Source: Candidatus Latescibacterota bacterium (lineage in GTDB: Bacteria > Latescibacterota > UBA2968 > UBA8231). Taken from it: a stretch of DNA of 64,000 nucleotides. Location of the stretch: NCBI GenBank assembly GCA_965206595.1, contig OZ242214.1, forward strand, positions 6,432,001 to 6,496,000, given 5' to 3'. Below the pieces are notes generated by a model. It made no database searches and was not told where the DNA came from. It worked only from the letters and a program-made list of their open reading frames with translations. This document shows positions 1-64,000 of this stretch, in pieces; positions within the stretch are counted from its first letter, which is position 1, and every line of letters starts with the position of its first letter. Both the position numbers and the translations under genes were made by a program.

Positions 1-396
1 GAACGACTCGAGGTGGGCGTAGACCGCGGTCCGACCGTCGCGGAGCTTCTGATACACGGCGCGTCCGTACCCCCAGGGAGAGGTGCGGACGCGGATGACG
101 TGCCCGGCGGCCACTGCCCGCACCTCGCACCCGGTCCGGCCCCAGGTCTTGAGATCGATGCCGGCATGAAACGCGGAGGACCGGGTTTCCCCGAAGGTCG
201 AGGAGAGAGCGGGATCGAGGCCGAGCGGCCACAGAAGGGCAGACTCGGCAGCGGCGGAACCGGGGCCGGCTGCGAGCATGACAGCGCCCGCTGTGAGCAG
301 TGCCTTGATGAAATCGCCCTGTATTCGAGGTGCTGCCGCAATCCGGGTGCCGCCGGTCCGGAACCGGCTGTTCGACAGGCTTCCTGGAACAGGCAA
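1..396 (-). CDS. M23 family metallopeptidase, N-terminal part (runs off the left edge; start uncertain, TTG 396 or later)
   Basis: Manual minus-strand translation (not in ORF track): ...LWPLGLDPALSSTFGETRSSAFHAGIDLKTWGRTG...SPWGYGRAVY...TAVYAHLESF, with the HxxxD and YAHL motifs of M23. Confidence 0.8.
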   Translation of the reverse strand, partial: MPVPGSLSNSRFRTGGTRIAAAPRIQGDFIKALLTAGAVMLAAGPGSAAAESALLWPLGLDPALSSTFGETRSSAFHAGIDLKTWGRTGCEVRAVAAGHVIRVRTSPWGYGRAVYQKLRDGRTAVYAHLESF

Positions 397-401
397 GGCA
401 G

Positions 402-1076
402 CTACCGCGATCCGTCGGGGAATACCTCGAGGGCGATGCGCTCGCCCTCCACCGACAGGTAGTGGAGCGGCTCCTCGGTCCAGGACCCGGTGTTGAGATA
501 GCGCCGGCCGTCCCGGTGCATCTCCATGGCCGCGTGGGTATGGCCGCAGGTGACGGCGCGGTGGCCGCTCGATTCCGCCCTGCTGATCGCCTTCCCGGCC
601 ACGTGCTCGTTCAGTACGCCGTAGAGGAATCCCCACTTCTTGGCGTAGAGGGCGACGTGGACGTCCGGCATGCCGGCGAATACGAGGGCGCGGTGGAACA
701 GCTTGAAGAGCGCCTTGAACAGGCGGTGGCGGGGCATCACCTCGTCGAGGTCATGGCCGTGAACGACCAGCAGCTGTCGCCCGATCTCCCACTGGTTTTC
801 GAAACGGATCCCGCCCGGGTCCGGCAGCGCCAAATCGCGGTCGTGGTTGCCGCGCACCCAGATCACCGGGCGGCTGTGCGACTCGGCGACGAGGCGCCGG
901 AGAACGGCGTCGTGCTCGGGGCAAAGGGGCTCGCCCGGATCGTCGACAATGTCCCCGTTCAGAATCAGCGCCGCCTCGAAGGGCAGTTCGTCCAGCCAGG
1001 CGAGGAACTGGGTGTTGCAGAAGTGCCTGTCCCCTAGATGGAGGTCGCTGACGACGAAGGATACCGGGGCGGTCAT
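402..1076 (-). CDS. Calcineurin-like metallophosphoesterase (LpxH-like)
   Basis: SDLHLG, NGDIVD, GNHD, HGH and GHTH motifs; ATG at 1076. Confidence 0.85.
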   Translation of the reverse strand: MTAPVSFVVSDLHLGDRHFCNTQFLAWLDELPFEAALILNGDIVDDPGEPLCPEHDAVLRRLVAESHSRPVIWVRGNHDRDLALPDPGGIRFENQWEIGRQLLVVHGHDLDEVMPRHRLFKALFKLFHRALVFAGMPDVHVALYAKKWGFLYGVLNEHVAGKAISRAESSGHRAVTCGHTHAAMEMHRDGRRYLNTGSWTEEPLHYLSVEGERIALEVFPDGSR

Positions 1077-1171
1077 GGTTTGCCGCCTCGAGGAGCAGCT
1101 TCGAAATTGGGGTGGCAACACCTTCCGGCTCGCAATCCGGAAGGTCGCAATCGGGAGGGTTCTGGTGTTGC

Positions 1172-2698
1172 ATGCGGGATATATCGGCGGCTGAATTGAA
1201 TTACGCCACAGGTCCGGAAAGGCGCAAAGAACCCGCCTCCGGAGCGGTGCGCGCCGCTTTGCTCGAGCACCTCTCCCGCCTCCTGCCCGACCCCGGGAAG
1301 TGCGACGCCTTTGTCGATCACATGAGCTTTCCCGCTCCCCCTTCGGTCCGCGTCAATCCACTGATGCTCCAGGCGCCGCAGCTGCGGCAGGCCTGCGCGG
1401 CCATCGGCCAGGGAGTTTCCTGGTCGCCGGACGTCTTCGCGCTCGACGGAATGGAAGGCCGCCTCGGAACCGCTCTCGAGCACCTCCTCGGCGGCTGTTA
1501 CATACAGGCCAAGGCGGCGACCCTCGCCGTTGCCGTCCTCGACCCGCAGCCGGGAGAGCGAGTCCTCGATCTCGCCGCGGCGCCGGGGGGAAAATCGACC
1601 CAGATCGCCGCGGCCATGGAGAACAGCGGTCTACTCTTCGCCAACGAGCCGAACCGCCGCCGCCTTTCTGCACTGGTCGGCAACCTCGAGCGCTGCGGGG
1701 TGCACAACTGCGTCCTCACGCAGGCTCCGGGAACGGTGCTGGCCCGCTATTTCCACAACTGCTTCGACCGCGTCCTGCTCGACGCTCCCTGCAGCGGCGA
1801 CGGGATCCTGCGCAAGGACGAGGGAGTGCTGCGCTACTGGTCCCCCGAAGACGCCGTCCGCAAGAGCTGGCAGCAGCTCGGACTGGCGCGGGCGGCCTTC
1901 CACATGCTGCGCCCTGGCGGATCCCTGGTCTACTCCTCCTGCTCGCTGTCGACCGAGGAGAACGAGGACGTCCTTCTCGCCCTTCTGCGCACCTATCCGG
2001 AGCAGGCCGAGGTGACCCCGATCAACCAACCAGAACTCGGCCCCCCGCTTGCCGGTGACGCCGCTTCCGACTACCCGGACAGCTTTCGCGGAACGGCGCG
2101 CGTCTGGCCCCATCTCCAGGATACGGAAGGGGCCTGGGTCGCCCGGGTCCGCAAGCTGGCTGCAACCGAATGGAAGGTTGTCGAGGGGAACGCAGGCGGC
2201 CGCTTCGAGCAACCTGAACCTGCAGCGGACAGAGGTGCGCTCGACGGCCTGGAAGAGCGCTGGGGATTCCGGGTTTCCATCCCCGCAGACGGCATCCTGA
2301 CGGCCGGGCCCAGGCACTTCCAAGTACAACCCCGGTCCTGGGAGGCCTTCGCCGGGCTTCCCTTTTACGTGCGCAGCGGCATGAAGGTCGCCAGCATCCA
2401 CAAGGGCCATCCCTACCTCACCCACCAGGCGGCGACCCTGTGGGGAGCGGAGATGACGCGCCGCCTGCTGCCGCTGGAGTGGGCGGACGTCCGCTCCCTG
2501 TTCGCCGGCAGGGACATCGATCTCGAAGGGAGGAAGGTGGACGCCGGGGAAGTGCTTCTCAACCATGGGCCGTGGTCGCTGGCGCGAGGTCTCGTGCACG
2601 CCGACGGCAGCTTGACGGGGTTCCTGCCCAGGTCGCTGCGGACCGGGACTCTCACCAGGATTCGCGACTGGGGCGGCGGCGAGCGGCCCCGGGCCTGA
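1172..2698 (+). CDS. RsmB/RsmF/NOP2 family RNA m5C methyltransferase
   Basis: VLDLAAAPGGKS, DAPCSGDG, YSSCS and WPH motifs. Confidence 0.9.
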   Translation: MRDISAAELNYATGPERRKEPASGAVRAALLEHLSRLLPDPGKCDAFVDHMSFPAPPSVRVNPLMLQAPQLRQACAAIGQGVSWSPDVFALDGMEGRLGTALEHLLGGCYIQAKAATLAVAVLDPQPGERVLDLAAAPGGKSTQIAAAMENSGLLFANEPNRRRLSALVGNLERCGVHNCVLTQAPGTVLARYFHNCFDRVLLDAPCSGDGILRKDEGVLRYWSPEDAVRKSWQQLGLARAAFHMLRPGGSLVYSSCSLSTEENEDVLLALLRTYPEQAEVTPINQPELGPPLAGDAASDYPDSFRGTARVWPHLQDTEGAWVARVRKLAATEWKVVEGNAGGRFEQPEPAADRGALDGLEERWGFRVSIPADGILTAGPRHFQVQPRSWEAFAGLPFYVRSGMKVASIHKGHPYLTHQAATLWGAEMTRRLLPLEWADVRSLFAGRDIDLEGRKVDAGEVLLNHGPWSLARGLVHADGSLTGFLPRSLRTGTLTRIRDWGGGERPRA

Positions 2699-3011
2699 GG
2701 CGGCGGCTCCGATTGGCACTCGGTTCCCTGCGCCACCCGGGCGGTTTTGTTGAACCCCGCATTCCCGGCCAGGCCGGCAGGCCGCCAAGGGACCAGGTCT
2801 TCAGGGAGGTGTCTCCGGAGTGGCACCTGCAATGGGTGCGGCCGGACCGACGCAGAGGGCCGGAAGCAACCTGGCCGGAAGCAGACCAGCCCATACCCCA
2901 GTCGGATGATGGGCAGAATCCCGCAATTCCGGCGCCCGGGTTCGAACGACAAGAAAGACGGTACCTGACCGGCTCACTGGTTTCCTGCCAGCAAGTAGCC
3001 CAATTCTGAAT

Positions 3012-4265
3012 ATGGCTGGCGCGGAATCCGCTTCCCCCATGCTCCCGGGTCGAACTGTGAAATGGACGGTTCACGGCCTGCTTACGGATTTTATGCGAGC
3101 CGGGAGCAGCGGCCGGCCGCACACATTCGGTAACCCTGCCGCTCTCTGCGCGGGCAGCGGCAAAACACAATGGCAGCAGACCGAAACGAACCTCCCCGGC
3201 AGGGTACCCACTGTCCCGCGGCTGGTTTCCCTCCTTCTTCTGCTGTTCCAGGCCCCGGACCTGACGCCGGCAGCCGCCCGGGAGGGCTCTGCAGCCGAAT
3301 GGCAGAAGGGGATCACCTTTACACACCTGTACCGCCCGCACAACAACCTCCTGTCGGAGCGGTCCCGGCAGTCGCTCGAACATCTGCGCTCTCAGGTCGG
3401 GGCGGAGTGGATCGCCCTGAACCCGTTCGGGTACCAGCGCGACGTCGACGATCCGAACGTCCTGTTCGGAGGGGACCCTCCCGACGCACACCTGCGCCAC
3501 GCCATCGCCGGCGCCCACGAGCTCGGCCTCAAGGTGATGCTCAAACCGCACATCTGGCTGCACCACCAGAGCGCCGAGCGCTGGCGGGGGACCATCGCCA
3601 TGAAAACCGAGGAGGACTGGGAAGCCTGGTTCCGGAGCTACGGGAACTTCATCCTCCACTACGCCGCCATCGCCCAGGCGGAGGGCGTCGAGATCTTCTG
3701 CATCGGAGTCGAGCTGGCGCGCACCGCGATCGAGCGGGAGCAGGACTGGCGGGCCCTCGTCGCCGAGATCCGGAAGCGCTACCGCGGGCGGCTGGTGTAC
3801 GCGGCCAACTGGTGGCAGGAGTACGACCGCATCGGTTTCTGGGACGCCCTCGACTACATCGGCGTCAACGCCTTCTTCCCGCTCAGCGACGTCCCCGACC
3901 CCTCGGCCGAGACGCTGCGCGCCAACGCCGAGGCGGTCGCCGGGGAGTTGGCGCTGCTGCATCAGCGCACCGGCAAGCCGGTGCTGTTCACGGAGGTCGG
4001 ATTCAAGAGCACCCGCGGCACCAGCATGCGGCCCTGGCTGTGGCCGCGGCGGTTCGAGCCGGAAATCGACCTCGAGGCCCAGTCGCGCTGCTACGAGGCG
4101 GTGCTGCAGGTCTTCTGGAGCAAACCTTGGTTTTCCGGGATGTACTGGTGGAAGTGGTTCAGCGACCTCGACCGCGGCGGCGCCTCCCACCCCGGGTTCA
4201 CCCCGCGAAGAAAGCCGGCGGAGTCCGTCCTCGCAGAGTGGTACCGCAAACCGAGGCCGAGATGA
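3012..4265 (+). CDS. Glycoside hydrolase family 113-like TIM barrel (true start probably further downstream)
   Basis: KVMLKPH, IGVEL, YAANW, IGVNAFFPL, FTEVGF and YWWKW pattern of GH113. Confidence 0.8.
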   Translation: MAGAESASPMLPGRTVKWTVHGLLTDFMRAGSSGRPHTFGNPAALCAGSGKTQWQQTETNLPGRVPTVPRLVSLLLLLFQAPDLTPAAAREGSAAEWQKGITFTHLYRPHNNLLSERSRQSLEHLRSQVGAEWIALNPFGYQRDVDDPNVLFGGDPPDAHLRHAIAGAHELGLKVMLKPHIWLHHQSAERWRGTIAMKTEEDWEAWFRSYGNFILHYAAIAQAEGVEIFCIGVELARTAIEREQDWRALVAEIRKRYRGRLVYAANWWQEYDRIGFWDALDYIGVNAFFPLSDVPDPSAETLRANAEAVAGELALLHQRTGKPVLFTEVGFKSTRGTSMRPWLWPRRFEPEIDLEAQSRCYEAVLQVFWSKPWFSGMYWWKWFSDLDRGGASHPGFTPRRKPAESVLAEWYRKPRPR

Positions 4266-4779
4266 ACTGTGTGCCTTCTGCAGCCCCGGGGGCCTGAACG
4301 CCGGGGACGCCCGCTCAACTGCGAGCTGGTACTCCCCCGCCAGCTCCGCTTCGATCCGGAACCGAGGTCTTGAGGACCGCCAGGGCCGCGGGATACACCA
4401 GGCCATGGACGAGGGAGGGCGAAGCAGGCCCTTTGGGATTCGCGCGGAACCGCGGCCCTGGCTCGAACTTCACGATACACAGCTTCACCGACGAGGAGCT
4501 TCCCCGCTCCCGGAAAACGCCTGGGCGAACAGCTGACAATCGATCCGGGTACTGCCGGGTCGGCTCTTCCAAAGAGTTCCAGCCCACCAGGGGAAAGCCT
4601 TTCGTTCCCCTGCGGAACATCTTTCCCACCCCGGCCGGCAGGCCTTCACCCGCGAGTTTCCACACACCCACCATATGCGGGGCCCCTCCGGCCGGTCGCC
4701 CCCAGATCCGGAGGTCTTCCCAGCATCAGATCCGCATTGTTCCCCGAAACGGTGGTTGTATTCCATCGGTCTCGACGCA

Positions 4780-4795
4780 TGGCACGCGGTTTGCC
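4780..4795 (+). promoter_or_regulatory. sigma-54 promoter (-24/-12)
   Basis: TGGCACGCGGTTTGCC, exact GG-N10-GC spacing. Confidence 0.75.
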
Positions 4796-4805
4796 GGAGG
4801 GAACC

Positions 4806-4912
4806 CAGATCCATCTCCTCCTGTGGTTCGGGATCCGAAGGCAGAGTCTCCCCTTCGCATCCATCTGCAACTCCTCTCGCAGATGGAGCCTTCGGATCCC
4901 GCTTTTTTTTTT
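4806..4912 (+). ncRNA. Candidate sigma-54-dependent small RNA with CU-rich (anti-SD) loops
   Basis: 14-bp stem 4829-4842/4888-4901, inner 9-bp stem 4860-4868/4879-4887, T10 tail; no credible downstream + strand gene. Confidence 0.55.
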
Positions 4913-5525
4913 ACGATTCCTGGCGCCAGGCGGGAAACAGCTCCTGCCGGATTCCCAGCAGGTTGAGAATGCGTCCGGCCATGAAGTCGGCCAGATCGTC
5001 GAACGATTTGGGCTTCTGGTAGAAGGCCGGCATGGCGGGAACCACGGTAGCGCCGGCCTCGGCGAGCGCCGTAAGGTTGCGCAGCTGGATCAGGTTCAGC
5101 GGGGTCTCTCGCGGCACCAGGATCAGCGGCCGCCGCTCCTTCAGGGCGACGTCGGCGGCGCGCTCGATCAGGTTGGAGGAGGAGCCGCAGGCGATCGCTG
5201 CGAAGGTCTTCGCCGAACAGGGAATGACCACCATCCCGTCCAACGCCACCGAGCCGCTGGCGAGCGCCGATGTCAGGTCGTTGACCCCGTACTCGACGAG
5301 AGTGCCCGCAGCGACGTCGTCTCCGTACAGTCGCTGGAGAAACTGCTGCACCGACTCCTTGTCGGGCTTCAGGCCCATCTCTTCGTGCAGGATGTAGCGC
5401 CCGTACCGCGACAGTACCAGGTGGGCCTCATGGCCACCCTGCAGCAGGGCGCGCAGGAAGCGGCAGGCGTAGATGCCGCCGCTCGCACCGGTGACGGCAA
5501 CGGCGATTCTCCTGGTTTCACTCAT
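4911..5525 (-). CDS. ubiX: Flavin prenyltransferase UbiX
   Basis: [45 protein letters not shown]. Confidence 0.93.
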
Positions 5526-7545
5526 CGGCTTCGCCTTTACGACTCCCCGGTCCCTGCTGGTTCGCGGCACCGGCCCGCAGGGTCTCGATGATGGCGTCGA
5601 CGTCGTAGACGCAGCCGCCCCAGGTGCCGCCGCCGACGTTCTGGAGCGCCGCCCACAGCCTCGTGTCGTCAGGCAGTTCCTCCTCGGCGGCAAGGTCGGG
5701 GCGCGGTGGGCGCTGCCGCAGCACCTCTTCCCCGCGCCCGGCTCCGAACTCGACCCCGGCTTCGCCGACGAGGTCGAGGCGTCCGCGCAGCCCGCGGGTG
5801 TCGATCTCGATGCCGACCAAGTCCCCGTCCCGCAGCTTGCCGAGCGGTCCGCCGCCCAGGGCCTCGGGTCCGATGTGGCCGACGCAGGCACCGGTCGAGA
5901 ACCCGGAGAAACGCGCGTCGGTCAGGACCGCCACCCGGCTTCCGTAGTCGAGGTACTTCAGCGCCGTCGTCACCTGGGCGATCTCCTCCATGCCGGTGCC
6001 CAAGGGGCCGCAGCTCAGCAGCACCATCACGTCCCCGGGCTCGATCCGCTGCGCCTTGAGGGCGGCGACCGCGGCGCGCTCGGTAGTAAATATCTTCGCC
6101 GGTCCTGTGTGCCGGTAACAGCCCTCTCCGTCGAGCACTGCCGGGTCGATCGACGTGCTCTTCACCACCGATCCCTCCGGCGCCAGGTTGCCGCGCGGGA
6201 AGCAGACGGTGCTGGTCAGGCCTTTGCCGCGGGCAGCTTCCGGCGACATGATCACCTCGTCCGGGTCGACGCCGTCGGCCGCGCGCAACACCTCCCTGAA
6301 GCGGGCACGGCGCTCGCTGTTCTCCCACCAGTCGAGGTTCTCCCCGAGCGGCTTTCCGGTCGCGGTCAGGGCCTCTTCCTCGAGCAGCCCGAGGGCGCGC
6401 AGGTGCAGCATCACCTCCGGCACCCCTCCAGCGAGGAAGGCGCGCACGGTCGGGTGGTACTGCGGTCCGTTCGGCAGCACGTCGACGAGGCGGGGAACCA
6501 GGCGGTTGAGGCGGTCCCAGTCCTCGACGGTAGGGCGCGGTCGCCCGGCGGCGTAGGCGATCGCCGGAACGTGCAGGATCAGGTTGGTCGAGCCGCCGAA
6601 GGCGGCGTGGGTGACCATGGCGTTGTGGAACGCCGCATCGGTCAGCAGGTCCCGCGAGGCGATCCCGGCACTTTCCAACGCCCTCACTGCCCGCGCCGTG
6701 CGCGTCGCCATGTCGTACCACACCGGTTCCCCGGAAGGAGCGAGGGCGGCGTGCGGCAGGGTCAGCCCGAGCGCCTCGGCGACGACCTGCGAGGTCGCGG
6801 CGGTGCCGAGAAACTGGCAGCCGCCCCCGGCGGTGGCGCAGGCCCGGCAGCCGTAGTCGTTGACCTCGTCGATGGTGATCTCGCCGTGGGCGAGGCGCAC
6901 CCCGACCGATTGGATCTTGCCGGCGTCTTCACCGTGCTCCGGGGGCAGGGTGACCCCCCCGGGGATCACGGCGACTGGAAGGTCGCGGGTCCCGGCGAGG
7001 GCGATCAGCACCGCCGGCAGCCCCTTGTCGCAGGTGCCGACGCCGATGACGCCGCGGCGAGTCGGCAGCGAGCGGATCAGGCGCCTCATCACCAGGGCGG
7101 CGTCGTTGCGGTACGGCAGGCTGTCGAACATCCCCGCGGTCCCCTGGGAGCGGCCGTCGCACGGGTCGGAGCAGTAGGCGGCGAACGGAATCCCCCCCAG
7201 CCGCCGGATCTCGCGGGCGGCCGCCTCCATCAGCAGCCCCACCTCCCAGTGGCCGGTGTGGTAGCCGAGAGCGACCGGGGAACCGTCCGGCGCCCGGATC
7301 CCCCCCATGGTGCTGATGATGAGGAACTCGCTGCGCCCCAGCTCCGAGGGGTCCCAGCCCATGCCGGCGTTCTGGCTGTAAGCGAAGATGTCGCCGCTCG
7401 GGGAGCCGGTCACCTGCTCGATCTGCAGCGGCAGCCTGCCCTCCGGCCCCGGCGCCCGGGTGCGCACCTCGAATACGTCGTCTCGGGAGGGGGCCTCGAC
7501 GATCTGCTCGAACCCCGGAAGCTGTCCGTTGCGGTTTTGCGTCAT
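5518..7545 (-). CDS. YjhG/YagF-type D-xylonate dehydratase (IlvD/Edd family)
   Basis: [51 protein letters not shown]. Confidence 0.88.
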
Positions 7546-7555
7546 GATGGATCGA

Positions 7556-8452
7556 TCACACCGGTTGCAGTCCCGGCCACTCGCCGAGAAGCAGGAGGTC
7601 GGCCAGGGTGAAGAGGAAGAAGACCATGCTGACGATGCTGTTCATCGTCATGAAGGCGGTGTTGACCTTGGTCAGGTCGTCCGGCCGCACCAGCCGGTGC
7701 TCGTAGAACAGCAGGGCGGCGATCAGCGCCACCCCGGCGATGTAGAGAAACTCGAGAGGCATCAGGGCCCCGAGGGCGAGCATGAAGAGGACGGCGAGGC
7801 CGTGAAGTCCGCGTGCGAAGTTCAGGGCGCCGCGCAGGCCGAAGCGAACCGGGATCGAGTGCAGGCCGCTGTCGCGGTCGAAGTCCCGGTCCTGGCAGGC
7901 GTAGAGGATGTCGAACCCCGCCACCCAGAAGAGCACGGCCAGTCCGAGAACCAGGGGCGGAAGCGCGATGCCTCCGGTCACGGCGATCCAGGCCCCCACC
8001 GGGGCGAGCGCGAGACTGATGCCGAGCACGAGGTGGGAAACCCAGGTGAAGCGCTTGGTCCAGGAGTAGAAGAAGACGATTCCGAGGGCCACGGGCGAGA
8101 GTGTGAAGCAGAGCGGGTTGAGGTTGTACGCGGCCACGGCCAGGAGCGCGGAGGAGACGGCGACGAAGAGGGCCGCGGAGGTGACGGACATCGCCCCGCT
8201 CGGAAGCTCCCGGTTGCGGGTGCGGGGATTGGCGGCGTCGATGTGACGGTCGGCGACCCGGTTGAAACCCATGGCGGCGCTGCGCGCCGCGACCATGGCG
8301 ACGACGATCCAGCCGGCCTGGCTCCAGGAGAAGCCGGAGGTCGCCGCGGCCAGGGCGGCCCCGCTCAGGGCGAACGGCAGCGCGAAGATGCTGTGCGAGA
8401 ACCGGATCATGCGGCCGTACAGCGGTATCTGGGCGAGCAGTGATACGGTCAC
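7556..8452 (-). CDS. UbiA-like prenyltransferase of the futalosine pathway (MqnP)
   Basis: [50 protein letters not shown]; GTG start overlaps the mqnA stop. Confidence 0.9.
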
Positions 8453-9375
8453 TGGTTCTGGTTGGCCGCCGCGGTTGCCGGCTCGCCGCTGCCGGCTGCC
8501 GGGAAGAACCGCAGCTCCGGCACGCGCTCGATTTCTCCGTGCAGAAGGGCGAGCCGGAAGAACTCGCGCACCCCGGAAAGCTCCGCTTCCCCGAGATCGT
8601 AGGAGACGTGCTCGCGCAGGTAGCGCTCGTAGAGTTCGACGGAGCCGGCGCGCTCGCGCTGGAACTGGCGCGCGATGCGCGGTATGTCCGCTTCCCCCTG
8701 GCCGCGCGCTTCGATGAGGCGGCGCGCCTGCAGCGGATCGAGGGCACCTTCCCTGCCTGCCCAGCAGGCGAACACGAAGGGAAGCCCGGTGAGGTCTGCC
8801 CACTCGCGGCCGAGATCGAGACTGTGGCGCAGGGCCGGGCTGTTCCCCCCGCCCGCCGGAGATCCCCCCTCCCGTTCCGAAGCGCCGAACAGCGGCAGCA
8901 CCGGGTCGCCGATCAGCAGCGCGGCGTCGGCCCGATGGAGCATTTCGTCGAGGTCGGGGGCGGCGTGCTCAAACGCCGGACGCAGGCCGTACTTCTCCGC
9001 CAGCAGGATGCGCAGCAGGGCGACGGAGGTCTGCGAACTGACGTCGACGGCGACGGTGCGGACGGCTCCGAGATCGCCGCGGAAGAACAGGCGCACCGTC
9101 AGCACCTCCCCCCGGCAGCCGACGGCGACCCCGGGGACCAGCGCGTACCGGACCGGGCTGAGGGCGTATTCGATGATCGGCACCAGCCCGAGGTCGATGC
9201 GGCCGGCGCGCAGGTCGCGGGAGCAGGCCGAGGGCAGGTCGTACACGAGGGAGAACGGGCCCTCGTGAAGGCAGTCCTCGAGGGCCGCGGTCAGGGGCCT
9301 CGAGTTGAGGAAGCTCACCGCCCCCAGGCGCACGGGCCGTTGCGGGGGCTGGCTTTGCAGGGGGGGCGGGGGCAT
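8449..9375 (-). CDS. mqnA: Chorismate dehydratase MqnA
   Basis: LGAVSFLNSRPL, SQTSVAL, LLIGD, DLGREW..LTGLPFVFACW. Confidence 0.9.
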   Translation of the reverse strand: MPPPPLQSQPPQRPVRLGAVSFLNSRPLTAALEDCLHEGPFSLVYDLPSACSRDLRAGRIDLGLVPIIEYALSPVRYALVPGVAVGCRGEVLTVRLFFRGDLGAVRTVAVDVSSQTSVALLRILLAEKYGLRPAFEHAAPDLDEMLHRADAALLIGDPVLPLFGASEREGGSPAGGGNSPALRHSLDLGREWADLTGLPFVFACWAGREGALDPLQARRLIEARGQGEADIPRIARQFQRERAGSVELYERYLREHVSYDLGEAELSGVREFFRLALLHGEIERVPELRFFPAAGSGEPATAAANQNQ

Positions 9376-9505
9376 GGCAGTCACCGGGGGCAGGCAGCGA
9401 GGTCCCCGGGGCAGTGTCGCAGGGGCGGCGCGCCGCCGGAAGCGCCAGGACGCCTCCCGACCGGAATGCCTGGGCGGGCTCCCGGCGCCGCGGACGAGCG
9501 CCGGC

Positions 9506-10669
9506 TCATGAAGCCGCGGCGACCGGCTCTCCGACGCCGGCCGCGGCCGGCGGCACCGCGGGGGTGGCGACGAACTCGTAGCGGGTGTTGCGCCGTTGCG
9601 GCCGGTACCCGGCATCGCGGATCAACCGCTCGATGGCCGGCAGGTCCATTTCGTTGGTGTGACTCGTGCCCGCGGCGCTGACGACGTTCTCCTCGAGCAT
9701 GGTGCTGCCGAAGTCGTTGATCCCGTAGCGCAGGCTGACCTGGGCGATTTTGGGACCCTGCGTCACCCACGAGGCCTGGAGGTTGTCGACGTTGTCGAGG
9801 AACAGGCGCGCCACGGCCACCGTACGCAGGTGGTCGAAGCCGGTCGCCCTGACCCCGTTCCAGCGCCCCGGGTCGGCGCCGAGGGCCGTCTCGTCCGGCT
9901 GGAAGCTCCAGGCTATGAAGGCGGTGAACCCGCCGGTCTCGTCCTGCAGGTCGCGGATCCGCTGCAGGTGCTCTACGCGGTGCTCGACCGTCTCGACGTG
10001 GCCGTACATCATCGTCGCCGTGGTGCGCATGCCGAGGCCGTGAGCGATCCGGTGCACCTCGAGCCACTCGTCGCTGCGGTCCTTGCGGAAGCCGATGACG
10101 TCGCGCACGCCGTCGTCGAGGATCTCGGCCCCGGCTCCGGGAATCGAGTCGAGGCCGGCGGACCGCAGCCGGGAAATCGTCTCTTCGAGGGAGAGCCGCG
10201 AAATGTGGGCGATGTAGATGATCTCCGTCGCCGACAGGCAGTGGAGCTGCACCATCGGGTAGCGGTCGCGGATCCCGGAGAGCAGCTCCTCGTAGTAGGC
10301 GAGCTTCAACCTGGGGTTGAGGCCCCCCTGCATCAGGATCTCGCAGGACTTCGGCTCCGTCCCGCCGAAGGCGACGAGCTCGTCGATCTTGGCGTGGATC
10401 TGCTCGTTCGGGAGCACGTACCCCTCGTCGGACCCCGGGGGGCGGTAGAAGGCGCAGAAGTCGCAACGGACCCAGCAGACGTTGGTGTAGTTGATGTTGC
10501 GGCCGACGTTGTAGGTGACGACCGGCTCGGGGTGTTTCCGCGTCCTGACCCGGTTCGCCAGGATTCCGAGCTCGGCGAGGTTGGGGTGGGCGAACAGGCG
10601 CCTGACGTCCTCCGTACCCAGGCGTTCCCCCGAGAAGATCCTGCCGTCAATGTCGGCTATCGCGCTCAC
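9506..10669 (-). CDS. mqnC: Cyclic dehypoxanthinyl futalosine synthase MqnC (radical SAM)
   Basis: NINYTNVCWVRCDFCAF, QASWVTQG, DFGSTMLEENVV. Confidence 0.9.
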   Translation of the reverse strand: MSAIADIDGRIFSGERLGTEDVRRLFAHPNLAELGILANRVRTRKHPEPVVTYNVGRNINYTNVCWVRCDFCAFYRPPGSDEGYVLPNEQIHAKIDELVAFGGTEPKSCEILMQGGLNPRLKLAYYEELLSGIRDRYPMVQLHCLSATEIIYIAHISRLSLEETISRLRSAGLDSIPGAGAEILDDGVRDVIGFRKDRSDEWLEVHRIAHGLGMRTTATMMYGHVETVEHRVEHLQRIRDLQDETGGFTAFIAWSFQPDETALGADPGRWNGVRATGFDHLRTVAVARLFLDNVDNLQASWVTQGPKIAQVSLRYGINDFGSTMLEENVVSAAGTSHTNEMDLPAIERLIRDAGYRPQRRNTRYEFVATPAVPPAAAGVGEPVAAAS

Positions 10670-10674
10670 CCGGA

Positions 10675-11925
10675 TTACCCGGCCGCCTCGACGGTCTCCT
10701 GCGCGGGCTCGACGACGTTGTAGAGGCTGTCCCTTTCCACCGGCTCGCGTCCGGCCTCGACGATGCGGTCGAGAAGCTCCTTGCGCGACAGGCGCTGCCG
10801 CGTCTCCTCGAAGCTGCGCCTAGTGATCTCGTAGTCCATCACCGTGCCGTCGATGTCGTTGGCGCCGTACCACAGGGCGACCTGCGAGACCTCGATCGTG
10901 TTCATGATCCAGAAGGTCTTGATGTGCGGGAAGTTGTCGAGCATCAGGCGCCCGACGGCGATCTCCTTGAGATCGAGAGCTCCTGAGGGTCCGGGCAGAT
11001 GGTCGATGGCGGTGCGCTCGGGGTGGAAGGAGAGCGGGATGTAGGCGAGGAAGCCGCCGGTCTCCTCCTGGAGATCGCGCAGACGCGCCAGGTGGTAGAC
11101 CTTCTCCCCAGTGTTCTCGACGTGCCCGTAGAGCATGGTGGCGTTGGTCGGCAACCCGGCCCGGTGGGCGGCGGCGGCGATGCGCAGCCAGTCCTCGCTG
11201 TCGGACTTGGTCCAGAAGAGGTCCTCGTGGACGCGGTCGCTGAAGACCTCGGCGCCGCCTCCCGGTATCGACTCCAGCCCGGCCTCCTTCAGGTCGACGA
11301 GCACCTCTTCGAGAGAACGTTTTGCGATGCGCTGGATCTGGGCCAGCTCGATCATCGTGAACGCCTTGAGGTGCGCCTGGGGCCTGGCCTCCTTCATCGC
11401 CCTCAGCAAATCGAGGTAGTACTCGTAGGGCAGCCTGGGATTGACTCCGCCTACCATGTGGATCTCGGTGATCGGGGCATCGGCGTACTCCCGCACCCGG
11501 GCGGCGGCCTGCTGCGGCTGCAGGACGTAGCCGCCCTCGTCCTTCGGGGTGACGTAGAAGGAGCAGAACTTGCACAGCTTGTTGCAGATGTTGGTGTAGT
11601 TGACGTGCTGGTTGCGCACGTAGTAGGTCGCGTCTCCGTGCAGGCGCTCGCGCACTATGTTGGCGAGCCAGGCGAGGACGGGAAGGTCGTCGCAGGCGTA
11701 CAGGCTCACGCCGTCGTCGAAGGTCAGGCGCTCACCCTCGGCGACCTTGCGATGGATTCCGGTCAGTCCGGCGGTCGCGACTGCTGCCTCGAAGCTCAAA
11801 ATCGTTCTGTCTGTGGGGAGTGAGGGCAGCGAGAGCTTCCGCCGCGGTTCGAATTGGGATCGGCGGTCGCCTGGCGGCGTCCGCAACCATCGCAAAAGTA
11901 TATCCCCCGGGAGGGGGTGGGTCAA
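10675..11925 (-). CDS. mqnE: Aminofutalosine synthase MqnE (radical SAM; true start probably ~11800)
   Basis: NYTNICNKLCKFCSF, GGGAEVF, NATMLYGH, HIKTFW, GANDIDGT. Confidence 0.88.
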   Translation of the reverse strand: MTHPLPGDILLRWLRTPPGDRRSQFEPRRKLSLPSLPTDRTILSFEAAVATAGLTGIHRKVAEGERLTFDDGVSLYACDDLPVLAWLANIVRERLHGDATYYVRNQHVNYTNICNKLCKFCSFYVTPKDEGGYVLQPQQAAARVREYADAPITEIHMVGGVNPRLPYEYYLDLLRAMKEARPQAHLKAFTMIELAQIQRIAKRSLEEVLVDLKEAGLESIPGGGAEVFSDRVHEDLFWTKSDSEDWLRIAAAAHRAGLPTNATMLYGHVENTGEKVYHLARLRDLQEETGGFLAYIPLSFHPERTAIDHLPGPSGALDLKEIAVGRLMLDNFPHIKTFWIMNTIEVSQVALWYGANDIDGTVMDYEITRRSFEETRQRLSRKELLDRIVEAGREPVERDSLYNVVEPAQETVEAAG

Positions 11926-12671
11926 TCGGATTTGCGGCCCTGGTAGACGGCGCAGATACCCAGGGTCAGGGCGGTCGCCTTCGTGTCGGTGAACCCGGCC
12001 GCTTCCATCAGCTCGAGGAACCCCTTCCCCTGCGGAAAGCTGCCGACCGAGCGCGGCAGGTAGGAATAGGCCTCCCTGTTGCCGGAGATCAGCCCGCCGA
12101 CGAGCGGCAGCACGCGGTGGAAGTAGAAGCCGTAGAGCTGGCGGAACCCCGGCAGGGTCGGCTCGGTGAACTCGAGCACGATCACCTCGCCGCCGGGCCG
12201 CAGAACGCGCTCAGCCTCGGCGAGGCCGGCGCCGAGGCTGCCGAAGTTGCGCGCCCCGAAGGCGACGGTGACGAGGTCGAAGCAGCGGTCGCGGAAGGGC
12301 AGCATCTCCGCGTCCCCCGCCATCAGGACGGGGCCCGTTTTGCCTGCCCCCCCGAGCTTGGTTCGGGCGATGCGGACCATGTCGATGGCGACATCCACCC
12401 CGACGACCCGCCCGGGAGCGAGGCGCCCGGCGGCGCGCGCGAAATCCCCGGTGCCGGTGGCGAGGTCGAGGACCCGGGCGGGGCCTCGGCGGCGCACCGC
12501 GGCAAGGGCCCGGCGGCGCCAGTACAGGTCGACGCCGCAGCTCAGCAGGTGGTTGAGCAGATCGTAGCGCCCGGCAATGGCGTTGAACATCTGCTGAATT
12601 CGCCGCTTGCGAGCCCGTACCAATTCCGTATCGTCAGCCACGACCGCCCCGTTGAACGTGTTGAACCTCAT
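11922..12671 (-). CDS. menG: Demethylmenaquinone methyltransferase MenG/UbiE
   Basis: MFNAIAGRYDLLNHLLS, LDLATGTGD, AFGARN, AYSYL. Confidence 0.9.
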   Translation of the reverse strand: MRFNTFNGAVVADDTELVRARKRRIQQMFNAIAGRYDLLNHLLSCGVDLYWRRRALAAVRRRGPARVLDLATGTGDFARAAGRLAPGRVVGVDVAIDMVRIARTKLGGAGKTGPVLMAGDAEMLPFRDRCFDLVTVAFGARNFGSLGAGLAEAERVLRPGGEVIVLEFTEPTLPGFRQLYGFYFHRVLPLVGGLISGNREAYSYLPRSVGSFPQGKGFLELMEAAGFTDTKATALTLGICAVYQGRKSD

Positions 12672-12711
12672 CGAGCCGCGGCAACCCTATCCCGCGGCAA
12701 GAGGCCTGTCA

Positions 12712-13500
12712 ATGAACCAAAGCAGTGGGCAAGAGCCCGGCGAGGGACGCAGCGAGCGGGAGATCCTGCTCGGCGACCGGATGGCCGCCCTCGGCCGGCT
12801 CGCCGCCTCGGTCGCCCACGAAGTCCGCAACCCCCTCGGCGCCATCGACATCCAGCTGCAGTTGCTGCAGGAGGAGCTGCGGGCAGGAGGCGGTACCGCG
12901 GAGCGCGCCGGCGAGCGCCTCGACACGGCGCGGGCGGAGCTGCGGCGGCTCGACAGGATCGTGCAGAACTTCCTGCGCTTCTCGCGCCCGCCGGCGCTAC
13001 ACCTCGCCCGGGTATCGCTAGCCGAGCTGCTGGCGCGGCTCCGCGAGCTGATCGAACCGGAGGCGCGCGAGCGCGGAATCGCCCTGGGGCTGCGCCTCGA
13101 CGAAGAGGGGGAGGCCGCGGTCATAGACGCCGACGAGAACCTGCTGAGTCAGGCGTTCCTCAACCTCCTGATCAACGCCCTGCAAGCCTGCGACGGCACC
13201 GGCGGGGAGCGCCGCCGCAGCGCCGCGGGGGTCGAGATCGGCCTGCGCGTCCCCGACGACCGCAGCGCCCTGGTGACCATCGGCGACCGCGGTTGCGGCA
13301 TACCGCGAGGCGATCTGGAGAGGATCTTCGAGTACTACTATACTACGAAGGACACGGGCACCGGACTGGGGCTCTCCATCGCCCAACGGATTGTCGACCA
13401 GCACCAGGGCAGCCTCGAAGTGGAGAGCGAGGAGGGAGCGGGAACCACGGTGTCCGTACGACTTCCCCTCACGGTTTCAGCGGAAAAACCACTCGGATGA
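12712..13500 (+). CDS. Histidine kinase (HisKA + HATPase only, no sensor domain)
   Basis: AHEVRNPL H-box, NLLINA, DRGCGI, TTKDTGTGLGL. Confidence 0.85.
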   Translation: MNQSSGQEPGEGRSEREILLGDRMAALGRLAASVAHEVRNPLGAIDIQLQLLQEELRAGGGTAERAGERLDTARAELRRLDRIVQNFLRFSRPPALHLARVSLAELLARLRELIEPEARERGIALGLRLDEEGEAAVIDADENLLSQAFLNLLINALQACDGTGGERRRSAAGVEIGLRVPDDRSALVTIGDRGCGIPRGDLERIFEYYYTTKDTGTGLGLSIAQRIVDQHQGSLEVESEEGAGTTVSVRLPLTVSAEKPLG

Positions 13501-14888
13501 AAGACCACAGCAACTCGCGGGCGCGCCTCCTCATCGCCGATGACGAGGTCTTCATCCGCGAGGGGCTGCAGGACGCCCTGCGGGAGCCGGGCCTCGACCT
13601 CCAGACCGCCGCGGACGGCCGCGAAGTGCGCCGCCGGCTGCGCAAGGGGGCCTTCGACGTCATCCTCCTCGACCTGCGCATGCCGGGGGTCTCCGGCATG
13701 GACCTGCTCGAGGAAATCCACGAGCAGCACCCGGAATCGAACGTCGTCATCCTCACAGCCCACGGCAGCGTCAACACCGCGGTCGAGGCGATGAAGAAGG
13801 GGGCCTTCGATTTCGTCACCAAGCCGGTCGACCTTACCCACGTCCGCCTCATCGTCAGCCGCGCCCTCGACCGCGTCCGGCTCGTACGCGAGAACCGCGA
13901 GCTGCACGACCGCCTCGGGCGCGGAGACAGCGACGACCCGTTCCGGCGCATCGTGCGCCGCAGCGCTTCCATGCAGCAGGCGACACGTACGGTAAAGCAG
14001 GTGGCCCTGTCCGACGTCCCGGTGCTGCTCAGGGGGGAGACCGGGTCCGGCAAGGAGCTGATCGCACGCACGATCCACGAGCGCAGCCGCCGGCGCGAGG
14101 GGCCGTTCGTTGCCGTCAACTGCGGCGGCTTCACCCAGGACCTGTTCGGCAGCGAGCTGTTCGGGCACAAGCGCGGGGCTTTCACAGGAGCCCACGTCGA
14201 CCGGCCGGGCCGCTTCGCGCTGGCCGAGAAGGGCACCCTGTTCCTCGACGAAGTCGGCGAAATTCCCCTGAAGAACCAGGTCGAGCTACTGCGCGCCCTC
14301 GAGAACCGCGAGTTCCAGCCGCTCGGCGACACCAAGGTCCACAAGGCGGACGTGCGCGTCATCGCCGCCACCAACCGCCACCTCGAAACCGCAGTCAGCG
14401 AGGGCGAGTTCCGCGAGGACCTCTTCTACCGCCTGAACGTCGTGCCGATCGAAGTCCCCCCTCTCAGGGAGCGGCGCGAGGACATCCCCCTGCTCGTCGA
14501 GACCTTCTTCGACGAGGCCTGCCGGGCCTACGATCAGCCCCGCAAGAAAGCCGGCAAGGAGGCCGTCGATCTCTTCGTCTCCTACTACTGGCCGGGAAAC
14601 GTGCGCGAGCTGCGCAACGTTATCCAGCGGCTGGTGATAACCTGCCCCGAGACCATCATCGAGCCGCAGCATCTGCGCGAGGCTCTGGGCGAGGCCGCGG
14701 TCGACCAGCCTGGCGCCGTAACGGGGGAATTCACCATCTCCCTCGGCTCCTCCATCGAGGACGTCGAAGCGGAGCTGATCCGGCAGACGCTGCAGCGGGT
14801 AACCTCCAACCGCCGCGAGGCCGCGGAGATGCTGGGAATCAGCGTGCGCTCCCTGCAGTACAAGCTCAAGCAGTACAAGCTGACCTGA
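13497..14888 (+). CDS. sigma-54-dependent response regulator (REC-AAA-HTH, NtrC/AtoC family)
   Basis: ADDE/DLRMP receiver, GETGSGKE, GAFTGA, WPGNVREL; ATGA overlap with the kinase stop. Confidence 0.93.
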   Translation: MKDHSNSRARLLIADDEVFIREGLQDALREPGLDLQTAADGREVRRRLRKGAFDVILLDLRMPGVSGMDLLEEIHEQHPESNVVILTAHGSVNTAVEAMKKGAFDFVTKPVDLTHVRLIVSRALDRVRLVRENRELHDRLGRGDSDDPFRRIVRRSASMQQATRTVKQVALSDVPVLLRGETGSGKELIARTIHERSRRREGPFVAVNCGGFTQDLFGSELFGHKRGAFTGAHVDRPGRFALAEKGTLFLDEVGEIPLKNQVELLRALENREFQPLGDTKVHKADVRVIAATNRHLETAVSEGEFREDLFYRLNVVPIEVPPLRERREDIPLLVETFFDEACRAYDQPRKKAGKEAVDLFVSYYWPGNVRELRNVIQRLVITCPETIIEPQHLREALGEAAVDQPGAVTGEFTISLGSSIEDVEAELIRQTLQRVTSNRREAAEMLGISVRSLQYKLKQYKLT

Positions 14889-15027
14889 TCCTCTTGCGCA
14901 TGAATGCAATTCTTGCACCAAACTCCCCCTACCGTGTGCAGCATCGCAGGCACAAGGTCGAAGCGCCCTACCGGTAATTCGCGTAACACAAGAAAAAACA
15001 GCAAATAAACAGTACTATCGCCCCCCG

Positions 15028-15043
15028 TGGCACCGAGTTTGCA
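15028..15043 (+). promoter_or_regulatory. sigma-54 promoter
   Basis: TGGCACCGAGTTTGCA (GG-N10-GC); TGCA-N5-TGCA palindrome ~14903-14916 upstream. Confidence 0.8.
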
Positions 15044-15265
15044 GCGTTCTTTTCCGGCCGGGAGCTCATGCGGTCCCCGGCCGAACCAGGTTCCGAAAAC
15101 GACGGCGGTTCCGCCCGTCAGGCCCTTGAATCCCACCGCGCCGGTTCGTTCAGCGACACGCCGGCCGGAGCAGGCACGATATCCCTCTCGATACTGCGCA
15201 AATTATGCAGCCCTCGAACGCCGGCAGTTCGATCTTCGTAGGGTCATAATAAACAACCGGTTACG

Positions 15266-15877
15266 ATGATTTTTAGCGACGCCCTGGACAGCGACGCAGA
15301 TTTTGCAGCAGACAGCCCTTCGGGGACCATCACCGCCATGCCCGGACTGCTCGAAAAGACCATGATGGTCCCCCGCCTCCGCTCCGATTCCAAGATCGGG
15401 GCCATCAAACAGCTCGTTGACCGCCTCTACCGCGGCGGGCTGCTCAACGACAGCCTCAGCTTCCTGCAGGCGGTTCTCGAACGGGAGAACCTCGACAGCA
15501 CGGTGATCGGAGGCACTATCGCCCTGCCCCATGCCCGCGCCCGCAGCGTCACCGGCCTGGGGATGGCGTTGGGTGTGTGCGAGGAGCCGATCTACTATCC
15601 GAGCGGCGACGACCTCTGCGCGGTGCGGGCGGTCTGCGTGATCGCCGTGCCGATGGACTCACCGCGCCAGTACCTCGGTCTGCTCTCCCACCTCGCCTGG
15701 GCTTTCGGCGACAGGGACTTCATGCACCGCCTTCTCGCCGCCCCCTCGGCGCAGGGGATGAGCGAGTTGATGTCGGCCCGGTTGAGCGTTGCCGGCGAGA
15801 GAACAGCGGCCAACGTCGGGGGATTCCTCCCCGCAGGCGCCGCCGTTGCGGGCGCGAGCCCGGGAGCCGGCGGATAG
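15266..15877 (+). CDS. PTS IIA-like (fructose/Ntr type) protein (start may be ATG 15338)
   Basis: AVLERENLDSTVIGGTIALPHAR phospho-His motif. Confidence 0.85.
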   Translation: MIFSDALDSDADFAADSPSGTITAMPGLLEKTMMVPRLRSDSKIGAIKQLVDRLYRGGLLNDSLSFLQAVLERENLDSTVIGGTIALPHARARSVTGLGMALGVCEEPIYYPSGDDLCAVRAVCVIAVPMDSPRQYLGLLSHLAWAFGDRDFMHRLLAAPSAQGMSELMSARLSVAGERTAANVGGFLPAGAAVAGASPGAGG

Positions 15878-16729
15878 ATGGCCTACTCCAAAAGATTCAG
15901 GGAAGAAGAAGGCTCGCTACGCCTCTATTTCGAGGACCTCGGCGATTCGACCCCGCTGACGCGGGAACGGGAGGTCGAGCTCTCGGAGCGGATCAAGGCG
16001 GGAGACCTGCAGGCCCGGAACGAGCTGGTGCAGGCGAATCTCCGCTTCGTCATCGACGTCGCCAAGCAGTACCAGAACCGAGGCCTGGGATTGTCCGACC
16101 TGATCAGCGCCGGAAACCTCGGGCTGATGAGGGCCGCGGAGCGTTTCGACGGCGAGCGCGGCTTCAAGTTCATCTCCTACGCCGTCTGGTGGATCAGGCA
16201 GTCGATCCAGCAGGCGATCGCCGACCACGGCCGCACCGTGCGCCTGCCCCTCGACAAGCTCGCCCTGCTCAAGAACATCCGCAAAGCGTCCATGCGGCTC
16301 GGCACCGATCGCGAGTCCGAGCCGTACATTGAGGAGATCGCCCAGGAGCTCGAACTGCCCGAGGAGGATGTCCTCGACGCGATTCTGAGCGCCCGCAGCG
16401 TGCGCTCGCTGGACGAGAGCTTCGAAGAGGACGGGGACCGCGGCCTCCTGAGCGTCCTCGTCGACGAGAGTCAGGTCTCGCCGGACTCCGACCTGATGGA
16501 GGACTCGTCGCGCAGCCGGATAGAGGAGATCCTCGCCAGCCTCGACGAGCGCGAGCTGCTCATCATCAGGCTGTACTACGGGTTCGGCGGCAACGAAGGA
16601 ATGAGCCTGGAGAAGATCGGCGGGCGCTTGAACCTGACCAGGGAGCGGGTCCGGCAGCTCAAGGAACGCGCCCTTAACAAGCTGCGGCATCCCAGCCGCT
16701 ACAACGCGCTGATGGCGGTCTGCGACTAA
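15878..16729 (+). CDS. RNA polymerase sigma-70 factor, RpoD/RpoS-like, lacking region 1.1
   Basis: ANLRFVIDVAKQY, DLISAGNLGL, KFISYAVWWIRQ, TRERVRQ. Confidence 0.93.
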   Translation: MAYSKRFREEEGSLRLYFEDLGDSTPLTREREVELSERIKAGDLQARNELVQANLRFVIDVAKQYQNRGLGLSDLISAGNLGLMRAAERFDGERGFKFISYAVWWIRQSIQQAIADHGRTVRLPLDKLALLKNIRKASMRLGTDRESEPYIEEIAQELELPEEDVLDAILSARSVRSLDESFEEDGDRGLLSVLVDESQVSPDSDLMEDSSRSRIEEILASLDERELLIIRLYYGFGGNEGMSLEKIGGRLNLTRERVRQLKERALNKLRHPSRYNALMAVCD

Positions 16730-16773
16730 TCGCCGATCCCCGGGCATAGCGCCCCGGACAGGGGCCTCGGCAG

Positions 16774-16811
16774 ACGAGCCGGAAATCCCGGATCCCGGCT
16801 CGTTTTTCTTT
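16774..16811 (+). terminator. Probable intrinsic terminator
   Basis: ACGAGCCGG...CCGGCTCGT followed by a T-rich tract. Confidence 0.55.
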
Positions 16812-16840
16812 GGTCCCGGGGGGCAGACCCGGCAGGTGAC

Positions 16841-17410
16841 ATGAACGGAACTACCCGGAACATCTGCGTGTACTGCGGCTCGAAGTTCGGCCGCGGGGAG
16901 GAGTACCGGCGCGAGGCCGAGGCCCTGGGCAGCGCCATCGCCCGCCTGGGAACGGGGTTGGTGTACGGGGGTGGCGACGTCGGGCTGATGGGGGTTGTCG
17001 CCGGGTCCGCTCTCGCCGCCGGGGGCCGCGTCGTCGGGGTGATCCCCCGGGCCCTGCAGGAGCAGGAGCTCGCCCACGGAAAGCTGCACGAGCTGATCGT
17101 CGCCGGGGACATGCACGAGCGCAAGGCGCTCATGGCCGCCCGCGCCGACGCCTTCGCGGCGTTGCCGGGGGCCTACGGCACACTGGAGGAGCTGTTCGAG
17201 GTCCTCGCCTGGTCACAGCTCGGTTTCCACGCCAAACCGGTGGGCCTGCTCAACACGGGCGGCTACTTCGACCACCTGGTCGCCTTCCTCGACGAGGCGG
17301 TCGAGCGGCAGTTCCTCAGCCCCGGAAACCGGTCGCTGCTGCGCGTCGAAACCGACCCCGTGGCCCTCGTCCGGGCGCTCGCGGCGGATCCTGGCGCCGG
17401 GAGCGGGTGA
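16841..17410 (+). CDS. LOG family (TIGR00730-type) nucleotide phosphoribohydrolase
   Basis: VYGGG.VGLMG, MHERK, PGAYGTLEE. Confidence 0.92.
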   Translation: MNGTTRNICVYCGSKFGRGEEYRREAEALGSAIARLGTGLVYGGGDVGLMGVVAGSALAAGGRVVGVIPRALQEQELAHGKLHELIVAGDMHERKALMAARADAFAALPGAYGTLEELFEVLAWSQLGFHAKPVGLLNTGGYFDHLVAFLDEAVERQFLSPGNRSLLRVETDPVALVRALAADPGAGSG

Positions 17411-17449
17411 GGATTCCTGGTCGGGTGTGCCCCGGAGCGGGAGGCGGGG

Positions 17450-18208
17450 CTACATCCCCTTGAGGCGGTCGCGGATGGTCGCGGCGCGCTCGAAGTCCTC
17501 GCGCTCAACCGCCTCCTGCAGGGCGCGCCTGAGCTTCTCTTCCTTGCTGAGCGGCTTGTTCTCCTGCAGCTCCTCTTCGAGCTCGTCGAGCGCCTGCAGC
17601 GAGCGTTCCTTCTCGGCGAAGAACTCCTCCGCCTCGACCTCGGGCAGGTCGTCGATCTCTTCGCGCGCCCGCCCGACCAGGACGAGGGCCTCGTCGTAGT
17701 CGCCGTTACGGGAGGCGAGCTTCGCCTTGGCGGCCGCGTGGATACGCAGGACGTAGGGCCACCACTTCTGGAGGTTCATGCGGTCGTCTTCGTGCGAGGC
17801 GTAGCGGTGCACGAAGCGGAACAGCTCCATGTTGCGCTCGGTATCCCTGATGACGCGGTCGTAGTCCTTGAGCTGCAGCAGGAAGACGTAGCGGCCGTAC
17901 ACCCGGGCCCCCTCGTCGAACAGCTCCTGGCAGCTTTCGCGGCCGAGGCTGAAGCCGTCGTCGCGCCCGGAATTGCGGCTCCGGTAGCTCTCCAAGGCGC
18001 CGCGGTAGTGGTCGAGGACGAAGTCGGAATCGTGCGGCCGCTTGCCGTCGGGACGCCCGTCGAGATTCAGCTGCAGGATGCCCTGGAAGGCTCCCTGGTC
18101 GACCCGAACCTGGATCTTCTGAATGCCGTCGTCCCCGACAATCTTGCGGACGTTCGAGTCCGGATCGTACTCCCAGTTCTCCAACAGCTTGAGCAGATCC
18201 TTGTCCAT
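17450..18208 (-). CDS. Conserved protein with C-terminal UVR motif
   Basis: C-terminal LQEAVEREDFERAATIRDRL; N-terminal DGRPDG motif. Confidence 0.7.
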   Translation of the reverse strand: MDKDLLKLLENWEYDPDSNVRKIVGDDGIQKIQVRVDQGAFQGILQLNLDGRPDGKRPHDSDFVLDHYRGALESYRSRNSGRDDGFSLGRESCQELFDEGARVYGRYVFLLQLKDYDRVIRDTERNMELFRFVHRYASHEDDRMNLQKWWPYVLRIHAAAKAKLASRNGDYDEALVLVGRAREEIDDLPEVEAEEFFAEKERSLQALDELEEELQENKPLSKEEKLRRALQEAVEREDFERAATIRDRLKGM

Positions 18209-18303
18209 GGCATTACCTGCGGGATAGCAGCAGTCCTGGTCCGACAGCTGCCGTACGATATCCCGGCACCCGGCAAAAGTCAACCGGCGGTCCGGGGGAG
18301 CTT

Positions 18304-18353
18304 TTGACATCCTCCGGATGCGTCCATATCCTGGAATACTACATTTTTGTAGT
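18304..18353 (+). promoter_or_regulatory. sigma-70 promoter plus palindromic operator of the NifA-like gene
   Basis: TTGACA (18304)-N17-TATCCT (18327), then ACTACA-TTTT-TGTAGT (18338-18353) over the expected +1. Confidence 0.65.
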
Positions 18354-18428
18354 CAATTTTGTTTGAATCGACGATTTTGGCGCTTCGCCGAAAGTCGCAC
18401 CGTTACCTCTACGGAAAGGTGGCCTGTC

Positions 18429-19970
<1,542 letters not shown>

Positions 19971-20130
19971 TACCTTGGCCGGACTGCCCGGAATCAGCCT
20001 CCGCGGCATCCCCGAACCGGGCTGTTTCCTTCAGACCGGCACACCCGCGCGGACATCTCCCGAGGCATCCGTTGCGAGCCCACACAAGGTGCTCCTCGCG
20101 GAAAAACGGACTCCCCCCTTTCCGGATTTC

Positions 20131-20280
20131 TACAATTTTGTCCTATTAAAGCTGTATAGTGACATAATTGTATCTGTCTTTCGCCGCAGTCGAAATGCGG
20201 ACAGACGAGTCCAACCTGTTGTAAAAACGGGACTTGCGTTTTCTGTACGGAAAACCCCCACGTCTGGCACCAAGTTTGCA
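20131..20280 (+). promoter_or_regulatory. amtB promoter: paired ACA-N4-TGT boxes, IHF-like site, sigma-54 -24/-12
   Basis: TACAATTTTGTC 20131, GACATAATTGTA 20161, TGGCACCAAGTTTGCA 20265-20280. Confidence 0.8.
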
Positions 20281-20355
20281 TCGGGTGTGGCTGTGATCGG
20301 TCACGCGATATCGATCGTACCATCCTTTTCCAAACCGCATCGAAAGGAGTCGCGA

Positions 20356-21588
20356 ATGCGGACCCTGTTCGTTCCTCTGGCACTGGCCGCGGCGATGGCG
20401 CCGGCCGCTGCCGCTGCCGAAACCCCGGACATCGCCACTCAGCTCTCCGGACTCGCGTCCCAGATCGACTGGTACTGGACCTGTGTAGCCGCCTTCCTCG
20501 TGTTCTTCATGCAGGCGGGATTCGCCCTCGTCGAGTCCGGGTTCACGCGCGCCAAGAACACCGTCAACATCCTGATGAAGAACCTGATGGACTTCTCCGT
20601 CGGGGCCATCGCCTTCTGGGCCGTCGGTTTCGGGCTGATGTTCAGCGCCACCACCGGGCTCTTCGGCTGGGGGGAGTTCTTCCCCAACCCCGACGTCAAC
20701 GCCTTCGGTGAAGATCCGAACTGGATGTACTCCTTTCTGATCTTCCAGACCGTGTTCGCGGCCACCGCGGCGACCATCGTTTCCGGCGCCATGGCGGAGC
20801 GCACCCGGTTCTCCTCCTATCTCATCTACAGCGTCGTCATCACCGGGATCATCTACCCGATCACCGGTTCCTGGGCCTGGGGCGGACTCTGGCACGGCGG
20901 CGGCTGGCTCGAGGGGCTGGGGTTCGTCGACTTCGCCGGCTCCACCGTCGTCCACAGCGTCGGCGGCTGGGCCGCCCTGGCAGGTGCCATCGTTCTCGGG
21001 GCGCGCAAGGGCAAGTTCAACCCCGACGGCAGCGCCAACGCCATCGTCGGCCACAGCATGCCGCTGGCCGCCATGGGGGTGTTCATCCTCTGGCTCGGCT
21101 GGTTCGGCTTCAACGCCGGCTGCTACACGATGACCCCGATCGGGGGGCTGCTGACCGGTTTCCTCGCGGGAATCCTGGTGGTCTTCTCCGTCCTCTTTTT
21201 CGACAGGATCAAGGTCGACGATCCGGTGGGCGCCATCTCCGTGCACGGGGTGTGCGGCGCCTGGGGCACCTTCGCCTGCGCCATTCCCCTCTTCTGCCGG
21301 CCCGGCGAGGCCGCCAGCGTCGCCACCCAGCTGACCGGCATCGGCGCCATCTTCCTCTTCACCTTCGTCGCCTCCCTCGCCCTGTTCTCGACGATCAAGG
21401 CGACCTTCGGCCTCAGGGTCTCTCCGGAGGACGAGGAGGAGGGCCTCGACCTCGCCGAGCACGGCATGAGCGCCTACCACGATCAGTCGCTCGACTCCCT
21501 GATCAAGGCGGCCGGAGCCGCCGAGGGCGGCAGGATCGTCATCGAGCCGGCACCGCGGGGTGCCGGCGTCAACCCCGAAACCACCTGA
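20356..21588 (+). CDS. amtB: Ammonium transporter AmtB with apparent internal in-frame deletion
   Basis: FMQAGFALVESG, DFAGSTVVH, WFGFN, DDPVGAISVHG; RBS AAGGAG. Confidence 0.92.
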   Translation: MRTLFVPLALAAAMAPAAAAAETPDIATQLSGLASQIDWYWTCVAAFLVFFMQAGFALVESGFTRAKNTVNILMKNLMDFSVGAIAFWAVGFGLMFSATTGLFGWGEFFPNPDVNAFGEDPNWMYSFLIFQTVFAATAATIVSGAMAERTRFSSYLIYSVVITGIIYPITGSWAWGGLWHGGGWLEGLGFVDFAGSTVVHSVGGWAALAGAIVLGARKGKFNPDGSANAIVGHSMPLAAMGVFILWLGWFGFNAGCYTMTPIGGLLTGFLAGILVVFSVLFFDRIKVDDPVGAISVHGVCGAWGTFACAIPLFCRPGEAASVATQLTGIGAIFLFTFVASLALFSTIKATFGLRVSPEDEEEGLDLAEHGMSAYHDQSLDSLIKAAGAAEGGRIVIEPAPRGAGVNPETT

Positions 21589-21618
21589 AGGCCTCGGAGC
21601 CCGAAGGAAGGAGAGAGC

Positions 21619-21957
21619 ATGTACAAGATCGAAGCGTTCCTGCGTCCCAACGCCCTGGAGAAGGTCCAGGAGGGGCTCGCCGGAATCGGTATCGCGGGGA
21701 TGTCGGTGCTGGAGGTGCGGGGATTCGGCCGCCAGCGCGGCCACCGCGAGATCTACCGGGGAGCCGAATACGCCGTCGACTTCGTCTCCAAGATCAAGAT
21801 CGAGATCGTGGTCAGGGAGAACGAGCGCGACCAGGCGGTGTCGAAGATCGCCGAGGCCGCCCAGACCGGAAACGTCGGCGACGGCAAGGTGTTCGTCGTG
21901 CCGGTCGACCAAGCCGTGCGCATCCGCACCGGGGAGACCGGGGACAGCGCCCTGTAG
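21619..21957 (+). CDS. glnK: P-II nitrogen regulatory protein
   Basis: GFGRQRG, YRGAEY, TGNVGDGKVFV; 112 aa, directly after amtB. Confidence 0.93.
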   Translation: MYKIEAFLRPNALEKVQEGLAGIGIAGMSVLEVRGFGRQRGHREIYRGAEYAVDFVSKIKIEIVVRENERDQAVSKIAEAAQTGNVGDGKVFVVPVDQAVRIRTGETGDSAL

Positions 21958-22160
21958 GTCGCGACCAGGAGCCGGAGACCGCCGCCGCCGCCCGCCAGAA
22001 TCCACCTCCCGTGGGTACTCAAGGGTGCAGTACCAGGGTGGCGGCGGCGCTCCTTTACCAAAGCTCCTATCTATAAACGGAATTAAACCTTTTCATTAAG
22101 CACCAATCCCTTGAGCCCGGCACCTGCAAGGGGTGTCATACACCAAACAGGAGGAGAAAG

Positions 22161-22811
22161 ATGGCAAGGAGGATTCTCACAGCAGTCTTTGCAACCGCGC
22201 TGGCCGCGGCCGTTTCCGGGCCGGCGCATGCCGGCTTCGGAGTCGGCGCCGACGCGGCGTCGCGCTACATCTGGCGCGGCCTCAGCCTCGACGACAGCTT
22301 CGTCATACAGCCGTACCTGTCGTACGCGACCGAGGCCGGCATCGAGATCGGGGCCTGGTCGTCCTGGTCGCTGACCTCGAGCGGCGCCAACGAGAACGAC
22401 CTGTATGTCAGCTACTCGACGGGGCCGGTCTCGATCGCCCTGACCGACTACTACTTCCCCAACGGGGAGGGAACGGAGTTCTTCGACTACAGCGACGACG
22501 CGGCGATTCACCAGCTCGAGGCCATGGTTTCCTTCGCCAGCGGACCGCTGAGCCTGACCGGCGCCCTGATCTTCCTCGGGGCCGCGGGCACGACCCCGGT
22601 CTACGCCGAGGTCGGCTACGAGTTCATGTCGGGGGACGACGTCTCCGCCGGCCTGTTCGCCGCCCTGGGCACCGAGTCGTACTACACCAGCTCCGGTGAC
22701 CCGGCGCTCATCAACGTCGGCATCGGCGTGTCGATGGGGGACTACTCCGCCCAGTACATCCTGAACCCCGATACCGAGCAGTCCTACCTGGTGTTGATGA
22801 AGGGCCTGTAG
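22161..22811 (+). CDS. TorF-like putative porin
   Basis: Signal peptide, SRYIWRG, QP and ENDLY motifs, beta-strand pattern; amtB/glnK context. Confidence 0.65.
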   Translation: MARRILTAVFATALAAAVSGPAHAGFGVGADAASRYIWRGLSLDDSFVIQPYLSYATEAGIEIGAWSSWSLTSSGANENDLYVSYSTGPVSIALTDYYFPNGEGTEFFDYSDDAAIHQLEAMVSFASGPLSLTGALIFLGAAGTTPVYAEVGYEFMSGDDVSAGLFAALGTESYYTSSGDPALINVGIGVSMGDYSAQYILNPDTEQSYLVLMKGL

Positions 22812-23045
22812 CAACCGCGACAGCGGACAGGCCGCGCGACCGCCCGCAACGGCGGTGTCCAGGGAAGCCCCGGGGGCCGGTTGCCCCGGGGCTTCTCGCA
22901 TGAGGCGCCTTCCGGAATCGGCTGTTGCCCCCGTTTGATGCAGGTTTGGCGCCCTCTATATTCACGGGCTGTTTTTAACCGGCCGGATTCGCGATTCCAG
23001 CACTGCGGACTGCTCACGCACCCTTTACTCCACGGAGGAACACCA

Positions 23046-24536
23046 ATGGCAATAGCCAAACCGAAAACCAAAGCTTCGCCGAAGTCGAAAGCGAAAGCGA
23101 AAGCCAAGGCGGCCCCGGCCGCCACCGCGAGGTCGGTCGTCGCCAACGCCAAGGCACAGGGCGTGCAGATGATCGACTTCAAGTTCGTCGACTTCCCCGG
23201 CACCTGGCAGCACTTCTCGATTCCCGCCTCGAAGCTGGAAGAGGATATGTTCAGCGAGGGCCTCGGGTTCGACGGTTCCAGCATTCGCGGCTGGAAGTCG
23301 ATCGACGAGAGCGACATGCTCGTCATGCCCGATCCGACCACCGCCTTCCGCGACCCCTTCTGCGAAATCCCGACCCTGTCGATCATCTGCGATATCGTCG
23401 ACCCGATCACGCGCGAGGACTACGGCCGCGACCCCCGCAACGTCGCCAAGCGGGCCGAGGCCTTCCTGAAGTCAACCGGCATCGCCGACACCGCGTACTT
23501 CGGGCCGGAAGCGGAGTTCTTCATCTTCGACAGCATCCAGTACGACCAGAACGCGCACTCCTCCTTCCACTTCATCGACTCCGTCGAGGGGCGCTGGAAC
23601 TCCGGCGCCGACGAGCAGCCGAACCTCGGGTACAAGCCGCCGTACAAAGGGGGCTATTTTCCGGTACCCCCTCACGACTCGCAGCAGGACCTGCGCTCGG
23701 AGATGGTGCTGACGATGATGGAAGCCGGCGTCGACGTCGAGGTCCACCACCACGAGGTCGGCACCGCCGGACAGGGTGAGATCGACATCCGCTTCTGCCC
23801 GCTGGTCAGCTGCGGCGACCAGATGATGATCTACAAGTACGTCATCAAGAACGTCGCAAAAAAGCACGGCAAGACGGCGACCTTCATGCCCAAGCCGCTG
23901 TTCGAGGACAACGGCACCGGCATGCACACCCACCAGAGCCTGTGGAAGGGGGGCCGGCCGCTGTTCGCCGGCAACGGCTACGCCGGCCTCAGCGAGATGG
24001 CCCTGCACTACATCGGCGGCCTGCTCAAGCACGCCCGCTCCATTCTCGCCTTCACCAACCCGACCACCAACTCGTACCGCCGCCTGGTTCCCGGGTACGA
24101 AGCGCCGGTGAACCTCGCCTACTCGCAGCGCAACCGCAGCGCCGCCTGCCGCATCCCGATGTACTCGGCCAGCCCCAAGGCCAAGCGGGTCGAGTTCCGC
24201 TGCCCCGACCCCAGCTGCAACCTCTACCTCGGCATGTCCGCCATGCTGATGGCCGGTCTCGACGGGGTGCTCAACAAGATCGATCCGGGCGACCCGATGG
24301 ACACCGACATCTACGAGCTCTCCGCGGAGGAGCGTGCCTCGGTGCCCCTGACCCCGGCGTCGCTCGAGGAAGCCATGGACGCCCTCGAGGAGGATCACGA
24401 GTACCTGCTCAAGGGGGACGTGTTCACCGAGGACGTGATCCAGGCCTGGATCGACTACAAGCGGAAAGAGGAGATCGACGCCATACGGGTGCGCCCGCAT
24501 CCGTACGAGTTCGCCCTCTACTACGACATGGTGTAG
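23046..24536 (+). CDS. glnA: Type I glutamine synthetase
   Basis: [46 protein letters not shown]. Confidence 0.97.
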
Positions 24537-24593
24537 GTCTGCAAGGCGACTCTCCGGCCGGCGTCGAAGCAGGGCGCCGGCCGCCTCGGAAGA

Positions 24594-24631
24594 AGGCAGG
24601 CCGTCCCGGCGACGGCCTGCCTCTTTTTTTT
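24594..24631 (+). terminator. Intrinsic terminator after glnA
   Basis: AGGCAGGCCGTC/GACGGCCTGCCT 12-bp stem plus T8. Confidence 0.85.
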
Positions 24632-24654
24632 CCTGCCACGGAAGCCCTCGCGCC

Positions 24655-25551
24655 GTGACCCCCGAACCCGGACCCCCTGTCGGAGCGCATTCCCTCGTGG
24701 CCGTGGAGCGCTGCGGCGGCGTCTCGAGACTGACCCGCTGCCGCTCCGTCGCCCCGCTCAAGCTTCTCAACCCGCGCGCCGCGGAAGGGTACTGCCCGGT
24801 GATCCTCTCCTCCTACGGCGGCGGCTTGGTCGAGGGGGATGCCGTCGACCTCGAGGTGCGCTGCGGACCGCGGGCGGACCTGTTCCTCGGCACCCAGGCC
24901 CTGGGCAAGGTGTACAGGTGCCCGGCGGGCACCGGCTGCCGCCAGGAGCTGCGCGGCGCCGTCGCCGACGGCGCAACCGCGGTGGTCATGCCGGATCCGG
25001 TGGTGCCTTTCGCCGGCAGCATCTACCGCCAGCGGCAGCACTGGAGCCTTGAGGGGGATGCCGTGCTCCTGCTCGTGGACGGCCACACCGCCGGCAGGGC
25101 CCTGCGCGGCGAGCGCTTCGCCTACCGCGAGTACCGCTCGGACATCGACGTCCTCGTCGACGGGCGGGCCGTCCTCCTGGAGCGCTATTGCTCGCGGCCC
25201 GACGAGCTGCCCCCCGACTCGGCCGGGGCCTTCGGCCGCGGCACCGCCCTCCTCAACGCCTGCGCCGTCGGCCGCGCCGACAGCCGCCGTTTCCGCTCCC
25301 TGACAGAGCGGCTGGAAGAGAGCATCCGCCCTGCCGCCGCGGCCGGCCCCGCGGCGCCGGGGGAGGCCGGCTGTCTCGTCGCCCACTCCCGGCCGCGCGG
25401 GGAGGTCTGGGTGCTGCGGGCCCTGGCGGACCGGTGCGAGTCCCTCGATCCCCTGCGCCGGCTCCTCGGGGAAGCGGCCGGCATCCTGCTCGGAGGCAAG
25501 CCGGTCGAAAGACTGTTCGGCCGGCCTCCCTCCTGCCCTGGACGACAATAA
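24655..25551 (+). CDS. ureD: Urease accessory protein UreD
   Basis: [40 protein letters not shown]. Confidence 0.85.
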
Positions 25552-25734
25552 TGTCCTTACGAGGATTTCTGACTACAGAAATGTCCGCTCACCGCACCGA
25601 CTGCCGTTCCCCCCGGTAGACTTCGGCGCCCACCGAAAAAATCACCTCGGGCACAACCCTATACCGGACAAACAGTTGCGCCGGCTGCTCCGACCGCTTC
25701 CGGAAGCGGGTCCGCAGCCTGGCCCCGGATTGCA
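25544..25734 (+). promoter_or_regulatory. ABC transporter/urease promoter: paired ACA-N4-TGT boxes plus sigma-54-like element
   Basis: GACAATAATGTC 25544, TACAGAAATGTC 25574, CAAACAGTTG IHF-like site ~25670, TGGCCCCGGATTGCA 25720 (spacer 1 nt short). Confidence 0.65.
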
Positions 25735-25798
25735 GACCGTCCCACGTTCCCAACAACACGCCTGTTCCGCGCTGCGGATTCAACCCAAGGAGGATTTC

Positions 25799-26600
25799 AT
25801 GGCACGCACCCGGCTCTGGCGGACAGCACTGCTGACCGCCGGCTTCATCGTCACCACGGCCGCCACCGGCCTCGACGCCAAGCTCAAGATCGGCTACAGC
25901 GACTGGCCCGGCTGGGTCGCCTGGGAGATCGGCATCCAGAAGGGCTGGTTCGCCGAAGCGGGGGTCGACGCGGAGTTCATCTGGTTCGAGTACGTCCCCT
26001 CGATGGACGCCTTCGCCGCCGGCCAGATCGACGCGGTGGCAATGACCAACGGGGACGCCATGGTCACCGGTTCGGCCGGCAAGGCCTGCAAGGGGATCAT
26101 CCTCAACGACTACAGCAACGGCAACGACATGGTCGTAGCGCGGCCGGGAATCGGCACGGTGGCGGAGCTAAAGGGAATGAAGGTCGGCGTCGAACTCGGC
26201 TTCGTCTCCCACCTGCTGCTGCTGACGGCGCTCGAAGCCAACGGCATGCAGGAAAGCGACGTCGAGCTGATGAACATTCCGACCCACGAGACCCCGCAGG
26301 CCCTCGCCTCCAAGGGGGTCGACGCCATCGTCGCCTGGCAGCCCAACTCGGGACAGGCCCTCAACCTGGTCGCCGGCTCGAAGCCGGTCTTCACCAGCGC
26401 TGACGCCCCTGGCATCATCTACGATCTGCTCTACGTCAGCAGCGAGAGCCTGGCGGCAAACCGCGACGACTGGATGAAGGTGGTCGAAGTCTGGTACCGG
26501 ATCGTCGACTACCTCGCCGACGAGTCGAACCGCGAGGAAGCCCTGGGGATCATGGGCGCCCGGGTCGGCCTCACCCCGGAGCAGTACGCCCCCTTCCTAC
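25799..26600 (+). CDS. NitT/TauT-family ABC substrate-binding protein (urea/guanidine-type); C-terminus appears missing
   Basis: RBS AAGGAGG, signal peptide, [23 protein letters not shown]; sequence turns implausible after YAPFL with no nearby stop. Confidence 0.8.
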
Positions 26601-26609
26601 GGCCCGGGA

Positions 26610-27521
26610 GTGGTGGCGAGGATCTTCGATACCGAAAGCCTGGAGAAGCTCCTCGACCGCTTCGGCATCCGCGGCGACCCGGTCTTCGTCAAGGTGACCT
26701 GGCACGGGTACGCCCCCGGCACCTACACCGACCCGGTGGCCCTCGACCAGCTTCTGACCGCCCTCGACGGCCGCGCCGTCCTTCTCGAGGGGCACAGCGC
26801 CGGCCGCAACGACGGCTCCGACCCCGGGGTCGAGTGGCCGGACGGCCGCCGCCACCGGCGCTGGATACGGGAGCAGGAGGCGGAGTACCTGCGCCGCACC
26901 GGGCTCCAGGAGGTGATCGACCGCCACGGCGCCCACTACCTCAACGTCACCGAGGCGTTCTGGGACGGACAGTGCGCCGGCGCCAGCGAGGTGGGCGGCC
27001 TGCTGCGCGCCGCCGGGGTCGAGCTCGCCCACCCGGAGCTCGCCGGTTTCGTGCCCCGCCTGCTGCTCGACTACCGCGGCGCTCCCCTGCTTTCGTTCGC
27101 CCGCTTCAAGGGGGCCACGCGGCTGAGCATCTCCAACCTGTTCGGGTTGATCCCGGCGCCGCTGCGCAGCGACTGGCACGGCCCCGATCCGGCCTGCTTC
27201 GCCTCGGTGTGCTGCGACCTCGCCAGGATGTACGGCGCCCTGTTCGACTGCTTCGGGCTGGCCGAATCGCTCAACGTCGCCGTCCGCTGGGGCCGCACCG
27301 GGCTCTACCGCAGCCGCTGGGGCAACTACGACCTCCTCCCCCGCCCCGGCGTCGTCACCCTGAGCTCCGGGCTGGTCGCCGCCGACGTGCTGGCGAGCCG
27401 GCTCCAGGGTCACGACGTCCGCAGGAGCCTCTTCTTCGACGTCGTCGGCCGCCGTCTAGGCCTGCCTCCCGGATGTGCCGAGGCTCCGCTCGACGGCGAG
27501 CTGAAAAGGCTGTTCGCCTGA
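26610..27521 (+). CDS. DUF362-like protein
   Basis: VFVKVTW...[21 protein letters not shown] pattern; typical high-GC codon usage. Confidence 0.5.
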
Positions 27522-27528
27522 ACCTGCC

Positions 27529-28503
27529 ATGGAACCCCGCGGCCACTGGCTCGCCGTCGGAAAGCAGCTTGCCCCGCGGCGGCGCCTCGGACTGGGGATG
27601 CTGTCGTTCCTGCTCCCGCTGTCGCTGTGGGGGGCGGTCAGCTACGTGCCCTGGGTGTGGGGGCCGCAGGTCAAGGTCATCGACCCCGGGGAGGTCGGCT
27701 ACTTCGAAACCGGCATGCGCGTCGACCGCGAGCTGTTCGCCCGCGAGAACGCGGCCGTGGGCGAGCAGGGAAAGGCGGAAGCCACCGGGCGGCGCTGCAA
27801 TCCGGTGTACCTGCCGGCTCCCCACGAGGTCGCCGCGGCCTTCGTCACCGCTTTCACGACGCCGCCGGTCAGGCGCGGCGGGCCCTGGCTCCACGAGAGC
27901 ATCGCCCACAGCATCCGCGTCATCTTCTACGGGTTCGTGCTGTCGGCCTTCATCGGCGTGCCCCTGGGGATCCTGTGCGGCACCTTCCACTTCTTCGCCC
28001 GCCTCACCGAGCCGTTCGTCGACTTCATCCGCTACATGCCGGCGCCGGCCTTCGGCGCCCTCGTCGTCGCCTTCGTCGGCATCAACGGACGCCTCCAAGG
28101 TCGCCATCATCTTCATCGGCACCTTCTTCCAGATGGTGCTCGTCGTCGGCAACACCACCCGCCTGCTCGAGACCTCCCTGATCGAGGCGGCGCAGACCCT
28201 GGGGGCGCGGCGCAAGCAGCTGATCCTGCACGTGATCGTCCCCGGGATCCTGCCCAACCTCTTCCGCGACCTGCGCATCCTGCTCGGGTGGGCCTGGACC
28301 TACCTGATCGTCGCCGAGCTGATCGGGGCCAGCTCCGGGATCAGCTACTTCATCAACCAGCAGGCTAAGTACCGGAACTACGACAACGTCTTCGCCGCCA
28401 TCGTCATGATCGGCATCATCGGGCTGACCACCGACCAGATCCTCGGGCTCATCGAGCGCTTCCTGTTTCCCTGGGAACGCGGCAGCCGCGGGCTGTCTTC
28501 CTC

Positions 28504-28507
<4 letters not shown>
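27529..28507 (+). CDS. ABC permease (frameshift ~28086)
   Basis: RYMPAPAF in one frame; EAAQTLGA and [11 protein letters not shown] in the next frame. Confidence 0.85.
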
Positions 28508-29404
<897 letters not shown>

Positions 29405-29410
29405 TAGCGC

Positions 29411-30180
29411 ATGCGACTGTCACCTAGGGAGATCGACAAGCTCGTCCTTCACGGGGCCGGCTTCGTCAGCCAGAAGCGCTACGCCCGGGGGCTGCGGCTC
29501 AACTACCCGGAGGCGGTTGCCCTGATCGCCACGCAGCTACTCGAGTTCATCCGCGACGGCGGCAGCGTCGCCGACCTGATGGACCGGGGCAAACGGCTGC
29601 TCGGCACCGCCGACGTCCTGCCCGGGGTGCCTGAGATGGTCGGCGAGGTGCAAGTCGAGGGGACTTTCCCGGACGGCACCAAGCTGGTGACCGTGCACGA
29701 CCCGATCTGCAGCGAGCGCGGCGACCCGCAGCTCGCCCTCCACGGGTCGGGCCTGGAACGCACCTCCACGGCCCCCTGGTCGCCGGACAACTCCACCGGC
29801 GCGGCGCCGGGAGAGGTGTCACCCGCCGCCGGGGAGATCGAGATCAACAGCGGCAGGGAGACGGTCCGGCTCGAGGTCGCCAACCTCGGGGACCGGCCGG
29901 TCCAGGTCGGGTCCCACTACCCCTTTTTCGAGACCAACCCGCAGTTGAGCTTCGACCGCGAGCGCGCCTTCGGCTTCCGCCTCGACATCCCCAGCGGCAC
30001 CGCGGTCCGCTTCGAGCCGGGAGAGCTCAAGACCGTCGCCCTCGTCGCCCTCGACGGGCGCCGCCGGGTGTTCGGCGGCAACGGCCTCACCAACGGCGAG
30101 GCCAGCGACGAGCGGCGGGGACCGGCCCTTGCCCGGGCGCGCTCGCGCGCCCGCCACCTGACACCCTGGAGAACGACCGC
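29411..30180 (+). CDS. ureAB: Fused urease gamma/beta subunit (3' end disrupted; ORF runs on to 30277)
   Basis: [52 protein letters not shown]. Confidence 0.92.
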
Positions 30181-31894
30181 ATGGCACGAACACTGGACCG
30201 GCGCGCCTACACCGACATGTACGGACCGACCACCGGGGACCGGGTCCGCCTCGGCGACACCGCGCTCGAGGTGGTAGTCGAAGAGGACGCCACCCTTTAC
30301 GGCGAGGAGTGCAAGTTCGGCGGCGGCAAGGTGCTGCGCGACGGCATGGGGCAGGCCGCCGGGGCGACCGGGGAGGAAGCCCTCGACCTGCTGATCACCA
30401 ACGCCCTCGTCATCGACCACGGCGGCATCCGCAAGGCGGACGTCGGCATCAAGGGGGGCCGCATCCTCGGGGTCGGCAAGGCCGGCAACCCCGATATCAT
30501 GCCGGCCGTCGATGCCGGGATGGTCGCCGGGGTGACCACGGAGGTGATCGCCGGCGAGGGGCTGATCCTGACCGCGGGGGCGCTCGACGTCCACGTCCAT
30601 TTCATCTGCCCGCAGCAGGTGGAGGAAGCGGTCGCCTCCGGGATCACGACGATGATCGGCGGCGGCACCGGTCCGGCCACCGGCACCAACGCCACCACCT
30701 GCACCCCGGGGGCCTTCCACCTCGAGACCATGCTCAGGGCGAGCGACGCCTGGCCGTTGAACTTCGGCTTCCTCGGCAAGGGAAACTCCTCCTTCCCGGA
30801 GGGGCTGCGCGAACAGGTCCGGGCCGGGGCCTGCGGTCTCAAGCTGCACGAGGACTGGGGCACCACCCCCGCGGCCATCGACACCTGCCTCTCCGTGGCC
30901 GAGGAGGAGGACGTCCAGGTCGCCATCCACACCGACACCCTCAACGAGTCCGGCTTCGTCGAGCAGTCGCGGCAGGCGTTCAAGGGCCGCACCATCCACA
31001 CCTACCACACGGAAGGGGCCGGGGGCGGGCACGCCCCGGACATCATACGGCTGTGCGGAGAGGCGAACGTGCTCCCCTCCTCGACCAATCCGACGCGGCC
31101 CTTCACGGTCAACACCATCGACGAGCACCTCGACATGCTGATGGTCTGCCACCACCTCGACAGGAACATCCCCGAGGACGTCGCCTTCGCCGAAAGCCGC
31201 ATCCGCAAAGAGACCATCGCCGCCGAGGACATCCTCCACGACATCGGGGCGTTCTCCATCATCGCCTCGGACAGCCAGGCCATGGGACGGGTAGGCGAGG
31301 TCGTCTGCCGGACCTGGCTAGACCGCCCACAAGATGAAGCTGCAGCGCGGCCCCCTTGCCGGGGACCGGGGGACCGGCGCCGACAACCTCAGGGTGAGAC
31401 GCTACATCGCCAAGTACACCATCAACCCGGCGATCGCCCACGGCGTCAGCCGCCACGTCGGCTCGGTCGAGGCGGGCAAGCTCGCCGACCTCGTGCTCCG
31501 GAAGCCGGCCTGCTTCGGGTCGCGGCCGGAAATAGTCGTCAAGGGCGGGGTCATCGCCTGGTCCCAGATGGGGGATGCCAACGCCTCGATCCCGACCCCC
31601 GAGCCGGTCCTTCCCAGGCCGATGTTCGGCGCCTTCGGCAACGCCATAGGTCGGACGTCCCTGAGCTTCGTCTCGCGGAACGGAGCCGAGGCCGCCGCCG
31701 GGTACAGGCTTGCAAAGGAGGTCGCCCCGGTCGAGTCCTGCCGGGGGCTGGAGAAGAGGGACATGATCCTCAACGACCTCACCCCGGAGATCGAGGTCGA
31801 CCCGGAGACCTACGAGGTGCGCGCCGACGGAGAGGTGCTGACCTGCGAGCCCGCGGCCAAGCTGCCCCTCGCCCAGCTCTACAACCTCTTCTGA
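30181..31894 (+). CDS. ureC: Urease alpha subunit (frameshift ~31319)
   Basis: [38 protein letters not shown]; ends LAQLYNLF in the second frame. Confidence 0.95.
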
Positions 31895-31947
31895 GCGGCA
31901 GCCGGTCCTGTTGGACGTGCAGAAAGCCCCGGGGCAAAGATGGAAAC

Positions 31948-32087
31948 CGGTTGATGAAGGGCCAGACTCCATGAGAACGGACTCCACCATCGAGACGGGC
32001 CGTGGGGCCGTGGCCGGGATGGACCGACGGAACTTGCAGCGCCTCAACCAGGGATGAGATCGGTTGATGAAGGCCAGACTCCATGAG
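31948..32087. repeat. Direct repeat, ~28-bp core within a ~113-bp diverged unit
   Basis: CGGTTGATGAAGG(G)CCAGACTCCATGAG at 31948-31975 and 32061-32087. Confidence 0.8.
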
Positions 32088-32159
32088 GCAGAATCCCGCC
32101 GCCGAGGCGGGGGTGTGGCCATTGCCACGGATGGATCTGCCGAACCACCGCGAGCGACC

Positions 32160-32897
32160 ATGACACAGGACCACGCCATCGAGGCAGAACCCCGAACGGT
32201 CTTGGAAGTCGCGGAAAGCGGCGATCCCCTGCTGCTGCTGCTGCAGCTCGGAGACGCGGCGCTGCCGACCGGAGGCTACGCCTTTTCCGCCGGCCTCGAA
32301 GCGGCGCGGCAGCTGGGGCTGGTCGCCGGCGGGGCCGGGCTGCACCAGTTCGCGCGCCAGGCGCTGCGCACCGCGGGCACCTGCGAACTCCCCTTCCTGC
32401 GCGCGGCCTGGCGGCTTGCCCACCCACCGGTGTCCGGCCTGGTGGAGCTGGCGCAGCGCTACGACGCCATGCAGACCGCGGCCTGCACGCGCCAGGCGAG
32501 CCTGAAGACCGGGCGCGGCTGGCTGCGCCTGTTCCCGCGGCTTTTCCCCGGGCATGGCCAGCGCCGCATCGAGCGCCTCTTCTCGACGCGGGGGACGGTC
32601 CCGCACGGCTGCATCCTCTTCGGGGCCTGTCTCGGCGCCGCCGGCGTCGGCGAGGAGGAAGCGACGGCCCTGTTCCTGCACCAGCTGCTGCGCGACCAGC
32701 TCGGGGCCGCCGTCCGCCTCGGCATCGTCGGCCCCCTCGAGGCGGTGGAGCGCCACGCCGCCCTGCGCCCCGAGTGCGCCAGGGCGGCCGAGGCCTCGCG
32801 CCTTATCCCCTGCGATGAGGCATTCCGCGGCGCGCCCCAGCTCGACCTGGCGCAGGCCGCGCACGGACACCTGTACTCGCGGCTGTTTCAGAGCTGA
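32160..32897 (+). CDS. ureF: Urease accessory protein UreF
   Basis: LQLGDAALPTGGYAFSAGLE, AAVRLG, LYSRLFQS. Confidence 0.9.
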   Translation: MTQDHAIEAEPRTVLEVAESGDPLLLLLQLGDAALPTGGYAFSAGLEAARQLGLVAGGAGLHQFARQALRTAGTCELPFLRAAWRLAHPPVSGLVELAQRYDAMQTAACTRQASLKTGRGWLRLFPRLFPGHGQRRIERLFSTRGTVPHGCILFGACLGAAGVGEEEATALFLHQLLRDQLGAAVRLGIVGPLEAVERHAALRPECARAAEASRLIPCDEAFRGAPQLDLAQAAHGHLYSRLFQS

Positions 32898-33009
32898 TCC
32901 GCTGTCCACGAGATCACCATGCCCGCTCACAGCTACGATATCACCGGCCGCGAGGGACACCTGAAATCACCCTTGTTCCATAGCTGACCTGCCACCTGCG
33001 GAGACCGAC

Positions 33010-33732
33010 ATGCACACCCACAGCCACGATACCGAAAACGGGCACGGCCACAGCCACGCCGACGATCCGGGATCCTTCGCCGCCCGGGAGAGGATGGCCA
33101 GCGGCAGGGACTTCGAAAGTCGCGCCTTCACCGCCGGCATCGGCGGACCGGTCGGCAGCGGCAAGACCGCGCTCGTGAAGGCCCTTTGCGAAAGGCTGCG
33201 CTCCGACTGCGAACTCGCGGTTGTGACCAACGACATCTTCACCCGCGAGGACGCCGATTTTCTCGTCCGCCACGACGCCCTGGACGGTGACCGCATCATC
33301 GGGGTGGAGACCGGCGGCTGCCCGCACGCGGCGATCCGCGAGGACATCGTCCTCAACCTCGACGCCCTCGAGACCCTGATGGAGCGCTGCCGCCCCGGTC
33401 TGCTCCTGCTCGAAAGCGGCGGCGACAATCTCGCCGCGCACTTCAGCAAGGAGCTCGTCGACTACGCCATCTACGTGATCGACGTCTCCGGCGGCGACAA
33501 GATACCGCGCAAGGGGGGGCCGGGAATCACCCAGTCCGATCTGCTGGTCGTCAACAAGATCGACCTCGCCGGCCTCGTCGGAGCCGACCTCGAGGTGATG
33601 GCCCGCGACGCCCGCAAGATGAGAGGGGAGGGGCCCACGGTCTTCACCTGCATCGCCGACGGCACCGGCGTCGACACGGTGATCGCCCACCTGATGGCCG
33701 CCCGCGAGCAGGCCGCGGGCGTTCTTCTGTAG
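33010..33732 (+). CDS. ureG: Urease accessory GTPase UreG with His-rich N-terminus
   Basis: [26 protein letters not shown]. Confidence 0.95.
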
Positions 33733-34050
33733 TCGGCCGCTGCAATAGCCGACCCGGGCTGCGGCCTGCCCGTCGCGGTCGCGAACCCCGGCAGTTCGTG
33801 TCGGAAACCTGGCCCTTCCCTGGCGCTCGCCAGAGCGTTCTGAATTCTGACGTTCCCTGCCTCCCGAATCCACGGAGATTCGATTCGATCGCGGTCCCTG
33901 CCTTCGCTCGCCCCATGCCCCGGCCTCGCTTGGAGCCACTGTATGGACGAGCGGTTAGCCGTTGGTCGGTCTGTTGATCGGTTCGGGGCCGCTTCTATAT
34001 TCGGGCGACCCACGTCCCCCTTCTCCTTCGGCAGAATCCCCCCGTCACCC

Positions 34051-34998
34051 ATGCCCCCCACCCGGCATTCCCTTACCGTAGGCACTCGCGGCAGCAGACT
34101 CGCCCTCGCCCAGGCGGAGCGCGTCTGCTCCCTCCTCCGGGAAACGGCCGGCGACCGCCCCAAGCTACGGCTCGAGATCGTCCGCACCGAGGGGGACCGT
34201 TCCCGCGGTCCCCTCTCCGAGATCGGGGGACAGGGGGTGTTCACCGCGGAGCTGGAGAAGGCGCTGCGGGACGGGCGGGTCGACCTCGCCGTCCACAGCC
34301 TCAAGGATCTTCCGACCGCGGTCCCTGCCGATCTCGAGCAGGTCGCAGCGCCCGCCCGCGCCGATGTGCGCGACGTGCTTGTCACCGCGGGGGACCGCGG
34401 CCTCGAGGAGCTGCCTGAGGGAGCCCTCCTCGGTACCGGCAGCCCCCGGCGCCGCGCCCAGTTGCTGGCGCTCCGCCCCGACCTGCGGTTCGACGACATC
34501 CGCGGCAACGTCGACACCCGCATCGGCAAGGTCGGCGCAGACGGGCTCGACGGCGTCGTGCTGGCCGCCGCGGGCCTGCAGCGGCTCGGCCTGCTGAACC
34601 GCGTCAGCTCCTACCTCGACACCGACCAAGTGCTGCCGGCCCCCGGACAAGGAGTGCTCGGGCTGCAGATGCGTTGCGGCGACCCCCGACGCGCCCTGGT
34701 GGCGGCTCTGAACCACGGGCCGACCTGGGCCGGCGCCGCGGCCGAACGCAGCCTCCTCCACTCCCTCGGCGGCGGCTGCCGCGCCCCGGTGGCCGCCTGG
34801 GGCCGCGAGATCAGCGGCGAGCTGCTCCTCGACGGGCTTGTCGCCTCCGCGGACGGCCGCGAGCTGCTGAGGCGAACCGACGAGGGCCTTCCCGGCGCGG
34901 CGGACACCCTCGGACGCGACCAGGCCGCGGAGCTGCTCCGCGCCGGAGCGGACCGGCTGCTGGAGCTATCCGGGGTCAAGGACACGGCCTCCCCATGA
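34051..34998 (+). CDS. hemC: Hydroxymethylbilane synthase
   Basis: GTRGSRLA, VHSLKD, RGNVDTR, PAPGQG, GGCRAP. Confidence 0.95.
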   Translation: MPPTRHSLTVGTRGSRLALAQAERVCSLLRETAGDRPKLRLEIVRTEGDRSRGPLSEIGGQGVFTAELEKALRDGRVDLAVHSLKDLPTAVPADLEQVAAPARADVRDVLVTAGDRGLEELPEGALLGTGSPRRRAQLLALRPDLRFDDIRGNVDTRIGKVGADGLDGVVLAAAGLQRLGLLNRVSSYLDTDQVLPAPGQGVLGLQMRCGDPRRALVAALNHGPTWAGAAAERSLLHSLGGGCRAPVAAWGREISGELLLDGLVASADGRELLRRTDEGLPGAADTLGRDQAAELLRAGADRLLELSGVKDTASP

Positions 34999-36548
34999 AC
35001 TTCGCGCCGGCAGCGCCGGGAACCGTCTACATCGTCGGGGGCGGCCCGGGAGACCCGGGCCTGCTGACCCTCAAGGGGGCCCACCTGGTCTCCGAGGCGG
35101 ACGTGATCCTCTTCGACGACCTGCTCGACCGGCGCCTCCTCGGCCTCGCCCGCGAGGACTGCGAGCAGGTGTACGTCGGCCATCGCGGCGGCGCCGGCAG
35201 CGGCGGCGCGCGGAAACAGGAGGAGGTCAACGGACTGCTAATTCAATTGGCGCGCGCGGGCCGCCGGGTGGTGCGCCTGAAGGGGGGGGATCCCTACATC
35301 TTCGGCCGCGGCGGCGAGGAGGCGGTGGCGCTCGCCGAAGCCGGGGTGCCGTTCGAGGTGGTCTCCGGAGTGAGCGCGGCCTCCGGGGTTCCGGCGTACG
35401 CCGGCATTCCGCTGACCCACCGCAACGTCTCCGCGGCCGCGGTCCTCGTCACCGGACACGAGGACCCCGCGCGCAGCGCCCCGGGGGTCGACTGGGAGCT
35501 GCTTTCCCGGCTCGACAGCACCCTCGTCGTCTTCATGGGGTCGCGCAAGCTCGGCGAGATCGCGACGACGCTGACCCGGCACGGGCGCTCGCCCGAAACC
35601 CCCGCCGCGGCCATCGAGTGGGGGACGTGGCCGCACCAGCGCACCGTGGTCTCGACCCTGGGACAGGTCGCCGATGCCGCCAGGGACGCGGCCCTGGAGT
35701 CGCCGACCCTCGTCCTTGTGGGAGAGGTGGTCTCCCTGCGCGAGCAGCTCAACTGGTTCGAGGGGAAGCCGCTGTTCGGCCGGCGCATCCTCGTCACCCG
35801 CAGCCGCGAGCAGGCCGGCCGCCTGCAGCTGATGCTCGAGGCGGAAGGGGCCGAGGTCCCGGCGCTGCCGCTGCTGGAGATCGGCCCGCCCGCGGACTGG
35901 AGCGATCTCGACGACGCCCTCGGCCGCCTGCCGGAGTTCGCCTGGATCCTGTTCACCAGCCCCAACAGCGTCAGCTATTTCTTCGACCGCCTCGCTGCCG
36001 GGGGGATGGACGCCCGCGCCCTGGGCGGCTGCTCGATCGCCGCGGTCGGCCTGTCGACGGCGCGGCAGCTGCGCCGCCGCGGCCTGGTGCCCGACCTCGT
36101 CCCCCGGGAGCAGTCCCAGAAAGGGCTCGCCGCGGCCTTCGAGGAGGTCGCGGTCGCCGGGGCCAGCTTCCTTGTGCCTGCCTCTTCCATCGGCCGCACC
36201 GGTCTCGACGACGCCCTCGCCCGCAGGGGAGGCCGCGTTTACCGGGTCGTCGCCTACGAGAACCGCCCCCCCGACCCGGAAACCGTCGAGCTGCCCGCGG
36301 CCCTGGTCGCAAACCGGCTCGACATGATCGTCTTCGCCAGCCCTTCCTCGGTGCGCAACTTCCTCACCGTCTGCGGCCCGGAAAAGGGGAGGGCCCACCT
36401 GGCCGCAACCGCCCTCGCCTGCATCGGCCCGACCACGGCGCAGGCGGTCCGCGACCTCGGGTTCGAGGCCGCCCTGCAGCCGGCAGAGAGCAGCATTCCC
36501 GCCCTCGTGCAGGCGATCTGCACCCACTACGCCGGGGAGCGCCCGTGA
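34995..36548 (+). CDS. cobA/hemD: Fused uroporphyrinogen-III methyltransferase/synthase
   Basis: GGGPGDPGLLT, RLKGGDP, FTSPNSV, FASPSSV, CIGPTT. Confidence 0.93.
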   Translation: MNFAPAAPGTVYIVGGGPGDPGLLTLKGAHLVSEADVILFDDLLDRRLLGLAREDCEQVYVGHRGGAGSGGARKQEEVNGLLIQLARAGRRVVRLKGGDPYIFGRGGEEAVALAEAGVPFEVVSGVSAASGVPAYAGIPLTHRNVSAAAVLVTGHEDPARSAPGVDWELLSRLDSTLVVFMGSRKLGEIATTLTRHGRSPETPAAAIEWGTWPHQRTVVSTLGQVADAARDAALESPTLVLVGEVVSLREQLNWFEGKPLFGRRILVTRSREQAGRLQLMLEAEGAEVPALPLLEIGPPADWSDLDDALGRLPEFAWILFTSPNSVSYFFDRLAAGGMDARALGGCSIAAVGLSTARQLRRRGLVPDLVPREQSQKGLAAAFEEVAVAGASFLVPASSIGRTGLDDALARRGGRVYRVVAYENRPPDPETVELPAALVANRLDMIVFASPSSVRNFLTVCGPEKGRAHLAATALACIGPTTAQAVRDLGFEAALQPAESSIPALVQAICTHYAGERP

Positions 36549-37567
36549 GCCCGGAGCGCTACCCCGCCGGCAAGCTCCCCGCGGAGCTGCTCGGGCGCAT
36601 GCTCTCCCGCTACGCTGCGCGGGAGGACGAACGCCTGCTAGTTCCCCCCGGCATCGGCGAGGACGCCGCCGTCATCCGCTTCGGGGACCGCTGCGTGGTC
36701 GCCAAGACCGACCCCATCACCTTCGCCACCGACGAGGCCGGCTGGTACGCCGTCCACGTCAACGCCAACGACGTCGCCGCCATGGGAGCGACCCCACGCT
36801 TCTTCCTCGCCTCCGTCATCCTCCCCGAGGAGCAGGCGACGGAAGCCCTGGTCGAATCGGTGTTCCGCTCGATCGACGAGGCGGCGCGGCAGTTGGGGAT
36901 CACAGTATGCGGCGGCCACACCGAGATCACCCGCGGCATCGACCGGCCCATCGTCGTCGGGCAGATGCTCGGGGACGTCGACTGCGGAAAGGTGGTGCGC
37001 TCCTCCGGCATGGTGCCGGGAGACGCGGTGCTGCTCACCAAGGGGATGGCGGTCGAGGCCACCGCCATCATCGCGCGGGAAAAGCGCGGGGAGCTGGAGG
37101 AACGGGGGTTCGACACCGGCTTCCTCGATGGCTGCGCCGGGTATCTGCGCGACCCCGGCATCAGCGTGGTTCGGGACGCCGCGATCGCTACCGGGACGGC
37201 AGAGGTGCACGCCATGCACGACCCGACCGAAGGGGGGGTCGCCACCGGTCTGGCCGAGATCGCAGCCGCTTCCGAAGTCGGCCTCGAGGTGTTCGGGGAC
37301 CGCCTGCGCTGCAGCGACGAATCGCGGCGCCTGTGCGCCGAGTACGGCCTCGACCCGTTCGGGGCGATCTCCTCAGGCGCCCTTTTGATCGGCTGCCCGC
37401 AGGAGGCGGCGGACCCAATCCTGGCGGCGCTGGCCGAAGCGGGGATCGGCGCCGGGATCGGCGCCCGTGCGGTCGACCTGGCCGCCGGTCTGCAGCTGCG
37501 CCGCGGCGGGCGTCTCGAACCGATGCCCCGGTACGAGGTCGACGAGATCACCCGCCTGTTCGGCTAG
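36545..37567 (+). CDS. AIR synthase-related (HypE-like) protein
   Basis: GKLP, GEDAA, KTDPIT, VNANDVA, GGHTE, MHDPTEGG. Confidence 0.85.
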   Translation: MSPERYPAGKLPAELLGRMLSRYAAREDERLLVPPGIGEDAAVIRFGDRCVVAKTDPITFATDEAGWYAVHVNANDVAAMGATPRFFLASVILPEEQATEALVESVFRSIDEAARQLGITVCGGHTEITRGIDRPIVVGQMLGDVDCGKVVRSSGMVPGDAVLLTKGMAVEATAIIAREKRGELEERGFDTGFLDGCAGYLRDPGISVVRDAAIATGTAEVHAMHDPTEGGVATGLAEIAAASEVGLEVFGDRLRCSDESRRLCAEYGLDPFGAISSGALLIGCPQEAADPILAALAEAGIGAGIGARAVDLAAGLQLRRGGRLEPMPRYEVDEITRLFG

Positions 37568-37731
37568 GGCCTGCTCGGCATCTGTCCGCAGCAGGGCGTC
37601 AAGCCTGAACTCCCTCGCAGAATCTCCATTTGGGGAAAAATCCAGCGATCTAGCGCCTGAGACGGGCGCGGCTTCTTTCGAGTAGAATCGAGCTTGAAGG
37701 AGGAGGGGCGGGCGGCGGCCCGTCGGCGAAA

Positions 37732-37766
37732 CCGTATATAATACGGGAGCACCGTATTATATACGG
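37732..37766. promoter_or_regulatory. Tandem palindromic operator, CCGTAT-N3-ATACGG x2 (putative activator binding site)
   Basis: CCGTATATAATACGG-GAGCA-CCGTATTATATACGG; same core at 43502-43522. Confidence 0.7.
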
Positions 37767-37817
37767 CAGGACCGGAAAGCTGGTGCCACCAAGACGAGTT
37801 GATGGCGGCGAAAAGAA

Positions 37818-38672
37818 GAACCTATCTCAAAATTGAAATTGTTTAAGCAAAATCAAAATGGATGCAAGTTGGACGAAGCCAAGAAAATTCTCCGGATACA
37901 ATTCCCAGCGAGTGATCACTCGACGCTGCCATTGAAGCCAAGCAAAGAATCTCTCAACCATCCAAGGCCGCACATAACGCCGCAATCGCCGTCCATCCTG
38001 AGTCTTTTTCTTGGTCCGATTCTGGCGATGCGGGGCGATCATCTCGATCCCGTCTTTCTTAAGCTCTTCATCCAACGAATCGCTGTCGTACGCCTTGTCG
38101 CCGATCAAGTTGTCAGGTTGGTCTTCGATGAGGTAAAAGTCAAAGGTCAACTGAACCAGCGTCACTTCATGATGGTTCGCTGCATGCGTGCTCACCGACA
38201 AGGGAAGCCCATTGCCGTCCACGATCCCCATGACCCGCACCCCCTTACCTCGCCTGGTGTGGCCGATATCGGCACCTCCACCCTTGGCCGCCGAGAACAT
38301 GCCGTCGATGAAAGCCTCCGATTCGTCCAAGCCCCCTTGCTCGTGAAGGGTCTGGGCCAGGTCCATGAGAACTTCGCGTACCACCCCTTGACGACACCCG
38401 TTTTGAAAACGGCGATGCACGGTTTTGTAGTTCGGATAGCACGGCGGCAACATATGCCATTGAGCCCCGGTGTTTAGAATCCAAAGAACGGCTTCAAAAA
38501 CATCACGGGTGCAAACCGGTTTGCGACCCCGGATGGCTCTTGGGACGAAGTTCTTCAGGAAAGTGATGCCGGATTCGTTGCCATTGCATGTCGGTCAGGT
38601 TGACCATACACCAATGGTACATCACTGTCATTTCGAAAACAAGTTTAAGTTTGCCTATTTTGAGATAGGTTC
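37818..38672 (-). mobile_element. IS5-family insertion sequence, 855 bp
   Basis: Perfect 16-bp terminal IRs GAACCTATCTCAAAAT (37818-37833, 38657-38672), flanking AAGAA duplication, lower GC. Confidence 0.92.
37827..38607 (-). CDS. IS5 transposase (frameshift ~38530)
   Basis: MVNLTDMQWQRI.../GRKP..VLWILNTGAQW, IDG, GDKAYDS, VERFFAWL. Confidence 0.88.
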
Positions 38673-38703
38673 AAGAAAAAGTGGTGTTAGTCAGCCACCG
38701 CAA

Positions 38704-38775
38704 AAACAACAGGTTACGAAAACTACAAACGCCAATTCATGGGCTCCCCGGCCATGTTCAGGCACGCCTTTTGCG
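38704..38775 (+). promoter_or_regulatory. IHF-like site plus sigma-54 promoter
   Basis: AAACAACAGGTTA 38704-38716; AGGCACGCCTTTTGCG 38760-38775. Confidence 0.75.
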
Positions 38776-38847
38776 AGTCTTCGAAATCGACAGGGAAAGG
38801 GGGAGCCTGTCGGGCCCATGCCCGGGCAGAACAAGGAGGAGAAACAG

Positions 38848-39831
38848 ATGCTTTTTTCCGTCACAACGAATCGGTGGAGCATGGCCCTCGTCCTGCTCAT
38901 CGGGCCGGCCCTGTCGGCCGAAGCCCACGTCGGCGGTCGAGTGTTCCCGATTCCCGAACTCACCGACGAAATGCTGGCCGAGATCCAGCTCGACGGCTTC
39001 GTGGAGGAGTGGTCGGATCTGATCGGCGAACCGACCCTGACCCTGCTTGACTTCACCCACGGAGGGGGGGGGGGGGGGAGCCTCGATCCGTCGGATATCG
39101 ACTTCCGGATCTGGCTGGCCTGGCACGATGATCCGGCTCGTATCTATGCAGCCTTGGTGGTCGCCGATGACGTTTACAAGAATACTCACACTTACGATGT
39201 GGATTGGGCCACCTCACTAAAAAGTAGCATGGTTGGCGGCAACGACAGTATTCGCCTTGGAGTCGACGGAGATCACAGCGGCGGTCCCGGGTTTGTTGAT
39301 CAATCATTCGAAACAAAGGAACTCGCGGAGGCCGAACTCGTGAAGGTCTCTGGGAAGACCCAGATGTATGAGGCCATTTCCCGCACTCCTGATGGACCGA
39401 CCGTGGATGCCCGGAGATCCAGGTACTGGAGCGGGGTCTTCTCCTGGATGGCCCTTCCTCCCTTCGCGGAGGCCGGCGGCAGGGTAGCCGGAGAAACGCC
39501 GGTCATCTGGTCGATCGAGCTGTACATCACGCCGTTCGACCACAGGGGGGAGGAGTTGACCAGCCCCGAAGGGAGTGTGATAAGCGATCTGAGCGCCGAT
39601 CGGTTCATCGGCTTCGCGATTGGGGTGTTTGATGAGGACGGGCGGGATCCTCATACGGAACCAAGGAGGTTGATACCGGAAGCCTTGGCGGGTCCCGATC
39701 ATGAAGTTTTTTCCGATATGTCTGATTTTCGCGCCGACAATTTTCTCGATGGGCTGCTGCTGCCGGCTGGAGGCACTGCGGTCGAGTCGGTTACCTGGGG
39801 CCGGATCAAGGCTTCCCTGGAACTGAAGTAG
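38848..39831 (+). CDS. Secreted CBM9/DOMON-like protein with WGRIKA C-terminal motif (paralog 1)
   Basis: RBS AAGGAGG, signal peptide AEA|H, AWHDDPARIY..V.DD and DSI.L.VDGD motifs, VESVTWGRIKASLELK. Confidence 0.8.
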   Translation: MLFSVTTNRWSMALVLLIGPALSAEAHVGGRVFPIPELTDEMLAEIQLDGFVEEWSDLIGEPTLTLLDFTHGGGGGGSLDPSDIDFRIWLAWHDDPARIYAALVVADDVYKNTHTYDVDWATSLKSSMVGGNDSIRLGVDGDHSGGPGFVDQSFETKELAEAELVKVSGKTQMYEAISRTPDGPTVDARRSRYWSGVFSWMALPPFAEAGGRVAGETPVIWSIELYITPFDHRGEELTSPEGSVISDLSADRFIGFAIGVFDEDGRDPHTEPRRLIPEALAGPDHEVFSDMSDFRADNFLDGLLLPAGGTAVESVTWGRIKASLELK

Positions 39832-40183
39832 CCGGCGTATCGTCCGGTCCATTTCGCAGCCTTCCTTTCAAGCCCTCGTAACATTGGCTTTCCCTAAAGC
39901 ATTCCTTCCGGCTTGGCCCTTTCCAGCCCTCCTTCTACTGAACGCACGCCTGGACCGCTCAAGCTGACCGTCTTCCTTTCGCTATGTTCGCTCCTGTGGC
40001 AGCCCCCCGCCGTGGCCCCCTACATGGAATAGAATGAACCGATGGTTAAGCAGCTGGCTGGCTGACTGGTAATCCAGGTAAGGTGGGGGAAAAACATCCG
40101 CCCCATTGTGCTGCCACACTGGCGAATCGCCAAACCGAAGACACCGAGGGGCGCGTCGGGTAGAGCCCCGTTCAAGACCGCTT

Positions 40184-43100
40184 CTATGGTTTTTCCAGCT
40201 TGTATACACGCATGCGGGAACGCAACCGCTCCTCCTTCATGCCCAATAAAGCAGCCGCGCCCTTCGGCCCATAAATGACCCCATCGGTTGTCTGCAGGGC
40301 TTCCAGGATCTGTTGCTTTTCAGTCTTGAAGACCGTGCCGGCTTCCATTCCCTCAACCTGATCGACCGGCGGGGCGGACGTCCGCGACGAAACAGGTCCA
40401 TCCCCGTCCCGGCCATCATCTAGGAATACATCCTCGAGTTGCAAGACAGGATTCCGGCACACGATCACCGCCCGCTGCATCATGTGCTCCAGCTCACGCA
40501 CGTTCCCCGGCCAGGGATACTCCTGAAAGCGCCTCAATGCCTCGGGGCTCAGAGACGGCACCGGCCACCCCAACTCCCCGGCAAACCGGTTCGCGAAGTA
40601 GGCCGCGAGGAACGGTATTTCCTCGCGGCGGTCCCGCAGGGGCGGGATTTTCACCGGGAACACGTTCAGGCGGTGGAACAGGTCTTCCCGGAACTCCCTT
40701 TTGGAGATGGCCTCATTCAAATCCCGGTTGGTCGCCGCAACCACCCGGACATCCACCTTGACAGGGGCCTGCCCGCCGACGCGGGTCAGGCGGCCCTCTT
40801 CCAAAACGTGGAGCAGAACCCTTTGGGCCTCCAAGGGCAGGTCCCCGATTTCATCGAGGAACAGGGTGCCCCCGTGCGCCTGTTCGAACCGGCCTTTCTT
40901 CGATTCTACCGCGTTGGTAAAGGCGCCCTTTTCATGGCCGAACAGTTCGCTTTCCACCAACCCCGGGGGCAGGCCTCCGCAGTTGACCGGGATAAAGGGA
41001 TGCCCCCGGCGCGGACTCGCGGCGTGAATGTGCTTGGCGAGCACCCCCTTGCCCACCCCGGTCTCCCCCAGCACCAGCACTATTGCATCGGTTTCGGCCA
41101 CCTGTTCTGCCAGTTTCAGGACCCGGGACATGACCGGACTGTTTTTGAGCATGTCCTGCCGCGAGGTCCATGGCATATGCTCCAGTTCCGGGCCGGGTGC
41201 GCCTTCCTCCTCCGCAACCACCTGCACCTCCAGGCTGACCGCGTCCGACATCAGGCCGTCCCGGTCCATGGCCCGCACCTCGAAGCGGAACCCGCCCGCA
41301 GGCAGAGCGGAGAACGAAACCCGGTTGGCGGGAGTGAACCTGCTCCAGGATTCGGCCGGGCCATGACCGACGAGCCGGTGGCTGTAGCGCATCTGCGCGG
41401 CCCCGGTTCTGAAACTGATGCCCTGAAACTCGATTCGAACCTCGCGGGTGCTGTCCGGGCAGGACACGGCCCGGGGGGCCTTGAAGAGACGCCCGGCCTC
41501 GACCCGGCCGATCACCAGGGCAGGCGGCACCTGGCCGGGCAGGTACGCGATGAGACCCGCACCCGTGCCGAACCAAAGCTGGCCGTCGCTGGCGCGCAGG
41601 ATGTCCTCGACCACGTTCTCCAGGCTGGCGTTCCCCAGGCGAAGGGTCTGGAAAGCATGCGCGTCGTACTTCATCACCCCCCCGCCGCTCGTGCCGACCC
41701 ACAGGCACCTTTTCTCCGGGTCGGCCGCCAGACAAGAGGATGCCATTGACGGATAAATCCCCCTGGTCCACGGTAAACCGGCGAACTCGCCCGGCGGTGA
41801 AATCAAGGACGAACAGGCCGTTGTTGGCCGTGCCCACCCAGAGCCTGTCTTCGTGCTCGCACAGGGCAGTCACTTGAGATACGGCCTCCAACCCGGCCAT
41901 TGCCGGCGGCTGAAAGCGGCCGTCCTCGTACCGGTACAGCGCCGGGGCGGTCCCCTCGGTGCCGGCCCAGACGGCACCGTCCCGGGCCGGCAGCACGGCG
42001 CGGCACTCGTGGGGCAGCCCTTCTGCCAACGAGTTGAACCGGTCGGCTTCTATCCGCCCCAGGCGCCCCCGGGAGGTGCCGGCCCATACACGCCCGCGGC
42101 CGTCCGCGCGCAGGGCCGTGACTTCTTCCCCGGAGCCGGTTTCGGCCACCTCGATCGCTCGGGATTCCTTTCCCGTCCACTTGAATACCTTGCCCTCCGG
42201 GCTTCCACTCCAAACCGGCCCCGGACCCTCCGCCACCAGCGCCGAGACCATGGGCCCGTTCTCCACCGTACGGATGCGGTCGTCTTCCAGGCAGGCCAAG
42301 CCCCCCATGGTGCCGATCCACAGCCGCCCCGTCCCGTCTTCGTCCAGGCACCGAACCTCGTTGTCGGGCAGACCGTCGTCTTCCGTGTACAACTGCACGC
42401 TGACCGGATCGCAGAAGAGCAGCCCGCCGCCCCACAGTCCTATCCAGATGTTTCCCTCGCGGTCCTCGTAGGTCAGCCGCGTGTCCGAGAAATGGGTACC
42501 TTGCAAGCGGGCCGAAAACGGATGCCAGGTCTGTCCGTCGTACACCAGGACCCCCCGGCGAGCCATCCACAGCCAGCCCCTGTCGTCCTGGCGCACATGC
42601 CGCGTGCCGTGCTGGACGACTTCACCGCTCTCGACCTCATGGTCCACCTCGATCAGGTCGAGCTGTTGGCGCTGGGGGTCGTAACGGCCGATAACGGCTT
42701 CGCTGCCCACGTAGCGGAAGCCGATCCACAGACCGCCGGAGGCGTCCAGGGCGAACTTCCAGGGCCACTGCATGGCGGTTTCCCCGGTGCCCAGATGCCC
42801 GTTCATGGGCTGACCTTCCAGATCGATGATCCCCCGCTCCCGCGACGCCAGCCAGGTCGTACCCGCCCCGTCGGTGGCCATGTCGTATACCGCTCCGAGG
42901 GGTTGGTCAGCAAGGTCGGTCACAGGCTCCAGGCACCGCCCCTCGACAAAGCGGGCGATCCCGTTCCCGGTCAGCACCTGTACCGAGCCGTCCGCCTGGG
43001 GGTGCAGGCTCAATATGTCGTTGGAGGGCAGTCCGTCCCCGGTGGTGTATACCTGAAACCCCTGCCCGTCGAAAGCGGCCCGCCCGCCCCCGAGAGTCCC

Positions 43101-43385
43101 GAACAACAGGCGCCCGTCCTCGTCCTCGGCGATGGTCATCGCGTTGAGATGGGGAAGCCCGTTCGAGGGACCGAAGGTCTCGAACCGGGCCCCGTCGAAG
43201 CGGCTGACCCCGCCGTCCGCGGTGGCGACCCAGAGGAGCCCCCGGCGGTCCTGGTAGATGTCTTCCACGTGCATCCCGGCCAGCCCGTCGAAGACGGTGT
43301 ACTGGCGCCCGAGCATATGATCGAAAGCCACCCGCCCACCCGCGACCCGGGTGGATGGGGAAAGGGGTTCGGGTGCCTGGTTCAT
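40184..43385 (-). CDS. Beta-propeller (two-component-regulator-type repeats)/Y_Y_Y domain fused to a sigma-54 AAA+-HTH activator (frameshift ~41735; start uncertain)
   Basis: Repeated DGL...I.ED..G.LW.GT motifs, YSHRL...W...F..L..G.F.FEVRA, GETGVGKG, GAFTNA, WPGNVRELE. Confidence 0.85.
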
Positions 43386-43501
43386 TTTCGCCTTCGTTCT
43401 CTTTGTGAATGCAAGGGGATTGCTACCTGAGGACCGTACCGATAAGGAAGAACGATAGCAGGAGCAAGCAGCCGCCGACGTCTGGCCGCTGCCCATCGGA
43501 G

Positions 43502-43668
43502 AAGTCGTATTAAATACGACTTGAGATCGAGGAGCCGGTGGCGACAGGGACGAGTCGAGGTTGGCCAAAATAAAAAATGGTGTTATAAGAGTAAGTAAAA
43601 ACAACGAGTTATGTCACCATTGGCACAATTAATTGAGCTGCAGACCATGTAAAGGCACGCTTATTGCG
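43502..43668 (+). promoter_or_regulatory. Palindromic activator box, IHF-like site and sigma-54 promoter
   Basis: AAGTCGTAT-TAA-ATACGACTT 43502-43522; AAACAACGAGTTA ~43599-43611; AGGCACGCTTATTGCG 43653-43668. Confidence 0.8.
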
Positions 43669-43727
43669 TAATATCTGGATGAACCGGGGTAGCGACAGGC
43701 GCGACCCCGGAAACAAAGGAGGCAGTA

Positions 43728-43955
43728 ATGTCGCATCTTGCGAAGTACATCGTCGCCGTTCTGCTGGGCGCAGGGGTCCTGCTGGGCGGTGCATCCCTCG
43801 TGGACGCCCACTCCAAGAGTGAGAGTTGGTGGAGCCACTACCAGTACGCCCAGACCGAGAGCCTGTGCGCCTACGAGTGCGCGCTGAAGAACCACGATAG
43901 TTACGACTGGGACTGCGATGATGATGGTGATCACGCATGCTCCTGCAGGTACTGA
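43728..43955 (+). CDS. Small secreted Cys/Asp-rich peptide
   Basis: RBS AAGGAGG, hydrophobic signal peptide VDA|H, 5 Cys; first ORF after the sigma-54 promoter. Confidence 0.65.
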   Translation: MSHLAKYIVAVLLGAGVLLGGASLVDAHSKSESWWSHYQYAQTESLCAYECALKNHDSYDWDCDDDGDHACSCRY

Positions 43956-44136
43956 CTGCCAGGACTCGGAACCGCGCCCAGGCCTGCGCCCGGATGAAGA
44001 GTGCGCCAACGCCCTTGACCATGGGGCGTTGGCGCACCGTACACACCGATTTCGTGGAAAGAAACAAACGGGTCTTGCCGGACTCGATGAATCGTCCGGC
44101 GATCCGGTGACTTGTGACCAGGGAGAAAAAGACAAG

Positions 44137-45081
44137 ATGACCTGCATCCAGATAAAAAAGCAGTTGTCCCCTGCAGTGAGCCTGCTCATGCTGGTGGCAC
44201 TGGCGGCTGGCCTGTCTGCCCGGGCAGACGCCCACAGCGGCGGCCGCGTGTACCCGATTGCCTATCTCAGCGACGAGATGCTGGCCGAAATCCGGCTCGA
44301 CGACGGCCGCATAGACGAATGGATCGAGCTGGTAGGCGAGCCGGCCATGACCCTGCTGGATTTTTCAGAAGACCAGGGGTTCCCACTTGATCCGTCCAAC
44401 TTGGACTTCCAGATCTGGTTGGGTTGGCACGACGACCCTGCACGCATTTATGCAGCCTGCGTGGCCAGCGATGACGTGTACATGAACACCCACGACTACG
44501 ATGCAGTTCGGGGATCTCTTCGAGGTAATATTGAAATGCATGACAGTGTGGCCCTCGCAATCGATGGAGATCACAGCGGGGGTGTGGGCACCGACAATAC
44601 ATCACGCGAGCAATCAATGCAGGTCCATAGTGAAACTCAATACTATGAGGCCATCGCCCGCACCGTGAGCGGCCCGACTCTGGATGACATCCTCATCAGG
44701 CCCTGGACGGTCCTGCCCCCCTATGGGGAAGGGGGAGGAGGGGTCTTCGGAGAAGCGCCCGTCATCAGCGTGATCGAGCTGTATGTAACGCCGTTCGACC
44801 ATTTGGAGGAAGATAACCCCGAGGGGAGCGTGGTCAGCGATCTGACCGCGGGGAAGGTCATCGGTTTTGCCATTATGATAAGTGACTGGGACCAGGAAGA
44901 TTGGAAACGTATCTGGACACCCGAAGCCATGCAATCTGAAACTAATGATACCCGAATCGACATAACTCGCCGTCGTGCTGATCGCTTTCTCGATGGGATT
45001 CTGCTGTCCCCGAACTCGACCGAACCGGAAGGCACTGTGGTCGAGTGGACAACCTGGGGCAGAATCAAGGCCTCCCTTTGA
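44137..45081 (+). CDS. Secreted CBM9/DOMON-like WGRIKA protein (paralog 2)
   Basis: ADA|HSGGRVYPI...VEWTTWGRIKASL; an extra T near 45077 truncates the EME tail. Confidence 0.8.
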   Translation: MTCIQIKKQLSPAVSLLMLVALAAGLSARADAHSGGRVYPIAYLSDEMLAEIRLDDGRIDEWIELVGEPAMTLLDFSEDQGFPLDPSNLDFQIWLGWHDDPARIYAACVASDDVYMNTHDYDAVRGSLRGNIEMHDSVALAIDGDHSGGVGTDNTSREQSMQVHSETQYYEAIARTVSGPTLDDILIRPWTVLPPYGEGGGGVFGEAPVISVIELYVTPFDHLEEDNPEGSVVSDLTAGKVIGFAIMISDWDQEDWKRIWTPEAMQSETNDTRIDITRRRADRFLDGILLSPNSTEPEGTVVEWTTWGRIKASL

Positions 45082-45091
45082 GATGGAATAG

Positions 45092-45185
45092 CATGCGTTT
45101 CGGGCACTTCGTCCATCCGAAGTCGTTCCAGGCGGCCCGATAGGTCGTCCGGCGATATCCGTTCTTGAACTAAGGAGAGTAGCCG
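45092..45185. repeat. Structured intergenic repeat, copy 1
   Basis: Near-identical to 46164-46259; two hairpins. Confidence 0.85.
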
Positions 45186-46163
45186 ATGACTCTTCCCCGG
45201 ATCGAGAAACGATGTCGCGCCCCCCTGTTCCTGCTCCTCCTGCTGGCCGTCTCGGCCGGCCTGTCTGCCCAGGCCGGGGCCCACAGCGGCGGCCGCGTAT
45301 TCCCTATTCCAGAGCTAACGGACGAGATGCTGGAACAGATCCAGCTCGACGACGGCTCGGTAGACGAATGGTTCGAGTTGATCGGCGAGCCGGCCATGAC
45401 CCTGCTGGATTTTCAGACCCACAGCAACTTCCTACCGCCGGATCCCTCCAATCTCGACTTCCGCATCTGGCTGGCCTGGCACGACGACCCGGATCGTCTC
45501 TACGTCGCCTTCGTGGGCGCCGATGATCTGTACAAGAACAACCACGACTACGATGCTTTTGGCGTCCGAAGTTCTATCGACAGCCATGACAGCATCACTC
45601 TGGCCATCGACGGAGATCACAGCGGCGGGGCAGGGGTAACCAGCACTTCGTCGCAAGAGGAATTGCTGGAGGCAAGGGGCCAAACTCAGCGATATGAGGC
45701 GATTGCCCGCACCGTCAGCGGGCCGCTCATCAGTAACGGGCTTTATGAAGGGACCGGGGTATTCTCCTGGAAGGTGTTTCCTCCGTACGGGGATGCCGGC
45801 GGGGGCGTCTTCGGGGAAGCGCCGGTCATCAGCGTAATCGAGCTGTATGTCACCCCGTACGACCGGTGGGGGGCGTGGAATGAGATCGAAGAGACCGAGT
45901 TCAGCGATCTGGCCGCGGGACAGGTGATCGGCTTTGCGATCATGGTGAATGACCGGGACGACGAAGAGTTAGGCGGGTGGCCCTGGACACCCGAAGCCAT
46001 GGAGCCCAGTAATCCCCGTCACGGTACGGAAGTCGACATGCGGAAAGTTCGAGCGGATTTCTTTCTCGACGGCATCCTGCTGCCAGCCGGCGCCGAACCG
46101 GAAGGCACCGCGGTCGAGTCGGTCTCTTGGGGGCGGATCAAGGCCTCCCTTGAGATGGAATAG
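45186..46163 (+). CDS. Secreted CBM9/DOMON-like WGRIKA protein (paralog 3)
   Basis: AGA|HSGGRVFPI...VESVSWGRIKASLEME. Confidence 0.85.
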   Translation: MTLPRIEKRCRAPLFLLLLLAVSAGLSAQAGAHSGGRVFPIPELTDEMLEQIQLDDGSVDEWFELIGEPAMTLLDFQTHSNFLPPDPSNLDFRIWLAWHDDPDRLYVAFVGADDLYKNNHDYDAFGVRSSIDSHDSITLAIDGDHSGGAGVTSTSSQEELLEARGQTQRYEAIARTVSGPLISNGLYEGTGVFSWKVFPPYGDAGGGVFGEAPVISVIELYVTPYDRWGAWNEIEETEFSDLAAGQVIGFAIMVNDRDDEELGGWPWTPEAMEPSNPRHGTEVDMRKVRADFFLDGILLPAGAEPEGTAVESVSWGRIKASLEME

Positions 46164-46259
46164 CATGCGTTTCGGACACTTCGTCCATCCGAAGTCGTTC
46201 CAGACGGCCCGATAGGTCGTCCGGCGATATCCGTTCTTGAACTAAAGGAGAGCAAGCCG
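46164..46259. repeat. Structured intergenic repeat, copy 2
   Basis: Near-identical to 45092-45185. Confidence 0.85.
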
Positions 46260-47249
46260 ATGACCCTTGCCCGGATCGAGAAACGATGTAGCACCTCCCT
46301 GTTCCTGCTCCTTTCGTTGGCCGTCTCGGCCGGCCTGTCCCCCCAGGCAGACGCCCACAGCGGCGGCCGCGTGTACCCGATTGCCTATCTCAGCGACGAG
46401 ATGCTGGAACAGATCCAGCTCGACGACGGCTCGGTAGACGAATGGTTCGAGCTGATCGGCGAGCCGGCCATGACCCTGCTGGATTTTTCCAGCCAGAATG
46501 ACTTCGAGGCTCTTGATCCGTCCGACCTGGATTTCCGCATCTGGCTGGCCTGGAACGATGACCCCGACCGTCTCTACGTGGCTTTCGTGTCCAGCGACGA
46601 CGTGTACACGAACAATCACGACTACGAAGCAATTCGGGGATCTCTTCGAGATCTCATACATCTCTATGACAGCATCACTCTGGCCATCGATGGAGATCAC
46701 AGCGGGGGCAGGGGCTGTCCCTACAATTGCCAGATGGAGGATTCGCGGGAGGTCCGTAGCAGAACGCAGCGCTACGAGGCCATCGCGCGCACCGTCAGCG
46801 GTCCCACCCTGGATGATTCATCTACCAGATATATAACGGAAGAGATCGCCTGGACGGTCCTGCCTCCCTACGGGCAGGGAGGCGGCGGCGTAGCAGGGGA
46901 AGCCCCGACGATCAGCGTGATCGAGTTCTACGTCACCCCGTTTGACCGCTTTTCGTCCGATGACCCCGAGGGGAGCGTGGTCAGCGATCTGGCCGCGGGC
47001 CAGGTCATCGGCTTTGCTATCATGGTCAATGACTGGGATAGTTTTGATAGGGACAATGGGGATACATCGTACTGGGTACCCGAAGCCATGAATCGCGGTG
47101 ATGCCGACGACAGGCAGCATGAGATAGATGCCGGTTGGGCGGATCTTTTTCTCGACGGCATCCTGCTGCCGGCCGGCGCCGGGCCGGAAGACACCGCGGT
47201 CGAGTCGGTCTCCTGGGGGCGGATCAAGGCCTCCCTGGAGATGGAGTAA
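46260..47249 (+). CDS. Secreted CBM9/DOMON-like WGRIKA protein (paralog 4)
   Basis: ADA|HSGGRVYPI...VESVSWGRIKASLEME. Confidence 0.85.
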   Translation: MTLARIEKRCSTSLFLLLSLAVSAGLSPQADAHSGGRVYPIAYLSDEMLEQIQLDDGSVDEWFELIGEPAMTLLDFSSQNDFEALDPSDLDFRIWLAWNDDPDRLYVAFVSSDDVYTNNHDYEAIRGSLRDLIHLYDSITLAIDGDHSGGRGCPYNCQMEDSREVRSRTQRYEAIARTVSGPTLDDSSTRYITEEIAWTVLPPYGQGGGGVAGEAPTISVIEFYVTPFDRFSSDDPEGSVVSDLAAGQVIGFAIMVNDWDSFDRDNGDTSYWVPEAMNRGDADDRQHEIDAGWADLFLDGILLPAGAGPEDTAVESVSWGRIKASLEME

Positions 47250-47333
47250 CCCGTCATCCCCTCATCGAGCCCTCGACGGGTTACCCAAACTCGACCGACC
47301 CCCCTTCCCAATCACACTTCACGGGACTGACCC

Positions 47334-47958
47334 ATGACTGGATCGCCTTGCAGGCTGACAGCCGGCTTGTCCCTTTTTTCGCTTCTCTGGCAGCTGTCCA
47401 ATCCGGAGGCGGCCCACAGCCAGGTCGAGAGCGTCTTTCGCATGGCTCGGGACGGATCCTCCATCGAGCGCCTGTCCTCGACAGAGGGCCGGACCACTCC
47501 AACCTGGAGGCAGGACGGCCGGTTATTGTACGTGGCGCACACCGAAAATGGGAACGAGTTTCACCTCGCCTCCCCGGCCGGGGAGGTACTCCTGAGAGTG
47601 CCGGTACCGCCGCGGATAACCAGCGTGGGCGGGGTATCCTGGTTTCCCGACGGCACCCGGATCGCCTTCGCCGGAAAAACAGAGGAGCTGGAGTCCTACG
47701 ACATCTACGTCATGAAGCTCGGTGCCGGAGACGCGGCCATTGAGCCGATCCTGGCGGACGCCATCCAGCCGGCCTTATCGCCTGACGGACAACACCTCGC
47801 TTTCACCACCCACCGCGACGGCAATCTCGAACTGTATGTCGCCGACCACCACGGCCGGAACCTGCGTCACCCGGCTGACCTCGGGGCATGACGGCGACTG
47901 GAAGCCGGCTTGGTCACCTGACAGCAAGAGCCCCTGTTTCGTCTCCAGCCGGGAGTAA
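47334..47958 (+). pseudogene. TolB/PD40-repeat secreted protein, apparently internally deleted and frameshifted (~47866)
   Basis: SWFPDGTRIAF and PALSPDGQHLAF.THRDGNLELY; second frame RLT...PAWSPDSK. Confidence 0.65.
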
Positions 47959-48230
47959 ACACAGTACTTCCACGGGCTGATCCGTTGGTTCAGGAGGAGG
48001 CCGCTGGTTATCACGTCCCCGAACGAAGCCCACCACTGCCCCAATACCGCGCAAGCACAGGCTCAGGCTTCAAACCTCCTCTGATCACCACTCAAGCTGC
48101 AGCGCGGAGACCCCGCCGCGCGATCCCCGCGCCCTGATCGGCTACATTTCTTGACAGCCCCGGGGGCGGACGCGAGTTTCTCCCGCCCCATCGCGTCAGA
48201 CAGTTCTAACCCTATAAGACAGACAGACTT

Positions 48231-49388
48231 ATGGCCTTTCAGGAAATCCTTGAATTCCGCAGCCCGACGCGGTTGCTGCACGGTCCCGGCGCCCTCTCCC
48301 GGCTGCCCGAACTGCTGCCTTCCGGCACCCGGGTCCTCGTCGTCACTGACCATGGGCTGCGCGAGGCCGGGGTGATCGACCAAGTCGCCGCGGTCCTCGA
48401 GGAAGCGGAGATCGACCACACCGTGTTCTCCGATGTGCTCCCGAACCCGCCGGCGGGCTGCGTCGAGGAGGGGGCCCGCTTCTTCGCGGAACAGGGGTGC
48501 GGAGCCCTGCTCGGCGTGGGGGGCGGCAGTCCGATGGACGTCGCAAAGATGATCGGCGTCCTCGTATCCCACGGGGGCCGCATCGAGGAATACCTGATGG
48601 CGCCGGGAAAGATCACCGTCGACATCCCGCCCCTGGTCTGCGTGCCGACGACCTACGGCACCGGCAGCGAGGTCACCCCGTTCGCGGTGCTGACCAACCC
48701 GGCATCCCGCAACAAGGACCCGGTCATCAGCTGGCGGATCGCCCCGCGCGCCGGCATCCTCGATGGCGCCCTGTGCACGGCCCTTCCCGCCGCGGTCGGC
48801 GGCCCCACCGGAATGGACGCCTTGACCCACGCCATCGAGTCGTACACCAACCTGATGGCTTCCCCGGCAAGCGACGCCATCGCGCTCGAGGCGATGCGCC
48901 TGATCGGGGAAAACCTGCGGCTCGCCTGCGCCAACGATCACGAAACCGAAGCGACGCAGAACATGCTGCTGGCCAGCGCCATGGCCGGGATCGCCTTTTC
49001 GCAGACCCGGCTCGGCAACGTGCACGCCATGTCGCACCCGGTCGGAGCCCAGTTCGGCGTCCACCACGGTCTCGCCAACGCCGTGCTGCTGCCCTACGTG
49101 ATGGAGTTCAACCTGGTTTCGAGGGCCGGCCAGTTCGCCGACGTCGCCGAGGCCCTGGGGGGAGATACCGAAGGGATGGGCGACCAGGAGGTTGCCCGCC
49201 TCGCCGTGAAGCTGGTGCGGCAGCTCAACGAGGATCTGGGGATCCCGGAGAAGCTGGGAACGCTCGGGGTCGAGGAGAGCGGTATCGACGCCCTGGCCGA
49301 AGCCACCATGCAGAGCGGCAACATTGCCGTAAACCCGCGCAAGACCACGCGCCGGGACGTCGAGGAGATCTTCAGGCAGGCGATATAG
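48231..49388 (+). CDS. Iron-containing alcohol dehydrogenase
   Basis: GGGSPMDVAK, PTTYGTGSEVT, DALTHAIE, HAMSH, HGLANA. Confidence 0.93.
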   Translation: MAFQEILEFRSPTRLLHGPGALSRLPELLPSGTRVLVVTDHGLREAGVIDQVAAVLEEAEIDHTVFSDVLPNPPAGCVEEGARFFAEQGCGALLGVGGGSPMDVAKMIGVLVSHGGRIEEYLMAPGKITVDIPPLVCVPTTYGTGSEVTPFAVLTNPASRNKDPVISWRIAPRAGILDGALCTALPAAVGGPTGMDALTHAIESYTNLMASPASDAIALEAMRLIGENLRLACANDHETEATQNMLLASAMAGIAFSQTRLGNVHAMSHPVGAQFGVHHGLANAVLLPYVMEFNLVSRAGQFADVAEALGGDTEGMGDQEVARLAVKLVRQLNEDLGIPEKLGTLGVEESGIDALAEATMQSGNIAVNPRKTTRRDVEEIFRQAI

Positions 49389-49483
49389 ACCCCTGCCGGG
49401 AGCCGTGACCGGCGCCCGGAATTGCCTACATTTTGTCGCCACTGACACCGGAACTCGAAACACCAAACAAGCAGGAGCGGATC

Positions 49484-50743
49484 ATGCAACTTCCCAGGAT
49501 GATGCGGGTCAAACAGCGTTTCGACGGACCTACCCTCGAAGACATTCCCGGCGCCGTGCGCGAGGAGATCGCCAAACAGAATCTCTCGGACAAGGTCGCC
49601 AGGGGGGACAGCGTCGCCATCAGCGTCGGCAGCCGCGGCATCGCCAACATCGCCCTGATCACCAGAACCGTGATCGAGGAGCTGCAGGTTCTGGGGGCCG
49701 AGCCGTTCGTGGTCCCGGCGATGGGCAGCCACGGCGGCGGCAAGGCCGAGGGGCAGCGCGGCATCATCGAGAGCTACGGCGTTACAGAGGAGTACATAGG
49801 GGCGCCGATCCGGTCGTCGATGGAGGTGGTGCAGGTCGGCGAGACCGGGGACGGGGTGCCGGTCTTCTTCGACAAGTACGCGTACGAGGCGGACCACGTG
49901 GTCGTCGCCGGGCGCGTCAAGCCGCACACCGGGTTCGTCGGCGAGATCGAGAGCGGCCTGCACAAGATGATGCTGATCGGCCTCGGCAAGCATAAAGGAG
50001 CCGCCCTCTACCACCAGGCCATCGTCCATTACAGCTTTGACCGCATCGTGCGCGCCGTCGGCCAGACCGTGATCGACAAGTGCGGGGTGCTGTTCGGCCT
50101 CGGCATCGTCGAGAACCAGTACGACAGGACGGCGCTGGTGCGCACCGTGGAACCGGAGAACTTCGTCGAGGGGGAGAAGGAGCTGCTGCTGCTCGCCAAG
50201 AAGTGGATGCCCTCGCTGCCGTTCGAGCAGATCGACGTGCTCGTCGTCGAGGAGATGGGCAAGAACATCAGCGGCGCCGGCATGGACACCAACGTCATCG
50301 GCCGCAAGTACTACGACCACAAGGCGGCCGAGAAGGAGTACCCCAAGGTCACCCGCATCGCCGTGCGCAGCCTGACCGAGGAGACCCACGGCAACGCTTC
50401 CGGCATCGGCATGGCCGACTACATCCACGCGCGCATCCTCGACCAGATCGACCTCGAGGCCACGGCCATCAACACCATGACCGGCAACCACCCGTCGGCC
50501 GGGGCGGTGCCGATCTGCTTCGACAGCGACCGCAAGGTGCTCGAAGCCGCGCTGTCGACCTGCGGGCTGGTGGAGCCGCCCGACGCCAGGGTGGTGCGCA
50601 TCCGCAACACCCTCGACGTCGGGGAGATCCTCGTTTCGGAGGCCTGCGAGAAGGAGGTGGCGCGCCGCGACGAGCTCAGCGTCGTCGAGCCGCCGCAGGA
50701 GATGCGGTTCGACGCCAACGACGACCTGCTCCCCTTCGAGTGA
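49484..50743 (+). CDS. LarA/lactate racemase-domain protein
   Basis: VGSRGI, PAMGSHGG, RVKPHT, GLGKH, GKNISGAGMDTN. Confidence 0.75.
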   Translation: MQLPRMMRVKQRFDGPTLEDIPGAVREEIAKQNLSDKVARGDSVAISVGSRGIANIALITRTVIEELQVLGAEPFVVPAMGSHGGGKAEGQRGIIESYGVTEEYIGAPIRSSMEVVQVGETGDGVPVFFDKYAYEADHVVVAGRVKPHTGFVGEIESGLHKMMLIGLGKHKGAALYHQAIVHYSFDRIVRAVGQTVIDKCGVLFGLGIVENQYDRTALVRTVEPENFVEGEKELLLLAKKWMPSLPFEQIDVLVVEEMGKNISGAGMDTNVIGRKYYDHKAAEKEYPKVTRIAVRSLTEETHGNASGIGMADYIHARILDQIDLEATAINTMTGNHPSAGAVPICFDSDRKVLEAALSTCGLVEPPDARVVRIRNTLDVGEILVSEACEKEVARRDELSVVEPPQEMRFDANDDLLPFE

Positions 50744-50768
50744 CCCGGTACCGGCAAGAGGAGGAGTC

Positions 50769-51884
50769 ATGGCGATTCAAGCGGCAGTGATGACGGAACC
50801 CGGCGCGGTCGAGGTGCGGGAGTTCCCGCGCCCCGACATCGCCGCGGACGAGCTGCTGCTCGAGATCGAGAGCACCGGCATCTGCGGCAGCGACAAGCAC
50901 ATCTACGCCGGCCACATGCCGCTGCAGTTCCCCCTCGTTCCAGGTCACGAGCTCGTCGGCAGGATCGCCGAGATCGGGTCGCGCGCCGCCGCGGAGATGG
51001 CTGTAGTCGGGGGGCCCCTCGCCGAAGGGGACCGCGTCACCACCACCCCGAGCTCGACCGCCTGCGGCCGCTGCCACTACTGCCTGCACATGCCGCAGCG
51101 GCCCACCCTCTGCACCGGGCGCTACGTGCACGGGTTCGTCTCCTGCGACCTGCCGCCGGCCCCGCGCGGCGGCTTCGCCGAGCAGATGCACCTGGGGCCG
51201 CGCTCCTGGATCTTCAGGATCCCCGACGAGCTGAGCTCGGACCGCGCCGTGCTCACCGAGCCGGCCGCGGTCGCCACCCGCGCCGTCGAGCGCGCCCTCG
51301 GCCCCGGCATCCCCCACATCGGCGAGGGCCTCGGCATGGACAAGTCCGTGCTCGTGCTCGGGGCCGGGCCGATCGGCCAGCTCGTCATCGCCGTCCTCGC
51401 CCATATCGGCACCGACCTGATCATCGCCTCCGACCTGAGCGCTTCCCGCCTGGAGATGGCCGCGGCGATGGGGGCGCACCGGGTCGTCGACGCCGCCGCC
51501 GACCTCGACGAGCGGCTGCAGGAAGTGCAGGAGCTGACCGGCGGGATCGGCCCGGACATCGTCATCGAAACCGCCGGGGTCCCCGTCGTCTTCAAGGAGT
51601 CCCTCGACCTGGTGAAGCGGGGCGGCATCGTCGTCGAGGTCGGCCACTTCACCGACCCGGGCGGCGTCGACATCCACCCCAACACCGTCTGCTTCAAGGA
51701 CCTCGACATCCGCGGCATGTGGGCCTACCCGGCGATGCAGTTCAAAACGGCCTTGAGCTTCCTCAAGAACTCCTCCGCACCTCTCGACCGCTTCATCACC
51801 CACCGGGTGGGGCTCGCCGATACCGAAGAGGGTATCCGCCTCACCGGCAGCGAGGGTTCGATGAAGGTGGTCGTCGAGCCCTGA
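50769..51884 (+). CDS. Zinc-dependent (MDR) dehydrogenase
   Basis: GICGSD.H, GHE, CGRCHYC...C, GAGPIG. Confidence 0.92.
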   Translation: MAIQAAVMTEPGAVEVREFPRPDIAADELLLEIESTGICGSDKHIYAGHMPLQFPLVPGHELVGRIAEIGSRAAAEMAVVGGPLAEGDRVTTTPSSTACGRCHYCLHMPQRPTLCTGRYVHGFVSCDLPPAPRGGFAEQMHLGPRSWIFRIPDELSSDRAVLTEPAAVATRAVERALGPGIPHIGEGLGMDKSVLVLGAGPIGQLVIAVLAHIGTDLIIASDLSASRLEMAAAMGAHRVVDAAADLDERLQEVQELTGGIGPDIVIETAGVPVVFKESLDLVKRGGIVVEVGHFTDPGGVDIHPNTVCFKDLDIRGMWAYPAMQFKTALSFLKNSSAPLDRFITHRVGLADTEEGIRLTGSEGSMKVVVEP

Positions 51885-51965
51885 CCGGACCCGCAGTTTT
51901 CCTGACAATCTGGGAACGCCCCATGACCCGGGCGGCGGCGGCTGTGGTACCAGGGAACTTCCATA

Positions 51966-53513
51966 ATGGCGAGACGCAGACTGCCCATCGGCATTCAGAA
52001 CTTCCGCAAGATCCGGGAGCAGGATTTCTATTACGTCGACAAGACAGGATATATCCGTGCCCTCCTCGACGAGGGCACGCATTACTTCCTTTCGCGGCCG
52101 CGTCGCTTCGGCAAGAGCCTGTTTCTCGACACCTTGAAGGAGCTGTTCGAAGGAAACGAGCCGCTATTCGAGGGATTGTACATCCACGACCACTGGGATT
52201 GGCGCGTGCGCTATCCCGTCCTGCACCTCAGTTTCGGCAGCGGGAACTTCAGTGAGCCGGGCTACCTGCGGGCCAACCTCATGGAACAGCTCGCCGCGGC
52301 TGAACGTCGAGCGGGGATCGTTTCGGAGTACACCACAGCTCCCGGACGCTTTGCGTCTCTATTGGAAATCCTTCACGACCAAGCCGGACAGCGCGTGGCC
52401 GTCCTGGTGGACGAATACGACAAGCCGATCCTCGACGCGCTGGAAGTCCCCGAAATAGCCCGCGCCAACCGCGACTTCCTGCGCGGCCTCTACGCCACCA
52501 TCAAGGACTGCGACGCACACGTCCACTTCACCTTTCTCACAGGCGTAAGCAAGTTCTCCAAGGTCCGTCTGTTCTCCGGCCTCAACAACCTCACCGACAT
52601 CACCATCGACCCGCGGTATTCCGCCATCTGCGGCTACACCGAGACAGACCTCGACACCGTATTCGCACCCGAGTTGCAAGGTCTGGACCGGGACGAGATC
52701 CGCGACTGGTACAACGGCTACGGCTGGCTTGGCGACGAAAAGGTGTACAACCCGTTCGACATTCTCCTGCTGTTCGACAAGCGCACCTTCGGCGCCTACT
52801 GGTTCGAGACCGGCACACCCACGTTCCTTGTCGAAACCCTGTTCAAACACCGCACCAGTTCCCTCGAACTCAATAATCTGGTCGGCAACGACGCGTTGTT
52901 ATCCGCCTTCGAGGTCGACGACATAGGAACGGAGGCCCTGCTGTTCCAGACCGGTTACCTCACCATCACAGAGAAAGAAGACCTCGGCGGCGAGTCTCTC
53001 TATCGGCTGGGCTATCCCAACCGGGAGGTGCGTCAAAGCCTCAACGAAAGCCTGCTGCGCTACCTGGTGAAGGACTCGACGCGCCAGATGGCGAACAGCG
53101 TGCGCCTGTACCGGTTGCTCGAAGCCAACGACTTCGCCGGCCTCGAGACCTTGTTCCACGCCTTCTTCGCCAGCATACCCTACGAGTGGTACACCAACAA
53201 CGACATCGCCGATTTCGAGGGCTACTACGCCAGCGTGTTCTATTCCTACTTCGCGGGGTTGGGACTTGAGATTACCGTAGAAGACAGCAGCAGCCATGGC
53301 CGTGTGGATATGGCCGTCAATTTCAACGCCGCCGTCTATCTGTTCGAGTTCAAAGTGGTCGAAATGGCATCCAAGGGCGCGGCAATGGAGCAATTGAAGG
53401 AGAAGGGATACGCGGACAAATACCGCGGCCTGGACCAGCCGATCCACCTGATAGCCGTAGAGTTCAGCAAGAACACCCGCAACATAACGGCCTTCGAGGT
53501 CGCCCGCGCGTGA
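51966..53513 (+). CDS. AAA-ATPase-like protein with C-terminal PD-(D/E)XK nuclease domain
   Basis: LPIGIQNF, RPRRFGKSL, DEYDKP, WYNGY, GRVDM...FEFK. Confidence 0.9.
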   Translation: MARRRLPIGIQNFRKIREQDFYYVDKTGYIRALLDEGTHYFLSRPRRFGKSLFLDTLKELFEGNEPLFEGLYIHDHWDWRVRYPVLHLSFGSGNFSEPGYLRANLMEQLAAAERRAGIVSEYTTAPGRFASLLEILHDQAGQRVAVLVDEYDKPILDALEVPEIARANRDFLRGLYATIKDCDAHVHFTFLTGVSKFSKVRLFSGLNNLTDITIDPRYSAICGYTETDLDTVFAPELQGLDRDEIRDWYNGYGWLGDEKVYNPFDILLLFDKRTFGAYWFETGTPTFLVETLFKHRTSSLELNNLVGNDALLSAFEVDDIGTEALLFQTGYLTITEKEDLGGESLYRLGYPNREVRQSLNESLLRYLVKDSTRQMANSVRLYRLLEANDFAGLETLFHAFFASIPYEWYTNNDIADFEGYYASVFYSYFAGLGLEITVEDSSSHGRVDMAVNFNAAVYLFEFKVVEMASKGAAMEQLKEKGYADKYRGLDQPIHLIAVEFSKNTRNITAFEVARA

Positions 53514-53592
53514 TTATGAAACGTGAAGGGGGGAAGGGCCACGGGCGTTCCGGATGGTGGTCCACGCTCACGGACCCTCCTCTGCTGATTCG

Positions 53593-53946
53593 ATGACCCA
53601 TATGAATACGATCGAATCCCCTATCGACAAAGCCGCTATCCAAACCGTGGCGCAATTGATCGTGGAACGGTTCGATCCGGAAATGGTCATCCTTTTCGGC
53701 AGCCATGCTCGAGGGCAGGCTGGTATGCACAGCGATGTAGACCTGTTGGTCGTGATGCGTGAAGATGCAGGCCGGAAACAACCTGGAAACCCAATTCGCA
53801 GGGCGATTGCCGAACGGTTCGTTCTTCCTGTCGATGTTATAATCAGCTCTCCGGAAGTCTTTGCCAGGGAGCGAGCCAATCCATATTCGCTGATCCACAA
53901 GGCCCTGGAAGAAGGAGAAATGCTGTATGAGCGACCTACCGCCTGA
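53593..53946 (+). CDS. Minimal nucleotidyltransferase (MNT)
   Basis: ILFGSHARG...SDVDLLVV. Confidence 0.88.
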   Translation: MTHMNTIESPIDKAAIQTVAQLIVERFDPEMVILFGSHARGQAGMHSDVDLLVVMREDAGRKQPGNPIRRAIAERFVLPVDVIISSPEVFARERANPYSLIHKALEEGEMLYERPTA

Positions 53947-54309
53947 ATGGGACTGGTTCCGGAAAGGAGATCAGGATCTGGAAATGGCTCGTCGGGCACT
54001 GGGGCCGGGAACCCCTTGCCGGCGATGGCCTGTTATCACTCCCAGCAATGCACAGAAAAATACCTGAAAGGCTATCTGGTTGCTCACTCGGTCCCCTTTC
54101 GCTACGTGCACGATCTTGTCTACCTCACGCAGCTTTGCAAAGAAGGGAACCCAGTCTTTGAGGAGCTGATGCAGGCTGCTGAAATTTTAAATGAATATGG
54201 AGCGGCAGTACGGTATCCGAGTGAGAACTCAGCAGAACCCGACCTCAATGCGGCCAAAGAGGCCGTTCGTCTGGCGGAGCAGGTCGCTGCGCTTATAACT
54301 CAGAATTAA
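53927..54309 (+). CDS. HEPN domain protein (frameshift ~54008)
   Basis: WFRKGDQDLEMA in the first frame; CYHSQQCTEKYLKG, HDL and RYP in the second. Confidence 0.82.
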
Positions 54310-54379
54310 ACCCCGAGCAGTTCGCTCAGCGCCTCGCGAAACATCAACCCCCTGCCCATCCACCCCTTCGGCCCGGACC

Positions 54380-54870
54380 TCAGGCGAGGGCCTCCCGGAG
54401 GAAGCCGTAGGCGCGGGCGCCGCTGATCTGGTGCCGCCCCGAGAAGATATCCGCCTTCACCCCGTCCCCGGCACCTAAAACCCCGTACACACTGCGCGCC
54501 TTGGCCAGGCCGGAGCGCACCGCGGAAACCGGGAAGATCGGGTCGTGGGTGCCGGCTTCCACCAGCATCGGCCGCGGGGCGATGAGGCCGGCCAGATCGT
54601 GCATTTCGCCGAACTCCGCCAACCCCGGCACGTAGTTGCAGGGGCAGTGCGCCATGGCGAAGAGACTGTCCCGGAAGGTCGAGTAATAGCCGCTGACCAC
54701 GCAGGCGCGGATGCGCTCGTCGATGCAGGTGGAAAAGAAGGTGTGCATGCCGCCCCCTGAAATACCCATGGCCCCGAGGCGGCCGGTGTCGAACTCGGGG
54801 CGGGTCTCGAGGTAGTCGACGAGGCGCCGGCCGTCGCCCACGCGGATGCCGACCACTGACTTCGCCCAAA
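54380..54870 (-). pseudogene. C-terminal fragment of a dienelactone hydrolase/esterase-family alpha/beta hydrolase
   Basis: GISGGG nucleophile elbow, DERI, HCPCNYVPG, IAPRP; N-terminal half absent. Confidence 0.7.
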
Positions 54871-54931
54871 GATAACCCCCGAAAAACCGAGATCGGAGGA
54901 GGTCCTTCCATGTACACGGCAATACATAAGG

Positions 54932-55942
54932 TCAGCCCCCGTTTCCGATCCGCATGGGCTCACCGCCCCGGTCCGCAGAGAGCTGGGCGGTGCACACCAC
55001 CTCGGTCTCCAGCAGGCAGTCCTCGGCGCTGGCGCGCATCGGAGTGCCGTGCAGGATCAGGTCGACGAAGGCCTGCTCGAGAGTGCCGGGGCTTTCCGCC
55101 GGCACTTCGATGTGGCGCGTCGCCTGGCCGTGGGTCGTCACCTGGAGGCGGGTTGTCCCTCGCAGGTTCTCCACCATGCCTTCGGTGCCGTACACCCGCA
55201 TCCGGTCGTCGCCCCAGCTGCCGATCTGCCGCGGATTGAGGTAGTTGAAGTTGGCCGCTCCGGCGCCTCCGTTGTCGAGGGTGAAGGCCAGTCCAGCCGC
55301 CATCTGCAACCGACCGGCTCGCGGATTGCCACAGGTGGTGTCGAAGGCGGAGACCGTGGTGAATTCACGGCCGGTCGCCCAGCGAGTGAAGGTGACGGCG
55401 TGGATGCCGGCCTGGCGGATCAGACCGCCGTCCACCCCCCGGTCCTGGGGACGTCGGTCATGGTAGGGGTACGATTTCTGCGCCACGACCTGCACGGGCT
55501 CGCCGATTTCGCCGCTGCCGACGACTTCTCTCATGGCGGTCCAGATGGGCGAGTAGACCGACCCGGTCATGGAACGCAGTTGCTTGTCGGTCCGTTCCTC
55601 GGCGCCGCGGATGCGCTCCAGTTCCTCCAGCGTCAGACAGAGCGGTTTTTCCGCCAGGACATGTTTGCCCGCCTCGAGAGCGCGGATCGTCTCTTCCGCC
55701 TGCCGGTCCCGGCGCGGACTGCAGAGGCTGATCATGGCAAGTCTCTCGTCTCCCAGCAGCGCCTCCAGATCGGGGTAGTACTTCATGCTCCCCGCCAGAT
55801 TCGGATGGTCCTTCGTGATCCTGGCGAATCCGGCTTCGGAGACGCCGGCGACAGCGTCGATGGAGGCATCCTTCAACACAGGCGCCAGACCGAGTATCTG
55901 GTGGCCGTTCGTTCCGTAGCAGCCGATGTGGATTTCTTCCAT
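54932..55942 (-). CDS. Gfo/Idh/MocA oxidoreductase
   Basis: ALEAGKHVLAEKPL, GGLIRQAGIH. Confidence 0.88.
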   Translation of the reverse strand: MEEIHIGCYGTNGHQILGLAPVLKDASIDAVAGVSEAGFARITKDHPNLAGSMKYYPDLEALLGDERLAMISLCSPRRDRQAEETIRALEAGKHVLAEKPLCLTLEELERIRGAEERTDKQLRSMTGSVYSPIWTAMREVVGSGEIGEPVQVVAQKSYPYHDRRPQDRGVDGGLIRQAGIHAVTFTRWATGREFTTVSAFDTTCGNPRAGRLQMAAGLAFTLDNGGAGAANFNYLNPRQIGSWGDDRMRVYGTEGMVENLRGTTRLQVTTHGQATRHIEVPAESPGTLEQAFVDLILHGTPMRASAEDCLLETEVVCTAQLSADRGGEPMRIGNGG

Positions 55943-55984
55943 GAGAACCTCTCCAGGAGCGTCGGGTTTGCGCCGATACCGCAC

Positions 55985-57982
55985 TCAATAAGGCAGTTGG
56001 GACACCGATTTCGATACCAGGGCGATGGCTACCGTGCTCATGCCGATCAGTCCCATCCCCGCCGCGTAACCCGCCAGCAGCACCGGCGCGTATTGGCGCC
56101 ACTTCTGTTTGCCGAATCGCCTCTCGAAATAGTAGCGTCCCAGCAGGGCACCGATCATTTCGGGAATCAGCAGATGGGACAACTGTCCCACACCCCTGAT
56201 GAATCCGTAGATGAGCAGGACCGGCAGTCCCAGTACGGTCAGCAAGACGTACGAACTTACTCCGAAGAGAAAGCCTGCTCCGATCCAATCGAACTTGATC
56301 GCCTCCAGAAAGAGATGGTTGCCCTCGGTCGTGGCCGAGATCCAGATCGACTGCCGAAGCGCGGTGAGATGCCAGAACTTCTGGGCGTACTGGAAGATCG
56401 GTGAAGGGATGGAAGTGTTGTTCCAGATCAGGGTCCAGAAGAGCAGGCTGCAGCCGAGGGCCACCGGAATCAACAGGAGTTCGGCTTTGATGATGCTGGT
56501 GAAGCGCGTCCCGGTAAGCTCGAACTGCCTGAACATCTGCACGCTGCCGCCGTAGTTGTCATAGGGAACGGGCGCGAACCAGATGTCGACCCCCCTGTAG
56601 CCGGAGAGGATGAAGGACCCTTCGCGAATCATGGGAAAACCCACGGTCTGTCCCGTCATGCCGACCATGCGCGCATTTATGTAGGAGAGCACGGGCGTGA
56701 GCAGGAAGCCGAAGAGGAGCAGGAAGCCGAGAGGGAATTCATCGTCTTCGAGAATCAACATGCAGACGGCTATGTAGGCGCTCGTGGCCAGCACGTACAG
56801 CCCGAGTCCGACCCAGAACGGAATGTCGCCGCGCCCCGGGGGCGGGGCGAAGGAGCGGCCTTTCTCGCTGCGCGCGCGCAGGGTCTGCCTGGTCGACAGG
56901 AACACCGTGACCAGGCCGATCACGGCGACAGCGAAGCCCATCCCAATGGCCACGCTCATCCATAGATCCACGGAGTTGGCGAACTCCGTCGTCACCGTGT
57001 CCATGCCCGGGCGCCAGATCGTCAGCAAGCCGGCGTTGTAGAGCAGCGGATTGACCAGCACGTAAACCATGGCCATGAGGAAGCCGCCGACGACCACCCA
57101 GAATGGCAGCACGAAGCCGGTGATCACCACGCCCAGGTCGGTCATGAAACCGGTGGGGCTGGCCGGCAGGAAGGATTCGGTGAGTGGTGTCGTGTCGATC
57201 CAGGGGATGGGGATGAGGTTGAGCGGCTCCTTCATGATGATCCCGGTGAGGGCGGGCACGCCGACGTAGACGATGCCGAAGAGGACACCGGTCGTCATCC
57301 CGACGATGAAGACATTCCAGCGCCACGTCTCCTTCTCGCCAGTCGACTCCGCCAGCGCCAGCGCTCCCTGCGCGCCGACCGGTGCCATCGGGAACGGCAG
57401 ATTCTCTACGTCGGAGGTGACGCGGAAGAGCGTGTAGCCGGCGCCGAACCAGGCCATCCTGCTGGCGATATACTTGAATGCGATGAGGGTGACGGCGGGG
57501 ATCCACGCCTTGTGGAACAAGGTGCGGTGCACCAGGGCCGGCGAATCGGCCGGCGGGGATACCCATTCGGGTATCTGCCCGGCGATACCGAATCCTTCAA
57601 CCGCGGTGGATTGGACCAGGTACTGATGCCACATCGCCTCGGCGAAGGGACCACCGGCCAGCATCAGGCCGCCACCGAGCACCACCTCGGTCAGGCCGCC
57701 GGCGATGTAGAAGAGGACGAAGACTTCCTGCTTGCGCAGTACTGTAAACGACCGCCTGGCGATCTCGGCGAACAGGATGATGGTGACCCACTCGGCCGCC
57801 GGTCCCATGCCGCGACCGGCAATGAGACCCAGATAGATCGATCCGGGAAGCATGACGAAACCGATGAAGAAGGCGCCGAGCACCGAGCGCATGTTGAAGC
57901 CATCCTCGAACTCGGATGGCACCTCCATCGCGGCGCGGTATTCTTCAAGATCCCGGGTGGAGCGATCCCTCTCTTTCAGCAC
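55985..57982 (-). CDS. OPT-like multi-pass peptide transporter
   Basis: 665 aa, many TM helices, E.LPFPMAPV motif. Confidence 0.7.
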   Translation of the reverse strand: MLKERDRSTRDLEEYRAAMEVPSEFEDGFNMRSVLGAFFIGFVMLPGSIYLGLIAGRGMGPAAEWVTIILFAEIARRSFTVLRKQEVFVLFYIAGGLTEVVLGGGLMLAGGPFAEAMWHQYLVQSTAVEGFGIAGQIPEWVSPPADSPALVHRTLFHKAWIPAVTLIAFKYIASRMAWFGAGYTLFRVTSDVENLPFPMAPVGAQGALALAESTGEKETWRWNVFIVGMTTGVLFGIVYVGVPALTGIIMKEPLNLIPIPWIDTTPLTESFLPASPTGFMTDLGVVITGFVLPFWVVVGGFLMAMVYVLVNPLLYNAGLLTIWRPGMDTVTTEFANSVDLWMSVAIGMGFAVAVIGLVTVFLSTRQTLRARSEKGRSFAPPPGRGDIPFWVGLGLYVLATSAYIAVCMLILEDDEFPLGFLLLFGFLLTPVLSYINARMVGMTGQTVGFPMIREGSFILSGYRGVDIWFAPVPYDNYGGSVQMFRQFELTGTRFTSIIKAELLLIPVALGCSLLFWTLIWNNTSIPSPIFQYAQKFWHLTALRQSIWISATTEGNHLFLEAIKFDWIGAGFLFGVSSYVLLTVLGLPVLLIYGFIRGVGQLSHLLIPEMIGALLGRYYFERRFGKQKWRQYAPVLLAGYAAGMGLIGMSTVAIALVSKSVSQLPY

Positions 57983-58010
57983 ATTCCTCTCTCAGGAAGG
58001 AGACCATCTG

Positions 58011-58724
58011 TCAACGACGAAACTGACCGGGTAAAGAGACGAGAAACAGGATGACGAGGGTCCCCGCAAAGAGGTAGTGCCAGAAATGCGTGCGTCCCGA
58101 TTTGACCGTCACCTGGCCGGCAAATGACGTCGTGTCCTCGATGGCTATGGAGAAGTTCCAGGTGGCGGTGCGCCCGTCTGTCCGCGTCGCCGAAGGGGAT
58201 TCCAGCAACTGACCGGGCATCTCGACTGCAATCTGGACCTTCACCGGAGGCAGCGACTGTTGGCGCGCTTCGGTGAGGGCGGCGGCGCTGGGACGTATGT
58301 TGAAAGTCTCCCTAAAGGCGTAGGAGGTCGCCGGGAGAGTGCGGTAGATATCGAAATTCACCGCGTCGCCTTCCTGGTAGGCGCCCAGCTCGATCCACTG
58401 GCCGAAGAGGCGCTGCAGCTCGCGGTCGGACATGCCGGCGACATCCTGGAATTCCTTCGTGAGGACCCGATGGAAGCGTTCGTCCTGGACATAGCTCCTC
58501 TCCGTCCACTGATCCTGGGCGGAAAACATCTGCCCATCGGTCTTCTGTGCTTTCTTCAGGAGCGGTCGATACTTCTCGTCCACGGACAGGTCGAGACTCC
58601 GCAACGTTCCGCCATCCGCGGCGATGGCCGTGTTCAAACGGATATGCACACAACCGACAGTAGTGAGAAGAGCGAGCCAGAGCGCGACAAGCAACGGGGG
58701 ATTTATCAGTTCACGCCCGCTCAT
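58011..58724 (-). CDS. LppM-like lipoprotein with C-terminal TM helix
   Basis: Lipobox TVG|C, VEMPG, TATW, hydrophobic C-terminus; ATGA overlap. Confidence 0.6.
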   Translation of the reverse strand: MSGRELINPPLLVALWLALLTTVGCVHIRLNTAIAADGGTLRSLDLSVDEKYRPLLKKAQKTDGQMFSAQDQWTERSYVQDERFHRVLTKEFQDVAGMSDRELQRLFGQWIELGAYQEGDAVNFDIYRTLPATSYAFRETFNIRPSAAALTEARQQSLPPVKVQIAVEMPGQLLESPSATRTDGRTATWNFSIAIEDTTSFAGQVTVKSGRTHFWHYLFAGTLVILFLVSLPGQFRR

Positions 58725-59296
58725 CAGAGGCCGTGGCAGGTGATGCCCAGGCCCGGAGATCGACCAATCATCCGCGCGCTCAACTGCAACCGCTCCGGCG
58801 CTGTCTGCCGCGCCTGTCGAGCGCCGCTGTCGGGTGCCGTGAAGAGCAGGATGTCGATCATGTTGTACAGGTATATACCTGCCGACAGATAGGCGAGCTG
58901 GCGCCATCTGTGGTAGCTGTCCAGGTCGTCTTCCATATCCTTGAGCGTCTGCCAGCGCTCCTTCGCCTGTTCGAAACGTCCCCCGTGACGCAGGGCCAGA
59001 TAGCGCTCTGTTTCCTGCTCGTGCCGCCCCTTGACCGTCTTGTAGTTCTCGTTGGCGTTGACCGCCACGATGAGCGTGGTCAGCTCTCCGAGGAAAATGC
59101 CGAGGCCTTTCAGGCGCGCGCCCAGGGCTACCTGTCCGAGACCGGGAAGAGCTGCGGATATCGCCATAGCCCGCTTCTTCTCAGCGAGCGGTCTCTGGGT
59201 GAAAGTGTCCTCGGAAAAAACCTGCGCGCCGACCGGATTGAATGAACCGGTCCCTGCGAGGCAGACGGCGAAGAGGCAAATCAGAAGTCGGTGCAC
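58724..59296 (-). CDS. Exported membrane protein (DUF5683-like)
   Basis: Signal peptide, SAALPGLGQ, YLYNMID. Confidence 0.55.
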   Translation of the reverse strand: MHRLLICLFAVCLAGTGSFNPVGAQVFSEDTFTQRPLAEKKRAMAISAALPGLGQVALGARLKGLGIFLGELTTLIVAVNANENYKTVKGRHEQETERYLALRHGGRFEQAKERWQTLKDMEDDLDSYHRWRQLAYLSAGIYLYNMIDILLFTAPDSGARQARQTAPERLQLSARMIGRSPGLGITCHGL

Positions 59297-59317
59297 CTGT
59301 TTTCCCTTTCCCGGATC

Positions 59318-62300
59318 CTACAGACGGTTGGCCGTGATCCATTCCCGGTGGGCTTTGGCGAACTGATAGGCGTCGGTCGTTGCCCGCCCATCCTCATAGG
59401 CCTGGTAGACCTTGTCATACGTGGCGACTGCCTCTTTCCAGCGATTCATGCTCTCGTAGCAGACGCCCATGTTCACCAACGCGCCTGTGTGGCTTTCCGT
59501 GCCGGGATACTGTTCGACGATCTGCTGAAAGAGCGCGATAGCCTGCTGGAATTTCTCTCGATCCTTGCCGGCCATCGCCGCCCTGTACGGTTCGACCGCT
59601 TTCTGGTAATCGAGAAAGGCCAGGCTCTCCCTGAGCCCTGCGCTCAGGTCCGGCACCTTCTCGGCCAGTGGATTCTGCGGGTACAGCTCCGCGACCTTCT
59701 GGTAGGCCTCCAGAGCATCCCTGTAGTTCTCCTGATTGTAGTGATAGTCGCCTATGGAAAACTGAGCGTTCGGACTGAATTCGCTGTCGGGAAAACGCGC
59801 GACCAGTTGCTGAAAGACAGCGGCTGCTTCCGAGCCGCGATCCCTTTCCAGCAACGCCCACGCTTTGTTGTAGAGGGCGTCGTCTGCCTGGTCGGACTGC
59901 GGGTATTCATCCAGGATCTGCTGGTAGTAGGAGAGGGACTCTTCGAAGCGGCCTAGATTGAAACAGCTCTCGCCGGCCCGGTACAGGACATCGGGGATCA
60001 CATCCAACCCGGGGAAGCGGCGCGCCATTTCGGCGAAGAGAGAGGCGGCTCGTTCGAAGCGGGTGAGATTGAAATGGGAGTAGGCCGCATAGTAGTAGGC
60101 ATAAGGAAGATTTGAATCTTTCCCGAATTCCCGTATGAAGGCCTCGAAGAAACTGGCCGCCTTTTCCAGATCGTCCAGTTGCAGGTGGGAACTGGCGATA
60201 GCGAAGCGCATGTCGGAGGCGTACAAGCCCGACGGATAGTTATCCAGAGCCTCGGCATAAGTAGCGATCACGGATGCGTGCATACCGCGCCGCATGAAGG
60301 TATCCCCCAGCAGGTAGTAGGCACGTTCCTTGATGAAGTAGTCTCCCTGCTCGGCACGCGTATCCTCGAAGGGCAGCCCGATGACCTGCCGGGCCAGCTG
60401 TGCGGCCTCTTCGTTCCGCTCCAACCCGTGGTAGAGTTCTGCCAGCAGGAGCACGTACTCCGATTTTTCAGCGGGGTCGGCGGCTTCCTCGGCAAGGATG
60501 CGATAGTTGTCGAGGGCCTGTTCCTCTCTGTGCAGCTCGATGCGCGCTTTTCCCAGCATGCGCTGGGCCGCCCGGCGCACTTTGTGATCTTCGGCTTCCA
60601 TCAGACCCGTCAGTTGAGCCTCGGCGTCTGCATAGCGTTCGAGTTGCATATAGCAGACGCCACGGCTGTAGCGCGCGCTCTCTATCAGTCTGCGGTCTTC
60701 GAGCAGCTCGAGGGCCTCACCGAACTGGGCGGTGGCCTCCGTGTAGGCCTCGTTGCCCACCAGGGCCTTACCGTGCAGATAGTGGTTGAGCCCCCGCTCG
60801 GTGCCTTCCGCGAGTGGCAGGGCTTGCGCGAGCGCTTCCAGCGAGCGCTCGAACGCCCCCATGGCCATCAGGAGCTGAGCTGCCTCGTGGCGCGCCTTGA
60901 CGAAGAGAGCGGATCCGTCGCCGATTCTTAGGAAGTTGGCGATAGCCGGCTCGCTGAGCCCGGCTTTCTTCTCGGCGATGGCCAGCTCGAAATGGGCGGT
61001 GTCCAGCTGGGGTGAATCGCCGTAGTCGCCTACGATGCGTTCGTAGATTTCGATGGCGCTGGCATACGAGGCCTGGTTGAAATGCATGCGGGCGACCTGG
61101 AAGAGGGCGCCGGGCGCGTACTCATCTTCGGGATGCTCTCGCGCCATGAAGTGGAACTTCTCCAGGGCCCGGGCGCGGCCCTCCGCGGTGTCCATCATCT
61201 GATAGGAGAGCCCGATATTGAAATGGCAGGCCAGTCCCAGCCAGCTGTTCGGGAATTCCTCCAGTACGGCTTCGTATTCATCGACGGCTCTCAGAAAGTG
61301 CTGTACTCCCTGGTGCGAACCGTCGCTTTCCTGCAGGTCGCGGCCCTGCTCATAGTAGGATCGTCCAACTTTGTAACGCGCTTCGTCGATGCCGAATCCG
61401 GCCGCCGGTGCCACGTCTCCGTAGGCCTGTATGTAAAGTCTGTATTCCTCTATAGCCTCTTCAAAGCGGCGGCTCTGGTAGTAGCGCTCGGCCAGCAGCG
61501 ACTGCATGCGCGCACGGAAGGCGGGATCGGCGACCGAGTCTATCGCCTCGCGATATATGGCTAGCCCTCGCTCGGGTTGACCGGCCTGATGGTACATGTC
61601 GGCCAGGCGACGGTAGGCCTCCTCCGCCAGAGAGCGCTCCTTGGTAAACAGTCCGATGGCGTTGCGGTAGACCTGGGCCGCACTCTCGTACTCTCCGAGC
61701 CGGGCGTAGCAGGAGCCCATTCTGATCTGCGACTTCATGGCCAGCTCCAACACGGTCTCATCGACCAGGCCGGCGATCTTCTCCCGGCGCATACGCGCCA
61801 GTTCCTGGTCCGTCAAGCGGTCGATCTGAGCCAGCTCTACCAGGCGCTGGTAGTAGGGGAGAGCCTCTCGATACTGTTCCTTGCTGTAGTGGCTCTCGCC
61901 GATCTGGAACAGGGACCGGTCGTGCTGGTACCCGGACGGAAAACGCTCCACCAGCTCTTTGAACGCCTCGACGCTCCGTTCGTACTCCTCCAGCTCGAAA
62001 TAGGACCAGCCGATGTCGTAGAGGGAGGTCATCGCGTACCCGCTCTGCGGGTACCTCTCGATGAGATGGCGCGCCTCGCGTATCGTGCGCTCGTAGTCGC
62101 CGGCTTCGTACAACACCTTGATGATGCGGTTGCGGGCCAGTTCCTGAAGATCGGCATTCCCGCTCTGCTCCTCCGTCTTCTCGAAGAAACCGATGGCTTG
62201 TGTCCGGTGCTCGCGGGCGCGTTCGCGGTGGCCATCCCGTCGCTGTTCGGTGGCGGCGCGGCGGGCCAGTTCCAGCTCCTCCTGGGCCATCTTGAAGTAG

Positions 62301-62563
62301 GAATTTCCGCTCTGGTAGAGTGCCACGTCCTGGACCGGTGCCGACACTTCTCCTACCGCAAACGAGAGCGAGTCCGTCTCCAGAAAACGGCTTTCCACCG
62401 CGCTGATCCGGCCGTACTTCTCCACCGCCTGGTCGTAGGCGCCCGAGGCGTAGAACTTCTGTGCCTGCTCGAACCACAACTCCACGTCACTCGCTGTGGG
62501 AACGGTGCGCGTGGTGGCGATCAACAATGACAGGCCGATGAGAATACCCCAGCCCAGGCTCAC
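59318..62563 (-). CDS. Large exported TPR-repeat protein (BamD/CpoB-like repeats)
   Basis: Signal peptide and many repeats of the ...YP.S...ALY..G..Y type. Confidence 0.88.
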   Translation of the reverse strand: MSLGWGILIGLSLLIATTRTVPTASDVELWFEQAQKFYASGAYDQAVEKYGRISAVESRFLETDSLSFAVGEVSAPVQDVALYQSGNSYFKMAQEELELARRAATEQRRDGHRERAREHRTQAIGFFEKTEEQSGNADLQELARNRIIKVLYEAGDYERTIREARHLIERYPQSGYAMTSLYDIGWSYFELEEYERSVEAFKELVERFPSGYQHDRSLFQIGESHYSKEQYREALPYYQRLVELAQIDRLTDQELARMRREKIAGLVDETVLELAMKSQIRMGSCYARLGEYESAAQVYRNAIGLFTKERSLAEEAYRRLADMYHQAGQPERGLAIYREAIDSVADPAFRARMQSLLAERYYQSRRFEEAIEEYRLYIQAYGDVAPAAGFGIDEARYKVGRSYYEQGRDLQESDGSHQGVQHFLRAVDEYEAVLEEFPNSWLGLACHFNIGLSYQMMDTAEGRARALEKFHFMAREHPEDEYAPGALFQVARMHFNQASYASAIEIYERIVGDYGDSPQLDTAHFELAIAEKKAGLSEPAIANFLRIGDGSALFVKARHEAAQLLMAMGAFERSLEALAQALPLAEGTERGLNHYLHGKALVGNEAYTEATAQFGEALELLEDRRLIESARYSRGVCYMQLERYADAEAQLTGLMEAEDHKVRRAAQRMLGKARIELHREEQALDNYRILAEEAADPAEKSEYVLLLAELYHGLERNEEAAQLARQVIGLPFEDTRAEQGDYFIKERAYYLLGDTFMRRGMHASVIATYAEALDNYPSGLYASDMRFAIASSHLQLDDLEKAASFFEAFIREFGKDSNLPYAYYYAAYSHFNLTRFERAASLFAEMARRFPGLDVIPDVLYRAGESCFNLGRFEESLSYYQQILDEYPQSDQADDALYNKAWALLERDRGSEAAAVFQQLVARFPDSEFSPNAQFSIGDYHYNQENYRDALEAYQKVAELYPQNPLAEKVPDLSAGLRESLAFLDYQKAVEPYRAAMAGKDREKFQQAIALFQQIVEQYPGTESHTGALVNMGVCYESMNRWKEAVATYDKVYQAYEDGRATTDAYQFAKAHREWITANRL

Positions 62564-62591
62564 GGTAGCTTACCCCCTTCAGTGTGCTGCA

Positions 62592-64000
62592 TCAAAACCC
62601 CAGTATGAGGCTCATGAACATCGATGTGGTCCTGCTGTTGCGCTGCTGCTGGCGCGCGTCGAGAAACTCGATCTTGCGGTAGGCCAGTCCTGTATTGACG
62701 GTCATGTCGTAGCCGAAGTACTCGGAGAGGTTGGTGACGAACAAGGCCCAGTCCCGGCTCTCGAAGCTGCTGCTGTCGTCCGTGAGGTCCTTGAACTGAT
62801 AGGCGAGGCCGGGCAACGGCAGGCCCTGCATGCCGGCCTTGAGTGCGGTTCTCGAGGTCATGCGGTACGCGGCCTTGAAGATCGGCATGATCTCGCGCTC
62901 GTGAATCAGCGGAACGCCCAGGCTGCGGCGCTCCCGGCGTAGATAGAGCAGTTTGAACTGCGGCGTCAGCGTCCACTTGCCACGACGCCAGGAGTAGCTG
63001 GTCTTGTGCACGCCGGCCAACAGACCCAGACGATCGCCCGGTTGAAAAACGCCGTCGTCGAAGAGTGTCTCCCGCTGGTCGTTGATTTCCACTTTCACCT
63101 GGTTGACCAGCTGGAGATGGCGGAATGCTGTCACGCGACTGGCCACGTAGCTGCGGTTGACCAAGCTGTTGCGGTAGTTGAGCTCGTCGGCGATCCGCTC
63201 CGTGCTGAACTGACTTTCGTATCTGACTCCGCCGAAATTGTAGGCGCCGCTGGGCACCTCCGAGACGCGCACGGTCTCGTTCGGAATGTCATCGTGGACG
63301 CGCTTGATCTCGTGCTCGAAGCGGATCTTACCCAGACCTGGTTCGCGCAGTGCGTAGATGAGTCGCAGGTAGTCGACGCGGCTCGCGCGCCCGCCAGCGA
63401 TCTGTTGCGTGCGCAGAAGTCCGGGGGCCAGGCGCAGACCCGGCAGGGGCTCCACCCATGTGCCGAGATGGAATCCTTCGAGATCGAGGTCATAGGGATA
63501 TTCCGGATCGATATCGTCTTCGCGCTCGTCCGGCACGTCATTGTTGTCCAGATCAACGCCGTAGACGTACTCGTCGGACTCCACGTCGAACATCAGGAAA
63601 GGCTCGACGTAGTCCGGGAGGTTGTTGAAGTTGCGGTTGGTATCCGGAATGCCGTCCCGGTCCTCGTCCTTGCCCGGAAACACCCCGTCGGTGTCCTCGG
63701 TGACAACGGCGTCGTCGGTGATCTGGCCGGTCCAGATGTCTGGAAAGCGATCGTGATCGTCGTTGTCCTGGACGAGCGGCCAGAGGCCTGTGTTATTGAT
63801 GAAGCCGCGGCGGGTGTACTGGTGGTTCTCGTTATGGGGCAGCGAGGTCATGAGGTAGGTGGTGAAGTCGGGTTGCATGGAGAACAGCTCGCCCCCCAGT
63901 CCCCAACGCTCGGAATCCTGAGTCGCGACCAGGTACCAGGCCCGTCCGTGGCGCTCGTGCCGGCGGCCATCCCGTTCCTCGTTCGGGTAGCGGTTGAACT
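62592..64000 (-). CDS. Large putative outer-membrane beta-barrel protein, C-terminal part (runs off the right edge)
   Basis: Amphipathic strands, terminal Phe (FMSLILGF), DxDxDG Ca-binding-like loops. Confidence 0.65.
   Translation of the reverse strand, partial: FNRYPNEERDGRRHERHGRAWYLVATQDSERWGLGGELFSMQPDFTTYLMTSLPHNENHQYTRRGFINNTGLWPLVQDNDDHDRFPDIWTGQITDDAVVTEDTDGVFPGKDEDRDGIPDTNRNFNNLPDYVEPFLMFDVESDEYVYGVDLDNNDVPDEREDDIDPEYPYDLDLEGFHLGTWVEPLPGLRLAPGLLRTQQIAGGRASRVDYLRLIYALREPGLGKIRFEHEIKRVHDDIPNETVRVSEVPSGAYNFGGVRYESQFSTERIADELNYRNSLVNRSYVASRVTAFRHLQLVNQVKVEINDQRETLFDDGVFQPGDRLGLLAGVHKTSYSWRRGKWTLTPQFKLLYLRRERRSLGVPLIHEREIMPIFKAAYRMTSRTALKAGMQGLPLPGLAYQFKDLTDDSSSFESRDWALFVTNLSEYFGYDMTVNTGLAYRKIEFLDARQQQRNSRTTSMFMSLILGF

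Follow-up and report, generated by a model that had tools for sequence, protein, structure and literature searches.

The window, a stretch of 64,000 nucleotides on contig OZ242214.1 of a Candidatus Latescibacterota bacterium, contains two plus-strand units of genes for exported proteins with a sigma-54 activator gene between them, which raises the question of whether these parts belong to one regulatory system and whether that system is still in working order. The locus is very probably a copy of a sigma-54 regulatory module specific to its lineage; its elements, their spacing, repetition and conservation, and the co-variation of activator helix and box half-site can be read directly from the sequences compared here.

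Unit 1 carries two UAS boxes, CGTATATAATACG and CGTATTATATACG (37733-37745 and 37753-37765, unstranded), with centres 20 bp apart, a putative IHF-consensus-like site, AAACAACAGGTTA (38704..38716, plus strand), 57 bp 5' of the promoter's GG, and the sigma-54 -24/-12 promoter of W1, AGGCACGCCTTTTGCG (38760..38775, plus strand), with a predicted start at ~38786. Unit 2 possesses a single UAS box, CGTATTAAATACG (43506..43518, unstranded), located 121 bp 5' of the activator start codon and 142 bp 5' of GG, a putative IHF-consensus-like site, AAACAACGAGTTA (43599..43611, plus strand), and the -24/-12 promoter AGGCACGCTTATTGCG (43653..43668, plus strand; predicted start ~43679) of the peptide-W2-W3-W4-PD40 unit. 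Both -24/-12 elements (38760 and 43653) are exact GGCACG-N4-TTGC, and all boxes, IHF-like sites and promoter elements reported in the initial annotation were found in place. CGTAT-N3-ATACG has three matches in the window against 0.03 expected, a number reached in 0 of 100 shuffles. A conserved leader hairpin, CCGGGGTAGCG...CGCGACCCCGG (43684..43710, plus strand), precedes the ribosome-binding site of unit 2; its structure is considered putative because its 6 pairs are invariant in 10 of 10 units and show no covariation.

The distance from box centre to GG had been given as 142 bp in both units, and this holds for unit 2. In unit 1, an IS5-family insertion sequence (IS) of 855 bp (37818..38672, minus strand) stands between boxes and W1 promoter. 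It is bounded by perfect 16-nt inverted repeats, and its transposase ORF (37827-38453) is identified as DDE_Tnp_1 by Pfam; for unit 1, 142 bp is obtained only after removal of a 5-bp AAGAA duplication. The genome contains 20 full-length copies of this IS, and a 2-bp duplication is found at 8 of the 19 others; the duplication at the unit 1 copy is likely to be 2 bp, AA. With a 2-bp duplication, as made by the family, the restored spacing of unit 1 is likely to be 145 bp rather than 142 bp.

The activator (bEBP) gene (40184..43385, minus strand) occupies two frames and encodes Reg_prop propellers, Y_Y_Y, a sigma-54 AAA+ domain, a lid and a C-terminal HTH. Pfam matches are Sigma54_activat (E 6e-68), Reg_prop (E 6e-32), AAA_lid_14 and Y_Y_Y, and the AAA+ domain possesses Walker A, Walker B and the GAFTNA loop. 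No transmembrane segment was found in an intact activator ortholog. The genome also has an intact rpoN (446 bits) and two HU/IHF-family genes.

Sigma-54 promoters of the NtrC/NifA/XylR type possess UAS dyads, an IHF bend and -24/-12 elements. Similarly, the present system combines an AAA+ sigma-54 activator bearing a C-terminal HTH with palindromic sites ~100-200 bp 5' of the promoter, an IHF-like site in between and an exact GG-N10-GC. It differs from those systems in its putative sensor, a cytoplasmic Reg_prop/Y_Y_Y rather than receiver, GAF, PAS or V4R, in its L1 loop, which is GAFTNA in this genus, and in forming a multi-copy module with paralog-specific box variants. No NCBIfam equivalog cut-off was reached by the activator, the best being nifA with 326 bits against 528.85. 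The propeller and Y_Y_Y architecture (Pfam) is shared with the hybrid two-component sensors of Bacteroides, whose Reg_prop/Y_Y_Y sensors are periplasmic and glycan-binding and precede a membrane span, a kinase, a receiver and an AraC output; the activator here, in contrast, has no membrane segment, and its output is sigma-54 AAA+/HTH. The PEP-CTERM/PrsK-PrsR system, in the available part of its description (Haft et al. 2006, PMC1569441), comprises a sigma-54 activator and a common upstream motif, found by motif and phylogenetic profile, and likewise controls many paralogous secreted proteins with a short C-terminal tag; PrsR is described there as a response regulator that is paired with a kinase, whereas the present activator is one-component. 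In the PrsR comparison it scores 285.5 on TIGR02915 against a cut-off of 502.6. Literature searches found no published description of a propeller-activator sigma-54 circuit, in agreement with the initial annotation, which knew of no matching system.

In the whole 7.05 Mb genome, a metagenome-type assembly on a single contig (92.9% complete, 4.5% contamination), CGTAT-N3-ATACG occurs only 7 times. A genome scan for the box upstream of -24/-12 elements had been proposed, and it bore out the expected layout: an exact -24/-12 element lies 142-186 bp downstream of each of the 7 boxes, and 8 box/promoter units are grouped in 3 loci, each with an activator paralog (Reg_prop/Y_Y_Y/sigma-54). A genome search found no homologs of the unit promoter regions elsewhere. 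The layout is shared with a sister species and a second genus, and its spacing is retained, the proximal box being centred between -141 and -148 in all 16 units compared (5 genomes, 2 genera); additional boxes follow the proximal one in steps of 19-21 bp. The IHF-like site is located at -54 to -57 in 9 of 12 units of the window genome's genus, a conservation partly due to common descent. Among 76 genomes of the family, 5 contain the composite pattern, with 1 hit in total for the reversed control; in the second genus its exact form was seen in just 3 of 31 genomes, and most loci there have other half-sites. No further related loci were found in the metagenome scan.

The 8 units of this genome are paralogous copies, and descent could therefore explain why they are conserved within it; four of them (U1, U4, U5 and U6) have no directly adjoining activator gene. 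Both observations would suit boxes that are bound by another regulator, or that belong to a functionless duplicated promoter cassette, with the activator nearby by coincidence. This explanation is highly improbable in view of the spacing kept across genera whose spacers, judged by eye alone, look unrelated, and of the activator's position, which adjoins the units even where gene order changes from divergent to tandem. The recognition helix of the activator also co-varies with the box half-site in the sequences compared: PE[RK]LRSR[ML]R[VH] is found in 10 of 10 activators adjoining CGTAT half-sites, including two cases (L015 and L016) in which the helix was read first and the box sought afterwards, and PEKLRYRM[RQ]K in 8 of 8 activators adjoining CGTG/TGTGG repeats. 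An activator tree from which the HTH was left out needs at least two changes of box label, and both helix/box types occur within the genus-g14 clade (support 100/99).

The products downstream of these promoters had been described as exported only, and signal-peptide-like N-termini were identified in 6 of 6. The first target conserved across genera is not the W array but the secreted Cys-rich peptide of 75 aa (43728..43955, plus strand), with its signal-peptide-like N-terminus. In the mature peptide a predicted helix holds CxxxC and the last strand holds CxC, and these Cys are invariant. Its structural matches are weak, with a best Foldseek E of 0.83 and a VIA Z of 3.6; defensin folds, those of plants and mussels included, recur among the top ones. 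By predicted structure, the peptide carries a defensin-like CxxxC-helix/CxC-strand signature, a predicted likeness for which the structural matches are below significance. Bacterial cis-defensins of the CS-alpha-beta type (AdDLP, xanthusin-1), as presented in the available portion of a survey (PMC11561630), share the Sec signal, the CxxxC helix and the CxC last strand; they have a three-disulfide framework, whereas the peptide in this genus has four Cys and two disulfides. That survey (PMC11561630) covers three phyla, and the same portion gives 0 occurrences for Gemmatimonadota.

Four secreted paralogs, all on the plus strand, make up the remaining array: W1 (38848..39831), which ends in WGRIKASLELK and contains an in-frame G15 run (39064-39078), W2 (44137..45081), W3 (45186..46163) and W4 (46260..47249). 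They have no Pfam match at E <= 0.01. They are nevertheless not of an unknown kind: the model of W3 (AlphaFold pLDDT 77) matches the CBM9 of Thermotoga maritima Xyn10A (Foldseek, 1i82_A, E 6e-9, probability 1.0, TM 0.74 on target), and Atlas clusters neighbouring W carry CBM9_1 (PF06452). By modelled fold, W proteins are divergent CBM9-like beta-sandwiches. Unlike family 9 carbohydrate-binding modules such as that of Xyn10A, they are stand-alone secreted proteins of ~320 aa with large variable insertions; an invariant His comes directly behind the signal-peptide cut, and the C-terminus bears a WGRIKA tail. This tail, after which the array was named in the initial annotation, is general, being found on 93 ORFs of many families, and the short C-terminal [ST]WGxIK looks like a general sorting tag. 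In contrast to the PEP-CTERM tag, it has no PEP motif, transmembrane helix or basic end. A test of co-occurrence between boxes and WGRIKA genes had been proposed; only 14 of ~73 strong W ORF pieces of the genome lie behind these promoters. Most W genes of the genome have no good -24/-12 site, and G001, a genome of the same genus, has 56 scored W matches but lacks both a close activator ortholog (best E 3e-15) and the composite motif; therefore the W family is not intrinsically tied to the switch. The array is followed by the gene that had been called TolB-like (47334..47958, plus strand). It is indeed a PD40 beta-propeller gene, but is frameshifted (frames 47334-47891 and 47722-47958) and truncated relative to an intact 294-aa ortholog.

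The activator had been read as one joined gene, whereas a 1-nt insertion at ~41737 splits it into an N frame (41751-43385) and a C frame (40184-41806). Frameshifting 1-nt insertions are present in all three activator copies of the genome relative to three intact orthologs, while the copies of the sister species are intact; at least two independent events are required, one in copy A and two common to copies B and C. With all three copies affected, the circuit may be out of action in this organism, and since an IS also lies between boxes and W1 promoter, disabling or rewiring of the switch is probable in this genome. A slightly less than even chance is given to the module being a decaying relic, with the activators true pseudogenes and the units heading for loss, so that strictly activator-dependent promoters would be silent. 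Decay of this kind is suggested by the IS and its 20 genomic copies, by the broken PD40 stretch, which is matched by contigs of 3 runs from 2 studies, and by a wider count of W ORF pieces, in which only 50 of 101 look full-length. A near-identical long activator was also sought among proteins of at least 946 aa, and none exceeded 81% identity to the copy-A C-terminal query, which fits a real break. On the other hand, the frames of W1-W4 and the peptide remain open throughout and retain their invariant residues, and no box or promoter has lost its exact sequence. Cross-activation by some other intact activator is conceivable, and the activator frameshifts could have arisen in assembly.

Assembly or polishing errors at a point of paralog divergence, which would leave the genes intact and the circuit working as in the sister species, are a rather unlikely explanation. 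The three insertions fall within ~160 nt, although the gene is 3.3 kb long, and lie immediately ahead of the Y_Y_Y/AAA+ part, exactly where a ~93%-identical N-terminal part of the paralogs joins a 74-77%-identical C-terminal part; one is in a G run, and the assembly is of the metagenome type noted above. Opposed to this are the best 12 of 26 indels (4 runs, 3 studies), among which none is near 41737, the failure to find an intact long protein in the same identity search, the clean reading of rpoN and most W genes, and the reproduction of the PD40 break in other runs. In other bEBPs, deletion of regulatory domains produces constitutive activators. The breaks may likewise separate sensor from output and leave a sensor-less, constitutive Y_Y_Y/AAA+/HTH protein made from an internal start, a still less probable outcome. 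The clustering of at least two independent events, the C-terminal frames, which stay unbroken over 518-561 aa and offer possible starts (TTG at 41806, ATG of MKYD...), and the intact AAA+ motifs would agree with it, but the clustering is equally compatible with assembly error at the paralog boundary and the reading is purely inferential.

The self-contained circuit of the initial annotation, with ligand sensing as a putative function, is partly borne out, namely in layout, repetition, conservation and helix/half-site co-variation, and appears broken here, with three frameshifted activators, an IS and a damaged PD40 gene. As a lineage-specific sigma-54 module, we infer, it would work through a soluble cytoplasmic activator that senses a signal by its Reg_prop propellers and Y_Y_Y, followed by the sigma-54 AAA+ ATPase and C-terminal HTH. 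Activator dimers would bind 13-bp palindromic boxes, CGTAT-N3-ATACG, in 1 to 4 copies about two helical turns apart, the promoter-proximal one ~142 bp 5' of the GG of the -24/-12 promoter. A bend site, IHF-consensus-like in this genus, would bring the oligomerised activator to sigma-54 RNA polymerase, and the promoter would then be opened by ATP hydrolysis. Units would begin with a small Sec-exported, disulfide-rich, defensin-like peptide, followed by a tandem series of secreted CBM9-like beta-sandwiches whose loops vary, and then by a PD40 propeller. Our best guess is that these products provide glycan or surface binding together with a defensin-like effector, for interaction with a host or competitors.

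The window contains three copies of the box CGTAT-N3-ATACG (at 37733, 37753 and 43506), where 0.03 would be expected, and just seven are found in the whole source genome (G000), a single contig of 7.05 Mb and 63.7% GC in which the window is C1:6432001-6496000. Exact GGCACG-N4-TTGC elements are located downstream at 38761 and 43654, and both the boxes and the promoters thus proved to be as the initial annotation had given them. The two elements have GG and GC exactly 10 nt apart in the context TGGCACG-N4-TTGCW and the genome carries rpoN as an intact open frame (446 bits), the two features by which sigma-54 promoters were defined here. Transcripts would begin near 38786 and 43679, some 12 nt past the -12 GC; among the 24 runs listed there is none of RNA. 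The four remaining boxes, each with an exact -24/-12 element downstream of it, belong to a second locus at a distance of about 500 kb, and a third locus is found when one or two symmetric mismatches are allowed, with TGTATTTAATACA 143 bp upstream of GGCACC-N4-TTGC. G000 therefore has eight units in three loci, a unit being the box or boxes, the promoter and the genes behind it. Exact GGCACG-N4-TTGC sites number 31 in the genome, 7 of them within box-bearing units, and the promoter regions of the units have no homologs elsewhere in it. The putative IHF-like site, with one mismatch to WATCAA-N4-TTR at -55/-57, is present in 9 of the 12 units of the window's genus, and two HU/IHF-family genes are encoded in G000. 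A putative leader hairpin has 6 invariant pairs and no compensatory changes.

The proposed association of box, promoter, activator and WGRIKA-type genes was borne out in the genome scan as far as the first three are concerned, since every exact box lies upstream of a -24/-12 element and a paralog of the activator is present at every locus, but only 14 genes for the W proteins (secreted, CBM9-like, with a C-terminal WGRIKA-type tail) stand behind the eight units. The distance from box centre to GG had been put at 142 bp in both units of the window. For unit 1 this value is reached only by removing a 5-bp duplication, and the 2-bp duplication of the insertion sequence family gives 145 bp; both figures are inside the range of 141-148 bp found over 16 units. 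The stretch from 37.5 to 48 kb has a GC content of 54-68%, below the 71-76% of its upstream flank. Upstream of the unit 1 boxes, positions 37620-37800 are homologous to a stretch behind W genes in the second locus, which accounts for contig joints such as 47249->37532 and points to a duplication of units by recombination. One unit of the second locus (G000:C1 6970209-6970241) has two tandem copies of its -24/-12 element, 32 bp apart, with repeats of the pentamer ATTGC behind them.

The same layout is found in the sister species G002, with as many as four boxes spaced at 19-21 bp, the promoter, a small peptide gene, W genes and a PD40 gene, along with five intact activators of 1072-1115 amino acids. 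Relatives are named in databases, for example, as 'Gemmatimonadetes/Gemmatimonadota bacterium'. A composite pattern, box-N131-143-GGCAC-N5-TTGC, was scanned over 76 genomes of the bacterial family with the reversed pattern as a control; it matched six times in G000, five times in G002 and 3, 1 and 2 times in three genomes of another genus, against a single match of the control in total. In this second genus the proximal box is still at -141/-142, though the spacer seems unrelated by eye, and the activator gene is in tandem, not divergent. The first gene again encodes a small secreted peptide rich in Cys, and a gene for an FG-GAP/FlgD_ig protein of about 720 amino acids follows in place of the W genes. 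All promoters of the second genus (L036-L039, L070-L078) have in common, whatever their box type, a near-perfect inverted repeat, AATCCTTTAGG-N5-CCTAAAGGATT. It occupies positions -65 to -25, counted from GG, in the interval that separates the boxes from the -24 element, and may be the site of a second regulator or a bend site. A further CGTAT-box/sigma-54 unit of the sister species (L015:3900-8398) lies upstream of a CxxC protein resembling TlpA-like redoxins by eye, a membrane protein, and a Cys-rich protein starting AAA/HC (slash marking the cut) and ending CFCS; this gene set would fit a need for disulfide formation. A metagenome scan with the exact composite motif gave six loci, none with an activator, W or peptide homolog within 2.5 kb. 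Four of these (L065, L067, L068 and L069) are homologous copies of one unrelated locus, with CGTAT-N3-ATACG 137 bp upstream of GGCACGGTTGTTGC, where the box may be due to chance or to another system.

The activator of the window (40184-43385, minus strand) contains Reg_prop (E 6e-32), Y_Y_Y, Sigma54_activat (PF00158, E 6.4e-68) and AAA_lid_14 domains. PF00158 scores 228 bits against a cut-off of 20.2, Walker A (GETGVGK) and Walker B (GGTLFLDEI) motifs are present, and the sigma-54-contact loop GAFTGA is found as ELFGHEKGAFTNA, a G to N variant, in three copies of G000 and three of the sister species, and as GAFTGA or GAFTSA in the second genus. No HTH_8 match was obtained for the window protein at E <= 0.01; its C-terminal 40 amino acids align as a conserved helix pair, and PF02954 is carried by some of its long relatives. 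An intact ortholog has no membrane segment (maximum 19-residue hydropathy 1.28), and the sensor is therefore taken to be cytoplasmic. The architecture is very common: in a search of proteins of 946-2700 amino acids, E was 0.001 or lower for 7452 of the 8000 candidates that were scored, and the top matches listed combine Reg_prop with a sigma-54 domain under generic names only.

Activators and boxes vary together. At most loci of the second genus, repeats of the type CACG-GAAAAT-CGTG replace the CGTAT boxes at the same position and with the same period of about 20 bp. The recognition helix reads PE[RK]LRSR[ML]R[VH] in all ten activators adjoining CGTAT half-sites and PEKLRYRM[RQ]K in all eight adjoining CGTG/TGTGG repeats. 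For two of the ten (L015 and L016) the helix was read first, and CGTAT-N4/N5-ATACG boxes were found afterwards upstream of nearby -24/-12 elements; a search for short inverted repeats upstream of three further activators had given nothing similar, the boxes with N4/N5 spacers being seen later by eye. The activators of L017 and L079 have no -24/-12 site within 2.5 kb by the criteria used. In a maximum-likelihood tree of the Y_Y_Y/AAA+ part of the activators, with the HTH left out, a single clade with 100/99 support contains both helix types, and the labels must have changed at least twice. The sequences are kin, and the sorting counts are not to be read as statistical proof; they nevertheless form the strongest sequence-level evidence that the activator would read these boxes.

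The domains named in the initial annotation for a propeller-sigma-54 gene are thus present, but the window copy (copy A) is not one open frame and changes frame near 41737, where alignment to three intact orthologs places one extra T. The other two copies in G000 (B and C) have two insertions in common, of an A and, in a G run, of a G; all three insertion sites fall into a stretch of about 160 nt that closely precedes the Y_Y_Y part. A programmed frameshift was rejected, as the copies break at different sites and the orthologs are intact. Three explanations are put forward in no order of preference: the G000 copies are true pseudogenes, the breaks are an assembly error at a paralog boundary, or they reflect selection for a sensor-less activator. 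Logan contigs from four runs of three studies show no indel near 41737 among 12 of 26 indels, cover at the exact site not being displayed, and in a collection of 5.8 billion the closest protein of at least 946 amino acids to the copy A C-terminal query is no higher than 81% in identity. The PD40 gene (47334-47958) is also frameshifted and truncated, and over this stretch it matches the contigs of three runs from two studies. The 855-bp insertion sequence at 37818-38672 belongs to the IS5 family (DDE_Tnp_1 E 2.8e-11, DUF4096, 16-nt perfect inverted repeats); 20 full-length copies with 91-100% identity are found in G000, and a 2-bp duplication flanks 8 of the 19 others. Roughly half of the W ORF pieces in this genome are fragments. 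G000 seems to be passing through a period of IS expansion and gene decay. The module is a real feature, probably disabled in this genome, and the copy found here may be non-functional.

The W family comprises 101 ORF pieces in G000, 73 of them strong and 50 apparently full length, and is found in 22 of 24 other genomes of the same bacterial family and in none of 16 from other families of the class. Its window members are W1 (38848-39831, plus strand), W2 (44137-45081), W3 (45186-46163) and W4 (46260-47249). W genes of G000 outside the units have best upstream -24/-12 scores of 6-10 out of 12, inside the range of random 600-nt windows. In an alignment of 60 W sequences the signal peptide is followed, immediately behind the AxA cut, by an invariant His, the tail reads SWGRIKASLExE, and the strands are conserved while other segments vary; mean conservation is 0.78 in strands and 0.63 in coil. 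Within W1, a run of 15 G at 39064-39078 encodes in frame a run of Gly; it is 3 nt shorter at 39067 in contigs of three of four runs, and its length therefore varies in frame between samples. No Pfam family was matched by W1-W4 at E <= 0.01, CBM9 (PF06452) staying below its sequence threshold, and neither W nor the peptide had a match in NCBIfam. A structural model of W (pLDDT 77) matched CBM9 in Foldseek (1i82_A, E 6.3e-9; 7nwn, E 4e-8; probability 1.0); weaker matches were to DOMON-like subunits, those of ethylbenzene dehydrogenase and nitrite oxidoreductase. In Atlas clusters near W, mostly from Gemmatimonadota, Latescibacterota and Poribacteria, CBM9_1 is found in 13-97% of members. On the predicted structure, the W proteins have the CBM9 beta-sandwich fold, and carbohydrate binding is putative.

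Of the 124 occurrences of the tail motif [ST]WG.[IVL]K anywhere, 93 fall among the final 16 residues of an ORF (93 ORFs in all); in the window these tails are at 39796-39831, 45046-45081, 46128-46163 and 47214-47249. Sixty of the 93 ORFs are W and 33 are others, most of the latter with signal peptides, and 16 of the non-W ORFs were scanned to give seven PD40/DPPIV-type proteins, one BNR, one with a lamin-tail domain and seven without a family. The motif is a candidate for a new C-terminal sorting tag of several unrelated secreted families.

At 14 of the 15 places with PD40 paralogs, a W ORF is no more than 430 bp away. The window gene had been called TolB-like, an identity that fails at 57.3 bits against the TIGR02800 equivalog cut-off of 343 and leaves PD40 repeats only. 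The first residue after the predicted cut is His in W, the peptide and PD40 (codons at 38920, 43812, 44221, 45282, 46356 and 47409). Every aligned W and PD40 sequence has this His, as do 18 of the 22 aligned members of the peptide family. A/H as a general preference of the signal peptidase was rejected, as it is seen in just 1 of the 33 non-W tail-bearing ORFs. This His may be a metal site, of the histidine-brace kind, or the mark of a shared processing step.

The Cys-rich peptide (75 amino acids, 43728-43955) is encoded by the first gene in five of the eight units of G000 and also in units of the sister species. Its family is tiny: of 1.84 billion cluster representatives, 22 match at E <= 0.001. 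C47, C51, H56, C71 and C73 are invariant, all four Cys being present in 22 of 22 sequences. The model places C47-x3-C51 in a predicted helix (44-53) and C71-x-C73 in a strand (69-74), an arrangement that is the cysteine-stabilised helix signature of cis-defensins, with disulfide pairing predicted. A three-disulfide framework is absent from the window's genus, which has only four invariant Cys; in the second genus the peptides contain 6 to 9. Structural matches are weak: Foldseek gave brazzein as the best (E 0.83) along with scorpion toxins and plant defensins, and VIA gave PDFL2.1 (Z 3.6) and mytilin (Z 3.5, rmsd 1.2 over 33 residues). The accessible text of a survey of bacterial defensins gives three phyla, Gemmatimonadota not among them (PMC11561630), so that defensin-like peptides would reach a phylum without any in that part of the survey.

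The regulatory logic of the module is the standard scheme of bEBP, UAS, bend and -24/-12 promoter. The closest described analogue in theme is the PEP-CTERM/PrsR regulon (PMC1569441), but the activator scores 285.5 bits against a TIGR02915 cut-off of 502.6, and the W tails end in WGRIKASLEME with no hydrophobic span, whereas PEP-CTERM targets end in PEP, a TM helix and a basic tail. Bacteroides-type hybrid two-component systems consist of a periplasmic sensor, membrane span, kinase, receiver and AraC output; the activator has no such Pfam domains, and its intact ortholog has no membrane span. A literature search, supplements aside, gave no description of the regulon or of Reg_prop/Y_Y_Y sigma-54 activators. 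The propeller sensor on a sigma-54 activator, the helix-box pairing, the target set and the tail appear undescribed in the literature searched.

A joint reading of these results, tentative and on balance doubtful as a whole, is that a family of Gemmatimonadota possesses undescribed, multi-copy, insulated sigma-54 circuits, in which paralogous cytoplasmic propeller-sensor activators would have diverged in two recognition-helix residues along with their half-sites (CGTAT versus CGTG). Each circuit would have private control of a hypervariable defensin-like peptide and diversified secreted binding proteins, of the CBM9-like/PD40 kind in one genus and of the FG-GAP/FlgD-Ig kind in another; the His after cleavage in all three exported families would hint at a metal centre common to them or at a processing step of a new kind, and the [ST]WGxIK tail would act as a new signal for C-terminal sorting. 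The helix-box pairing, with two helix residues and two box types, offers a testable DNA-recognition code for an uncharacterised and very common activator architecture, and three orphan secreted families of uncultured bacteria gain a regulatory context. If the insulated-circuit reading were true, these bacteria would possess a programmable repertoire for interaction with hosts or competitors.

Follow-up and report, generated by a model that had tools for sequence, protein, structure and literature searches.

Several described systems approach the locus reported here, each in a different respect. The nearest in fold is CBM9 (Pfam CBM9_1, PF06452), represented by 1i82 of Thermotoga maritima Xyn10A; CBM9 binds calcium, and holds carbohydrate (reducing ends) between two aromatic residues. 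BACUNI_03838 (4jpq), a putative carbohydrate-binding protein of Bacteroides uniformis, has the same fold in a stand-alone, secreted protein, and we know of no multigene expansion or tag in its case. In histidine-brace proteins (LPMO, CopC and YcnI) and 'signal strapping' metalloproteins, the signal peptide is cut right before a conserved His. LPMO genes are numerous in fungi, LPMO paralog families have variable substrate-facing loops, and CopC has an Asp ligand. LPMO and CopC have a common site of an N-terminal His plus a second His (PMC7529816), and an N-terminal His after a signal peptide chelates metal irrespective of the fold (PMC12537917), a paper that makes no mention of CBM or DOMON folds. 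Type IX secretion C-terminal domains (Por_Secre_tail, FlgD_ig) are elements common to the C-termini of unrelated secreted proteins. Segmental gene conversion has also shaped families of surface-protein genes in pathogens, vls, pilS and msp2 among them, with many paralogs that have constant and variable parts and exchange short tracts by conversion.

The family described here shares features with each of these. It is seen as an array of four genes in a window of 64,000 nucleotides from the genome of a Candidatus Latescibacterota bacterium, and we read it, with a probability of roughly 0.6, as a lineage-specific multigene family of secreted, single-domain, CBM9/DOMON-like proteins of ~300 residues, with birth-and-death evolution and gene conversion of an extracellular binding repertoire. 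The four paralogs exist where the original prediction placed them, all on the + strand: P1 (38848–39831; 327 aa), P2 (44137–45081; 314 aa), P3 (45186–46163; 325 aa), which serves as the reference for residue numbering and for the structure model, and P4 (46260–47249; 329 aa), in which tracts like P3 and tracts like P2 are combined as a mosaic. P1 is the most divergent of the four (51–55% amino acid identity to P2–P4). P2 has lost three residues from its tail, where a single additional T puts a TGA in frame. The constant blocks ELIGEPAMTLLDF, FRIWLAWHDDP, LAIDGDHSGG, YEAIARTVSGP, GEAPVISVIELYVTP, IGFAI and FLDGILL, first read from the letters, are all found in the alignment, or as a near variant in the deviating copy; the alignment also bears out the reported sharing of VFPIPELTDEML by P1 and P3, of VYPIAYLSDEML, RGSLR and PEGSVVSDL by P2 and P4, and of leader and tail by P3 and P4. 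When P1–P4 were compared with Pfam and NCBIfam at E values up to 1, no family was matched beyond noise.

These four genes are a small sample of a lineage-specific family with ~50 intact copies in one genome. The 7.05-Mb genome contains 95 family matches; a profile search matched 103 open frames, 50 of them near full length, and 52 partial frames correspond to 39 broken loci, largely frameshifted or truncated copies. The family occupies a visible share of the ~7-Mb genome. Neither this scale nor the N-terminal His triad, the shared C-terminal tag and the repeated module described below figured in the original prediction. Within the taxonomic family, 73 of 75 genomes contain it, several genera having it in many copies; clustered at 50% identity, its members in public data fall into 922 clusters, annotated as hypothetical only. 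No publication describing it was found in the literature searched, most subscription journals lying outside that literature. Some related genomes have bin names that resemble those of sponge metagenome bins.

The predicted CBM9/DOMON-like beta-sandwich gains support from model-based fold searches and from sequence bridges to CBM9_1. An AF2 model of P3 (pLDDT 71, pTM 0.75; pLDDT <50 at residues 176–180 and 197–205 and over the entire tail) has a CBM9-type fold. Foldseek matches this model to 1i82_A (E = 1.7e-7, target TM 0.74), and VIA-align places the same structure first (Z 17.5, 189/189 residues, rmsd 2.7), followed by 4jpq_B (Z 16.4, 201 residues aligned), NxrC (7b04_C; Z 10.9) and EbdC (2ivf_C; Z 10.7), after which scores drop to 6.6; cellobiose dehydrogenase cytochrome domains match more weakly (Z 5.1–5.2). 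P1–P4 themselves do not reach the Pfam CBM9_1 gathering score. The bridges run through relatives: hhalign gives 89.8% probability (E = 1.8e-6) to a tagged paralog that lies above the CBM9_1 cut-off, six other frames of the genome exceed this cut-off, and the nearest ESM Atlas clusters have CBM9_1 in 37%, 13% and 97% of their members. Searched with a profile, the PDB sequences yielded a chance match only (E = 0.4). One fused homolog of 1813 aa (E = 2e-42) is annotated with CBM9_1 and FlgD_ig, with no hydrolase domain on record; longer fused homologs number three among 8000 scored candidates, which weakly suggests that fusions are rare in the family. Four Trp residues (W62, W95, W98 and W195) are invariant. 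The family thus resembles CBM9 in its predicted beta-sandwich, its probable extracellular location and its profile links. Unlike CBM9, P1–P4 are single-domain proteins of 314–329 aa, attached to no glycoside hydrolase or other carbohydrate-active enzyme; the family also differs in having loops ~75 residues longer, ~50 copies per genome, a C-terminal tag, and a predicted N-terminal His coupled to His145 and Asp295. BACUNI_03838 likewise stands alone, but is only 5% identical to the family.

Each of the 50 near-full copies has a leader of its own, probably a Sec signal peptide. In P3, the predicted signal peptide (residues 1–32; 45186–45281, +) has a basic n-region and a Leu-rich core and ends in an AxA motif, AGA, directly before a His; Ala occupies position -1 in 47 of the 50 copies, and A, V, S or G stands at position -3 in 43. 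Cleavage at this site, predicted from the sequence, would make His33 (codon 45282–45284, +) the first residue of the mature protein. Position 33 is His in 44 of the 50 own copies and Gln in six, the latter forming one clade (support 95 in a quick tree), and in four of these six Lys stands in place of His145, which belongs to the DGDHSGG motif (codon 45618–45620, +). Among representatives of the wider family, His145 is kept in 88 of the 89 with His33 and lost in 13 of the 25 without it (Fisher p = 1.5e-9, kinship ignored), and in corrected mutual information the pair 33–145 ranks 35th of 38781. The third residue, Asp295 (codon 46068–46070, +), which belongs to the FLDGILL block, is coupled to both: the pair 145–295 ranks third of 38781 by the same measure, and His33 and Asp295 are associated (Fisher p = 7.7e-8, kinship again ignored), whereas no association was seen at the control positions D142, Y170 and D291. 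The fused homolog, in which the domain is internal and which has no free N-terminal His, carries W at 145 and A at 295; relatives of 34–40% identity retain both the triad and the C-terminal tag. Six own copies and 25 of 114 representatives have no N-terminal His, so the fold does not depend on this site. The covariation of His33, His145 and Asp295 suggests a metal site that would need a free N-terminus.

In these respects the family recalls the histidine-brace proteins, with a predicted cleavage right before a conserved His, a second conserved His coupled to the first, and a beta-sandwich architecture; unlike theirs, its predicted sandwich topology is that of CBM9/DOMON. Taken further, the likeness would make the proteins histidine-brace-type metalloproteins on a CBM9/DOMON scaffold, with His1, His145 and Asp295 holding copper or another transition metal, either for LPMO-like oxidative action on polysaccharides or for metal capture like that of CopC and the 'anglerases'; the many paralogs with variable surface loops would then parallel the large fungal LPMO gene families. 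This interpretation overlaps with the preferred one and does not exclude it. It is favored by the predominance of the predicted N-terminal His and its presence in distant relatives, by the tight coupling of positions 33, 145 and 295 and their joint loss in the internal-domain homolog, and by the metal sites built on an N-terminal His that PMC7529816 and PMC12537917 describe, in any fold according to the latter. However, neither fold search has an LPMO, CopC or YcnI structure among its listed matches, no residue could be named as an axial Tyr or Phe, the acidic residues of DGD and at D113, D114, D256 and D258 suggest calcium sites typical of CBMs, and the 25 representatives without the N-terminal His also weigh against it. 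We regard it as possible, though unlikely.

The C-terminal tag of P3 (TAVESVSWGRIKASLEME; 46107–46160, +) has counterparts in 47 of the 50 copies. Outside the family, 32 unrelated open reading frames finish with this tail, TAVExxSWGRIKASL, versus seven in a control window; Pfam searches with 20 of these 32 gave eight PD40, one BNR-like, one CBM9_1 and two lipocalin-like matches, the other eight having no match. The three genomes of the genus contain a WGRIK-encoding pattern 64, 45 and 74 times; a reversed control has it 0 times, and most other families of the phylum 0–6 times. To judge from this recurrence, the tail is probably a sorting or anchoring tag. It is like the Type IX secretion domains in being a C-terminal element common to unrelated secreted proteins, and one distant homolog of the family has a domain of this kind at its end in place of the tag. 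It is unlike them in measuring only ~12–18 residues, the whole tail beyond the last strand being ~25 residues long, and P1–P4 have no Pfam or NCBIfam match to Por_Secre_tail or FlgD_ig. Elsewhere in the genome, Por_Secre_tail is found in 18 other frames above the model cut-off (19 matches in all), so the tag and Por_Secre_tail signals coexist.

Between leader and tag, the conserved blocks coincide with predicted strands in the 50 own-genome copies and alternate with seven variable segments (P3 numbering ~77–86, 119–134, 149–166, 181–196, 228–240, 258–292 and 300–308), whose lengths include ranges of 6–18, 5–21, 8–24, 11–30 and 27–39 residues. The contrast first noted in four genes, between a constant framework and loops that differ in sequence and length, thus extends across 50 copies. 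The impression that the loops are richer in AT also proved correct: GC3 is 0.601 in variable and 0.715 in conserved columns, and 47 of 50 copies have the lower value in the variable ones (Wilcoxon p = 4e-13). Trp, Ser, Thr, Asn and acidic residues are over-represented in the loops. P3 and P4 differ non-synonymously by 0.06 in the framework and by 0.44 in the variable segments. Purifying selection clearly acts on the framework (dN/dS 0.28, CI 0.20–0.38), and the loops evolve near neutrally (pooled dN/dS 0.81, CI 0.60–1.11, exceeding 1 in just 8.65% of bootstraps). In the three youngest pairs loop dN/dS is 1.6–1.9, each single-pair interval including 1. A loop dN/dS near 1 and 39 broken loci are compatible with selection being weak or absent for much of the family.

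Neighboring copies swap short tracts by gene conversion. Sites at which P4 agrees with P3 only or with P2 only form 70 runs versus 110.5 expected, a value reached in 0 of 5000 permutations, and third positions alone form 34 runs versus 49.5 expected (p = 0.0008); the control, P1 against P3 and P2, gave no mosaic signal (p = 0.47). One P4 tract, at ~codons 29–49 (46344–46406, +), is identical to P2 where P3 differs at 11 places, with a P2–P4 sliding identity of 0.97 versus 0.72 overall; the adjoining tract (46407–46490, +) is near-identical to P3, with one difference, where P2 differs at ~12 places, and the P3–P4 sliding identity is 0.98. The copy c69786m, which belongs to another array, likewise proves to be a mosaic of its neighbors when third positions are compared (20 runs versus 45.1 expected, z = -6.09). 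All-site runs tests are inflated (median z -1.58 over 7800 triplets), and third-position results are therefore cited. A four-taxon runs test gave p = 0.0002 over all sites and was not significant at third positions (p = 0.47), and PHI over 26 copies was significant at window 20 only, not at 50 or 100, nor at third positions. Two further signals were set aside. In a longest-identical-run scan (GENECONV-like), the floor p-values of many pairs fall in conserved stretches, where rate differences confound them, and only a single pair survives the global test; the many 'joints' that short-read contigs show between two paralogs lie at conserved blocks common to both and are not taken for recombination. 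Diverged pieces in one sequencing run (X9) may be other paralogs. Of the proposal that recombination or gene conversion diversifies the loops, the first part stands, given the P4 tracts and c69786m, but gene conversion as the source of loop novelty is not supported as stated: conversion reshuffles existing tracts, mostly of the framework, with some loop pieces.

With its many paralogs, its division into constant and variable segments and its short conversion tracts, the family is reminiscent of vls, pilS and msp2; unlike those families, this one has no single expression locus, and its loci are identical in contigs of three studies. The original prediction had gone further, to an antibody-like repertoire, and the mechanism this implies is not supported. 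Only two RVT_1 matches occur in the genome, at 6.113 and 2.643 Mb, with no reverse transcriptase near the window (6.432–6.496 Mb), both matches lying more than 350 kb away. Each of the 50 copies has its own start codon and leader, most with a visible purine-rich ribosome-binding stretch, so this is not a system in which partial cassettes without promoters supply one expression site. Long contig pieces from runs of three studies cover the loops of P2, P3 and P4 with 0 differences, although one of the three may be the source sample and contigs mask rare variants. An adaptive repertoire, with loops on one face under diversifying selection and recombination quickly making new specificities, would account for the sharp contrast of framework and loops, the composition of the loops, the very high copy number, the ratios above 1 in the youngest pairs, and the mosaic tracts that take in loop pieces such as RGSLR and PEGSVVSDL. 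It is at odds with a pooled loop dN/dS whose interval spans 1, with the missing reverse transcriptase and silent cassettes and with the unchanging loops in contigs; moreover, the strand order in the model suggests that segment 119–134, at least, would lie at the opposite end of strand 136–142 from His145. Such a repertoire is doubtful.

The surroundings of the array bear the marks of duplication and turnover. An insertion sequence of ~855 bp (37818–38672, -) lies 175 bp upstream of P1 and contains a DDE transposase ORF (37827–38453; Pfam DDE_Tnp_1, E = 2.8e-11); ~25 more copies at 91–99% identity lie elsewhere in the genome, and copies of it adjoin family genes. Between P1 and P2, two ORFs in different frames, 41803–43604 and 40184–41806, encode a sigma-54-dependent activator (40184–43604, -) that has a sensor part of Reg_prop beta-propeller and Y_Y_Y (Pfam Sigma54_activat, E = 6e-68; AAA_lid_14; Reg_prop, E = 4e-32; Y_Y_Y). 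Segment 40029–43509 recurs with 90% and 86% identity at two other genome sites, each beside a family array, and the activator gene is split in all three genomic copies. Array and sigma-54 regulator are thus a duplicated module with three copies in the genome. A simple regular expression, whose pattern is narrow, found a sigma-54 promoter upstream of 0 of 50 copies. Downstream of P4, a PD40 beta-propeller ORF (47334–47891, +; Pfam PD40, E = 2.3e-16) is shortened here to 185 aa; homologues of ~320–330 aa come after family copies at three other genome sites.

Such a setting could also be read as mostly neutral turnover, in which tandem duplication and insertion-sequence activity in a dispensable, lower-GC region leave redundant or decaying members whose loop differences are meaningless. 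The 39 broken loci beside 50 intact ones, the loop dN/dS compatible with 1, the insertion sequences abutting family genes, the regulator split in every copy, and a GC3 of 0.64–0.75 in P1–P4 versus mostly 0.8–0.94 in neighboring housekeeping genes are what this account would lead one to expect. It is nevertheless improbable as a general explanation, given the purifying selection on the framework, the leaders and tags retained in 47 of 50 copies, the occurrence of the family in nearly all genomes of its taxonomic family, and the triad and tag retained at 34–40% identity. Least probable by far is a heme-binding DOMON-type protein like the ethylbenzene dehydrogenase gamma subunit or NxrC, with His33 and His145 (Lys145 in Gln-type copies) as axial ligands for extracellular electron transfer or heme capture, as the matches to 7b04_C, 2ivf_C and the cellobiose dehydrogenase cytochrome domains and the Lys at 145 in Gln-type copies might hint, EbdC using a Lys ligand: CBM9 and the Bacteroides carbohydrate-binding protein score far higher, the sequence bridges point to CBM9_1 rather than to a heme-binding family, redox partner genes are absent nearby, and fifty variable-loop heme proteins have no evident rationale.

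On the preferred reading, that of a secreted CBM9/DOMON-like family under birth-and-death evolution and gene conversion, a Sec signal peptide would export each copy, and a cut at AxA would leave His as residue 1. His1, His145 and Asp295 would then form one site, probably for a transition-metal ion, the tail would direct the protein to, or dock it at, a place at or beyond the outer membrane, and loops round a fixed core would make the ligand surface, most likely one for glycans, different from copy to copy. The genome would in this way keep a germline-encoded repertoire of binders or of metal-dependent glycan-acting proteins. Copies would be born by duplication, both tandem and segmental, would diverge through point changes and indels where the loops are under weak constraint and through gene conversion that reshuffles tracts, and would frequently be lost to frameshifts and insertion sequences; programmed, somatic diversification would play no part.

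A bolder and tentative possibility, to which we give a low probability, is that these ~50 loop-diversified paralogs of one Candidatus Latescibacterota lineage represent a new class of secreted metalloprotein, with a histidine-brace-like site on a CBM9/DOMON sandwich, metal-dependent binding of or action on host or dietary polysaccharides, and TAVExxSWGRIKASL as a short sorting tag. If this were true, the coupled N-terminal-His triad would extend the rule that an N-terminal His means metal to the CBM9/DOMON fold. A short C-terminal tag common to unrelated secreted proteins points to a sorting or anchoring step that has not been described. In the arrays, nature provides a clean example of birth-and-death evolution combined with short-tract gene conversion, one that lets framework and loops be set side by side, and, if the copies bind different glycans, they would amount to a ready-made library of small binding scaffolds.

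The four paralogs P1–P4 (38848–39831, 44137–45081, 45186–46163 and 46260–47249, all on the forward strand) encode products of 314–329 residues that share one architecture: a leader that is basic, then Leu-rich, and ends in AxA; a mature part beginning with His; and a tail ending in TAVESVSWGRIKASL(EME). Pairwise identities are 51–67% for amino acids and 63–74% for nucleotides. In P2, one additional T in CCCTTTGAG puts a TGA in frame, so that the protein stops three residues (EME) early (45070–45081, compared with 46150–46163 of P3). The spacers 3' of P2 and 3' of P3 are nearly identical.

Within the CBM9/DOMON-like superfamily, the family forms a divergent branch of stand-alone proteins. An AF2 model from a 45-row alignment had a pLDDT of 71 and a pTM of 0.75. 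Foldseek ranked CBM9 structures at the top (1i82_A, E = 1.7e-7; 7nwn; 7nwo), followed by NxrC, BACUNI_03838 and EbdC, and VIA-align against 48161 chains returned 1i82_A with a Z of 17.5 and 189/189 residues aligned, then 4jpq_B (Z 16.4), 7b04_C (Z 10.9) and 2ivf_C (Z 10.7), after which scores fell to 6.6. Pfam CBM9_1 was not reached by the sequence of any of P1–P4; sequence bridges to it exist, namely a tagged paralog above the CBM9_1 cut-off that aligns with the family profile (89.8% probability, 261 columns), a 1813-aa homolog bearing CBM9_1 and a FlgD_ig tail, and the closest ESM Atlas clusters, in which 37%, 13% and 97% of members carry CBM9_1. The original prediction of a CBM9/DOMON-like beta-sandwich was right.

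In the alignment of the 50 near-full-length copies from the same genome, the conserved blocks coincide with predicted strands, and seven variable segments, or loops, hold nearly all substitutions and all length variation. Ser, Thr, Glu, Asn, Pro and Trp are enriched in these loops, which are also AT-richer, as had been noted from the sequence: GC3 is 0.601, compared with 0.715 in the blocks, the difference being clearest at third positions and the loop value lower in 47/50 copies. All the quoted blocks and sharing patterns were found again in the P1–P4 alignment, and the initial observation of a constant framework with variable loops is confirmed on a larger scale than stated. One possible cause of the GC3 excess of the blocks is GC-biased gene conversion in blocks still able to recombine.

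The mature N terminus is part of a coupled set of residues (numbered as in P3, in which His33 is the predicted mature residue 1). The residue following the AxA site is His in 44/50 copies and Gln in the other 6, which form one clade; in all six, His145 of the DGDHSGG block is replaced (by Lys or Arg in five), and Asp295 is altered in five, while the remaining invariant residues are retained. Among 114 representatives, His145 is present in 88/89 of those with His33 and lost in 13/25 of those without it (p = 1.5e-9), and Asp295 is present in 81/83 with His33 versus 12/24 without (p = 7.7e-8). In the same set, D142, Y170 and D291, which served as controls, showed no association with His33. When 38781 pairs were ranked by corrected mutual information (275 sequences, effective number 190), 145–295 came 3rd, 35–145 17th, 33–145 35th and 33–295 70th. 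A homolog in which the domain is internal, so that a free N-terminal His is impossible, carries Trp in place of His145 and Ala in place of Asp295, and the N-terminal His is retained in relatives of 34–40% identity. An N-terminal His exposed behind a signal peptide is known to chelate metal whatever the fold (PMC12537917); CBM and DOMON folds lie outside the coverage of that paper. From these sequence patterns, we infer that His1, His145 and Asp295 make up one putative site, which probably holds a metal.

P4 shows abrupt switches between P3-like and P2-like tracts in the nucleotide alignment. Its leader and tail are both P3-like; a stretch of about 60 nt (~46344–46406) equals P2 exactly, with 11 differences in P3, whereas the next ~84 nt carry one difference from P3 and about 12 from P2. 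Further P2-like tracts encode EAIRGSLR, TLDD...WTVLPP and PEGSVVSDL. Sites of P4 matching just one of P2 and P3 fall into 70 runs versus 110.5 expected (0/5000 permutations), and at third positions into 34 versus 49.5 (p = 0.0008); P1, used as a negative control against the same pair, gave no mosaic signal (p = 0.47). When the test was applied to every triplet among 26 close copies, its all-site form proved inflated (median z -1.58), whereas third positions gave a median z of -0.31, with 6/7782 triplets surviving Bonferroni correction; the strongest case is a member of the 6.98-Mb array whose sequence is a mosaic of the copies beside it (20 runs versus 45.1, z = -6.09). PHI and a longest-run scan were uninformative on recombination. 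The intergenic spacers of family copies are homogenised too. The switches in P4 and the third-position runs statistics therefore show that neighbouring copies do exchange short tracts by gene conversion, which bears out the recombination between paralogs that had been proposed.

As a mechanism, the antibody analogy drawn at the same time fails. The genome has two reverse-transcriptase genes, both a long way from the window. Long contig pieces with 0 differences, from runs of three studies, span P2, P3 and P4 together with their loops (for example, 45467–46203 and 46460–47300), although the source sample may be among these runs, and contigs conceal rare variants. For single pairs, dN/dS is 0.10–0.43 in the framework; in the loops it is 0.34–0.81 in older pairs and 1.6–1.9, with wide intervals, in the three youngest. 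Pooled over five young pairs, it is 0.81 in the loops (CI 0.60–1.11) and 0.28 in the framework (CI 0.20–0.38); the loop interval spans 1, so diversifying selection is not demonstrated, and the loops may drift near-neutrally. At the level of function, the antibody analogy is unproven. The youngest duplicates seen, the family copies c27432m, c27470m and c27514m (2743246–2752345 in the genome; dS 0.02–0.11), have long identical upstream stretches in common and are the best material for testing selection.

The genome is a single 7.05-Mb contig, with the window at 6.432–6.496 Mb, and the profile of P1–P4 matches 103 open frames in it, 50 of them near full length; 52 partial frames group in 39 loci, many of which are neighbouring fragments of one frameshifted copy. 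Copies occur in tandem arrays (the largest of eight, at 6.975–6.984 Mb) and as singletons. P1–P4 themselves lie in an island (~37.6–47.3 kb) with a GC content of 55–62% versus 65–73% in the flanks, as viewed over 36000–50000, and have GC3 values of 0.64–0.75, compared with mostly 0.8–0.94 in neighbouring housekeeping genes. An insertion sequence of ~855 bp with a DDE transposase (37818–38672) lies 175 bp upstream of P1 and has about 25 more copies in the genome at 91–99% identity. Several copies of this element directly adjoin family genes, or genes with the C-terminal tag, at other loci such as those near 4.2719, 5.7923 and 7.0140 Mb.

The stretch between P1 and P2 encodes, on the reverse strand, a sigma-54-dependent activator that contains a Reg_prop propeller as well as a Y_Y_Y domain (40184–43604, in two frames, 41803–43604 and 40184–41806), and downstream of P4 lies a PD40 propeller gene shortened to 185 aa (47334–47891), the homologues of which, after family copies at ~0.3725, 0.4499 and 4.2692 Mb, encode 319–330 aa. 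The leaders of these PD40 homologues likewise terminate in Ala-His. The 3.5-kb activator segment recurs at two more sites (90% and 86% identity), with an array less than 1 kb from each, and thus copy, divergent activator, array and PD40 gene constitute a duplicated module; the family genes beside the recurring segments are merely 65–75% identical. In all three copies of the segment (86–90% identical; the two outside the window at genome positions 6970436–6973915 and 519139–522680) the activator is split into two ORFs in different frames, and the window copy has three additional 1-nt indels near 41830, 41733 and 41678. The split could be an old frameshift copied along with the module, a real two-gene layout or an assembly error.

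The family is present in 73/75 genomes of the same taxonomic family and in few other genomes of the phylum, and public data hold 922 family clusters at 50% identity. First-look candidates number 153–165 in each of the genus's three genomes versus 10–100 elsewhere, values that are not copy numbers because at most 13 candidates were scored per genome. A search of mainly open-access literature found no printed description of the family; the supplementary tables of a metaproteome paper might contain members.

The C-terminal tail, or tag, is present in 47/50 copies and retained in distant relatives. In this genome, 32 non-family open frames likewise terminate in [ST]AV..., [ST]WGx[IVL]K and then 1–12 residues, and a looser motif finds 39, versus 7 in a control window 40–60 residues from the end. 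The 20 tagged non-family frames that were scanned comprise 8 PD40 propellers, 1 BNR-like, 1 CBM9_1 and 2 lipocalin-like proteins and 8 without a match; examples of tagged, secreted-looking and unrelated frames are L091–L093, L098, L101, L102, L107 and L108. In a scan of 168 genomes, the WGRIK DNA pattern occurs 64, 45 and 74 times in the genus's three genomes (reversed control, 0) and 0–6 times in most of the phylum's other families. The tag was also considered as a type IX domain, an assignment that was rejected; the type IX model has 19 matches in the genome, 18 of them other frames above the cut-off.

On the best reading, the family is a germline repertoire, shaped by gene duplication, drift of loops, gene conversion and frequent loss of genes, of CBM9-like proteins that are exported and that each carry the C-terminal tag and, probably, an N-terminal-His metal site. 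For the tag itself, a modular tail that unrelated secreted proteins have in common, the best interpretation is a candidate C-terminal sorting or anchoring signal, so far undescribed.
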